A DNA stretch of 64,000 nucleotides. It comes from Macrostomum hystrix (Eukaryota > Animalia > Platyhelminthes). The position numbers and the translations under genes are program-made. This document shows positions 1 through 64,000 of this stretch, one piece after another (the first letter of the stretch is position 1; every line of letters begins with the position of its first letter). The DNA lies in contig CATNEN010000024.1 of NCBI GenBank assembly GCA_950097015.1, positions 930,001 to 994,000 of the forward strand, given 5' to 3'. The notes under the pieces were generated by a model, which saw nothing but the letters and a program-made list of their open reading frames with translations, did no database searches and had not been told where the DNA came from.

Positions 1-3000
1 ATCGATGATTGGCACTGGCCGTTGGCAACTGAGCAGACTGTAACTGCTCCGGCGCTGCCATGAACTGCAATGCCGGCATATAGTGCACAGGCGGCGCGCA
101 TGAAACCGCAGGCGGATCCGCAGTAGAAATTGGTTGCATAACTGGCGGCTGGTTTGACATGACGTAATAATAGGGCGCGCCAGGCAGAGTAGCGTACATA
201 GGCTGATAATTTGCCGGATAGAATGGTGGCTGCTGCTGCTGAATGACATCTGCAGGCGCACCAGGGTAATAGGCCCCACCCGCAATGGGCAGCTGCGGTT
301 GCTGGACAGTGAAAGGAGAATATAGATAAAATTCTATTTGATTTAAACAAATTGAGCTACTTTCAACGATCTTTAATTTACTAAGTTATTGATTGATGAG
401 CATAGAAAAACTTTTCTAAAAATCCTAAGGTACTTATTACAAGCACTTAGGGGGTCAGTGACTGAGCGGTTAACGGGTTTACCACTCGCACCAATGTCCC
501 TGAGCTCGTTTTGCCGCGGTGAGGCCACATTCATTTGGGGCGCAGCCGCGGAGAGAAGGCTTGGGGGCTTGTCGTGCAATTGACACCCTTGAGGGCCAAC
601 CTCCAAGGCACAGTGAAATGTACACTGACTGACGATGAGAAAGTCAGGGCAGATGTACACACCTATGTAAGAGTGTGCCTGCGTGCGTGTGCTCAGGAGT
701 CAGCGAAATGGGCAGAATTGTCTCCTCGTTGGCTGCGGGTCTAGTATCACCAAATGACGTGCCATTGCCCGCAGCCCTCCTGCAATCATTAATATTAAAT
801 GTCACTTACTAACGAGGCAGAAAATTGTGGAGGCATTGCGCTAGACAGCGGTTGGGACTGAGGCGTAGGCGGCAGCGCTGCGACCGCACCGTGAGGCGCC
901 GGCCGAGCAATACCAACTGGTCGAAGGCCAGAATCAACAGTGGAGACGGAGGCTTCCGCTTGCTGAGCAGGCGCCTGAAGCTGAGCCTGCCATTGAAAAA
1001 ATGCTGCTTTTTGAGGCATTTGAGCCTGGGGTACCTGAGCTCGCACTTGCGGTATTTGAGCACGTACTTGCGGCTGCGGTGCCTGAGTACGCATTTGCGG
1101 TATTTGAGCACGTACTTGCGGCTGCGGTGCCTGAGCACGCACCTGCTGAGCTTGAGCACGTACTTGCGGCTGCGGTGCCTGAGCACGCACTTGCTGAACT
1201 TGAGCACGAACTTGCGGCTGCGGTACCTGAGCACGCACCTGCTGCCCTTGAGCACGTACTTGCGGCTGCGGTACCTGAGCACGCACCTGCTGCCCTTGAG
1301 CACGTACTTGCGGCTGCGGTGCCTGAGCACGCACCTGCTGAACTTGAGCACGCACTTGCGGCTGCGGTACCTGAGCACGCACCTGCTGCCCTTGAGCACG
1401 TACTTGCGGCTGCGGTGCCTGAGCACGCACCTGCTGAACTTGAGCACGTACTTGCATTTGCGGTGCCCCTGAACGCATCTGAGTCACCAAAGGTGTCTGA
1501 GTTGTTGGCAACCCAGAAAACTGAGGACGCACCCCTGAGGAGGCATCCGACTTGGGGGGACAAACGTTGCCTGTCTGAGAAGCGACACGTTTAATGCCGT
1601 GCCCTTGCACGTCAGAAATTGCCGGAGATGGTAATGGAGGAGGCGTACTTGGTGGCGGAGAGGTAGCAGGATCGCTGTGTGACCATTTAGCAATAAGGTC
1701 CCGCGCCCAGTCCGGCATATGGACAGACAGCACCTTTTCCTCAGTGGCTGGCGGTGCGGCTAGCCGTCGCTTGGTAGGCGTAATTTTTTTCTGCTCCTGC
1801 TGCGCCTGAACTTTCACTTTTTTTTCAGAATCCACTTCGGGTTCGGGACTAACTTCTCTAAGTAAGGTCTGTAACAATTCGTCTTTCTGCGCTTTGCTCA
1901 AGGACTGTCTGGTCTCTTTAACTGTGGATGGCTGATCCGACACCGGCATGCGTCTGACGCGGCTAGGCACAGGCGTCGACGTTAAAGCGGCAGGCATTTG
2001 CGGCAGCGACGGTTGCGGCTGTTGCTTCTTGCGCACGGCACTGCCCCGTCCTCTACCGCTGGGAACTCCATCAGCCGACGATGCGTTCTCGGCTGGATGA
2101 CCATTTTTTCTCGGCTGGGGCACCGATGGGACATTGTGAGTAGCCAGCTCATCTGGATTGCTAGACTCATCCAGGCCGGCTTCCGCCTCGACTAAATCTT
2201 CGTCCGTTGGCAAGGAAGTAGACATTGTGTCTACAGCTGCTAGCAGGCGCTGTGTGATCTCTCGCTCTAGTTCTGGTGGCACCTCTTCTTCATCTTCTTC
2301 TTCTGTATGCGTAGAGGTTGCTTCCTGCATTGCACGCCGGCGATCGCGAGTTCGAGTCCTAGCCAGGCCGAGACTCATGTGCTGCTCAACTTTAGCTAGC
2401 AGGTGCTGCACTACGCTAGCCACCTGTTTCTCGATGTGCTTATCTGTCTCCGCAGAATCGTTACCGTCATTGTCGGAAAGCGAGGAATCAGCGGACGAAT
2501 TCGAACTCGAGTCACTATCAAGCTCGTCCGAATCGTCAGAGTCAGCGGCGGCAAATCGTGGCCTGTCGCAGCCACCCGCAGCGGTGGAAGTGGTCGAGTG
2601 GGCCAATTTGAGCAGTTCGCCAAACGGATTAATGTAATAAAATACACGTTTACTGCCCTTGAACTCGTATTCAAAATGGCAGAATCCTTGGCGCTGCAGT
2701 TCGCGCGATAGTGCACCCTTGCGCTGGTCCAGCACTAGAATAAAGGCATACTTTAGTCGCATTGTTTCCCAAAATTTTGGCGTATGCACTGCGGCGTCAG
2801 TGTAAGACATTATAGCCACGTCAGCATTGGGCAGCTTATCAATTGTAGCCTCCTCAACTCGTTCGTGCCAAAATTCCACACCGCTAGCGCCGGCAGCCTC
2901 AACGCCGTTCATAGACACGACATAGGGACCCCAGCCGATGAACTGATCAATGCCAATCAGCTTCACATATTGTGTGATGCCAACGAATTCGCGGAGCACA

Positions 3001-6000
3001 ATAAGCATGGCAGCTACGCACGGGCCTGGCCCGCAGCCGATGCTAACTACTCGCTGTGTCCGACCAAATATCTCGCTTAGCTGTTCAGCAATGCCAGACT
3101 TCGGCGACATTAGTTGTCTGAGGGATAGCCAGACGGTCTGAATGCGGCTGCGAAATAGATTTTGCGTGTACACGGCTCTCCAACCGGATAGTTTGTACAT
3201 GAAACTGACATCTAGCTTATCTGGCGCATCTTTCCATGTGTTGAATAATCGCCGCATGTCTGTACGCTGAGCAGCAGGCATGTGCTTTAAATAGCGCTCG
3301 GCCACAGCGTACACCGCTTTGCAATAGGATTCGCATTTCTTATCTATCTCCTCCGTGGTGATCAGCGACGAAGATGAGGTTGCGGATTTGGCAGCGGCTG
3401 TCGAAGATGAAGCCGAGGAGACAGGCGGCGGGGCTGGCTTCTTTGATCTCTGATCTAGCAACGAATGCGAAGAGCCGGAATGGGGCAGCATAGGCAGAAG
3501 GCTGCCAGTGCTACTGGGCCTGCCAGATAAGGGATGCAGCAAGCTGCCACCGCTGAATGCCTTCTGCTGCTGCTGCTGCTGCTGCAGCAGCAGGCCAAGC
3601 TGCAGAGGCAGATTGTATGGATTGCCTAAACCTGGAAGCTGAAAGAGAAAGAGAATAGCGACATAATATATTGACAACTGGAAAGGGATATTCTAAATTT
3701 AAAATAAACAAATTATTCAGTTGAATACAGACAGGTTAACCAGCTAGAAATATTTATAGTTAAATAAGGGCATAATTGATATATTCAGGATTGAATTATG
3801 AAAATCTAACTAATTAGGCTTGCATTAAATTAAAGGACTTCAATACATAACCATCCAATGCTTTTAAATGGAATGAATTTATTTTGAAGTTAAGCATGAA
3901 TTATCGAGGGAAAGCATAAATTATCGAGCGGGTAGCATGATTTAGGAAGGGGGTAGAATGATTTGTCGAGAGGTAGCATGATTTATCGAGGTGTAGTGCA
4001 AATTATCGAGGAGAAGCATGTATTATCGACGAAATAGCATGAATTATTGTGCGTGTAGCATGAACTATCAAAGGGCAAGGATAAATAGTTGAGTGGGTAA
4101 AATTAATTATTAAGGGGAAAGCATGTCTTGATGAGGGGGTAGCATGAACTATTGAGGGGAAGCATAAATTGAGGCAGTGGCATAAAATATTAAGGGAGTA
4201 GCAAGCTTCATCAAGGGATAGCATATAACAAAGGGGAGCATGAATCAGGGAGGCAGCATGTATTAACTAGGGGAAAGAATAAATTATCAAGGGGGTAGCA
4301 TGATTTATTGAGGAGATATCTCAAGAAAATATAAGTATATTATTTAAGTTGAATATTTTTAATGATTTTTCTTTTTAGGGCCCTTAAGTGTGATTTTCTT
4401 CCCCTGCATAAAATCATGTCTAGCATGATTTTACAATGGATAGCATGATTAATTAAGGGTGTAGCATAATTTATTTATAGGACAGCATAAATCATCAAGG
4501 AAACAGCAATTATTAGTGAGTGAACTTCATCAAATGTTGAGAGTAGCACAATTTATTGTGAGGGTAGCATAATTTATCAAGGGGGTAGCAAGCTTGATTG
4601 AGGGGGGGTGCATATTTGTTGAGAGGGTAGCATGCTTTGTTGAGGGAGCGCATGATATATCAAAGGGTAGCATGATATATTGAGGTTATATCAAGTAAAG
4701 ATAAGCAGAGTATTGAAGTTGTATATTTAAAACTATTATTGTTCTCATGGCTTTAAAGTGTAATCTTCCCGCAAAGGGGGTCTTTGTTGCTAGTAATATT
4801 CTCAACTGTATGAATTTTATATCATCAACTCTCAAAATATTCTAAAAATTAACCTGAACATTTGTCATTGACATACAAAGAACATCATAGCTTTCCTTTA
4901 ACAATTTAAACAATTCCTATGATTAAAGTGGGTCAAAATTGCTTTTGGCTTGATTTGGCCCTAAAATTGGTTTAATAAGTAAGTATAAGATTTTACAAAC
5001 ACCTTTAAAAACTTAATTGGTTCTTTCTTCATTAAATAAAAGCCTTTGTCAATTTTCTAGGCCTAATGAAAACCCAAAAAACATTTTAGGTAATATAAAC
5101 AATTATCATAATATGCATCTTAAATTAATAGGCCTAACAATTAAAAAGCTAACTGCTTAGAAAAAAAGAGGCTTGCAACAACTATTTACATTATTTAGCT
5201 AAGCTCTTTCAAGAACTAATTTTCAAATGTCAATTTTCAAAAACTAAGTGTCCTATTTCTAGTGTATTTAGTGTATACTGTATAGTTATTTTATCATTAT
5301 AATCATCACATAAAAATCTCCAAGATCTGTCCATCTGTCTATCTGACCAGTATTTTAGTCTATAGACTGAATACCTAAACAGTTTTTTCTAAAACTTGCC
5401 TTATTAGATTAGAAATACTTGTGAGATTGTATGTATCTCATTCTCTTAAATTGTTAAAAAGGCTCAAAGGGAAAATTGATTTAGTGCTTGAAAAAACATG
5501 CTTTAAAGCCATGAGAACAAAAAAATTTGACTTTTTTCTCTAATATTAAATAGTCAAACTCTTTTATTTTTAGAATCTAGGGCTAGGATAGGCTATGGCA
5601 TTGAAATTTCTGATAGCCTTAAGTTTTAAACACCAAGGAATTAAGATTTCTAATTGTAGGCAGTCTGATATGTATTCATATATCCTCTTAGTCATTCAAG
5701 GCTCTCTACATCTTGTCATAGCCATCCACATACCCCCATAAATATGCATGTAGCCTTGAAGACTTAAGGGGCTTGAGTTTGCATAGATTTTTTTATTTAT
5801 TTAAATATTTCAGTATTTCTATTGTGCCTTTTTGTCTCTGTGTCACTCACTTTAAATGGGCCTAATGCAAACTTTATTTTAGAACTCAATATTTGAAAAA
5901 TGGATATCAGAAACCGAACCATAGGCTTATCCATAACTTTTGTCTAAAAAGTTCTATGTCTCAAACTTCTTATCCCAAACCCAAAGCTATGACTGAACTC

Positions 6001-6560
6001 CAGAGGAAAAGTTTTTTCATTAGGCCCCTAAATGTTTTTCCAATGGGTTGGCTAAAGGGGAATATTTTTATATGCCAAAGTGGAATATCGTTCTCTGCTA
6101 ATTGGGGGCATAGGCGTCGCTTGTAAATCAACCTCTTTTGTTTTAAGCTAAATTAGACCTTTTATAGGCCTGTATCTGTGTTGAAAAGTAATGCAATTGA
6201 AAACAATTAGAAACTATAACCATAGGTCCCAACCGTCCCAAGACATATTAACATTAACAAAAGAAACAAGTAGGGCCTATTTGTAGTTTCCGCTGGGCCG
6301 CTAGACCTATTCAACATTATTGTACCAATCCTAGCATAGACTATTAGTATTACTACGAGCGGGTGCTTTCCAAGAAAAAAGCTTTAAGTTCATCGAAGGC
6401 TTCATCGAATTGCTCTGTCTAAATCAGGCTACGTGAGTCTGTCTGTTTGTTGAGTTAATCGGTAATATGATAAATAACTAAATATTGAACAAGCTTATAA
6501 ATCTGACTGATTGATTCTTTAGTTATTATCGAATTATGTTATAAAAATGTGACTTACCAT
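1..6560 (-). CDS. Partial gene: large protein with class I SAM-dependent methyltransferase-like domain, acidic/low-complexity linker, QVRAQ repeat and Pro/Tyr/Gln-rich C-terminal exon (3' end runs off the window)
   Basis: Exons: ATG alone at 6560-6558 followed by GTAAGT; 3638-810 (2829 nt; acceptor TTTCTCTTTCAG, donor TTA|GTAAGT); 301-<1 (acceptor CTTTCACTGTCCAG, open frame QPQLPIAGGAYYPG...). All junctions are phase 0. Motif I-like RVVSIGCGPG, acidic motif II-like KLIGID, motif IV-like ADVAIMSY. Confidence 0.75.
450..795 (+). mobile_element. tRNA-derived SINE, family B (near full length)
   Basis: Head GGGGTCAGTGACTGAGCGGTTAACG...CACCAATGTCCCTGAGCTCG, body GGGGCGCAGCCGCGGAGAGAAGGCTTG, 3' stem GGCTGCGGG...CCCGCAGCC. 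Homologous copies at ~22.0, 32.0, 36.2, 41.8 and 49.4 kb. Confidence 0.75.
1035..1470 (-). repeat. Coding minisatellite (alternating 27/21-nt units) encoding QVRAQ(A/V)PQP / QVRAQ(G/V)Q
   Basis: Tandem TTGAGCACG(C/T)AC(C/T)TGC units inside the 795-3677 ORF. Confidence 0.9.
3890..4700. repeat. Degenerate ~20-bp tandem repeat (GCATGA.TTATC.AGGGG-like)
   Basis: AGCATGA(T/A)TTAT(C/T)(G/A)AG recurs at roughly 20-bp spacing with many substitutions. Confidence 0.6.
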
Positions 6561-7774
6561 GAAGATCTATAACTATTTGCAATGCTGCAACACATCTTTA
6601 TACCGTCGACCTGTTTCATTGATTTAAATAAATTTTGCGCTTTTAAATGAAAATTACTCTGATATAAAGTAAATATTGTATTTTTTAATGCAATTTATAA
6701 TTCTTCCTTTTTGTTTTACCCTATGACTTTAAGTTTCAAAAGAACATAGAAACAACTGATTGACCTAATTTATCTTTGTTGTTAAATTCTGAAAAATCTA
6801 AAACTTTTAACTTCTTTTTAAAGGCTTTATAGACAGTGTCCTATGTACTTTAAACAATAAGTTGTAAGGAGAAGTATACCGACATACCGAAATATACCGA
6901 AATAATAAACCATTTAAAGTGGTTAATATATCAGACAGCAGACAAAGTGCCTAGTCTGCTGTGGTCCATTTTGGTGTTAAAATGGACCCTATTTGGCAAT
7001 TGCAACTAATTGGTTTTCCTATTTTGTTTCTAGTTTCCATAACATTTTAAGTACATAGAGCTAGAGCAGCTTAAAGACTCTACTGAATATTTGCCAAAAT
7101 GTTTCTTATAGAACTGACTGTTTTTTGTTCCTAGTATCCTAGGGCCTATATGGCTCTTGTAAACATCCAAATAGAGTGCAATGGACCACAATGGAAATGG
7201 ATTGGGCTGCAATATACTACAGTGAGACAGAAGCTATAGGTTTTTTTATTATTTTAATGTAGTTTTTATATATCTCTTAAAGCTATATTGGCATTCTTTT
7301 ATTTTATAATCCCTGACCATCATTTATGTGACAATTGGGGCTTTAGTTATATTAAAATCATTTAGAACCTACTTAATGGAAGTGCCTAAAAAGTTATTCT
7401 AAACTTCAATTTCATTAATGATGAAGGTACCTATATTTTTGGTTTCATTTTGCTATCCCAATGTAGTAACTTTTTATGTCTCAATAGGAGAGAATCATAA
7501 GACAAAAGTGAGGGGGTGGCAGCACATTGCTCTAAGCAATAGCTCCATTGCTTGGTTTTCTGCTGTCTCTGCTGCTGTTGTTGTTAATGTTGTTGCTTTC
7601 ATCTAAAATGGTTCAGAATTGAGTTAATGGCAGTATAAATATCATTTGGAACAAAAAACTTTGATTCCACTTCAATCTGTTTTGGTTTCAATTTCAATTG
7701 GGCTTCTATAACAAACAGAATGCAAATCCAGGGATTGTAACACAAAATAATGCCACTGTATAAAAAATATTACA

Positions 7775-8737
7775 CCATGACTAGGGACATGGCGGCCGTG
7801 CCTCTAACTCTATGTCCAAGGACACGGCCGCCATGTCCCTAGCTACCACACTACTCTGTACGTGGTAGCTAGGTGGCCGTGTCTTTAGCTGTGTGGACTC
7901 ACGGCACGGCCGCCGTGTCCCTAGCTCTGTGTATGGGAACACGGCGGCCGTGCTCCTAGTAATCTACCACTCACATGCCTGGGGGCACAGCGGTTGTCTC
8001 TGAACAATGGGCTTTAAATGAAAAATGATTCAATACATGTACGTAAGGTAGCTCAAATGTTGCCAGTAATGTCTGTAAAGACTGTCAAATATTGTGTCAA
8101 TCCAATATACTAAAACTCCTTTTAAATTATACTACTATATCACACAAGTATACTGTGTAGTGGAACGTGCAAACTTGTTCGTTTTTTGTTTTATTTATTA
8201 TTGCTTTTTTTGATGCGTACATATCTCGAGCATTTTTGTTGAAATTGACTGTTTGCAGGTATATAAATTAAGAATTGAACTTCTTACCTACCATGCCTAG
8301 AGTACCTTACAAAAATACATGTATCGCCATGCAGTTACTTTATATACATGTATGTTAGTGCATCCAACATAGAATGGGGCAGTTAGTGGATGCATGTACA
8401 GCATGATAATATTACGGACACATGATAATGTCTTTACGGACACTACCGGTGATGTTCGAGCTACATTACATACATGTATCAAATCATGTTGCATTTAAAG
8501 CCCATTGTTCAGAGACAACCGCCACGCCCCCGGGCATGTGAGTGGTAGATTACTAGGAACATGGTTGCCGTGTCACCATACACAGAGCTAGGGACACGGC
8601 AGCCGTGCCGCAAGTCCACACAGCTAAAAACACGGCCGCCGTGGCTCTAGGCACAGAGTAGTGCGGTAGCTATGGACACAGCGGCCATGTCCTTAGACAT
8701 TGAGTTAGAGGCACGGCCACCGTGTCCCTAGTCATGG
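7775..8737. mobile_element. Foldback/MITE-like element: ~320-bp imperfect inverted arms around a ~320-bp spacer
   Basis: 7775 CCATGACTAGGGACATGGCGGCCGTGCCTCTAACTC pairs with GAGTTAGAGGCACGGCCACCGTGTCCCTAGTCATGG ending at 8737. Inner AACCGC/GCGGTTGTCTCTGAACAATGGGCTTTAAATG is also inverted. No TSD identified. Confidence 0.7.
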
Positions 8738-9125
8738 CGAAAATAATAACTACTGAATTAGTCCCATTGTAGTCTGTTGCAGTTCCATTGCAGTCCCATT
8801 GTGGTCCATTTTGGTGTTTAAAGGTAAAAGCTATTCTTCTAACTTAGCTTAGTGTTACAATACACAATTTTCTGTATCAAAATAAATTGTTTAGTTTTCC
8901 ATTTAAAGTTAATCTGCCATCGCAGTTTAGTGAAACAGTGAAAAGTTTATTTATATTTGAAATCGATAGCAACTAATTCTGTTAGTGCCCACTTTGTGTT
9001 TGCTTGTGACTAGTGCAAGTGCTAGTGAAAATTGATCTCTAGTACTTGTATGCTTCAAGTGCAAAAAGCAACATTGATTGATTTGACAAATTGCAGCTTC
9101 CCAGCTGAGCCAAGCTCAACCAATC

Positions 9126-9704
9126 ATGGCAGCCAAAGTGAAGCGATATCGGGGCTTCTACGAGGCAGCGGTGCATCCCATATTTTACAAGACCAACATA
9201 CCGGCCCAGCAGGCCAAGCCGGCTCCACCTCTTGGTCCCCAGCTGGGCAAGCGTGGCATCAACATACCCAGCTTTTGCAAGGACTTCAACGAGCGCACTA
9301 AGCATATTAAGCCGGGCATTCCAATACCAACTGTGATGTACATTAACCCGGATCGCAGTTTTCTATTGCAGCTCTATCATCCGCCGACGTCTTATTTAAT
9401 TAAGCAGGCGGCCGGCATTAGCAAGGGTGCCACAGATCCGCACAAAGAAATAGCTGGCATGCTAACTAGGCAGCACATCTACGAGATCGCCCTGCTGAAG
9501 CAGCAGGATCCGCCACTGCAGACTGTGCCACTGCGTCGCATTGTTGAAGCCGTCATCCAGCAGGCCAGACGGATGGGTGTACTCATCGTGGACAAGCTGG
9601 ATCCGGTTGAGTATGCGGCATTTTTAGAGAAACGAACTGAAGAGCTGCGGCTGATGCGAGAAGAGCTGGCTGCGATTAAGAAGGCCAAAATGGCCAAAGT
9701 CTGA
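9126..9704 (+). CDS. MRPL11: 39S mitochondrial ribosomal protein L11 (intronless, 192 aa)
   Basis: uL11 N-terminal signature AKPAPPLGPQLGKRGINIPSFCKDFNERT; C-terminal RNA-binding domain (LIKQAAGISKG...QHIYEIALLKQQD). Confidence 0.93.
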   Translation: MAAKVKRYRGFYEAAVHPIFYKTNIPAQQAKPAPPLGPQLGKRGINIPSFCKDFNERTKHIKPGIPIPTVMYINPDRSFLLQLYHPPTSYLIKQAAGISKGATDPHKEIAGMLTRQHIYEIALLKQQDPPLQTVPLRRIVEAVIQQARRMGVLIVDKLDPVEYAAFLEKRTEELRLMREELAAIKKAKMAKV

Positions 9705-10246
9705 GCGTTGGATCATCGTTCAACGTTTTACTGTCAGTCAGACAGACACAGATCTGCTAAATTCAAATCTGTTTTTGTTACTATAGAAACTAATTAGCAT
9801 TTTTTCAATTTCATCATCTTTCTGCGCTCCAATCGATGCTTTATTGCGTGTTGCTTTATAGTGAAATATAAACATTAATAATCACTAATTGGAGTCAGTT
9901 ATTAATTTAGCCTACTGTTTCTTTTTGCTTTGTTTCAAATTGCTTTCCTGGAATGCCTTCTGGGTGCCCGTCGCTAAATTTCAGCAGAAATAACCCGCGT
10001 AACATTCCGCTGACCCATAAGCACACAGTCATGCATAGATTAGACCGCATGGGGCATAAATTAAACGACAAGCTCTTCTCTCGCAGCGAATTCGAGCTCA
10101 GGGACATTGGTTGGAATGTTCTTCCAATCGTAGAGTTCTTCCAATTGGAGAGGTCTTCCTTGAACTATAATAAGCTGAAATATTTCCAGCCGAAGCGACA
10201 CACTGGCTCAAAAGCGGAGTGAGCAGCAGCAGCAGCAGCCGCCGCA

Positions 10247-13200
10247 ATGACTGCGAGCCGTAGCCGACGCTGTCGACAATGGTCATCCTCGTCGCAGCCG
10301 CCTCCAGCCTGCCTGTTATTGGCAGCTACTGTCCTGGCTGGCGCCGCATTCCACTGCGCCTCCGGGCGCGCCTTCGGCCCGTTGCCAGCTACGGAGACGC
10401 TGACGGATCACGACCGGCTGAACTATGCGCCGCTGGACCGCGAGCCGCCGCGTCGAACTAGGCGCAGCGTCGGCTATCTGGTTGATAACCGGCTGAGACT
10501 GGCGTTCACTGCTCACGGCCGCCAATTCGTGCTCCGCCTTGAGCACAATGATCGCCTAACTGAGCCTGGGGCAACTTTTCAACTTGGCTCCGGCACTCCA
10601 GAGCCGTTGGAATTTCCCGAAGCTGTCGTTGGCGAATTGGAAGACGATCCGGGTAGTCGCCTATTCGGCAGCCTAATTGACGGCGTGTTTAGCGGCGCCG
10701 TCTTCACCTCGGACGGCTCCGGCTGGTACGTGGAACCAGCGTCGCGCTATTTAACGCCAGAGACCGGAGCTGGAGGCGATTTAGGCTTTCACTCGATTAT
10801 TTACAACGATTCGCACGTTGTCTGGCCTACGCGGCATAAAAGGTAATGCTTTTGCTGTCATTATTTTTTGTTATTGATTGCAGAATCTGTGTAAACATGG
10901 ATTTGGAAACTATTTGAATCCGAATTTGTTATAATACTTTGGTTCCTCATCACGGGGTGGTCCTTTTTTGTTTGAGGAGTTCCACAGTCTAGTTCTAGGA
11001 TGGTGCTCGAAGTTTCTAGGAAGGTCCTTGTGAATTCTAGGGTGGTCTTATTTAAATTCTAGGAAGGTCCTTGTGGATTCTAGGGTGGTCCTTACTCAAA
11101 TTCTAGGAAGCTCCTTTTTCAAATTCTAGGAAGGTCCTTGTGGATTCTAGGGTGGTCCTTATTCAAATTCTAGGAAGGTCCTTGTGGAGTCTAGGGTGGT
11201 CCTTACTCAAATTCTAGGAAGTTCCTTGTGGATTCTAGGGTGGTCCTTATTCAAATTCTAGGAAGGTCCTTGTGGAGTCTAGGGTGGTCCTTACTCAAAT
11301 TCTAGGAAGCCCCTTTTTCAAATTCTAGGAAGCTCCTTTTTCAAATTCTAGGAAGGTCCTTGTGGATTCTAGGGTGGTCCTTATTCAAATTCTAGGAAGG
11401 TCCTTGTGGAGTCTAGGGTGGTCCTTTTTCAAATTCTAGGAAGGTCTTTGAAGGTTCTAGGGTGACCCTAGCTTGTTTAAGTTTTAGGGAGGTCCTTACT
11501 CAAGTTTTAGGGTGGTCCTTATTCAAGTTCTATGATGGTCCTTGTATATTCTTGGGTGGTCCTTGAGGGTTCTAGGGTGGTATTTAGTCAAGCTGTATGA
11601 TAATTTTCTCTGTGCATCATCCACGGCATATCCAGGTACGTGCTGCAGCATTCGCATCCGCCGATTCACCCGAATCCGGCGCCGCCATTCACCGACAATC
11701 CGCCCGCTAATGATCAGTTGCCTAGCGATGGAAATAAAATAGACGACGCCAAGGTGTGCTCGCTCTATTTACAATCGGACGCCGCGCTTTGGGAGGCCAC
11801 CCTGCGGCTGCCCTCAGTGAACGGCAACGAGCAGCGGGCGCGCACGGAGATTCGGGCGCTGTTTCAGCACCACGTCAGCGCCGCTACGCAGATCTACTCG
11901 GCCACCAAGTTTGTCACCAGGGATGGCAAGTTCGAGCAGCGCGGAGTGCAATTTCGGGTCAACAGGATTAGAATCAACACTACGGCCGACTGCGGGCCGG
12001 ACAAAAGCAACCCATTCTGCGCCGAAGGCATCGATGTGACCAGCTTCTTAAACCTGCACGCCTACAGCAACCACTCGGAGCATTGTCTGGCCTATCTGTT
12101 TACTTATCGAGACTTCAGCGGCGGCACCCTGGGGCTAGCCTGGGTTGGCACCAAAGACCAGAACGGCGGCATCTGCGAGAAATACCGGGAGTATGAGTGA
12201 GTGAAAATTCTGGTCTTTTGGTATCAAGGATAAGATTAACATATATGGCTTAGATTTTGTAGATTTTAGTTCTTTAAAAAACCGGATGTGGATGCATGAT
12301 AATAGTACATTTTGGTTTCTCAGAAGAACCGGAAGTGAATACATGATAATATTATATTTTGGTTTCTAAGAAGAACCGGAATTGGATACATGATAATAAT
12401 ACATTTCGGTTTCTCAGAAGAATCCGGAAGTGAATACATAATAATATTACATTTTGGTTTCTCAGAAGAACCGGAAGTGAATACATGATAATATTACACT
12501 TTAGTTTCAAAGAAGAACCGGAAGTGGATACATGATAATATTACATTTTGGTTTCAAAGAAGAAGCAGAAGTGGATACATGATAATATTACATTTTGGTT
12601 TCAAAGAAGAACCGGAAGTGGATACATGATAATATTACATTTTGGTTTCAAAGAAGAACCGGAAGTGAATACATGATAATATTACATTTTGGTTTCAAAG
12701 AAGAACCGGAAGTGAATACATGATAATGTAATATTCACTTTGGTTTCAAATAAGAACCGAAAGTGGATACATGATAATATTACATTTTGGTTTCAAAGAA
12801 GAACCGGAAGTGGATACATGATAATATTACATTTTGGTTTCAAAGAAGAACCGGAAGTGGATACATGATAATATTACATTTTGGTTTCAAAGAAGAACCG
12901 GAAGTGGATACATGATAATATTACATTTTGGTTTCAAAGAAGAACCGGAAGTGGATACATGATAATATTACATTTTGGTTTCAAAGAAGAACCGGAAGTG
13001 GATACATGATAATATTACATTTTGGTTTCAAAGAAGAAGCAGAAGTGGATACATGATAATATTACATTTTGGTTTCTAAGAAGAACCGGAAGTGAATACA
13101 GAAATAAAAATCTTATATTTTGGAGTTAATAATACTGCCCGAAAATATTATATAATGTGTACTATATTGTATAATGTGTATATTATACACATACTCTATC

Positions 13201-16200
13201 TGGCTCTTTAATGTAGGCTTGTGCAAGTACTATTACTATTTTAATACTATTAAATCTCCTTTCGATGTACTGTATTTACAATGACCTGCAGCTATTTGGC
13301 ATTTTACTATATATAACGGCATAGCTGTTCGGTTCTGTTTGTTTATGCGCGCACACAGCAGCTATTTAGTGTTCCTCGCTGGCTTGGTAATATTCCAAAT
13401 TCAGTTGCAGGGTGAATGTTTAATGCCACACTTGCCTGTCCCGCGAACTATTCCGTTGATGCTTTTTAAATACTTGCCGCTATAGCCGTTCCAACCCATC
13501 TTAATTTAGAATCCCCCAGCAGGTGACCTTTCGCATCCTATAGTCATCTGAGGCTAGTGATCTAAAATGCATTGTAAACCTATCTGTGGCTAACTTAAAA
13601 GTCTTTGCCTGGTTTGAATGCTATGGATTGCATTTTATGATTGTATGTACGCTTCAGAAACAGTAGTCAAACATCATCTGTTCCTTCCCGGCTTTGTGCG
13701 CTTAGTTTATATAGTTCTTATCTGTCCTATTTTTAGTCCATATTTTATTATTCCCTCTCTGCCCCATTCTGTCTGTTGCACTCGCTACAAAAAAACGAAA
13801 AAAATTTACGCGTTCCTAAAATAAATAATATTAGTGACCGGCTTATGTAGCAATAATTAACCGTGAAACTTTAACTGGGTTATAGCAAATGTAGCTGAGT
13901 GGCAGTCCATGCACTTACACACTGGGAATAGAACTGACAGTCCATGCACTGACACACTGGGAATAGAACTGACAGTCCATGCACTGACACACTGGGAATA
14001 GAACTGACAGTCCATGCACTGACACTGGGAATAGAACTGACAGTCCATGCACTGACACACTGGGAATAGAACTGACAGTCCATGCACTGCCACACAAGGA
14101 ATAAAAGTACATCTGCAGTGCAAAACTTTAATGAAACATTTAGCGTCCCATACTCTTAGATTGTATCAAATGAGCATTTTATAATTCTCAGACAATGCAT
14201 TTGCAAATAAACTAATTTTCGCTATAATCTATTTGGATTTCGCCATTGCCATATCATCTTTGATCTTCCAATCCAATTCAAACTCCAGCGATCAGATCCC
14301 GGGTCGGCGATCCTGGAAGTCCTTAAACACCGGCATTGTCACCTTGATTAATTACGGGCGTCGCATTGTTGAAAAAGTGTCCTACCTGACATTCGCTCAC
14401 GAGATGGGTCACAATTTCGGCGCTAATCACGATGACGGCCTGACACCGATGCAGCCCGACTGTCAGCCAACTGGCGAGCAGGGAAACTACATCATGTTCT
14501 CCTCCGCAACTACTGGCGACTTGCCTAACAACAACAGGTGCGAATTCAGTTATACTTTCTGGTTCTACTATATCATTTTTCTGATACAAAGGCAGCTAGA
14601 AGCTTCACTTTCTACTGGAAGTAAGCTAAGACAAGATAACACCATGCGATCCCTTACCTACCTGATCGACAATATCCCAAACATGACCCAGAAAATCCCC
14701 AGGTTAGTTCCGTGATCCCTACCTTCATCCGTCACCCAAAAAAATCGCCAAGTTGGTTCCGTGATCCCCACTTTCTCACACATCCTTGAAACCGGCAGGT
14801 TCAGCCCGTGCTCCCGCGACAGCATGGCCTCACTGCTAGACCAGGTGCAGCACGCTCGCAGCGGCAAAGCTAACTGTCTCCGGCGTAGCGCCGAGGCGGC
14901 CGCATTCTGCGGAAACAGCCTCCTGGAGCCTGGCGAAGATTGCGACTGCGGCTACGCCGACGAGTGCCGCGACGCCTGCTGTCATCCGCGCGGCGGCCCG
15001 TCCGACCAGCCGGCCTGCCGGGTGAGGAAGCCGGCCCGCTGCTCGCCATCTGGAAATCTGTGCTGCACGGCCGGCTGCGACTTCACCCCGGCTGGCACAG
15101 TCTGCCGCGCTGAGACCGACTGCGCCATGCCGGCCGTCTGCAACGGCCATGGCAGCTCCTGCCCGGAGGCGCATCAGAAGCCGGATAATTCCACTTGCCG
15201 CGGTGGCACCCGGCTATGCCGGCAGGGTTCCTGCGGCCCCTCTGTCTGCGCCCTGATTGGCTGGCTGGAGTGCCAGAGTCCGCCTTGCTATCTGGGCTGC
15301 CGGCCAACCAATGCTAGCCGCTGCATCAGCACTAGGGACGCTGCGAGGCTTAAAGACATATCTTCACCGGTGTACCGGCTATTGCAAAGAGTCAACGCGA
15401 CCGCATTTGGCCTCAAACTGCAGGTAAGTGGTCTGTTAGGATTAATAATAATAACAATGACTGCAAGGGCCTGTAAAAATTTCCGCATAATTATTCTCTC
15501 TCAAATATTTTCATCCGGATTATGTTAAATTATGCAAAATTTCCTAACACAACAACCGGACGAAACTTCCGGATGAAATGAATTATTCGTTGTCTTTCGT
15601 CGGGTTGTTTTCTGCTTTAGCTGCCCCAGAGTTTTTACCGTTTTTTACCCTGGAGTTTATGCTGAATAAGCAAAAGTGGGCAATATCCAGATCAAAGTGT
15701 TACATTCAGTTACCGGGAAAAGAACTGGAGCAAAAACGGATGAATTTTTTGGGGAGTGATAACACGCTGCTTACAGCTTACATTTATAGTTGTTTATATT
15801 GAAATTTCTAGAATAGTTAACATTCTTGAAAAATGCATTCGCGGAAATTTTAATTTGCCGTATAAGGAAAATTATTTACGAATCAAAAGTTTGCAAAGTT
15901 CTCTACACTATCAAACAGAAATGACCTCACCAATAATGACCTTTATGAATAGAATTCCAAATAGATTCAGCCAATTTTTCTTAGCTTTTCACTTATTGTC
16001 TGGTATTCTAAACCTCTGCTTTTAGCAGGCATCACATGCAAGGAAAAGTTTTTTTCCATTGATTTAATTCCAAACCAAATAATTGCGCAAACTTTCTTAT
16101 GCAAAACGTACCAGAAGAACGTAAAAATTATTGAAATGGCATTCTTATGAAAACAGCAAGACATAATATTGGTATTCATCCTTCGAAGCTCCTCTCGTTG

Positions 16201-17755
16201 CCGAAACACTTCGAAAATCTGCCAACAGTGCTTCGAAATACAGAGATTTATATCCGTCAACTTGCACAGAGACCTCGATTGATCCAGAAAACCTGCAGCA
16301 CCCAGTCCTCCGCCTCTAATGGCACAGAAGAATCTTTTGATAAGAGTCGCATGCTCGAGGACATTGTAAAGTATTACAATAAACAATATTAAACATTTCC
16401 CTGAGGCACAATCACCATCCACAGCCAGCCCTGCACTGTCAGTCCCTATAGAGTTTGCATACTTGAGTTTGGAAGAATTAGCATTGAAGCCAGTTAGGTT
16501 CAAGCCGGTCCAAGCCAGTCCCGTCCAAGCTGGTCCTGCGAGCCCTGATTCCACGGCACAGATCATTTCCGAGCTGATTGACAGCATGCATCTTGGACAG
16601 TCTTCGTTGCAACAGGATCAGTAAACCGTTCACGGCAAGCTCGCATCAAGAATTCGGCATCAGTATAAAGATTCCTGGCAAGATGAATACTGTACTCTGA
16701 TGACTGTAAATTGTTCACACCCAGTTCCACTAGATTACGCCCGGCATAGGCTGCTGGCTGGCTGTTCACTCCAAACTTCCGATTGATCACAATGGCTTTT
16801 CGGAGTTTCCGTAACTCCTGGATAACTTTTTTCTGACCTGCTTGCTGCTTCTTTTGCACAAGTGCGTAACAATGGTGTTTGATTCTGGTTCTCGTCTGCT
16901 TGCCGACAATCACGGTTGACAGCTGTCATCGGACTCGGACCCATTCGCTGCATCCCTGTCACCATCTCCCGAGTTTTTGTCCAAAGTAATTCGACCCCGT
17001 CGCGAATTCGAGCTCAGCAAACTTGGTGCGAGAGTCTGACGCCTCATCAGAACAAAATCATTTGTTTATTAATAATTTGGGGAACCTTTTTCTTGTTTCT
17101 ACTATTTATAGTAGAGTAATAAGGATTTTATAAACTTTTAAAATTCAAAAAGCGCATTCAGAACCAATCTCTCTCTCTATTATTAAACAGGTCGGCTCTC
17201 CGTGCGAAAACTTTAAAGGGTATTGTAACGCGGATCACCAGTGCCGCCTGATCGATACCAAAGGCCCGCTAGGTCGCCTCCAGGATCTATTATTTAGTCC
17301 GGAGTCACTTGAACAGGTGCGCAATTGGATAGTGGCAAATTGGTACTTTGTCATCATCATCTGTCTGGCTGTGTTGATAGCTCTGGGCGCCTCCGTTCGG
17401 CTCTGTTCGGTCAGACGCTCGGCCGCCGCAGCTGCAGCCAGAGATGCCGCAACCGCTGCCGCTGTAGCTGCCGTTGCGGCTGGCGGAGTGGCCAGCGGTT
17501 CCGGCCTGTGTTCAGCATCGATGCAGCTGCCGCCGCCGCCGCCAGTCTACTGCGTTAGGGGGGACACCACAGATCCAGGTGGCATGGCCTACTGCCGGTG
17601 AGTGCTCGTGGCCTCCGGGCAGTTCACCATTAGAGCCATTTAGGACCAGAGTATCATTCTCATTTTCTCATCGACCAATAGACCGTTGGCAAGCTCTCTT
17701 AGTCTTGCCCTCCGTTTTTCTTATTCACAGAGACCTGCACCTGACATTTGCGCAT

Positions 17756-17786
<31 letters not shown>

Positions 17787-17875
17787 TGCCATCAGCCGGT
17801 CACGGCAAAGGCAGGCGCATCGGGCATCGCAGAGCTATAGAGACCCAGGCTGCCAAGTACACCGCATATCACTAG
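10247..17875 (+). CDS. ADAM10: ADAM10/kuzbanian-like disintegrin metalloprotease, 6 exons, 860 aa
   Basis: join(10247-10842,11636-12196,14289-14537,14799-15423,17191-17597,17731-17875) = 2583 nt, all GT-AG and in phase. Signal peptide, prodomain, CLAYLFTYRDFSGGTLGLAWVG, KSLNTGIV, zinc motif HEMGHNFGANHD, Met-turn YIMFS, disintegrin CGNSLLEPGEDCDCG, GSPCENFKGYC...GPLGRL, transmembrane helix. Confidence 0.92.
10993..11580. repeat. Intronic minisatellite, 21+23-bp dimer (TTCTAGGAAGGTCCTTGTGGA / TTCTAGGGTGGTCCTTATTCAAA)
   Basis: Direct tandem copies in ADAM10 intron 1. Confidence 0.9.
12300..13100. repeat. Intronic minisatellite, 47-bp unit (GAAGAACCGGAAGTGGATACATGATAATATTACATTTTGGTTTCAAA), ~17 copies
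   Basis: Period 47 (12781 vs 12828); ADAM10 intron 2. Confidence 0.92.
13903..14090. repeat. Intronic minisatellite, 35-bp unit, ~5 copies
   Basis: CAGTCCATGCACTGACACACTGGGAATAGAACTGA; period 35 (13921 vs 13956). Confidence 0.9.
16480..16913 (-). pseudogene. Frameshifted ORF remnant nested antisense in ADAM10 intron 4, possibly BEN-domain-like
   Basis: ORF 16913-16563 (...SSEYSIHLARNLYTDAEFLMRACRERFTDPVATKTVQD). Removing one copy of a 4-bp ATGC duplication near 16585-16592 extends it as AVNQLGNDLCRGIRARR. The domain call is from remembered motif shape only. Confidence 0.35.
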
Positions 17876-18755
17876 GAGGGCGGAGGCACTCCAACCTTCT
17901 AGCCAATGATGATCTCTTTTGTTACAAATAGAATTTCTGTATTTCCTTCCGCCGCCTCCCCTTGTCTGATTGACTTTCAACTTTATTTCTTTTTTTAATT
18001 TATTTTTTGGGGTTCTCAAGTCAGTTGCTGCCTTTCCTAAATTTACAAGCAAACCCAATTGAGAGTAGGACTATTACATCATAGGATTTTTGCGCAATGC
18101 GTGGTTTAAGTGCAGCAGCAATTTCATTCTCAGGCCATTATTTCCTTGTGTGTTTTTTGTTTGAAAGAAAGTTTTTTCCGCGCATCAAACATGTATAAAA
18201 ATGCTATGTAAGCAGCAATTACGAGTATTTGATTGTTTCATTTCCGTTTGCTTTGTAAGCTAACATATAAGCTTCTTCTGTACACAAAACATTGCCAATC
18301 GATTGCCGGCACCGACCTCAATTTAAAGTGCAGATTCTCCAAGCTGCTACACGCTGATTGGCTTGCAGAATTTTGACCAATCAGACGCTACAACTGGGTG
18401 TTCTTTAAATGGTTCTAATCTTTAACAAGTCTTTTTCAACCACGCACTCTTCTCTTGCGACTCAATTGAAATTTTTGCTATTTCCAACTAAACTATCAGA
18501 TCTCACTGTTGCGCCTCTCTGACTGTGTGCTTCTGTCTTGTTTATATTATTCTGTTTTCAGCATCTTCTAGTAGACACTGACGTGTTTTTTTCCTTTGCA
18601 ATATACTCGTATATAACAGTCGCCTCATTTGCTAGTTAATAACAAAATACCCTTTGTCTTTGCCAATGTAATCAAGACCCATACTTATCCATGCGCCAGA
18701 CCGCTTCAGGCTCGGTTGGCGCGATTCTACTCGTTTGTTCGCCGGTCTATGTAAT

Positions 18756-20008
18756 GAGTCCAGTTACCAGACTCTGGGTTAAGCAATGACTCCAGTTACC
18801 AGACTCTGGGTTAAGCAATGACTCCAGTTACCAGACTCTGGGTTAAGCAATGACTCCAGTTAACCAGACTCTGGGTTAAGCAATGACTCCAGTTACCAGA
18901 CTCTGGGTTAAGCAATGACTCCAGTTACCAGACTCTGGGTTAAGCGATGACTCCAGTTACCAGACTCTGGGTTAAGCAATGACTCCAGTTACCAGACTCT
19001 GGGTTAAGCAATGACTCCAGTTACCAGACTCTGGGTTAAGCAATGACTCCAGTTACCAGACTCTGGGTTAAGCGATGCCTCCAGTTACCAGACTCTGGGT
19101 TAAGCAATGACTCCAGTTACCAGACTCTGGGTTAAGCAATGACTCCAGTTACCAGACTCTGGGTTAAGCAATGACTCCAGTTACCAGACTCTGGGTTAAG
19201 CGATGCCTCCAGTTACCAGACTCTGGGTTAAGCGATGACTCCAGTTACCAGACTCTGGGTTAAGCAATGACTCCAGTTGCCAGACTCTGGGTAAAGCAAT
19301 GACTCCAGTTACCAGACTCTGGGTTAAGCAATGACTCCAGTTACCAGACTCTGGATTAAGCGATGACTCCAGTTACCAGACTCTGGGTTAAGCAATGACT
19401 CCAGTTACCAGACTCTGGGTTAAGCGATGCCTCCAGTTACCAGACTCTGGGTTAAGCGATGACTCCAGTTACCAGACTCTGGGTTAAGCGATGACTCCAG
19501 TTACCAGACTCTGGGTTAAGCAATGACTCCAGTTACCAGACTCTGGGTTAAGCGATGCCTCCAGTTACCAGACTCTGGGTTAAGCGATGCCTCCAGTTAC
19601 CAGACTCTGGGTTAAGAAATGACTCCAGTTACCAGTAATTGTAATTATTTGATTACACCTGCCCCAATTGGGTCAGATGTGCAGCCGACAGCACAGCCGC
19701 AGCTATTGCGCGGCGCATCTGAAGGCTGCGTACAGCTGTTCAGTCCATGGACTGGGGGGACGCCACACCCACCTTCAATTATCCCAGCTCATGCTGGTAC
19801 CCATTTAACAGCTGGGTGAACTGAAGCAATGCAGAGTTAAGTGTCTTGCTAAAGGACACAAATTGTTTCAGTTGAGTCGGGAATCGAACCCCCGACCTTC
19901 AAGTCGTTAGTCCGTGTTCTTGAGTCTGGGCTAGGCTACAACCTCCAGTTACCAGACTCTGGGTTAAGCGATGCCTCCAGTTAACCAGACTCTGGGTTAA
20001 GCGATGAC
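18756..20008. repeat. Minisatellite, 32-bp unit (ATGACTCCAGTTACCAGACTCTGGGTTAAGCA), ~29 copies, interrupted by a SINE
   Basis: Period 32 (18786 vs 18818); no spacers between units. Confidence 0.93.
19636..19945 (-). mobile_element. tRNA-derived SINE, family A (CORE-like domain), with 10-bp TSD CAGTTACCAG
   Basis: Reverse complement of the 24037 copy; TSD at 19626-19635 and 19946-19955. Confidence 0.85.
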
Positions 20009-21589
20009 TTAACTTTAAAATAGCCTTATGTATAATATTGACCAGGCATAGGCATAGTAGTTAGTAATTAATTTTTTTAACTTGAATAGGCCGATTTTAA
20101 CCATTTCGTTTAAATTTCCTGCTTTGACTTAGCTGGTCCCATGGCACAGAGTAGTTCTCCAGTCCTTTGTCTCCACCGCTTTAGCAATGCTTCAGCGCGC
20201 GAACAAGCGTTTGGTTTGCAATTTAACAATATTTTTTAGCACATATTGTGTTTCTTTTTATTACCTTTTTTATCTGCTTGCAAAATGTGCTCGCTTTAAA
20301 AATCGATCAAGTTAAAAGGACAAGTTGTTTTGTCGGTGTGCAATGCGTTTTCATTTATATTTCTGTTAGATTTTTCTTTCTTTTTAAACACCCTTAGGAC
20401 TTAAGCATTGCGTCCGTCATGTAAGGATCTATCATGCAATGTAAATTCACTTATCCTTTTTTCTACAACTAGTAATTTCACATTTCACTGTCTATTTATT
20501 TACTTAAATATTTTTTGTTCTTATTTTATACACTATCAAGACATTGCTCCGTGCTACACAATGTAACTCTTTTGCATTGGCTATTTGTAAATATAGTTAA
20601 ACAGTAAGGCTCTCGCTGTATGCAATATCACTTAGTCTACTTTTATAGGAATACTGTTTACAGTAGTATAGTTGCACTGCCGTCACTATGTATGACCATG
20701 TCTTAACTGTTTTGCTAACCATACTATACACCATTTTTTCATTTTGCCTGCCTGCCTCCTTTGTCTGTTTTGAATCTAATTATACGATTTAGCAAGACTG
20801 CGTTAGCCATCTAATTTTATCTAAAATATTGTGCGCGAAAATGCCAAACTAACTGCTAATGCTGAAACTGCCTGGCTTGCCTCTTTTATTTGATCACTCT
20901 ATGACCTTGGGAATGTGACCTTGACTCGTCACTCATGCCGCACGTGCAAGTTTCAAATTTTTATAATCGCTCAGATAACTTTTGGTGACAATTAACAGTA
21001 GGACTACCAAGCCATTTTGCTGCCAGTTTTTACACCAAGGAGTCTCTCTCCCTTAATTTTTTGGCAGCGCTGATGACTGATTGGTTGACAGACTAGGCGA
21101 GGGTGTTCTGTGGTTGAGCTGCGCCTAATACCCGTAGTTAGGCTTGATCAGTGAAATCGGAGAATTTCGCGTCAGGGTGTCCATAATGGCCTAGTTCCAC
21201 CTGTTGTAAGCCTTGAAGGTCCAGCAAATCCGTCTAAATAAAGGCAGTTGACCAACGAAGACGGAGATGATGCAGGCACATTCGGGTGACATGCTGATAA
21301 ATTTTGAAGGCCTGGCAAGGCCGCACTGAGGCGCAGTGCTAATTTGTGTATGAAAAAGAATGTATGAAATACACTAGCGCTTAAGGGAAAAATCTGACCT
21401 ACGGCCAGAACCATTGAATATCTCGATGGTCTGAAAAGCTGGCGACTTGATTATTGTGTCAGAAGATACGCAACAAAAAGTTGGCCCGTGTCCTTGAGTT
21501 TCGTGTGCTTGCGTTGTTCCGTTCGGGTGCAGCAAAAAAATTGTCAGGGGCGATTTCCCCCTTTGTAGTTCTACTGTTAAAGAAGAAAA

Positions 21590-22743
21590 TTAAGGAAGCA
21601 GTTTAGTGCGATGTCTACCATCGAATTTTATATTTTTGCGTGACTCAGACCGTGTCTCAAAAAGATAGGCATTGTCTCTCGTACACAAACACGCATGACA
21701 TAGGACACTTGAAGATAGTCTAGAGCTCGTATTGCTTGAAGCGGCTTTGAATCGATGAGTCCAATCGGGCGATGTCACCTGAAGGAAATTAAAAAATTCG
21801 AATCAATGTAAGGTATTAATCCTTGTATCTTTTTCTGCTCAGTTAAAGAAGATTTAGGAACTGCAGGGTGTGACATTATATTTAATGCTTAAATGGATTA
21901 GATTTCATATATAGAGTATCTATCCATGGCAGTATAGAATTTCTCTGAAGCCCACAAGCCTTCTCTCTGCGGCTGCGCCCCAAATGATTTGGCCTCGCTG
22001 CGGAATCGAGCTCGGGGACCTTGGTGCGAGAGGCGAGCGCGTTAAAAAGCTCTGCCACTGACTCCCTTAACTCACGGTTACTTTTTTATTGTTCGGCAAG
22101 CGATGATCAAGGTTAAAGATTTCACGACGGTCGGGTCCATTGTGAGCGTTGTTCCGGGAGTCAAAGACATGACTTGAATGACTTCGTCACTCTTGCTGTA
22201 CCTCTCGCAGCGGACCCTCCTGCAAGCATGCGGTTCAATTATTAGTGCACTTTTTATACAATTTTGTGTCACAGTCGGAAGGAAGGATTCGGGGGTAGAT
22301 AACGGACGGGATTCAAAAAGGTCAAGCGACAAGATAGAGAGACCTATAGCTATCGGGAGAAGTATACGACCCGAATCGACGCGAATTTATCGCATCTGAA
22401 GCAGGACATGAGATAGCAAATACTCTAAAGTTACATTTAGGATCATCTATTCGTGACTGAAGCGCAGCCTAACTTACGAATCCCTGGAGATGCATTCCAC
22501 ATCTTTGACTAGGACCTGCGGCCAGCGATACGGATTCCACGAGTACTGCCTCCGGGCAATGCAGGCGCCGGTCTGCCGATGGTCCAACATTTTCGTAAAG
22601 CCAGTGGCGGTGAAATAGTCAGAAAAGTGAGCCGACATTGGTCTTAGAGGCTGTTGGCAGGCCAATGAAGCCCCGAGGATTGATGCGACCACCGTCAGTA
22701 GAGTGATGCTCTGGCAGATACCGGCGGCCATCGTGCACTTCAT
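21590..22743 (-). CDS. Putative small secreted Cys-rich protein, cystine-knot (IL-17/trunk-like) candidate; middle exon(s) unresolved
   Basis: Exon 1 22743-22478 has a signal peptide (MAAGICQSITLLTVVASILGASLA) and ends at a GTAAGT donor. Acceptors at 22396 and 22220, GTGAGT donor at 22075, terminal exon from 21778 (acceptor TTTCCTTCAG) containing HACLC. I could not join all strong sites in phase. Confidence 0.55.
21952..22066 (-). mobile_element. SINE family B, 5' fragment
   Basis: Reverse complement of GGGAGTCAGTGGCAGAGC...CACCAAGGTCCCCGAGCTCGATTCC...GGGGCGCAGCCGCAGAGAGAAGGCTTG. Confidence 0.75.
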
Positions 22744-22749
22744 TTTCGA

Positions 22750-23257
22750 GTTATTTAGACAGCTTCTTCAGTGGAAGAGCTCAGGCTTACTCGCATTTAG
22801 TAGAGATAACCAGTAAAGAGGCTTATATTTATACAGGTTGCTTATATTTATACGCAAAAGTTAGCCGTGGGTGTGGTTATCTACTTCACCTAATGATTTA
22901 TAGAAGCTGCTTTGGCGTTAGCAGGGTGTAGGGCCAAAAACCGTAGTCGACTATAAAAATAAATGTTTTAATTTTGTAGTCTCTCTTCTTGCTCCGATCA
23001 TTTTATCTTCGATCAGACGTCACTAGATTGTATTGAACAAGTTTTTGACGTCATTATAAATATATTTTCTCCTAAAATTATTCAAAGCATCCGCGATATT
23101 TCCTATATCGTCATAATAATGCTGAAAAACAAAATTCGTTTAGTACATTGAAAGACGTCGGCAACCTTATATACCTATAATTAGGCGACAGTCGACTCAG
23201 ACAGCGAGGGGGCGATTCTGCCCCATTCCGCGGACGCCTGAGCTCACACACCGACAG
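22750..23257. promoter_or_regulatory. Probable bidirectional promoter and 5'UTR exon between the secreted-protein gene (-) and DNAJC13 (+)
   Basis: Divergent genes; candidate donor ACAG|GTATGA at 23258; the DNAJC13 ATG exon has an acceptor (CAG ending 25986), so an upstream non-coding exon is required. Confidence 0.4.
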
Positions 23258-24036
23258 GTATGAATCAGCGACGCATGTTTACTCCGCACTCACCTCTAAA
23301 ACTAAAGCAGTTGCTGTTTGCTGCATGGCACTTGCCACGCAGCACTGCTCTTTCACAACCTCGATGAAGGCTCCAGCTGCCTTTCAGTCCAGCAGCATGC
23401 GTGCCTTTTCGACCCGCACATATTATTATTAGAATTAAAGCCCGTAAAACATTCAGAAAATGTCCCATGTAATGTAATGTCGTCCGAGAGACAGTCCGCA
23501 GTTTTGTCATGACAAGCTTGCGATAATATATTTGTTACAATATTATTTCATTTTTGTATTATTTTTACGATTTTATTACGTATTATTTTATTCCTTAGTT
23601 ATATATCCGTCGCAAGTATGACGGAAACCATGCAGCTGCCATAGAGTTTTATTTGCACGAAGCACACGTCGAAGCACAATATTAAGCCCATCCTATTGAA
23701 CAGCTGTACCTGAGGATTGTGGCAGAGGCATCGTAAATATCCGGCTTCTTAGGCGCGGCCTCAAATAAAACACCGTAAATCATACTGACGTGCATCCTCA
23801 CATCCGCTTAAATTATTAGATGATTTGCATCGGGCATTATTATCAGCAGCTCGTCTGGAGTATTCGTTGATATAAATGGCAACAATAAAATAACTTTTTA
23901 TATAAAAAAGTAACAGAAAAAACATAGCTTTTTGTTAAACTCTACTACTCAAAATCAAAATTGTACGCGCTATTCTAAGAATCCATGTTTTCACTTTTCA
24001 ATGATCAATATAATATCATTTCTAGTCTTCATCTCA

Positions 24037-24350
24037 GAGGTTGTAGCCTAGTGGTTAGAGCGTCGGACTCATGACTTGAAGGTCTGGGGTTCGATTCCCG
24101 ACTCCACTGGAACAATTTGTGTCCTTTAGCAAGACACTTAACTCTGCATTGCTTCAGTTCACCCAGCTGTTAAATGGGTACCAGGATTAGGCCTAGCTGG
24201 GACAATTGAAGGTGGGTGTGGCGTCCCCGCAGTCCATGGATTGAACAGCCGTTCGCAGCCTTCAGATGCGCCGCGCAATAGCTGCGGCTGTGCTGTCGGC
24301 TGCACATCTGACCCAATTGGGGCAGGTGTAGTCAATTATTTTAATAATTA
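24037..24350 (+). mobile_element. tRNA-derived SINE, family A, full length, TSD TAGTCTTCAT
   Basis: A-box TAGCCTAGTGG, B-box GGTTCGATTCC, CORE-like TGTGTCCTTTAGCAAGACACTTAACTCTGCATTGCTTCAGTTCACCCAGCTGTTAAATGGG, AT-rich tail. TAGTCTTCAT at 24023-24032 and 24355-24364. Confidence 0.85.
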
Positions 24351-24682
24351 TAGTTAGTCTTCATGCAAGCTAGTAAAGACACATTTTTTGTATCAGATTG
24401 ACCTAAAATCTAATTAATTGAATTAGTTTATCCTTAGACAAAGCACTTGATCAAATAGTATGACTGCAAAATCCTAGTAGAGAATCCACCACAATCAACT
24501 ATGCTAAAAGCATATTGCTTTTATTTCTTTCTAAGATAGATTAAAAAACGACTTAATAGATTTTTATCGAACTGGCACAAGTGGAATGGCATTTTGCTAA
24601 AGATTATTATAGTAAATGTAACATACATATTTAAATTTGAAAATTAATTTCTAATATGCCCCCAGGCTTTGATATTTGCTTA

Positions 24683-25056
24683 GGCAGTGCTTATCCCCAC
24701 GGTACCGTAGAAATAATTTTTGTCTTTTTCCTATGGTACCGTGGGAATAATTTCCTGCTTATCCGCATGGCACACTGACGAGATATATAGGCCTATATAT
24801 ATATGTATATATTTTATATACTTAAAAAAGCCACCGTATTGGGTAACTACTTTCGAAAAAAGCAGAAAACTTTAATTTGTTTACTTGCTTTTAAAAACCG
24901 GAAGAAAAAAGGAAAATTTGCAGTCATGATAAAAAGATAGATGATAGGACAGCTGACTCGTCAGTGTGCCGTGCGGATAAGCAGGAAATTATTCCCACGG
25001 TACCGTAGGAATAAGACAAAAATTATTTCTACAGTACCGTGGGGATAAGCACTGCC
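24683..25056. mobile_element. MITE-like element with ~100-bp near-perfect terminal inverted repeats
   Basis: GGCAGTGCTTATCCCCACGGTACCGTAGAAATAATTTTTGTC...CACTGACGAG versus CTCGTCAGTG...GACAAAAATTATTTCTACAGTACCGTGGGGATAAGCACTGCC. No TSD found. Confidence 0.8.
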
Positions 25057-25987
25057 ATGACTTTTTACAGTATGACAAAAATGATACACTATGGAATTTA
25101 AAGTACTTCAAATCAACAAAAATATTTGTAAAAATCTGGACTAAAAAAGTCAGGATTCAGATAGGAAACCAGGTTGGTCTCTAATTATTATATAATATGG
25201 TGTAATATAGGCCCAAAATAATGCTGCTTGCTTGCATGCTGTTGCCCTAGACTCTGCCTAAAGCAAGTCCTGTCAAGCTTTTTTCTTGACAGCATGCATT
25301 TTTGTTGTTGTGTGTCAAAAAAACATTATATGCAGAATATACTTTATCAATGTAGTCAGTATATGGGTAAATGTTAGACTATTTAGTTTTGCCTTCAGGA
25401 CACAAGTTAAAAAGTAAAGATAGTAACTCTATTAACATTTTTAGTACTTAATATTTCCAATGTCAAGGTTTCAGGTTCTTATTGATTGAGTTCTGAGTCC
25501 CAAAGCTGTTTCATAACATTCTGTGTAGCTTTTTTAGAAAAAAAAATGTGTTCCTTAAAAAATTTGTGTAGGTAAAACTTTGACTAAAATATGAAATGTT
25601 TAGGTAACTGTTAAGAATCTAGTCTTTTATTCATGGTCCATAAGGCTAATATATGTTCATTGTTTAAATTCTAGTTTGTTATAGAATCAGATGCGGGTCA
25701 AAAAATGAATCAGATTTTGCGTGAATATTTTTATGAGCACTGTTTAGCCATTTTTAACGAATTATTTTTCTATACTATTTTCTATAATATTGTCGAAAAT
25801 TAAAGTTATATGTTTACAAAAAATTGCTTCTTTTTATTCTCTTTAATTAAAAATAAAAATAATAATAAAATAGTAATAATAATAAAAATAAAATATTTAA
25901 TATTTAATTTAATATTTAATATTTTATTTAAAAATAAAAATGGAAACTCTATAGTTGATCAGTACAACTTATCTATACAGTTTCAGA

Positions 25988-28900
25988 ATGTCAAGCAATC
26001 CAAATGCAATTCCTCAAATGAAAGACAATCAAGATCTGGCATGCTTTCATGTAACAAAGCTATCATGGAAGGGAAAGTGAGTAAAAATCATATTTAACTT
26101 TGAGTTGAGTTGAGCTTGAGGTAAATTGTCATCAAAATTATAATAAACATTCCTTTTAAAGGTACAAGAGAATATTCAGCATTGGCACTCAGGGCATCAC
26201 TACCTACAATCCACAAACTATGGAGATAACAAACCAGTGGCTTTACAGCGACTTTTTCAACATACTGCCAAATCCGAAGGGCGGCCCACAGGAGCTCATC
26301 ATTCAGATGAAAAAGGTCGGCGGTAATAAAAAGGATCAGATGAAATTCGCGTCAGACCATCGGGCCGACATCCTGACTGAGGCGTTGCGCTTTCAGCACC
26401 TGTTTGCTGAGACACCGAAAACTCCAGCTAGATTCAATGCTTTCAAACAGCACTGGTCAGATGCGCGAAAGAACGTTGTATTGTCTGTGAACTCTGCCGG
26501 CCTGTGCCAATACGATCCAGTTAGCAACACTCTGCTGTGCACTTATGACTACAAAGATATCGAATGTCTGCTAGTGGTGCGTTTCAAAGCTTTTTTGCAA
26601 CGGGTCGTGTTATAAACTATTCAAATGTGTTAATCTCTATTAAAGGAGATGGTTGCCTACTGAAGAATGAGGTGTAGGAGATGGTTGCCTACTGAATAAT
26701 GAGGGGTAGGAGATGGTTGCCTACTGAAGAATGAGGTGTAGGAGATGGTTGCCTACTGAAGAATGAGGTGTAGGAGATGGTTGCCTACTGAAGAATGAGG
26801 TGTAGGAGATGGTTGCCTACTGAAGAATGAGGTGTAGGAGATGGTTGCCTACTGAAGAATGAGGGGTAGGAGATGGTTGCCTACTGAAGAATGAGGTGTA
26901 GGAGATGGTTGCCTACTGAAGAATGAGGGGTAGGAGATGGTTGCCTACTGAAGAATGAGGTGTAGGAGATGGTTGCCTACTGAAGAATGAGGGGTAGGAG
27001 ATGGTTGCCTACTGAAGAATGAGGTGTAGGAGATGGTTGCCTACTGAAGAACGAGGTGTAGGAGATGGTTGCCTACTGAATAAGAGGTCGAAAGTTTTAC
27101 AGTTTTATGAATAATGAAGAGCCCGGACTTACTGTATTTTAAAGGCAAAGTTTCTAAAAATGAAAGCTAATTTCATAAAAATCATTAATTTAAAAAATGA
27201 TGTGGCGACATGCCCTTTCAGATTCCTGATTTACCCGGTGGAATTTCCGTCGTCTATGGCGGCTTCGGACGCAATGTAAGTGTCAGACAGCCTGATGAGT
27301 CATAAGCTAGATGAGATTATAATTGAAGTCAATTCCCCCCTCCGCACCCATTGCAGCACATATTTGCCACACAGGATCGGGACAATCTAGTCAAAGCGGT
27401 TAAAGAGGCCGCCATGCACTACATTGGACTGTCGATCCGTGTACACCAGGGCCAAGTCACTTATGAGCAGCTGCTGGTTGACAAGTTTGGCAAATACTCT
27501 GGGGATGAGCATCTCACTTCACACAGCGAATTTCCCGTTGCTAAAACGCACACGCCACGTCACAGGTGAATTTTACTGATTATCGCTGTGTTGCAGTGTG
27601 ATCAGAGGGATCGGTAAAAAACTAAGGATGTGGGAGCGGAGGCCATAGAATGAAGGATGTAGGAGCGGAATCGAGTGAAAGATGTGGGAGCGGAGGCCAT
27701 CGAGTGAAATTTGTGGGAGCGGAGGCCATAGAGTGAAGGATGTAGGAGCGGAGGCCATAGAATGAAGGATGTAGGAGCGGAGGCCATCGAGTGAAAGATG
27801 TGGGAGCGGAGGCCATCGAGTGAAATTTGTGGGAGCGGAGGCCATAGAGTGAAGGATGTGGGAGCGGAGGCCATCGAGTGAAATTTGTGGGAGCGGAGGC
27901 CATAGAGTGAAAGATGTGGGAGCGGAGGCCATAGAGTGAAGGATGTGGGAGCGGAGGCCATCGAGTGAAATTTGTGGGAGCGGAGGCCATAGAGTGAAGG
28001 ATGTGGGAGCGGAGGCCATCGAGTGAAATTTGTGGGAGCGGAGGCCATAGAGTGAAGGATGTGGGAGCGGAGGCCATCGAGTGAAATTTGTGGGAGCGGA
28101 GGCCATAGAGTGAAGGATGTGGGAGCGGAGGCCATCGAGTGAAATTTGTGGGAGCGGAGGCCATAGAGTGAAAGATGTGGGAGCGGAGGCCATAGAGTGA
28201 AGGATGTGGGAGCGGAGGCCATCGAGTGAAATTTGTGGGAGCGGAGGCCATAGAGTGAAGGATGTGGGAGCGGAGGCCATCGAGTGAAATTTGTGGGAGC
28301 GGAGGCCATAGAGTGAAGGATGTGGGAGCGGAGGCCATAGAGTGAAAGTTGTGAGAGCGGAGGCCATAGAGTGAAGCATATTGGAGCATTCCAGTTCAAG
28401 CATTCGCTGCCCACCCACAGGGAGCCAGTGAGGCGGCTGCTGTGCCTATCAGAGACCTGCCTAGTTGAGCGGGACCCGGCTACTTATCACGCGGTGTCCG
28501 TCAAGCCATTGTGCGACGTGTTCTCAATGACCCGCGATCCCGCTAATCCCCAGCTAGTGGCCATTGAGTCGGTGCGCGGGCCGCCTCGCTACTACACTAG
28601 CACTGACCGAGATGCTCTCATAGCCTCCGTTCTGGACGGAGTTCGTGCCTCCGGCAACAGAGATGTGTGCGTGAAGCGCGCCCCAATTGATCGCGGCCTC
28701 CGATTTGGTCCACTGAGTACGCCACTGTCCGAGGAGGTTGAAAGTCAATGCCTGCGCCATCTCTATCAGCAACCGCCTGGAGTCACGTTTGCCCAGGTGA
28801 GCTAATTGGGCTAGAAATATATTTTCACTTTTCGCTTAGATTTAATGTTTCTCTACCATCTGTTCGCCTGCAGGCCGTGGCCAGATTCAATGCCAACGTG

Positions 28901-31900
28901 CCCTACAGTGGCCTGCTGCACGCCGTCACTCAGGATGGCTTCTTCTCCGAGAACAAGGAGAAGCTCATCACCCAGGCTCTCTCGGCTCTGATCCAACACG
29001 ACGGCGGGGGCGGCTCTGTTGAAGCCGAGTTTCACGCCCTCCGCCGACTAGTGGCCAGCAAAGCCGGCTTCTCGGCCTTCACCGAGCTGACTGGCATGCG
29101 CGAGACTCTCGGCCGCAAAGTGGTGGCTGCTCTGCGTCGGGCTGACGACGACGGTGGCGTCGGACACGCCGCCATCGACACGATTAACTCGCTGATGCAG
29201 CCGATGCACGACAATTACGATTTGAGACAGGTCAGATTCCCTTTTATTGGGTCATTGAGATCTAGTCTCTCGGGTCATGGAGATCTAGTCTCTCAGGTCA
29301 TGGAGATCTAGTCTCTTAGGTCTTTGAAATCTAGTCTCTCAGGTCTTTAAGGTCTAGTCTCTCAGGTCTTTGAGATCTAGTCTCTTAGGTCTTTGAGATC
29401 TAGTCTCTCAGGTCTTTAAGGTCTAGTCTCTCAGGTCGTTGAGATCTAGTCTCTCAGGTCATGGAAATCTAGTCTCTCAGGTCTTTAAGATCTAGTATCT
29501 TTGGTATTTAAGATCTAGTCTTAGGTCTTTAAGGTCTAGTCTCTCAGGTCTTTGTTATCTAGTCTCTTAGGTACATGAGATCTTGGCTAAGCCAAAGATG
29601 CGAGCGTATAATCAGCCTTCAAAAGGATTCTAAATTGTTCATAGATTGACAGATGGTTTTGTCCGTAACGCATTCCCTACAGGAGCAGTTGAACAAGTCC
29701 AGCATAATGTCGTCTAAGAAATTCCTGGAATCGCTTCTCGACATATTCGAATCGCACGTGCTGAAAGGCACCGGCGCTCTGTTCATATCGGCAATGCTGG
29801 ACTTCCTCACCTTCGCCCTGTGCGCCCCCTACTCGGAGACCACCGAGGGGGGCCATTTCGACATCCTGCTTAACATGACCGCCGCCAGGGGTCGCGCCTT
29901 CTTTAAACTATTCCAGCATCCGTCCACTGCCATTCTCAAAGGCGCCGGCTTGGTAATGCGCTCCATTGTTGAAGAGGCCGAACCCGAAGTGGCCGCCAGG
30001 ATGCAGGCCCTGTCGCTGGCCGAGGCCGCCCTGCCGGCTCACCTGCACACGGCATTGTACACACAGTCTATTGAGGGCCGAATGTTAGTCAACAGGCAGC
30101 TTAGCAGGCACCTGATTGGACTGTGGATCACCGAAAACCAGGTGGCTATGACTCTGCTAAAGAGAATATTTGTAAGTGCGCGTTTTCTTTTAGCCTGCTC
30201 TTATTTTTAGATGTGGTCGATACCCTCCGACCCTCTCTGTCCCTAGAGTGCTTGGCTAGGGTCGATACCCTCCGACCCTCTCTGTCCCGAGAGTGCTTGG
30301 TTAGGGTCGATACCCTCCGACCCTCTCTGTCCCGAGAGTGCTTGGTTTGGGTCGATACCCTCCGACCCTTTGTCCCTAGAGTGCTTGGTTAGGGTCGATA
30401 CCCTCCGACCCTCTGTCCCGAGAGTGCTTGGTTTGGGTCGATACCCTCCGACCCTCTGTCCCTAGAGTGCTTGGTTTGGGTCGATACCCTCCGACCCTCT
30501 GTCCCGAGAGTGCTTGGTTAGGGTCGATACCCTCCGACCCTCTGTCCTGAGAGTGCTTGGTTTGGGTCGATACCCTCCGACCCTCTGTCCCTAGAGTGCT
30601 TGGTTTGGGTCGATACCCTCCGACCCTCTGTCCCGAGAGTGCTTGGTTAGGGTCGATACCCTCCGACCCTCTGTCCCTAGAGTGCTTGGTTTGGGTCGAT
30701 ACCCTCCCACCCTGTCTTACGCTGTCTGTAGCTATAGTGTCCATTCTTATCATTAGCCATTTTGCTCTCGTGCAGCCGCAGGGCCTTCTAGCCTACCTGG
30801 AATCCGCCGACGAGCCGCCGCGCGACGATATCGACCGGTTGAACACGCGCGACAATCTGAAATTGGCCACCGACCAGGAGAAGCAGCGCAATGCCAACCA
30901 GCAGTGGCGGGCTGTTGAGCGTCAGATCGAAAACTTTCTGGTCCACTGGCGCTCCAGAATCGGCTTCCAGAAGAAGCAGCCGCAGAAGGAGGAGAAGCCT
31001 ATTGTGCTGCGCAAGAGGCGGCAGCGTGTGAAGACTGAAGCCAACTGGCCAATGTTCTACTATCAGTTCTGCAAGGATCACACCAAACCTAATCTGCTTT
31101 GGAACTATCGCACTAGGGAGGAGCTCAGAGAGGTATTGTTCTTAGTCAGCTGATTATTATGCTAATCCTCTGACCCAGTTGCTAAAACATCTGAGATCGA
31201 TGCTTAATCCTTTGTGTTCGATGCTTAATCCTTTGTGTTCGATGCTTAATCATTTGTGTTCGATGCTTAATCCTTTGTGTTCGATGCTTAATCCTCTGAC
31301 CACAATGCTTAATCCTCTAAACTCGATCCTTAATCTTCTGACTATGACCCTTAATCCTCTAACCGCGATCCTAAATCCTCTAACCGCGATCCTTAATCTT
31401 CTAACCGCGATGCCTAATCCTCTAACCACGATGCCTAATCGGCTAACCACGATCCTTAATCCTCTAACCGCGATGCCTAATCCGCTAACCACATTGCTTA
31501 ATCCTCTAACCACGATCCTTAATACTCAAACCACAATGCTTAATCCTCTGACTACGGCCCTAAATCCCTAATCTTAATCCCTAAGCCGCGTCATTTGTTT
31601 ATCCAACAGGCCCTTGAGAATGAGCTGCGCGCATTCAACTCGGACAAAGACCTATCCGGCAAGAAGCAGATTAGCTGGAACCACGAAGAGTTCCAGGTGC
31701 TGTTTCCAAGCCTGGCTGAGGAAATCAAAATAGGCGATTATTATCTTCGAGTGCTGCTTGAGGAAGACGATAAGCGTCTCGGAGACGAGGAGAGCTCGCT
31801 GGTCATCAACCAGTCGTGAGTGCGAAATGACTGCTCGCCATTTATATCCAGTTTGTCACTATAGCAAAGTCAGCTCTCCCCTTCGGCTAGCACAGATGAT

Positions 31901-34900
31901 TTAAAAAATAAAGTGCAGTCATAGCTTCATCCGCTTCATGATAAAGAATAAAATTAAACAACCAATTGCAATTCCATCATTCCCTTGCGCAGTGTGGCAG
32001 AGTGGTCTAACGCGTTTGCGTCTCGCACCAAGGTCCCTCAGCTCGATTCCTTGGCTAGGCCACATTTATTTGGGGCGCAGCCGCGGAGAGAAGGCTTGGG
32101 GGCTTAAGTCGTGCAGTTGATGATGAGAAAGTCAGGGCAGATGTACACACCTGTGTGAGTATATGCTCAGGAGTCAGCGGAATGGGCAGAATTGCCTCCT
32201 CGCTTCCTGCGGTTTTACTGTCACCAAACAATGTGCCATTGCCCGCAGCCCTCGTGTAAATATTGTTATTATTGTTGTACCCAAGGCTGCTAAATTATCC
32301 CCCAAGAAAAAATAAGAAAATTTATAAATAGCAAGCAAAGCTCCCCAGTTGTTGATAATTATTCTCAGGTTGGAAAATTATCCCCCTATCACGGATGTGC
32401 TCATTTAAGCCGTCTCATTTAACTCATCCAGCTACCAGTTCTTCAACGATCTCTATCATCGATTTCTGCTGACGCCTAAGGTGAACATGAAGTGCATGTG
32501 CCTGCACGCTATGACCATTGTGTACGGCCGGTGTCACGCCGAAATTGGGCCGTTTGGCGACACGCGCTATATCATCAGCATGCTGGAACGGGTCAGTACC
32601 TATCAGCTTTGCTGGCTGGTCCATCAGCTCTTTGTTACCTAATCAGCCATAGAGCAGAAAATAGTTTAGCAAAAGTGGTTCTAACTAATAGACTTCTAAG
32701 GGTCTGAAATTCGAACCCCAGCCCAGGGGAATCGATTTGCGTCATCGAAATTCTGGTGTGTGGCTTCCCCTAGTCCGCAGACAACTGTTTGCAAAACCCA
32801 TTCCTTGTCATTTTTTTTCCTAGTCTATTCTGACGTCTCATTTTCTCAATTGAAACTTTTCAGACCTGCGACAAACTGGAACGCGATCGCCTTATGCTCT
32901 TCCTGGGCCGGCTTGTGCTTAATAAGGTGAAATTATAAAACAGACCCTTTCTCCCAACCTCCAGCTCGCTGATATTCTAAAACAGACCTACTCTCCCACC
33001 CTCCAGCTCGCTGATATTCTAAAACAGACCTACTCTCCCACCCTCCAGCTCGCTCATATTCTAAAACAGACCTACTCTCCCACCCTCCAGCTCGCTGATA
33101 TTCTAAAACAGACCTACTCTCCCACCCTCCAGCTAGCTGATATTCTAAAACAGACCTACTCTCCCACCCTCCAGCTAGCTGATATTCTAAAACAGACCTA
33201 CTCTCCCACCCTCCAGCTCGCTGATATTCTAAAACAGACCTACTCTCCTACCCTCCAGCTCGCTGATATTCTAAAACAGACCTACTCCCCCACCCTCCAG
33301 CTCGCTGATATTCTAAAACAGACCTACTCCCCCACCCTCCAGCTCGCTGATATTCTAAAACAGACCTACTCTCCCACCCTCCAGCTCGCTGATATTCTAA
33401 AACAGACCTACTCTCCCACCCTCCAGCTCACTGATATTCTAAAACAGACCTACTCTCCCACCCTCCAGCTCGCTGATATTCTAAAACAGACCTACTCTCC
33501 CACCCTCCAGCTCGCTGATATTCTAAAACAGACCTACTCTCCCACCCTCCAGCTTGCTTTTTTATCAAAAAATCCTCCCTACCCCGTTCATTGATTTCTA
33601 CTCGATTTAGTTGACAATATTTCGTCGTCTTGGCAACAAAATCAACAGGAAAACGTGAAGGAGATTATCGACGCCAACGGAGTTAAGATTCTTATCGACT
33701 TTGTCACCCTGGCTCATCTGCATATTTCAAGGGCGCACACGCCAATGCAGGTACTGCATTTATCTATGACTAGACTTTTCAACTACTTTTTACCCTTCCG
33801 CATGATAGCATCGTGCAATCACAGTTAATCCTCTTTGTCATTACACACCAGGACATTCATTCACAATGATCTCTCAGGACACTAAACACAATGGCCTTAA
33901 TTGACAATGATCTCACAGGACACTAAACACAATGGCCTTAATTGACAATGATCTCACAGGACACTAAACACAATGGCCTTAATTGACAATGATCTCACAT
34001 GACACTAAACACAACGCACATTAAACCGAGCATACATACCGGTCATGAAGATAGCATAGTTCAGTGTCAGTCCACATTGTCAGTTCTACTGTATTGAATC
34101 GAATATCAGTTTTGCCTATTCGTTCCCCAGTCGAACATCCTCGAGGCCAGTCCTGACATGCGCAGGCCAGGCGAGAAAGAATGGTACTACGGCGACTCGG
34201 CCAAGGAGAAGTGCGGCCCGTACAGCTTCGACGAGGTTAAAGAACTGTTTGCCAACGGGACTATCAATGACAAGACTCGCGTCTGGGCTCAGGGCTTCGA
34301 AGGCTGGAAGCCGCTGAACGCTGTGCCACAGCTGCGTTGGGGGCTGCTGGCCACTGGCAAAGAGGTAAGTTATTGAGATGCAAAGAATCTTAAAGTGGTA
34401 TTGTGATGTTTGGGATATTAAAGTGGTGTTGTGATGTTTGGGATATTAAACTGGCATTGTGATGTTTGGGATATTAAACTGGCATTGTGATGTTTGGGAT
34501 ATTAAAGTGGCATTGTGATGTTTGGGATAATAAACTGGCATTGTGATGTTTGGGATATTAAACTGGCATTGTGATGTTTGGGATATTAAACTGGCATTGT
34601 GATGTTTGGGATATTAAACTGGTGTTGTGATGTTTGGGATATTAAAGTGGCATTGTGATGTTTGGGATATTAGAGTGGTGTTGTGATGTTTGGGATATTA
34701 AAGTGGTGTTGTGATGTTTGGGATATTAAAGTAGTGTTGTGATGTTTGGGATATTAAAGTGGTGTTGTGATGTTTGGGATATTAAAGTGGCATTGTGATG
34801 TTTGGGATATTAAAGTGGCATTGTGATGTTTGGGATATTAGAGTGGTGTTGTGATGTTTGGGATATTAAAGTGGTGTTGTGATGTTTGGGATATAAAAGT

Positions 34901-37900
34901 GGTGTTGTGATGTTTGGGATATTAAAGTGGTGTTGTGATGTTTGGGATATTAAAGTGGTGTTGTGATGTTTGGGATATTAAAGTGGTGTTGTGATGTTTG
35001 GGATATAAAAGTGGTGTTGTGATGTTTGGGATATGAAAGTGGTGTTGTGATGTTTGGGATATTAAAGTGGTGTTGTGATGTTTGGGATATTAAAGTGGTG
35101 TTGTGATGTTTGGGATATTAAAGTGGTGTTGTGATGTTTGGGATATTAAAGTGGTGTTGTGATGTTTGGGATATTAAAGTGGTGTTGTGATGTTTGGGAT
35201 ATTAAAGTGGGGTTGTGATGTTTGGGATATTAAACTGGGATTGTGATGTTTGGGATATTAAACTGGGATTGTGATGTTTGGGATATTAAACTGGGATTGT
35301 GATGTTTGGGATATTAAACTGGCATTGTGATGTTTGGGATATTAAAGTGGCATTGTGATGTTTGGGATATTAAAGTGGCATTGTGATGTTTAGGATATTA
35401 AAGTGGTATTGGGTATAAGTGGGGTACTACCGCAAGTTGCACAGTCGCAGCTATTTCTTGGCGCATCCAAAGGCTGTGTACTGTGTACTGAGTTCAGTCC
35501 ATAGACTGGGGGACGGGCGCCACATCTACCCGAATATCTATCCCATCTTATGTTGGTACCCAATTTACAGCTTGGTTAGATAAAGCAACGTGAGAAATTG
35601 TGTCTTGCTCAAGGGCACAGAATGTTTCCCTTCGGCTGGGATTCGAACTACCGACCTCTTAGTCAGAAGTGGGAAAGTTTTAAACAGGAATTCACTGAAA
35701 CTAAAACCGCATTTTAGTGATTGCTAATGTGTCAATCGAAACCGTCACCCTTCACCCTCTCTCTCCCCAGGTGCTAAACGAGAGCGAGCTGGCTCTGGCG
35801 GGCCTGAACATCCTCATCCGCATGTGCGAATTCTTCCCCAGCACGGATCAGTTCGGCGCTGTGATTCGGCCGCTGCCGCGAGTCAAGACGGCACTCAGCA
35901 GCGGCGCCTGCCTGCCACACCTGGTGCAGCTGTTGCTCACCTTTGACTCTGTGCTAGTTGAAAAGGTTGCCACCCTGCTGAACCACATGATGGTTGAGAA
36001 TCCGTACATCTCGCGTCTGTACTTATCTGGCGTATTCTTCTTCATCCTAATGTACTCCGGCTCCAATCTGATCCCGATTGCGCAATTCCTCAAGTACACG
36101 CACTTGCTGCAGGCATTCCGCAATGAAGAGGTGAGAAACTGGGTTGCGAATCGCATCGTTCAGTTTAATTTTGACACTTTAATAACTCTGTTACATTTGC
36201 TTGACAAATTTAGAATTAGGGTCAAGAGACTGCAAGGAATACTGGGGGTGAGTAGCAGAGCGGTTAACGTGACGTAACGTTAATGCCTCCTGCACCAAGG
36301 TCCCTGAGCTCGATTCCGTAGCGAGGCCACATTCATTTGGGGCGCAGCCGCGGAGAGAATGCATGGAGGCTTGTCGTGCAATTTACGGCCTTGACGGGCC
36401 AACCTCCAAGTCACAGTGGGAAACTGTACACTGCCTGACGACGAAAAAGCCAGGGAAGATGTACACACCCGTGTGAGCCGTGTGAGCGTACGGCTTTTCA
36501 GTCCATGGACTCGGGGGGTCGCCATACACACCCTCAATGATTACTTGGATGAATACTCAATGATAGAATGGATGAATTTTGTATAAAAACTGACACTAGC
36601 TGCCTCCTCCTCCTTACATTATTCAATAAAAAGGGCCTTGAAATTTATTTTCTTAGAAAGAGTCTTGTGTCCTACTTTAGTAGTCCTTGGCCTTGTACAG
36701 ATTGTAACAGCTTAAAAATGAAAGTTTATATGCTTTTCTAATGCTAAAGCAGCTCTGCGCAGTGCCAGCGCTTCGCTTTACCCTCAAAGCAAACCTGCAG
36801 CAATTTACAGACATAGTAACTGGACTGAAAGCAGGAGATAAGCATTCTGTGCCACTGCGTACACACCCTCCACCAGCCTGATATTCTAGCCAGTCCCCTG
36901 CACTGCCCCGGCCGTGCGGCTCGGAAACTGAACGAAAATCATGCAAAGCTTTACTGCTAGCTGAGACATGGAGAGAGATCTAAAATTACTTATATCTTTT
37001 ATTGCTTCGCTGTGTTTTGGCCTATTTATAATTTACCTAAGAATTTACACTTTTAATTTACTTAATAGCAAAAGATGGCTTGACCCCGTGCTTGTAGCGC
37101 AGTGGTAAGAGCTTTGGACTTAGAACGAGGGGTCAGGAGTTCGAATCTCAGTCCAAATAACAAGATCGTCTGTAAATTTCACATTGCTGAATTCAACTCA
37201 CCTAGCTGTAAATTGGATGCATCAGCTGCATGGCGTAGAAATCCGGGTGGGGTGGCGCCTGCCCTCCCAGTCTACGGACAGAACAGCTGTACACATACTT
37301 TGGATGCTCCACGCAATTGCTGGGACTATGCCACTAGCTGTACACCCGACTAAGTTCCAGTTATGTTTTGCTCTGTTTTAAAAGCTACTCTTGTAGCAAA
37401 GCTACATAGAAAAGATAGAATATAGAAAAGAAAAAACGCATCAAAAGGTCTAGACAATAGCAAAGAAAAGTACTGTAAGAAATTTATAAGGCAAAAGTGT
37501 GCGCCACTGATAAGTCGCAATGATTCAAGCGTATGTATATTACTTTTTGCAATTAAAAATTCGAGAAATCGTCGCACACTCTTGTATTTCTACTGAACTG
37601 AGTAGCTTAATTAGAGTTTTTTGCCCATTTTAATTTTCCACACAGACCGGCCACAGCCTGATGCAACAGTCGGTGCTGGGCCACCTGCTGCCGGAGGCAA
37701 TGGTCTGCTATCTGGAGAACTACACGGCCGAGAAGTTCGCCGAGATATTCCTCGGCGAGTTCGATACCCCGGAGGCCATCTGGAACTCGGAGATGCGTCG
37801 CATGATGATTGGAAAAATCGCCGCCCACCTGGCCGACTTTTCTCCGCGCCTCCAGTCGAACACTCGGGCTCTGTACCAGTACTGCGCCATACCGAGGGTG

Positions 37901-40900
37901 CAGTACCCGCAATTGGAGAACGAACTGTTCTGCAACATCTATTACCTCCGACACCTGTGCGACACTGCAAGGTTTCCCGACTGGCCAATTAAAGATCCTA
38001 TTGCTCTGCTAAAGGACATTCTAGAGGCCTGGAAGCGGGAGGTTGAGAAACGGCCGCCAACAATGAGCTTGGAGGAGGCCTATAGCGAGCTGGGCCTGAC
38101 CGGCAAGGATGGAGCGTGAGTTTTCTCGTGTTCTATTACTAATCAGTAGAAATGCGAACAAATTACAGTTTCAACCGTGAAATTTCCGTCTTTGCCTACT
38201 ATAAGTAACAATATAAGCATTTTCTTATCTCTCTGTTTAGACCGGACGAAGCGCAGATTCGGAAGAGCTATTTCCGCCTAGCCCAGAAGTACCACCCGGA
38301 TAAGAATCCGGATGGGCGAGAGAAATTCGAGTCAGTTAACAAGGCCTACGAATTCTTGTGCAGCAAAGCCAACTTGGTCCAGGGCCCGGATCCCAAGAAT
38401 ATTGTCCTCATCTTGCGCTCACAGAGCATTCTGTTTAGCCGCTACAAAGACTGTGAGTATTGTTATTTCATTGTCATTTGTTTATTGCTTTGTGAATATA
38501 GTTTCGAGAAACTAAGCTAAAGCTACAGGAAATTCTTAAGAGGTTGCAGCCTAATGATTAGGGCGTCGGACTCACTACTTAAAGGTCGGGGGTTCGATTC
38601 CCGACTCCACTGGAACAATTTGTGTCCTTTAGCAAGACACTTAACTCTGCATTGCTTCAGTTCAGCCAGCTGTTAAATGGGTACCAGCATTAGCTGGGAT
38701 AATTGAAGGTGGGTGTGGCGTCCCCCCAGTCCATGGACTGAACAGCCGTACGCAGCCTTCAGATGCGCCGCGCAATAGCTGCGTCTGTGCTGTCGGCTGT
38801 CCATCTGGCCCAATTGGGGCAGGTGTAATTAATTATTATTTTTTTATTCAGGAAAGATAAAGATAAAGCATGTTTAGAATGCAATTTATCACCATTGTGC
38901 AATTATGGACAAGCAAATCTTAGAGATTTTGTATAGTTGGATTAATTTTTCTTAGAAACAAAGCTTTTTATGAGGATTTAATGTTTGATTTGTTCAATGT
39001 ACTAAATATTTGAGTAGGAATTTAGAGTTTCTTAGAAACGCTACCTCAGTGGCGATTTAAAAATGTCTGCGGAACGCAGCTCTTAAGATGTATTTAAAAA
39101 ACATTCAACTGACATAAAACTCCTCCTGCCCGCAGTGCTTCAGCCCTACAAATACGCTGGCTATCCTGCCCTAATCAAGACAGTCCGCATGGAGACCTCG
39201 GAAGATCAGCTGTTCTCCAAGGAGGTGCCCCTGCTTGAGTCTTCCGCGGAGCTGTGCTATCACACCGTCAACTGCTCCAACCTCAACGCCGAGGAGCTTC
39301 GCCGAGAGAATGGCATCGAGGCCCTGCAGGAGGCCTTCTCCCGCTGCGTGTCCGTGATGACGCCCGGCTCGAAGCCGGACGAGACTCCGGCCCGGGTGTG
39401 CATCAACATCCTGCGCTGCTTCACGGTGGCCGCCAAATTCGAGGCCTGTCGATCCCGCATTCAGGAGCAGCCGCAGATTGTCAAGGACCTGCTGCGGGTG
39501 ATGTACTTCAAGCATCTGCCCAGGCTGGCCACTGTGGCCGTTGAATGTGCCGCTGGTAAGCTTCATATTACCGTCGAAAAGTATGCATTTTCACACTACT
39601 GATACTAGGGTAGTGAGTAGTGATTAATTTATATGAAAAAAATTAAATTTCAATTGTGAACTGTGCTGTTGTTTTTTGAGGTTGGTGGTTAAAACTATCA
39701 TTGTTGCACACTTCAATTATCTATGGGTAAGAGGCGTCCAAAATCATGCAGTGCCAGTAGAGAATGGCTATTGACCAATCAACGACCCCGAGTCGTTTTA
39801 ATGTTCGCTTTTGGTAGACTATTGTCTATCGACAAGTTCTTCTACGAGAGTCGCGAAGGCAGAGTGCTTGAATGGATATGGCCACGAATGCGAAGTCTAG
39901 ACTTCGGAGAGGTCTAAAGTGTGCTAAATTAATTTTTTATGGTGCGGAGAGAACTTAAGTTATCTTAGTATTTTTAGTCTGACTGATAGGCTTCGGGCGA
40001 AAAGAGTTTTATCCCCTCAGTTTCCTCCAGAGGAGGAGTTCCGCTAATTAAGTCCAATTCTATTTTCATGACCATTCTTTATAACGCTAATGAAATGAGT
40101 GACAATTGAAAATATTCATGTAAATAAAGCAGCCCTTTCTACTATATTTTGCGTTTCAGTGAAAATGCTTCGTATCTATGTTTCATATCAAAGCCCAGTA
40201 TCACGTGACTAACCTCGACCAATCAAAATTGAAAAGCACCGAATCACTCCCGCAGCCTTCTGCCTAGACTTCTGGCTGCAGACCAACATGTACCAGTCTG
40301 GCGCTCTCTACCACCTGCTGCCGCTGCTGTTCAGCTACGATTACACCCTGGACGAAGGCGGGGTCGAGCGCAGCCAGGAGAGCAACCAGCAGGAGCAGAG
40401 CAACCGCCTGGCCGAGGCGGCTCTGCGCGCCTGCGCCGCTCTTGCCGGCTATCGAATCCCTGTCGCGGCCTCCGTAACCGTAGCCGCTGACTCGGCCTCA
40501 GAGGATGCCGCTGCCGCTGCTGCTGCTGCTGCTGCTGCTGATGCTGCTGCTGCCGCTGCCGCTGCTGCTGCTGTCGAATATCCGGATAATCCATCTGTTC
40601 AGCTGTCTCTGAAGGCTCTGGTGACGCCGTTTGTCTGCCGGCGCATGCAAGACCAGAGCCCGGCCTGGCTATTGAAGCTGCTGAATTCGAACTGCCAGAC
40701 GCCCTACCTGATTTGGGACAATGCGACGCGAGCCGAACTGCTGGGCTACCTGGAGGATCAGCAGCAGAGTCTCATTCGCACTGTGAGCTTTTTCGATTTT
40801 TGCTAGAAAAAACTATTACATCTTTTCTACTCACCAAGTGTAAGCACTATGTATAGAGTGTCGTTCATCGTTTCAGGGTGAATGCGACCAGTCGTTGGGC

Positions 40901-43900
40901 GCGGAGTTTCAGTACACAATCTTCGGCAAAGAGCTGCTTATTGGCGATGTTTTCATTCGAGTCTACAATGAGCAGCCCACCTATCCGCTTGAGGTGAGCG
41001 AGTCTGAAGAAACTGGTTAGGATTCGGAGATTAGGGATTAGGAGATTAGGATTAAAGATTAGGATAGAATAAAATAAGAGTTAAAAGGAACTGAAGTCTG
41101 GGGAGGAGTGATAATTTTTCGATAGAGTATAGTGAGATGGGATTGAGGTTAGTGAGATCGGATGGGTGAGGTGGGATGGTGGGTAGTGAGATCGGATGGG
41201 TGAGGTGGGATGGTGGGTAGTGAGATCGGATGGGTGAGGTGGGATGGGATTGATGGTGTGGTCCTCATGCTCGGTGACAATGCAGATCAGATTTTTGCCA
41301 TTGCTGAACCCAACAACAGAATCCTAAAGGCCTGACCATAGACATTCTGCACTACCTGAATACAAGTGCCCAGTACCTGCACTCGCTGCTAGCTCTGCAG
41401 CGTGACCAACAGGAGACTTTAATCCTAAATGAGGATCAAAGAAAGAACCTGACTAAAGTGGACTCGGCGCTGGAGGCTCTGCGCAATGTGATCCGCAATC
41501 ATCCTGGCGTTGAGATGCAGTGCATCGGCTACTTCCAGCTGCTGTTCGCTCTGCTAAGGCTGAACGGCTGCCCCACCACCATGCAGAGATCGCTCGAGGT
41601 GAGGCTCGGATCGCTATAAATCATCCATAGATAGGTAGAGAATGAGTTCACAAATGGGTCACTGGAGTGAGTATGTGTTAGGCTTCTAGATAAACCTAAT
41701 AGATCCATAAGATGATCTATGATCTACGGTTGAACCACATTCAGTGAAGGGGCAACATCTTCACTAGAGAGGAAGAAAATAGTAATGATTATTATTGCAG
41801 GGGAGCTGCGGGCAATGCCACATCACTTGATGACACTAGGCCCGCAGCCAACGAGGAGGCAATTCTGCCCATTTCGCTGACTCCTAAGCACACACACACA
41901 CAGGAATGTACATCTGCCCTGACTTTCTCATCGTCAGGCAATGTACTGTGCCTTTGAGGTTGGCTTTTAATGGGCGTAAATTGTACGACAAGCCCTCAAG
42001 CCTTTTCTCCGCGGTTGCGCCCCAAATTAATATGGCCTCGCCGCGGAATCGAGCTCTGCCACTCACCCCCCAGTGAATAAGATACTAGAAATGTAGATTA
42101 AGTCGATAGACCGAAACCAACTCACCAGGTGGTCAATTGCGTCACGGAGAATCACGAATGCGTGAAGGACATCGCCGCAGCCAACGTCCTCTGCTACCTG
42201 GTGATGCTGTTTGAAACTCTACCCCAGTGCCACGGCCTCCTGCTCAGCACCCTCAACCCGCTGATGTCACACACTGACCTCGTGAAGGACTCCGTCTACA
42301 GGGGCGTCATCATTCACCTGCTGGACGTGTTCTGTTCGTCAACGGATCAGGAGCTGCGCCAGCAGGCGGCCCAGCTGCTGGCCAAGCTGACAGCCAACAA
42401 GCTGGTTGGGCCGCGGATCCGGCTAATTCTCAACCGGTTTCTGCCGGCCATCTTTGTTGACGCGATGCGAGACGCGCCCGAGACCGCTGTCAACATGTTT
42501 GAGACCAGCCAGGTTTGTTGCTCAGCTTTCTCTGTTCTTGATTCTGCTCCATCAGCGATCCGCCCTTCAGATCAGATATCCGCCCTTCAGATCAGATATC
42601 CGCCCTTCAAATCAGATATCCGCCCTTCAGATCAGCTATCCGCCCTTCAAATCAGCTATCCGCCCTTCAAATCAGCTATCCGCCCTTCAGATCAGCTATC
42701 CGCCCTTCAAATCAGATATCCGCCCTTCAGATCAGCTATCCGCCCTTCAAATCAGCTATCCGCCCTGCAGATCATACAATCAATAACGATTGAATTGGCC
42801 CATTTCTGTAGCTCTGCCTACTAACAGTAGAGCAATTCGCGCATCTTTTTATTGCCCAATCACGCAGGAGAATCCGGAGCTGCTGTGGAATGATGAGGCC
42901 AGGTCGGAGGTTAGCGGCACTGTGGCCAAGATGCGCAGGGATTTCTATCAGCGCCAGGTCTCGGATCCGACAGTGAAGTGGAACATTCCTGAAGACTTTC
43001 GCATGCCGTTCATCGCCGCCGGCGACTCCAACGACTGCGTCGGCGGTGAACCAGTCGTCGGCGGTGTCTACCTGCGGATATTCGTCCAAAATCCCGGCTG
43101 GGTGTTGCGCAATCCGAAAGAGTTCGCCCGCTGCCTCATGGACAAATGGATCGAGCTGGTGCGGCGTGGCAGCCAGGCCGATGCTCAACTCCTCGAGCTC
43201 GTCACCTCCTCAATGGTTGGCCTGGTGTCTAGCCAGCCTTCCCTTCTAGACTCCCTGCCTCAGCTGGGATATTTTCCCCAGTTATTGGACGCCCTGGCAA
43301 CGTCGGAGGAAGCTGGCGCGCTGCGCTCGAGCCTGCTGATGCTGCATGCGTTCTCGGCTAACAAGGGCTGCGTTCGCTCGCTGGTGTCGGCCGGTCACTG
43401 CCTTCGCTCACTGCGCCGCGGCATGGAGCAGCGCCCGGATCTGCTGGCGTACGCCTGCGAGACTGTGCTACGCCTAGCCGAAGGTCACGACGACCTGGCC
43501 GCCGAGCAGGCCCTGACCTGCGGCCTGGTGCAGCACCTGCTGGGCCTGCTGCAGACCGGACTGGAGCGGGTTGAGAATCCCGGAGCCACCAAAGCCCAGG
43601 TGGTCAACGCGTTGAAGGCGCTGCAGAAGTCGCTGCAGCACGGCGAGCGGGTGAGTTGTTTTTGCTGCTTCAAGACCACCTGCACCCGTGAACCCCGAGT
43701 CATACATACCATCGTCCTAGGGGGGTCTATCTTCCATAATCTCAGATCCTCAAGTAGATTGATCCTCATACTCAGATACTCCAGAGGTTTATCTTCCTAC
43801 TCATCCTCAAGCGAAGGGATTGCGATTTTCCGACCCTTTATCGATCCCGGGAAATCCTGGAGCATTGTAATCCTGAGAAATTATTTTCTCGATTAAGCCC

Positions 43901-44276
43901 AGTAAACAGGCACTTTAAAAATCCCGGGAGTCTGGGATGGCAATTCCTACTCAATGGGTTTATCCTCTTTGATCACTGATCCTCAAACCCCAGATTTGCC
44001 TGCTTATCTAAATCTCAATCAGCCACCAGCTTCCCAACTATACAAACTTCCCACTCTGTTTCTCCCCAGGTGTCGGCCATTCTAGATGCCTCACCTGTCT
44101 GGAAGGACTACAAGGACCAGCTGCACGACCTGTTCATCTCCAATGCGCCGTCCGTGGCTGGCTACCTGACTGCCGGCACGCCCCAGGTGGCTGGCTATCT
44201 GCTCAACTCCGCCAGCGGAGGCGCCGGCGGCCCCAGCTCGAGCAAACTGCCGCCCAAGGACCCATTTCTGAACTGA
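25988..44276 (+). CDS. DNAJC13: DnaJ homolog subfamily C member 13 / RME-8, 23 coding exons, 2289 aa
   Basis: join(25988-26076,26162-26576,27222-27275,27357-27565,28421-28796,28874-29230,29683-30171,30776-31132,31610-31815,32432-32591,32864-32926,33649-33750,34131-34364,35771-36130,37646-38115,38241-38452,39136-39555,40256-40782,40877-40993,41320-41598,42129-42512,42868-43650,44070-44276) = 6870 nt, all GT-AG and in phase. N-terminal [17 protein letters not shown]-type repeats ([43 protein letters not shown]), GYF_2-like EKEWYYG, J-domain HPD ([12 protein letters not shown]). AATAAA at 44299. Confidence 0.95.
26645..27080. repeat. Intronic minisatellite, 32-bp unit (GGAGATGGTTGCCTACTGAAGAATGAGGTGTA), ~13 copies
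   Basis: Period 32; DNAJC13 intron 2. Confidence 0.92.
27625..28378. repeat. Intronic minisatellite, 29-bp unit with two alternating variants (58-bp higher-order unit)
   Basis: GGAGCGGAGGCCATAGAGTGAAGGATGTG alternates with GGAGCGGAGGCCATCGAGTGAAATTTGTG; intron 4. Confidence 0.92.
29255..29585. repeat. Intronic minisatellite, 23-bp unit (GAGATCTAGTCTCTCAGGTCTTT)
   Basis: Tandem copies in intron 6. Confidence 0.88.
30212..30705. repeat. Intronic minisatellite, 43-bp unit (GTCGATACCCTCCGACCCTCTGTCCCGAGAGTGCTTGGTTTGG)
   Basis: Period 43 (30481 vs 30524); intron 7. Confidence 0.92.
31160..31580. repeat. Intronic minisatellite, 21-bp unit (ATGCTTAATCCT...), drifting along the array
   Basis: Tandem copies fill intron 8. 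Confidence 0.88.
31987..32262 (+). mobile_element. SINE family B
   Basis: tRNA-like head GCGCAGTGTGGCAGAGTGGTCTAACGCG...CTCGATTCC; shared body and 3' stem with an internal deletion. Confidence 0.78.
32937..33557. repeat. Intronic minisatellite, 42-bp unit (AAACAGACCTACTCTCCCACCCTCCAGCTCGCTGATATTCTA)
   Basis: Period 42; starts about 10 nt after the exon 11 donor. Confidence 0.92.
33863..34012. repeat. Intronic minisatellite, 41-bp unit, ~3.5 copies
   Basis: ACAATGATCTCACAGGACACTAAACACAATGGCCTTAATTG repeated. Confidence 0.85.
34388..35410. repeat. Intronic minisatellite, 28-bp unit (TGTGATGTTTGGGATATTAAAGTGGTGT), ~36 copies
   Basis: Period 28; intron 13. Confidence 0.93.
35425..35670 (-). 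mobile_element. Diverged SINE family A
   Basis: CAGTCCATAGACTGGGGGACG, GGTACCCAATTTACAGCT, GTGTCTTGCTCAAGGGCACA and B-box complement GGGATTCGAAC. Confidence 0.65.
36244..36540 (+). mobile_element. SINE family B (3'-truncated) joined to an inverted family A fragment
   Basis: Family B head and body 36244-36480; 36486-36540 matches the family A minus strand (CAGTCCATGGACTCGGGGGGTCGCCATAC). Confidence 0.7.
37092..37350 (+). mobile_element. Diverged tRNA-derived SINE (family A-related)
   Basis: TGTAGCGCAGTGGTAAGAGC A-box, GAGTTCGAATCTC B-box, CACCTAGCTGTAAATTGG. Confidence 0.55.
38540..38840 (+). mobile_element. SINE family A, full length
   Basis: Near-identical to 24037-24350. Confidence 0.85.
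41148..41250. repeat. Intronic minisatellite, 34-bp unit, ~3 copies
   Basis: TAGTGAGATCGGATGGGTGAGGTGGGATGGTGGG repeated. Confidence 0.8.
41787..42070 (-). mobile_element. SINE family B
   Basis: Reverse complement of the 450-795 element, including the 3' stem GCTGCGGGC...GCCCGCAGC. Confidence 0.8.
42552..42772. repeat. Intronic minisatellite, 20-bp unit (ATCAGCTATCCGCCCTTCAA)
   Basis: Period 20; intron 21. Confidence 0.9.
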
Positions 44277-45204
44277 CGTGTCCTCAATCATCATTGTTAA
44301 TAAAATAGCCAGTAAAACTATAGATATTCAGAATTCTCTTCGTTTTCTCGTATTTTTATATTGTCGGAAAGTGGAAATTTAAGTTAGTAAAAAATGTTTA
44401 TTTATACATTTTTTAATTTATGCATAATTCTTGTGTGCTAATTTCTTTATAATGTAAATTAGCATGACTGCATTGCGACATACGAGAACATGGAGCGATA
44501 AAGATAATCTAATCATTGATTGTTGATTTTTTTGTTAAGAGGTTGGCTATCTCTGATTCCTAGATTTCATTGTATATCCTATTTATGTTTTTTCTACATT
44601 AGTTTAGTTTTTTGTCATTTTGGCCAGCTAATTAAGGCGGCTTTCTTTGTGAGGCCTAGCTGGGGCAATTATCTTTATTGTCTCGATTTTATGATAATTG
44701 ATTGTTGGATAATTGGATAATTTGTTTGTTATCTCGTTTGTATAAAAAAACAAAAAGTTTCAAACCCTGACAAAACTAAAAATCAATTATAGAAAGTTTA
44801 CTCAACTAATTATTAGCCCAAACCAATTAATTGAACTGAACAACTTAGAAATTGTTTTATATTATTTACAGGGAGCTATAAAGTGTCTCATTGTTTCTAG
44901 CTGGATGCGAGAATTCAGCCGGCCAGGAATTATCGATCGTCTTTTTTCGCCGAATCGGGAGAAAAATATTTTTGTTACGGCATGTCTTTCTGTACGGTTT
45001 TTACTTGGTGAATCATATAATTTGTTAGTTTTTTGCTGGTCTGCACGCTTCCGTCTCATCAATTGGAAACAATCTGTCCAGTTATCCAATAAGGCCCCTG
45101 TAATTCTTAATCTGTATCGTTCTTTTACTTGCTAACTTAGCATTGAGACTGAGGTGGTTGTAGCTCAATGTACAGTCTTGGACTCAGATGGCTTTCTATC
45201 TCTT

Positions 45205-45720
45205 CCCTCTCCCATTTGTCGTCTCTTCCATCTTCCCTCCTTCCTTTGTCGTCTCTTCCCTCCTCTCTCCCCTTTGTAGTCGTCTCTTCTATCTTCCCTC
45301 TTTCCTTTGTCGTCTCTTCTATCTTCTCTCTTTCCTTTGTCGCCTCTTCTATCTTCTCTCTTTCCTTTGTCGTCTCTTCTATTTTCTCTCTTCCCTTTGT
45401 CGTCTCTTCTATCTTCCGTCTTTCCTTTGTCGTCTCTTCTATCTTCCCTCTTTCCTTTGTCGTCTCTTCCATCTTCCCTCTTTCCTTTGTCGTCTCTTCC
45501 ATCTTCTCTCTTCCCTTTGTCGTCTCTTCCATCTTCCCTCTTCCCTTTGTCGTCTCTTCCTCTTCCCTTTGTCGTCTCTTCCATCTTCCCTCTTCCCTTT
45601 GTCGTCTCTTCCTCTTCCCTTTGTCGTCTCTTCCATCTTCCCTCTTCCCTTTGTCGTCTCTTCCATCTTCCCTCTTCCCTTTGTCGTCTCTTCCTCTTCC
45701 CTTTGTCGTCTCTTCCCTCT
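45205..45720. repeat. Pyrimidine-rich minisatellite, 30-bp unit with 21-bp variants (TTTGTCGTCTCTTCCATCTTCCCTCTTCCC)
   Basis: Period 30 at 45421; source of several spurious ORFs. Confidence 0.9.
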
Positions 45721-45759
45721 ACATCTGTACTCCGCACGTTATACTAACTATATGAGCTG

Positions 45760-47596
45760 TTCAGTCTGCTAGTTGAGCTTGTTCTGTTCCGTGCTTCGTC
45801 CGCACTTTATAAGTATTCAGCAGTTGATTATTTTTGTTTATTTTTTACTGCCTATTCTTGTTAATGATAATTTTCTTATGATATATAACTAATTGCTAGC
45901 TACAATTAATGTCGCATTGATTGTAAAAATCAACCCGATGATCAAATAAATAATCGAACCCACTTCACATCCGCTGTCACACTATATTGGTCCCGATCGT
46001 GTATCGTATAACCGAGACTGACTTAGAGATTTGCGGCAAATGGGGCATATTTCTGGCATGATTTCAGTTGATCTACTGCTCACCTGCTTTGGTAATTTTT
46101 GTCACTGCCCGACTAAATAAACTAACATATAAATATCTTTATTATTTTAACATGCGATCCTTCTACTATTTAAAAAATTGATTTTCATTTTTACTCGTAC
46201 TCTCCTCTTTTGGCAACCTCGGATTCTTTGCGATCCATTTGTCATGGTGCTTCAGGACTAATAGCTTGGTGCTTCAGGTCTAATAGCTTGGTGCTTCAGG
46301 ACTAATAGCTTGGTGCTTCAGGACGAATAGCTTGGTGCTTCAGGACTAATAGCTTGGTGCTTCAGGACTAATAGCTTGGTGCTTCAGGACTAATAGCTTG
46401 GTGCTTCAGGACGAATAGCTTGGTGCTTCAGGACGAATAGCTTGGTGCTTCAGGACGAATAGCTTGGTGCTTCAGGACTAATAGCTTGGTGCTTCAGGAC
46501 TAATAGCTTGGTGCTTCAGGACGAATAGCTTGGTGCTTCAGGACGAATAGCTTGGTGCTTCAGGACGAATAGCTTGGTGCTTCAGGACTAATAGCTTGGT
46601 GCTTCAGGACTAATAGCTTGGTGCTTCAGGACGAATAGCTTGGTGCTTCAGGACTAATAGCTTGGTGCTTCAGGACTAATAGCTTGGTGCTTCAGGACTA
46701 ATAGCTTGGTGCTTCAGGACTAATAGCTTGGTGCTTCAGGACTAATAGCTTGGTGCTTCAGGTCTAATAGCTTGGTGCTTCAGGACTAATAGCTTGGTGC
46801 CTCAGGACTAATAGCTTGGTGCTTCAGGACTAATAGCTTGGTGCTTCAGGACTAATAGCTTGGTGCTTCAGGACTAATAGCTTGGTGCTTCAGGGCCTCC
46901 AGCTTTGGTGTTTCAGGATCAGTAGCCCTTTTGCTTCAATTGCTACTTCAGGGCTAACCACATTCCTTCAGATTCATTCACAACCTCACAGTTGAATAAA
47001 TAAACAATTCCGAAAATGCATCGGCCATGCACGAACACTTTTTGTGTTCCGAAAGCGTAGTTTGCACAGCAACACAAGAATTGAATGCCAGGACAGTCCT
47101 CTTTTATTGAAAATATGCATCGCATCTTGTAATTAGAAAAATAAATTTATACTTTTTTAAAACAATGAGTCATCTGATTATAGTTTCGAAATTGTCTCAG
47201 ACAACGAAACAAACAAATAAGACAAAAAGGAGCAAGTAGCCGGTTGGAGCACTTGTCCTGTACATGGATAAATGTGGTATGATGTAGCGAGAGGATAACT
47301 CTGAGTTTACGAGATAATCGATAGATTTCATTCGGAGTTTAAAAATGTCAAAGAACTGATCTGCCGCTGCAGATAATTGCACAAGGTGCGGCCAGTACTT
47401 TATTAATCGAAGCAGGTTAACAAAAAGCGCGCACAAAACGCTGGAATTTGTGAAAGGAAATAAAAAAAACTAAGAGAAAACACGAAAAACTTGGAGAGAT
47501 TCGCCTCTCCACAATTGCCACCGCATCCTTAGTCGAAAACAGCTTCAACACTCTGCAAATCCAAGTAAGACATTACCCGAACTGCGTACTACTCAT
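45760..47596 (-). CDS. Weak candidate multi-exon gene with Cys/His motifs (CCC...VHGRC and CPICRKSL), RING-like
   Basis: Candidate exons: 47596-47577 (MSSTQFG|GTAATG), from 47440 (acceptor TTTCCTTTCACAAATTCCAG), ~47100-46990, ~46255-46200, ~46075-46017, ~45800-45760. Most junctions are phase-compatible; one is not. Confidence 0.3.
46245..46895. repeat. Minisatellite, 22-bp unit (GGACTAATAGCTTGGTGCTTCA), ~29 copies
   Basis: Period 22 (46381 vs 46403). Confidence 0.93.
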
Positions 47597-48763
47597 AGTA
47601 GATTGAGCGAAACTTAGTTTTTTTATTGAAAAATTTGACACAGGCAACCTTATGTAACAAACGTCAATAAATATCCATTGACAGGCGGGACGGACGCGCG
47701 AAATGGCTCCATGAGCAGTAGAAAAATGTAAGATAATATTAGATAGGTTATTCTGAAAAAACGTACTAATTACCAAACGTATGTACACAAAACTATAGTT
47801 CACCGTATCACAGTTTTGCTTCTGGCCACCGGCTGAGCATGCGCGCGCAGATCCTAATATTTATTTTCATAGTTAAATTTTTTGTTCTTTACACAGCAAT
47901 GAGTTGGAATTTGGATAAGCATTTATTCTAGCATCCACGGTGTGTTTTAGGGGCTAATCAAAATAAAAAATGAGACTTTAGCCCATTGTTGAGAGCTTGG
48001 CACTCCTGATAAACAACAGGTCGGGAGTTCGATTCCCACTTATCTTATCATTGCTTCGTTTGAGTGCTAGTTTTTTAAGAAAATACGACTCCAATTAAAA
48101 AATCTGCATAGAGAAAAATAGCTCGCACCTGCAAAGTAAAAGACATATTTTAGCATCTGGACGGATTTTCGTGGCAAAATAACGGAAAAGCAAAAAGGTT
48201 TTTATCTGAAAATCCAAGGCACTCGAAGCAGCAACAGGCAAATCAACTATTGTACATGTTCGTAGTTCTGCGCCAGTAAAAATCTTCATAAAATCAGAAG
48301 AAAATCACTTTAAAAGAAGCGGAAATACATGAATGTGTCTATAATGTGTACACAATTAGCGATGATCGATCTTGATGGCACACCTTGATCGATCGTATAA
48401 AAAACACTCGATTCGGGCACAGGTACAACTGAGGGTTTTGTAATGAAGTAAAAGCAAAATTTTGCCTTGTATGAGAATACTTTGCTATTTTAAAGAGGCG
48501 AAAACCGAATATACGCTCGTAAATCCAAGAACTTTGAATTTAGACGAATGCTATGTTATGTTGCATTTAAATTCTTCAACATCTATCTAAATTAGCAGAA
48601 ACAAACACCCTCTACTCACACGAGGAAAACAACCTGGCAGATTGCACAGTGCGCTGTGCTCCTCTGCTGCGAGCGTCCTGAGTTCGAATCCCTCTTCTCC
48701 CACCCCCCAGTTTTGCAATAGATACCAAACTAAGCGATAATTACGTTTTTAAAATGAAGCAGT

Positions 48764-51700
48764 TCATAGTTGCTTAGCAACTTCAGCCAGCAGGCGAGTG
48801 GGGCTGCTGTCCCTTAGCAACAGCTGCTGCTGCTGCTGCTGCTGCTGTTGCTGATGGTGCGGCTGACAATCGGTCGGGTCCAGTGAAGGCGCCGTGACAG
48901 CCGGGGCGCAGACTACAGTTCGGCCCAGGTAGGGAAATTTGTTGCAATCACTCAGACAGGGGTCATTGTTGGATACGAAGCTGGACTTGCTGGCCATTGG
49001 TGGTCGCTGAGCGATTGGCTGCAGACTGTGAGAGTGGGGAAATACTCGTGTACTTATTTAAAGAAAAATCGAGTGACCGTAGTCCAGTGGTTAGATCTTG
49101 GTAATTGTGGCAGAGAGGTGGGGAGTTCGAGTCTCAGTCTATTGCTTCAGTTCACCCCGCTGTGCAACGGGTACCAGCATTAGCTGGGATGGGAATTCGA
49201 GTAGGTGCCATAGCCCCCAGTCCACGGACTGAACATCTGTACGCAGCCTTTGAATACGCCGCTCAATAGCTGCTGCTGTGCCACTGGCTGTTGACTTGGC
49301 CCAACTGACCGGTTGACGCGCTGTGCCCCCCCGCACCAAGATCCCTGACTTCGAGTCCATGGTGACATTCATCACATTAATTTGGGGCGCAGCGGTAGAT
49401 AGAAGGCTTGGGGGTTTGCTAGGGGGTCAGTGGAAGAGCGGTTAACGCGTTTGCCTCTGTCACCTTGGTCCCTGAGCTCGATTCCGCGGCGAGGCCACAT
49501 TCATTTGGGGCGCAGCCGCGGAGAAAAGGCTTGAGGGCTTGTCGTGCAATTTACGCCCTTAAAAGCCAATCCCCAAGGCTCAGTGAGAGTGTACACTGCC
49601 TGACAATCAAAAGGTCCAGGCAGATGTACACCTCTGTGTGCATTGCCTGTGAACGGTTCATGAGCGCGTGTTCTTAGCAGTCAGCGGATTGGGCAGGAGT
49701 GCCCCAAAATAACTGATAAAAATAATTATTACACCTGCCCCTCTAAGTTTAGATGTGCAGTTTACTGCACAACCGCAGCTATTGTGCGGCGCATCTGAAG
49801 GTTGCGTACGGCTGTTCAGTCCATGGACTGGGGGCGGACACCACAGCCACCCTAAATTACCCCTAATTTAAGTTGGTACCCATGCACTTTACAGCTTGGT
49901 GAACTGAAGCAGAGTTAAGTGTCTTGCGAAACGGCACAGATAGTTTAATTGGAGTCAAGAATCGAACACCCAACCTTCAAGTCGTGAGTTCGAAGCTCTA
50001 ACCACTATAGGCCACAACTCTAGTTGTAGCTAAAGCTTACACCCACAAGGCTACGGGCCTAAAGGCATGTCACTAAGTTATGCGCCAAGGACTACTAAAA
50101 TAATGTATATATTTAATTTAGTAACTACTTTAGTAGTCCTTGTGATGCGCTGGTGTCCACAGTCCTCCTGCCAAAATATGCTCAACGTCTCGAGGCCACA
50201 ATTTAGTCGCTAAATTTACAGAACGGCCGGAGCCGTGAAGGACTTAAGTTTCCATGGTCTACGTGACCTTCTTAGCGGCCTTCTCTAGTATAGCGGCAGC
50301 AGCACAACAGCTCACCGATCTATGGGCCGCAGCAGCTGCTGCTGTTTCTTCTGCTGCTCAGTTGAAGAGGCGCCCAGCTGCTGCGAGACGAGACCGGGCG
50401 GTTTTAGCGCCACTTCAAAGAGCTTCCGCTGCAGGATCTCGCTGGGGTCCAAATTCAACACTGTGCGCGTCGGCGGCTTCAAAGGGCCGCCAGCACAGCG
50501 GCTCTTGAACGGGGAGCTGCCGGACAGGCCTACATCGGTGGATGGGGCGGCGGCCATGATGAAATTCAAATCCCAAGTCCAATGCTCACATCCTAAATCC
50601 AATTGATTCTTTCAACTCACCGGAGGTGCTCAAACCGAGCTCAGACACGTCGTCGACGCTGCGGTGTAGCGCCAGCCGGGGCAACAGCGTGGCGGGACTG
50701 TAGCTGGCTTCGTCCGGCTCCTGCCACATCGACTTCGGCAGGTGGCGGCTGCGCATTGGCACACTGGTGGCCACCGGGGCCACCGACGGTAGCGGCTGGT
50801 GCTGCAGCAGTGCGCGCTTCTCCTTCAGCCGACCGCCTGATTTGGAAAGAATGTTAGACAGTTATTATGATGGCGAAGGAGAGGATAGGTAGCTCAACAA
50901 TGGGAGCTGGCGAAAAGTCCTAGAAGAGAGGATAACGATATGTATAATAGAGAGGAAGAAATAGCAGCATTCCATTTGCCGAGATTGTAACATCATGGGA
51001 GAATTGGAAGGAGCATCATGGGAGGAGGGGTATGAAAATCCTGGGAGATTAGGTACGAATATCCTGGGAGATTAGGTAGGAACATCTTGGGAGATTAGGT
51101 AGGAACATCTTGGGAGATTAGGTAGGAACATCTTGGGAGATTAGGTAGGAACATCTTGGGAGATTAGGTAGGAGCATCATGGGAGGAGGGGTATGAAAAT
51201 CCTGGGAGATTAGGTACGAATATCCTGGGAGATTAGGTAGGAACATCTTGGGAGATTAGGTAGGAACATCTTGGGAGATTAGGTAGGAACATCTTGGGAG
51301 ATTAGGTACGAATATCCTGGGAGATTAGGTAGGAACATCCTGAGAGATTAGGTAGGAACATCTTGGGAGATTAGGTAGGAACATCCTGGGAGATTAGGTA
51401 GGAACATCTTGGGAGATTAGGTAGGAACATCTTGGGAGATTAGGTAGGAACATCTTGGGAGATTAGGTAGGAACATCTTGGGAGATTAGGTAGGAACATC
51501 TTGGGAGATTAGGTAGGAACATCCTGGGAGATTAGGTAGGAACATCCTGGGAGATTAGGTAGGAACATCCTGGGAGATTAGGTAGGAACATCTTGGGAGA
51601 TTAGGTAGGAACATCTTGGGAGATTAGGTAGGAACATCTTGGGAGATTAGGTAGGAACATCCTGAGAGATTAGGTAGGAACATCTTGGGAGATTAGGTAG

Positions 51701-52422
51701 GAACATCTTGGGAGATTAGGTAGGAACATCCTGAGAGATTAGGTAGGAACATCTTGGGAGATTAGGTAGGAACATCTTGGGAGATTAGGTAGGAACATCC
51801 TGAGAGATTAGGTAGGAACATCTTGGGAGATTAGGTAGGAACATCTTGGGAGATTAGGTAGGAACATCCTGGGAGATTAGGTAGGAACATCCTGGGAGAT
51901 TAGGTAGGAACATCCTGGGAGATTAGGTAGGAACATCTTGGGAGATTAGGTAGGAACATCTTGGGAGATTAGGTAGGAACATCCTGAGAGATTAGGTAGG
52001 AACATCTTGGGAGATTAGGTAGGAACATCCTGGGAGATTAGGTAGGATCATCCTGGGAGGAGGATGACCTTACCTGGCCGCTGTTGCTGGCCTCCAGCAT
52101 TTGAGATGGGGTGCGCATGCGCATGGTCCAAAAAGCCCGGCGCCCGCCGGTACACCTGGCAGGTGGAGGAGGCGCAGCTGCTGGTATCCTCGGTGCTGTC
52201 GTCATCGGAGGAGCTGGTCCGAAGCGGTTGATTTGCCCGGCGTCGACGGCCGGAGGAGCCGCCAGACGACGAGTCTGTGGAAGCCGACGAAATGCATGGC
52301 GTGCCCAGACCGGAGTCTGGCTCTAGCTGCTGCTGCTGTTGCTGCTCTGGCAGTGGGGCGACCCTCGTACCAATCGGCACCAGAGTGCTCTTTCGACCGC
52401 CACCGAATGGCCTGCTAGCCAT
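48764..52422 (-). CDS. Disordered 346-aa protein with FAM181/YAP-like TEAD-binding omega-loop motif, 4 coding exons
   Basis: join(complement 52422-52074, 50836-50621, 50529-50316, 49025-48764) = 1041 nt; donors GTAAGG, GTGAGT, GTGAGC; phases 1,1,2 are consistent. Contains VPMRSRHLPKSMWQEP and poly-Q tracts. Confidence 0.78.
49078..49330 (+). mobile_element. Diverged SINE (family A-related)
   Basis: GTAGTCCAGTGGTTAG A-box, GAGTTCGAGTCTC, ATTGCTTCAGTTCACCCCGCTGTGCAACGGGTACC, CAGTCCACGGACTGAAC. Confidence 0.65.
49422..49705 (+). mobile_element. SINE family B
   Basis: GGGGGTCAGTGGAAGAGCGGTTAACGCG...GAGCTCGATTCCGCGGCGAGGCCACATTCATTTGGGGCGCAGCCGCGG. Confidence 0.8.
49725..50020 (-). mobile_element. 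SINE family A
   Basis: ACACCTGCCCC...GGCGCATCTGAAGG...CAGTCCATGGACTGGGGG...GTGTCTTGC...GAATCGAAC...AACCACTATAGGCCACAAC. Confidence 0.8.
50995..52055. repeat. Intronic minisatellite, 23-bp unit (GGGAGATTAGGTAGGAACATCTT), ~45 copies
   Basis: Period 23; abuts the donor at 52073. Confidence 0.93.
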
Positions 52423-54387
52423 TTCTGACACTCAGTGCTGAGCCGCTGATGCCTATGGACTCCGGGCGCTGGCTGAGCTGCTCTGCGCTGAAACAGATTC
52501 GGAGAAATATGGAAGTGCTTTCGACAATTCAATTTCAATTCAATTTCGACAATATATTTTAGAATGAGCTGAAATATCAATCAGCGAATATTTGGAGATA
52601 GATATGACAGAACCAGTCACTGATCTAAGCATTTTTTATCGTGAAAATAAAAAAGTCAATAAAATCGCATTCCATTATTAAAATAATAGCTAAGGTATAA
52701 ATAAGATATGATAGAAACTGAAATTATGATTTTCTGTGATTATTATAGTATTTATAACATATTTAAGCTATGTCATAAAAATAGCTGCCATATATTGTAT
52801 ATAAATATAATTTTTAGATAGATAAGTAGTTATAAGACCATTCTATACTATGCCTGAACTATTATAGCTGCCATAAATATTGTTGCTGTGTATATTCCTT
52901 ATTGACAAATTTATAGCGACTGTATGATTGCAATGATACATATCCTTTTATCCTTAATATGTGGTCAAATGTTTATAACCCCAGCAGCAAAAATTAGACA
53001 CTTAATTTCCTCAGACTTTTCTGAAGTTGCCAAAACATGTGTGTGTTTTCGAGAACTTTGTATAATTTTATTTTAACAGTATAAGTATGTACAGAATTTA
53101 TCACATTTTCGATATGAGAATTATATTTCTTCATTTTTTATACGGTGCAGATGTGAATTTTTCACAAAGATCTAAATGTCAATCCTTATCGATTCATACT
53201 TGGATTGAATATATCAAAATTAAGTTATATCTTAAAAGAATGTGGTATCTGGATAACACTGTCGTAAATATGCTTTTTTTTAATACCCTTCAATTTATAG
53301 CGATCGACTGTATTTTTTAAGATATTTATTTAACCTCCATAGATCCAAATTGTTTTTCTTTAGAACTTTGTAATCAAATTTGTTATAACATTTTGTTTGA
53401 AAATTTACCGGAGTTGGTATACCAAGTGCTTAAATCGAAGTTACTTCTAAAAACCTTCGCTGGTAAGAACGAAATGTCACTTGAGTTATCGGTGTCCTTA
53501 CTCATAAACAATTAAAAAGTCCAATTCATAACAATTACAGGCTTCCTTAATTATTTTTCCCGAATAAGGCGCAAGAAACTTTTATAATCTCAATAATTAC
53601 TTAATCATAATAACCACAGTTGTCACGAAAAGCGTAGATTTCACGACACTTTTTAATTTAACTTCATTATTATCAATGAAATTTTATTGAAAATACTGTG
53701 CAATGTACTTTGTAAATATTGTGATGCATTTTTATTCTGATCCCAATATACATAAAATCGCGATTTGTGTAAAATCTTTCTGAATTCTAAAATTCTAAGA
53801 AGTATATTTATGCAGATTTTTTTCCAAAAATTAATCAGGTAGAATTATCGTTGTCACATTTTCCTACAAATGGACGAATGGAATAAGGTGTGTTTGAGAT
53901 AAAGTAGATTCATGCGTTCATAAAAAGAAATAAATGTATTTATAGTATTCCTTCAGATTCAGCCCTTCAAAGGCTTTTAATTACTTTTACCTTTTTCAGA
54001 CTATCACTTACTTTCGGGATGTAAAATTCTTGCTTTTTACTGTAGCTACGATATAAACCTTTTAATTATCCCTTTTTAATCCCTCGAGGTCGCAGAAACA
54101 ATAGCCCGTCAGTTAAGTAAAAATGTTTCACACGCGCATTCAGCCATAATTAATTTACAACTAATAATTTGATAGTTACTAACTCCAACAGACAAACTTA
54201 AAGAGCATCTGACCGCTTCATCATATTCTTCTTTCCTGAAATGCATTCTAGCCTGTAAGTACATGAAGCCGCTTAGACTATACGCTATTTAGCAGTCTCT
54301 CGATCATTACCGACGTTTTTATCATATCAGCTCTAGGACTACTCTCAAGATCACTAATTTATAGATTCTAATGTACATTCCTGATTT

Positions 54388-54985
54388 GAGAAAGCTGTTG
54401 CATGTCTGCTTTGAGAAACCTGTTGCATGTCTGCTTTGAGAAACCTGTTGCATTCCTGCTTTGAGAAACCTGTTGCATTCCTGCTTTGAGAAACCTGTTG
54501 CATTCCTGCTTTGAGAAACCTGTTGCATGCCTGCTTTGAGAAACCTGTTGCATTCCTGCTTTGAGAAACCTGTTGCATTCCTGCTTTGAGAAACCTGTTG
54601 CATTCCTGCTTTGAGAAACCTGTTGCATTCCTGCTTTGAGAAACCTGTCGCATTCCTGCTTTGAGAAACCTGTTGCATTCCTGCTTTGAGAAACCTGCTG
54701 CATTCCTGCTTTGAGAAACCTGTTGCATTCCTGCTTTGAGAAACCTGTTGCATTCCTGCTTTGAGAAACCTGTTGCATTCCTGCTTTGAGAAACCTGTTG
54801 CAAGCCTGCTTTGGGAAACCTGTTGCATTCCTGCTTTGAGAAACCTGTTGCATTCCTGCTTTGAGAAACCTGTTGCATTCCTGCTTTGAGAAACCTGTTG
54901 CATTCCTGCTTTGAGAAACCTGTTGCATTCCTGCTTTGAGAAACCTGTTTGCATTCCTGCTTTGAGAAACCTGTTTGCATGCCGT
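54388..54985. repeat. Minisatellite, 25-bp unit (CTGCTTTGAGAAACCTGTTGCATTC), ~24 copies
   Basis: Period 25; source of three spurious minus-strand ORFs. Confidence 0.93.
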
Positions 54986-55915
54986 TTTGAGGATCCTGTT
55001 GCATTCCAAATATGGCGACCTGATGAATTTTAACTGCTTGCAGCCTGCTCATGTATCATGTGAAATATTCTGATCATGTTTGCATTTCTTTACCTTTAAA
55101 ACTAATTTTAGATTGTAACTGAAAGTGTTACAAATTTCCAATTGGTTTTTCGACGTTTTCTTGTCCAATAACGAGGCTGATATTTTGGCCGTATTTCAGC
55201 CGTTGTTGAAGCAGAATTCATGATGCAATTACTGCTGCGACCCCCAATAACTGGATAGTGGCGCATGTTAAAAATGGCTTCAAGGGGTGCTCAATGATGT
55301 TTCCAAGGAGAGCAGTAAGCGCATTGGGGATACCAGTGATGCTCTAAATTACAAGCTGAAGCCTTCTGGTCTTAATTCAATAGGCCCGGCTAGCGGGACA
55401 ATTTCCACAGATCGGATTATCAGAGAGGATATCCGAGAGGATATAAATGCATGCTTAGTCCCTTAGTACCGTCACAGTGGCCAGATTGGAAACGATCCGG
55501 GAGCTCGCCGAAGGCTAGATTCGTGAAAGAAACCCGGCGGTAAGTGAAAAATCCGTTTTGAGAGAATTTGAGAGTCATTGGGACAGGTGGCAAGCCAATA
55601 GGAGCAGTAGTGCTAAGCCCATGTAAACTCGCATAAATTGTCTCCACTAAAATTTAAGTCACACCTTCCTCTACTCCTGATAAAATAGATATAGATAACT
55701 GACCGACGTCGTCAATACGGCTATTCATTCACACTTATTCGCAGATTCCAAGCTTGAGACTGTGACGGTTCGCCTGAGAGGATTCACTGAGAACGTGAGA
55801 GCAAAAGGAATTTTTTGCATGACAATCTCCGTCTCAGGCATTGTAATTAAATACTTTTATTTTCCTCTTCTCAGGTCGCTCCAAGCCTTCCGCAAAGCAA
55901 TTGTCAAGTGAAGCA

Positions 55916-56656
55916 ATGCAGGGCTCAACTCTGTTGCGGGCCGGCCTTTGCCTGCTCTTAGGGGCAGCACTCATCTCGGCCTCGGCGCAGGCAGCAACTT
56001 CCAGCGGCAGGGCCAGCGGAAATAGCCAGACCGCTGTGCAGGCTGGCGGACGGCAGCGACACGAGGCAGAGGTGACCGAGACGACTGCATCGAAGACAAT
56101 TGCGGGTTCAGCAGAGAGTGATCTAGTACAGCACGAGGATCTGTTTGATGATGAAGTGGAACAGCTGGATGACACCATGCAAGAAAATGACAAGCGATCT
56201 CCGTTCTGGAAGCGAGCTCCGTTCTGGAAGCGAGCTCCGTTCTGGAAGCGAGCTCCGTTCTGGAAGCGAGCTCCGTTCTGGAAGCGAGCTCCGTTCTGGA
56301 AGCGAGCTCCGTTCTGGAAGCGAGCTCCGTTCTGGAAGCGAGCTCCGTTCTGGAAGCGAGCCCCGTTCTGGAAGCGAGCTCCGTTCTGGAAGCGAGCCCC
56401 GTTCTGGAAGAGGTCTCCGTTCTGGAAGCGTGCTCCGTTCTGGAAGCGTGCTCCGTTCTGGAAGCGAGCCCCGTTCTGGAAGCGAGCTCCGTTCTGGAAG
56501 CGAGCCCCGTTCTGGAAGCGAGCTCCGTTCTGGAAGCGAGCTCCGTTCTGGAAGCGAGCTCCGTTCTGGAAGCGTGCTCCGTTCTGGAAGCGTGCTCCGT
56601 TCTGGAAGCGAGCCCCGTTCTGGAAGCGTGAACTCATCGAATCCGATATGTATTGA
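55916..56656 (+). CDS. Neuropeptide precursor (246 aa): signal peptide, acidic spacer, 22x APFW + 2x SPFW, each flanked by KR
   Basis: Acceptor TTTCCTCTTCTCAG ending 55874; ATG 55916; signal MQGSTLLRAGLCLLLGAALISASAQA; 24 x 18-nt units 56198-56629 with synonymous third-position variation (CGA/CGT/AGG, GCT/GCC); AATAAA at 56678. Candidate upstream donor CG|GTAAGT at 55540. Confidence 0.9.
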   Translation: MQGSTLLRAGLCLLLGAALISASAQAATSSGRASGNSQTAVQAGGRQRHEAEVTETTASKTIAGSAESDLVQHEDLFDDEVEQLDDTMQENDKRSPFWKRAPFWKRAPFWKRAPFWKRAPFWKRAPFWKRAPFWKRAPFWKRAPFWKRAPFWKRAPFWKRAPFWKRSPFWKRAPFWKRAPFWKRAPFWKRAPFWKRAPFWKRAPFWKRAPFWKRAPFWKRAPFWKRAPFWKRAPFWKRELIESDMY

Positions 56657-57161
56657 AGACAGACTGAAGTGAAAAGCAATAAACAATTTGCTGCGTGAGA
56701 AATCTACGAAGTATAACTGTTGGCGAACTCATAATAAAAGACAGGAAATTTTGGCTTTCCTAAATAAATAAACCAGCTCTAAGAAACGCGGTTTTTTTCT
56801 CCAGAAAGTCGACAGATTAGAATACTCATAAATACTTATTTGTTCAAACATTTTTAATTCAAACACAGTGCTTGATATGTCTACCTAAATTTGACAGAAG
56901 CAATTCACTGCAAATCATTGCACTGGACGCGTAAGGTTTAATGTGTTTTATGCAAGGTTTTAGAAAAACACTCAAAGAGCTTTTCAACTGCGATAGTCTC
57001 TTACTTCAGTCATAAAAGTGTGCTAAAAGACGATTAAATAATATAACTGTTTCCTGTATGTCACATGAAACTGCGCTTCGGTATAAAAACTCGGATGCTC
57101 AGTTTCACGCCAATGTCAACTAAAATTCCACAACTTCAGCAAAGTCGGCAGTACGCGATAT

Positions 57162-57403
57162 TGATGTGTTGGAAGGCAGGGAGAAAGACGAGCAGTTGTA
57201 TTCGTATGAATAATTCGTAGGCAGGTGTGACCTTGTCGTCAACCTTGCTCGTGCTTCTCATTCGTTTGCTTCGTTATATTTTTCCATAGGCCGCTGGCTT
57301 GCGGGCTCTCTTTACTACAGTAATGTGTTAGGAGGTTTTACCCCTAGACACTTCGCACGAGCACAACAAAAAGTAATCGCAGTTAGTATGTAAGTCCACA
57401 TCA
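57162..57403 (-). mobile_element. 3' LTR (242 bp) of a Ty3/Gypsy element
   Basis: Inverted termini TGATGT (57162) and ACATCA (57398-57403); polypurine tract GAGGAGGGGGGAAG on the minus strand at 57418-57405, immediately upstream. Confidence 0.82.
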
Positions 57404-58432
57404 ACTTCCCCCCTCCTCAAAAATGGATGCTCTCTACTCGTTAGTTCGTTGTTTACATTTCCTCGATAAGTCTCTTGGGTGGCACTCCTTTGTTTCCCCT
57501 GCCGGACCGACGGAACTTCTGATGTTGCTGATGCGCTCTTTTGGACTGGAGCTCAGCTGTTACCATCTCTGGTTTTCTGAACGGTAATAGGTTGCGTGAC
57601 GTCCAAATTTTACCATTGTCCAGCCGGTATGTGAAGTTGCCAACGATTTTGGTAACTCTGAATAGCGAGGTGAAAGGCGATTTGCCCTTGGGCACATGGG
57701 GAAGACGGACACGTATACCAGGTTGCCGTCTCTAAAATGCCGCTTGAAAACCCGGTGTTGTTCTTGTCTTGATGTGGAGCAGTTAATCTTGTCTTTTTCC
57801 GACTCGTCCGCCTGTGTTGTGGCTTTTCGGGGCTGAAAGTTTGCTCTGATATTCCGGCCAAAGATTAGTTTGGCGGGTGAGTCCCCATTTTCATTTGGTG
57901 TTGTTCGGAAGCTGCAGATTGTCTGTTGCATGCCGTCTTCAAAACTTTTCCGGTCAGTTTCGAATGTTTGGGCTGCATGTTTCAACGTACGATTGAACAC
58001 TTCCACTTTCCCATTTTGTCTGGGTTCGTAAAGTGGTACTCTTTCGTGCCGTAAATCGCGGGAATAGAGAAATTCCTCCATCTCTTTAGATACGAAGCTG
58101 CTCCCGTTGTCAGATACTAAGGTGCCTGGGTTGCCGAATCTGTTGAAAACTTCAGTCAGCCATTTAATTAGTCTTGGTGACCTCGTATCTCCCGTAAGGA
58201 GTATCTCTGGGTATGACGAATAGTAATCAATCAGTGCTATAACGAATCGTTGGTTTTGGGGAGCAGTCGCGAATGGGCCAGTGATGTCGATGGCGAGCTT
58301 CGACCAAGGTCTGTCAGGCTTCCTGATCGGTCCTCCATCAGGCACAATAATCTTGTGTGATTTTGCGCTGTCCTGACATGGTAGACAGAATTTGACATAG
58401 TTCGTTATGGCGGTCAAAGAACAGGCCTTTCT
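57162..58432 (-). mobile_element. 5'-truncated Ty3/Gypsy LTR retrotransposon (integrase + PPT + 3' LTR)
   Basis: YVKFCLPCQ, PDRPWSKLAIDITGPF, LIDYYSSYPE, LVSDNGSSF, NGKVEVFNRTLK (D,D35E), FRTTP...SPAKLIFGR. The C-terminal tail is frameshifted into ORF 57695-57453. gag, protease, RT and 5' LTR are absent. Confidence 0.9.
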
Positions 58433-59068
58433 GAAAGAGATCTCCGTTCTGGAAGAGATTTCCGTTATGGAAGCGTGCTCCGTTCTGGAAGCGTGCTCCG
58501 TTCTGGAAGCGTGCTCCGTTCTGGAAGCGTGCTCCGTTCTGGAAGCGTGCTCCGTTCTGGAAGCGTGCTCCGTTCTGGAAGCGTGCTCCGTTCTGGAAGC
58601 GTGCTCCGTTCTGGAAGCGTGCTCCGTTCTGGAAGCGAGCTCCGTTCTGGAAGCGTGCTCCGTTCTGGAAGCGTGCTCCGTTCTGGAAGCGTGCTCCGTT
58701 CTGGAAGCGTGCTCCGTTCTGGAAGCGTGCTCGGTTCTGGAAGCGTGCTCCGTTCTAGAAGCGAGCTCCGTTCTGGAAGAGATCTCCGTTCTGGAAGCGT
58801 GCTCCGTTTTGGAAGCGTGCTCCGTTCTGGAAGCGTGCTCCGTTCTGGAAGCGTGCTCCGTTCTGGAAGCGTGCTCCGTTCTGGAAGCGTGCTCCGTTCT
58901 GGAAGCGTGCTCGGTTCTGGAAGCGTGCTCCGTTCTAGAAGCGAGCTCCGTTCTGGAAGAGATCTCCGTTCTGGAAGCGAGCCCTGTTCTGGAAGCGTGC
59001 TCCGTTTCGGAAGACTGCTCTGTTTTAGGGACGTTCAAATCGCAGCTGCCGGTATATGAAAGTATCAT
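57560..59068 (-). CDS. Chimeric 502-aa ORF: antisense neuropeptide repeat (TEHASR)n fused in frame to Gypsy integrase core
   Basis: True ATG at 59068, no stop to 57560. Whether it is expressed is unknown. Confidence 0.4.
   Translation of the reverse strand: MILSYTGSCDLNVPKTEQSSETEHASRTGLASRTEISSRTELASRTEHASRTEHASRTEHASRTEHASRTEHASRTEHASRTEHASKTEHASRTEISSRTELASRTEHASRTEHASRTEHASRTEHASRTEHASRTEHASRTELASRTEHASRTEHASRTEHASRTEHASRTEHASRTEHASRTEHASRTEHASRTEHASITEISSRTEISFRKACSLTAITNYVKFCLPCQDSAKSHKIIVPDGGPIRKPDRPWSKLAIDITGPFATAPQNQRFVIALIDYYSSYPEILLTGDTRSPRLIKWLTEVFNRFGNPGTLVSDNGSSFVSKEMEEFLYSRDLRHERVPLYEPRQNGKVEVFNRTLKHAAQTFETDRKSFEDGMQQTICSFRTTPNENGDSPAKLIFGRNIRANFQPRKATTQADESEKDKINCSTSRQEQHRVFKRHFRDGNLVYVSVFPMCPRANRLSPRYSELPKSLATSHTGWTMVKFGRHATYYRSENQRW
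58432..59028 (+). pseudogene. Second (A/S)PFW-KR array, ~33 units, lacking signal peptide and with stops in the peptide frame
   Basis: Same 18-nt unit GCTCCGTTCTGGAAGCGT; TGA 58432, TAG 58756, TAG 58936, TAG 59026; 180-bp block duplication (58741 line = 58921 line). Confidence 0.75.
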
Positions 59069-60322
59069 TCAACTTTCGCACGATCTTTTGATTTTTAAGT
59101 TTTTAATCAATCTTTTTGCTACTAAGACGCTAAAAAAGAATACTCTATTGAGATCTTTTAGCAAACTGCTATATAAGCTATAGAAGTTTTAATAATTCCG
59201 ATTCTGAGGATTTATATCAATTAAGAGACAGTATACTTCCGAAACACGAAAGTAATTCGTTGCCTGGAATCATGTCAAATGAAAATTGTTGCCGCGTTGA
59301 AAGGGCGCCTATTTCCCAAGGGCAAGTATCGCTACATCCTATTGTTGCATGCAATGTCTTTTAAAAGCTAATAGCGCTAATAACAAGTTTCTGCTGCCGA
59401 CTTTTTTGATACATCTGCTTGCTTGTACGGCTTTTGCTGTCGAATCGCAAACAGGCTCGAGCACGCAATCCAGGAAATCTGAGCTTTCGTCGCTTCTCTT
59501 CAACTTTCTGTCCAAGCTTTGTTTCTTTGTTCACCTAAAGATACTTCGCTATGACGCTAAGAGCAACGATTTTTTACTTGAAACTCGCACAGGATAATCC
59601 CCTTGTAATTCGCCTCAACTTCCTCCTACTAATTTACCCCTGTTGCTTCTAACCTAAGATGTCCACACTCTAAGAGTTTTTGGTTAGTGTCAATTGGTCA
59701 AGTCTTGGTCCGTACGAATGACAGATCAAGTAGAGTCTAGGATAGTTTAGTGGTGGATTTAGATTAATTATTTAAATCAATACAAAGTTTGGGCAAGTAT
59801 ACATTGGTAATTTGACATATTTATTAGGAATTGCAGTGTGATAAACGTTATTGGATAGGCAAATTTTCCTTATCATGAGCAAGTTGTGTGACGCTTTTTT
59901 GTGTATTGATTTTTCGTATAAACGTTGTCTCCCCAGGCCCAATTGGCGCAATTAATCCCGCACTTCCTTCTTACCCCCAAAGTGGCATTTTGCTCGCCTA
60001 CAATTGCCAAGTCATCTAGGAAGCTCGCAAGATCCGATTGCCCCCAATTGATGTCTGCAAGGCAGGTCTCTCAAGATAGTTGCAAAATCGCCTGAAGGTA
60101 AACTGAGAAAATTGTGAGTCTTTCCTGTCATCGAAGTCTACTAAAAATTCAAATGACGATCGATTAAACTAAAAAAGCCAAGATTTAATTTTAAAGAAAG
60201 TCATTGAATCCACATTGCAAGGACAGCATGCAGAGTTCTAAAAAATGATATGCGAAAAAGTCACTTAGAATCACTTAGAAAACTACGATTACGTAGTTTT
60301 GCTTGTTTGCGGATTTCGTTGT

Positions 60323-60690
60323 AAACGAGGTAAAACGCTGAGGCGCGTACGCCGAGGCGTTTCACCTCGTTTCAGCCCGAGCAGCCTATCAATATTGGTG
60401 TATTGTATAGTTAGCGGGCGTGAAACGCGTTTCACGGCCCGCCCGCTGTGCATATCTATGGAATTCGACCATAGACAACAGCAGAGGACGGGCTGCCGTT
60501 TGTTTCAACCTCGTTTCAACATGCGTATAGGCTAACTACAACACCAATATGCATAGGCTTCTCGGGCTGAAACGAGGTGAAACGCCTCGGCGCTTATACG
60601 CGCCTCAACGTTTTACCTCGTTTCAGCCCTCTCTGCAGCCTATCAATATTGGTATATTTTAACACGCGTAGGCTAACTACAACCAATATA
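60323..60690. mobile_element. Foldback/MITE-like nested inverted repeat
   Basis: AAACGAGGTAAAACGCTGAGGCGCGTA..CGCCGAGGCGTTTCACCTCGTTTCAGCCCGAG...TTGGTGT is inverted at ~60530-60623; a further partial direct copy runs to ~60690. Confidence 0.7.
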
Positions 60691-62341
60691 ATTGGAACCA
60701 CAAATATATTTTATATATAGCATAATTTTTCAAGTTTCGCTTCTCACTTCTCAAATGTAACTTGTCTAATTTTCAAGTTGCAGCAGTTTTTTCATGAAAC
60801 GCATTTTGACGCCAGGAATTTAATAATGGAAATAAAAAGAGCACGCACGCATGAGCATCCATTGCTCATGCGCATCTTTCGCTAGATATCCTGTTGCTAA
60901 CCAAACATCTTTGAACCAGAATATGAGTGTGAGAGAGCGGCCATGTAAGCCGGCCAGCTGGTGTCGCTTACAATAGATTCTCCAAAAATTGCAACTATAC
61001 TTTTTCGCTATCGGTTCTTTAAGGTATTACACTTAACACTTGTTCATGTAAGTTTCCTGCTTACTGATTTAATATCTGCTTGTGATGGTGCGTCTGGTTA
61101 GTAGCAAATGAGAAAAAATAGTTTGAAAAAATTTAGCATTCATTGGTTTACCCTATATTATACAGCTTGATGCCAATTCAGTACTTTTGTTGACTTGATG
61201 CGCTTCGATAAATTAGAGTGCATGGTCATTTATTTAGATTTTTGCCAGCTGGTATTAAGCCTGCCAAAAATCTCAGATCCATAATCAAGTTCAGTAGAAT
61301 ATAACATGAACAACTATAGAGAATATTATCATGTAGGATATATTAGTCTATCTAGTCAAGCTGTACATAGAATTATAACTGGTGAAACAGCTTGCATTCT
61401 AATTAAGGTTGGTTGTTTGTCCTTTCATTTTTATAATTAATTCTATCAATACACGGATTCATTAAGACAATTCAAAAATCAATTCCCTGAACAGTTTTAG
61501 CACCGTAGTTATATTTGTTACGAATTTAAGGTTAAACAAAGTCACTACGCAATTAAAGACTTGATTTAAAATAAAATAAAAAAATGGTTTTTGATGTTTT
61601 AAAAATAAATAAATAAAATAGGCCCAAAAAACATGCAAAATATTGTAATATTTTTGCTTGGCTTTGCTAGATACAATTTAACTTGCAGACTTTGCTTTTT
61701 TTAATTTAAACATCGCGCGGCTAATTCGTTGTTTGATATGTTTTAATGTTTCATATATGCCAAATCAGGTAATATAATAACAGGACTCAATATACGGTTT
61801 TTCACTTGCGGTAGCTTTTTTGTTTTTAGTTTAAACTCCATTACACGTTTGCTTTCATTCCATTTTACTACAATAATAAAAGTCGTATTAAATATATGTC
61901 AATAAATTTAATTGCAAAAGTTCAGTTTTTTAATTCTTTTTGTAACTTGCATTATAGATTTCGTAGCAATCATAGATCTAAAACACACGTTTACAATTGC
62001 TTGTACACGGTTAGGAGTGTCAAAACTATTAAAGCGGCTATACATAAGAACACCAAATGTAAAATTCATGTGAGTTACGTATTTCTTTTTGTTCTAAATG
62101 CACTAAACGCTTTTTGTAAAAAAATGAAGAGAAACGGTTAATAGTACATCAGCATAGTTTTACCTATACCTCCGAGATCACTTTATAACGTTGCAATTTC
62201 AATATTGTATTTTTTCAGGCAAAATGCTGTCTAAAAAGATTTTTTTTACTTTTCTGCCAGAATATTTGACAGAAGATAAAAAAATACTAAAATCACACAT
62301 AGCATTTTCAGCCTACATAAACTCGCCAGTTGCGTTTCAAA

Positions 62342-62569
62342 ATGAGCTACACGCAAAATTACGTCGAAAAGAAGATTCGACACAGGAAAGTTGTGCTATT
62401 CGAGAAATCCACTATGCCATCCTGCAAGCAATGCCGATCGATTCTTGAGTCCTATGGGCTGAACAAGAGTCGACCCGGCATTTTCGAAGCAGTGAACATC
62501 GAGGCTAGGTCAGACTGTTCTCATCTTGAAGACTACCTGCACACCAAGACACTGTTCGACAGAAGAGAA
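62342..62569 (+). CDS. First coding exon of a glutaredoxin-like protein (atypical MPSC site); downstream exon not identified
   Basis: MSYTQNYVEKKIRHRKVVLFEKSTMPSCKQCRSILESYGL...FEAVNIEARSDCSHLEDYLHTKTLFDRRE|GTAATC aligns by eye to class I Grx (FV..KI...KVVVF.K.TCPYC...IL...LE.VDI......IQDYL). Confidence 0.7.
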
Positions 62570-62864
62570 GTAATCACTTTTTTATTTTACCTTTCTTTTA
62601 TTCGATAGAATATAATCAGTTTGGGCGACTTTTATAACTTTATAAAAGAAAGAAAGACATTATATTTTAAGTTCCCTAAAAAGGCGGGAAACTTAGGCTC
62701 AAGTACTGATTGTAAGAGGCATAAAAACGCTCTATAGAATTCCACTAACCAAGTCGAACTAGTCTACTTAAAGTAGGCATATAAAGCCATATGAACTTTA
62801 AATCAAGCTTGCTTTTAAGTTAAAAGTGCTTGGGAAACAATCTTCCGGTTCTATAGAAACGATC

Positions 62865-62960
62865 AGGCTGTGTACAGCTGTTCAGTCCATGGACTGTAAG
62901 GACCGGCGCAACCACCCGTCACTTGGTCAGAAGAACGAAGCTCTAACCACTTGGCTGCAA
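62865..62960 (-). mobile_element. Internally deleted SINE family A remnant
   Basis: GTACAGCTGTTCAGTCCATGGACTG...GCTCTAACCACTTGGCTGCAACCTCC. Confidence 0.6.
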
Positions 62961-63939
62961 CCTCCGTACGTGTTTCGGTCGTGCATTGGACATCAGATCG
63001 TTAGCCAAAAAATCATAAAATCAAAAATTTTCATTTGTTGAGGATTAATAACAAAGGGCTTTTTCAGGAAAAACTTAAGTTCGCCTTTGACGCAAGTAGC
63101 TTAAAAGTACAGGCTATAGCGACATTGCGAGGGCACGTCGATTTTACAAGTGCGCAAGGGACTGCAGCCTGAATATGTATGCACCGAATCATTTGCACAT
63201 GGAGCCTTTCCCACGCTTTGGCACTTTCAACTGTGTTGCAATACGGCGATTGTCGTGAGTAATGTTTGTTGCAATATATACCATTCAGCGCACGATGCAA
63301 AGCAGAGAGAGAGCCAGGCATCCTGCAACAGCTGTTGGACTATTTTGTGACCCTGATCTGCTTCTGAAGCAAGGGAGGGCAACAGACTTGGTTCCATAAA
63401 GCCTCTATTTTTCCTTCTTCTTTATCTGTCGCATTTCATCCGGTTCACTTTTCAAACGATCTTCATGCAGCAAGACTGGACTTATTTAGATAGTATAGTT
63501 GTTTTTGGCATAGAAGACTTGGCAGTCCCCGCTTGCATGGCAATTTGCACGCACACGGAGGCCGCAAGATGCTGCCGAGGCGTCATAAAAATGTGAACGC
63601 GGCAGCTGCTGAATGGATTGGATATGTGTAAACAGTTTTTTGCATGCAACTTTCAGTAAGATGCATGAACATTGTACCGGCTGTGCGACTAAATTGTGGC
63701 CATTTCTTGTTCACTCCATCGCATTTTATTGCAAGCCAAGTGTATCTGTGACCACATTTTCTAGATTATATTCTGCCCTATGTTTATTGTATAAAGTTGG
63801 CAGTGCCAAAATATTTTTAGCTCGATTTTAAACTAATATAAACTTATGCGAATGAAGCATCTGCATGCAGGACTGTGGATACTTAATTAAATATTTTTTC
63901 CGATTAAATCCCCAAACACTGCCTCGCTTTAAACACTGC

Positions 63940-64000
63940 ATGTCTCCAGAAATCCCCTATAACACTGCCTCCAGAAATCCCCTATAACACTGCCTCCAGA
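63940..64000. repeat. Start of a 25-bp minisatellite (CTGCCTCCAGAAATCCCCTATAACA), truncated by the window end
   Basis: Just over two copies. Confidence 0.75.

Follow-up and report, generated by a model that had tools for sequence, protein, structure and literature searches.

Remnants of Ty3/Gypsy (Metaviridae) elements that have lost their 5' part are familiar in animal genomes, and the fragment analyzed here likewise retains the 3' part of pol in native order, a polypurine tract (PPT) and a complete TG...CA LTR. It likewise carries frameshifts and is accompanied elsewhere in the genome by a decayed full-length copy and by solo LTRs. Unlike the usual remnants of this type, its truncation abuts a stop-free tandem repeat, by which the open frame is stretched to 502 codons.

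A second group of relatives is formed by the domesticated Gypsy integrases of vertebrates, GIN1 and GIN2, in which the ancestral HHCC zinc finger was kept and is conserved across species (PMC3424704). The present locus resembles these genes in being a single-copy, integrase-derived frame without the rest of the element and with a recognisable DDE triad; unlike them, its finger is lost, its alleles differ by frameshifts and no orthologue was found, a repeat-integrase fusion being absent among public proteins of 276-878 aa. Though its junction is single-copy, the fragment is a remnant and not a detached gene, because the PPT and the complete 3' LTR are still attached to it. The third and closest comparison is with the long spurious open reading frames (ORFs) that arise in stop-free tandem repeats. 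The phenomenon here is the same, extended by an in-phase transposon fragment, and no substantive difference could be discerned; an ordinary retrotransposon remnant beside a pseudo-array gives a chance ORF.

The stretch of DNA under study (hereafter, the window) comprises 64,000 nucleotides of the flatworm Macrostomum hystrix (GenBank assembly GCA_950097015.1, contig CATNEN010000024.1, positions 930,001 to 994,000 of the forward strand). A prior sequence-only reading had described in it a minus-strand frame joining an antisense neuropeptide-type repeat to an integrase, and had proposed either that a gene is arising here or that a deletion happened to fall luckily. From the analysis presented below, the 502-aa ORF is very probably a chance open frame over a retrotransposon remnant beside a pseudo-array and not a gene.

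Results and discussion

Organization of the locus and of the 502-aa frame

The features of the locus, in window coordinates, are as follows.

55916..56656, plus strand: intact APFW precursor gene (gene 1) with signal peptide, its array 1 at 56192-56630
57162..57403, minus strand: complete 3' LTR, 242 bp, TG...CA
57405..57418, minus strand: polypurine tract directly upstream of the 3' LTR, read directly
57453..57695, minus strand: separate 80-aa ORF in the native frame, with what is left of the integrase C-terminal domain and, after it, the end of pol
57712..57714, minus strand: site at which the assembly allele is frameshifted, differing in length by 2 nt from the copy on contig C39 and from the allele of sequencing run X2
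57716..58411, minus strand: integrase segment in native frame, with the CLPC half of the zinc finger and the DDE core (Pfam rve)
58411..58412: junction where the retrotransposon remnant meets array 2, placed 8 codons before the finger's first Cys
58412..59028, plus strand: array 2, a paralogous array of the APFW type, built from 18-nt units that are degenerate at its edges

The frame that had been described as running from the ATG at 59068 through the repeat into the integrase is indeed present in the ORF list (57560..59068, minus strand, 502 aa), and an in-frame TGA stands directly before its ATG. The repeat amounts to 32 units and the degenerate unit KACSLT, after which the sequence reads AITNYVKFCLPC, and the ORF is composed of five parts, given here in the order of translation.

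After ATG 59068, minus strand: 21 residues of unique flank
Minus strand: 32 TEHASR-type units of six residues each
One degenerate unit, KACSLT
Minus strand: AITNYVKFCLPCQ and the integrase core
Last ~47 residues: tail out of the native integrase frame

Splitting of the ORF into units revealed His in 24 of the 32 repeats, as TEHASR, TEHASK or TEHASI, while the other units are of the kinds TELASR, TEISSR, TEISFR and TGLASR.

The integrase remnant and its Ty3/Gypsy family

What remains of the Ty3/Gypsy element is its last 1.25 kb, that is, most of the integrase, the end of pol, the PPT and the 3' LTR, the integrase remnant beginning 8 codons before the first Cys of the finger. When the 220-Mb genome was searched in six frames, this integrase had a single close relative, which lies on contig C39; the many other Gypsy pol genes are ~30-36% identical. 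The C39 copy (C39:785643-790516) spans ~4.9 kb and has two LTRs; it contains several stops, and its integrase is interrupted by an insertion of 289 bp. It matches window positions 57159-58411 at 88-93% DNA identity, the homology ending exactly at 58411. Past the equivalent of 58411 the native finger (AH-KG-H, 29 residues, C-LP-C) follows in the C39 copy, and the absence of the native His pair from the fusion, as put forward in the sequence-only reading, is confirmed by this break in the homology to the parental element. The LTR has 8 matches in the genome. The family is small and nearly extinct, with a handful of LTRs and one other internal copy, itself degenerate.

The catalytic core of the window copy is kept: the rve domain (PF00665) is detected in the ORF by Pfam with an E value of 2.4e-11, above the curated cut-off, and D, D and E are all present in the alignment with relatives. 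The closest public protein is a Macrostomum lignano transposon fragment, with 71% identity. When changes in the integrase core were assigned by residue-level polarisation, 4 were private to the window copy, and 20, in addition to 2 stops, were private to the C39 copy; from its few private changes we read the window copy as the younger or less mutated of the two.

Some observations on the surrounding transposon landscape are worth recording in their own right. Most private changes of the C39 copy are G>A/C>T changes (R>Q, E>K, D>N, T>M, P>S), a pattern that looks like deamination-type hypermutation. The LTR pair of that copy is 94.6% identical, while its 5' LTR is 99.6% identical to the window LTR apart from a 15-nt gap, suggesting recombination or conversion between Gypsy copies. 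A short element of ~79 bp, MITE-like and palindromic, lies at window positions 60323-60400 and 60542-60653 and has dozens of genome matches on both strands; the 1.3 kb that separates it from array 2 is found nowhere else in the genome.

The APFW gene and the two arrays

Array 2, read on the plus strand, is an APFW/KR array without a signal-peptide region. The four stops that had been noticed in its peptide frame over 58412-59068 were recovered, the last of them falling just outside the array, and array 2 is an already dead pseudo-array. With regard to the TAG changes, these had been described as silent in the antisense frame, and this holds (TCC>TCT, both Ser); the two TAGs, however, amount to a single mutational event, since they fall within a higher-order duplication of 180 nt, in its two copies (34-52 and 94-112 in the ORF).

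The identity between arrays 1 and 2 is 91-93%. No flank homology outside the arrays, of the kind that would be a sign of tandem duplication of the whole gene, was found between them, and each array has been homogenised around its own unit variant (CGA versus CGT). Since the homology to gene 1 is confined to the array and the two arrays are homogenised around different unit variants, array 2 may best be regarded as an older paralogue that has lost its 5' part. A genome search for further APFW arrays returned none beyond these two, the other matches being unrelated dibasic repeat genes at 17-50% identity, and a literature search on the APFW neuropeptide retrieved no paper.

Long arrays of short, dibasic-spaced peptide repeats were encountered elsewhere in the genome (C38:8110979-8115124, C24:2281839-2283773, C12:1943200-1945011 and C1:1629133-1646920), with 30-50% protein identity to the APFW precursor and open frames of up to 1400 aa, and they suggest a genome with a large repertoire of repeat-peptide genes. 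As a separate observation, contigs of run X6, which is labelled as a different organism (B), match the 3' end and 3' UTR of the APFW gene (56576-56745) with 2 differences in 149 nt; either the neuropeptide gene is nearly unchanged in a close relative or the X6 sample is mislabelled.

Openness of the repeat by chance

The length of the frame has to be judged against the behavior of the repeat itself. The consensus 18-nt unit contains a stop in none of its six frames, array 1 is free of stops in all six, and array 2 is open in three of the six (two without any stop over 58412-59068 and a third whose single stop lies outside the array). In the ORF frame, a stop would result from only two of the 54 single substitutions that are possible in a unit. 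Tandem Repeats Finder (TRF) reported 0% indels in array 2, so that the phase is kept automatically along its length. With a unit that is stop-free in six frames and an array without indels, whichever antisense frame happens to be in phase with the integrase is likely to stay open. Comparable frames are seen at the same locus: array 1 has two antisense ORFs, 281 and 187 aa long, and array 2 an off-frame plus-strand ORF of 258 aa.

The spacing of the metal-binding residues follows the same logic. Given the frame, the chance of a His at exactly -30 from the Cys is about 1 in 6, and that one stands as far from the Cys pair as in the native finger is a phase coincidence of the six-residue period. 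Neither the length of the ORF, nor the silent TAGs, nor the spacing of the motif goes beyond chance.

Two more tandem arrays were observed in the window, at 54376-55007 (25-nt period, 25 copies) and at 50989-52059 (23-nt period, 47 copies). Their periods are not multiples of three, and the 25-nt array still gives antisense ORFs of 232 and 213 aa, which are another case of chance ORFs in the repeats of this genome.

Spacing and structure of the presumed zinc finger

In the sequence-only reading, the HHCC spacing of the zinc finger had been described as reconstituted by the repeat. Counting of residues yields H192-x5-H198-x29-C228-x2-C231, and the spacing is as had been claimed. The general formula invoked for such integrases, H-x4-6-H-x29-C-x2-C, needs correction for this family, in which the native finger is H-x2-H-x29-C-x2-C; in public relatives it lies inside a conserved block, AHEGHPGIVRMKRxLRxxYWWPGMD. 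None of that block is present in the fusion, where 8 native residues before the first Cys survive.

Domain searches and structure prediction were in accord on this point. Pfam found no match to Integrase_H2C2 (PF17921) in the ORF, nor in the 97-residue pseudo-finger segment at E<=1, whereas the relative used as control (P0002) matched the same domain at 3.3e-18. In the AlphaFold2 model of the ORF, built with an 8-sequence alignment, the repeat, the junction and the CLPC region had pLDDT values of 37-45 and the core was folded at 71-86, while in P0002, at equal alignment depth, the native N-terminal domain reached 77-85 with the expected helices. The rebuilt finger is hence arithmetic of spacing without a domain behind it. 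A Pfam match to a Plasmodium histidine-rich protein (E 2.7e-4, far below the cut-off) was set aside as a low-complexity artefact.

The junction in the genome and in sequencing reads

The junction occurs once in the 220-Mb genome, and no further copies of the fusion were detected. Contigs assembled from short reads were compared with the window over 56570-58510. Run X1, with 197 Mb of contigs and an even depth of ~59-68, is probably a DNA run; one of its contigs (110 nt, 58382-58491) crosses 58411 and is identical to the window, and another departs from the window at 58411 into C39-type sequence, showing the parental copy separately. Run X2, from the same study as the best DNA run and from a different sample, contains a contig of 1136 nt (57358-58493, depth 38.9) that bridges the junction with 82 nt on the repeat side. 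Two independent read sets thus cross 58411/58412, and the misassembly that had been named in the sequence-only reading as a possible refutation is not the source of the junction.

Transcription and the antisense question

The contigs of run X2 carry loose ends, which we take to be a Nextera end and, in reverse complement, the SMART template-switch oligo plus GGG. On account of these ends X2 is probably cDNA, and its contig total (42 Mb) and uneven depth also fit. It covers the remnant and the junction with roughly one seventh of the read depth seen over the 3' UTR of gene 1, and the region is therefore probably transcribed in at least some samples.

The direction of such transcription bears on a proposal made along with the fusion, namely that minus-strand RNA running through array 2 could silence the neuropeptide gene by way of dsRNA, siRNA or piRNA. 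As a non-coding regulator of this kind, one may think of a transcript from an upstream promoter or of LTR read-out from 57285 into the gene-1 3' flank, which would be antisense to gene 1 as well. The 91-93% identity of the arrays speaks for it, as ~92% complementarity to the APFW mRNA would be expected. One X2 contig joins the reverse complement of the template-switch oligo to 57285 and marks the 5' end of a minus-strand RNA in copies of this LTR, in which 57285 is likely the transcription start; the LTR is multi-copy, and so the start is not assignable to the window locus. X2 contigs also run continuously from the LTR into the 3' flank of gene 1 (56755-57213). These contigs are unstranded, however, and are compatible both with plus-strand read-through from gene 1 and with minus-strand transcription driven by the LTR or from upstream, and the read-through explains the falling depth equally well. 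In the probable RNA runs X5 and X6, moreover, the gene-1 3' UTR is covered to ~56745, an end that fits the AATAAA signals of gene 1 at ~56689 and ~56733, and there is no coverage of 56765-57154 and nothing of 57415-58454. We accordingly consider an antisense regulator unlikely. That the region is present in cDNA is probably due to transcription that reads through from the highly expressed gene 1 or is driven by the LTR, and not to an mRNA of its own. Independently of this question, other sequences were seen joined at 57285 in X1, X2 and X5.

Alleles and constraint on the fused frame

A strain-specific proto-gene would be very young, neither fixed nor refined, and from its minus-strand mRNA a protein joining a His-rich repeat to an integrase core would be made. 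The presence of the region in the probable cDNA run X2, the preserved DDE core and a frame unbroken in both the assembly and the matching DNA run X1 are what such a gene would display. The alleles tell against it. In the assembly allele, relatives align downstream of 57712-57714 with the frame of the ORF at 57453..57695 and not with that of the 502-aa ORF, in which the alignment of the tail is weak and unconvincing; the final ~47 residues of the ORF are thus read in a non-native frame, and the C-terminal domain has been lost.

The allele present in X2 is itself frameshifted. Compared with the window it has, inside the ORF, ten substitutions and four length differences (+2 nt at 58200, -3 at 58058, -2 at 57714 and +4 at 57656), of which all but the one of 3 nt shift the frame. 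The allele was modelled by applying the listed differences of one short-read contig to the window, the array part being taken from the window, and in this model translation of the fused frame from 59068 ends after 300 residues (near 58170), short of the second catalytic Asp. Stops or frameshifts in other alleles had been named beforehand as the observation that would speak against a new gene, and the X2 allele carries them. As each of the two alleles seen bears its own frameshift, the locus evolves without constraint on the fused frame. Against this it should be stated that the integrase core of the window is well kept, with its DDE intact, and that the 502-aa frame is unbroken in the assembly strain.

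Taking these alleles together with a zinc-finger domain that lacks Pfam and AlphaFold2 support, a search of public proteins that returned no fusion orthologue and a repeat in which long open frames are the default, we hold the proto-gene to be very improbable. Of the two readings offered from the sequence, the lucky deletion is supported, while the new gene in the making is not, given the frameshifted alleles, the missing finger and the want of an orthologous fusion. An assembly artefact, in which a collapse or mis-join in the repeat made the junction, is the least credible of all, since, error-prone as tandem arrays are in assembly, the 110-nt X1 and 1136-nt X2 contigs cross the junction and TRF found no indels.

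Probable history of the locus

A chance frame over a retrotransposon remnant can be accounted for by a short series of events. In the simplest history, a Ty3/Gypsy element would have come to lie in minus orientation ~500 bp downstream of the APFW gene by inserting antisense, next to or into the array 2 paralogue. A deletion or rearrangement may then have removed everything from the 5' LTR through the middle of the integrase zinc-finger domain, and the remaining 1.25 kb would have been left abutting the degenerate 5' edge of the dead array 2. An ATG 65 nt beyond the array completes the 502-codon frame.

An origin of the junction by a switch of the reverse transcriptase onto APFW mRNA as template was also considered and is rejected, because the array is antisense to the RNA strand of the element and because cDNA without a 5' LTR would not normally be integrated. 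Microhomology at the breakpoint amounts to a 4-nt GGCC at slightly different offsets and is unconvincing.

Implications

Overall, the locus conveys a caution for annotation. Where repeat-peptide units without stops abound, in-phase transposon fragments yield very long ORFs and motif-like spacings by chance, and such ORFs should not receive gene annotation. It is improbable, though worth stating for what it would entail, that in the assembly strain a minus-strand RNA, arising upstream of 59068 or through LTR activity and ~92% complementary to the APFW mRNA over ~440 nt, dampens the gene by dsRNA or small-RNA pathways or is translated into a His-rich integrase-core protein. Were this true, a transposon remnant would have given rise to a regulatory or coding novelty that is strain-specific and still segregating, and, if the antisense transcript held, the locus would exemplify how such a remnant makes a strain-specific regulator of a neuropeptide.
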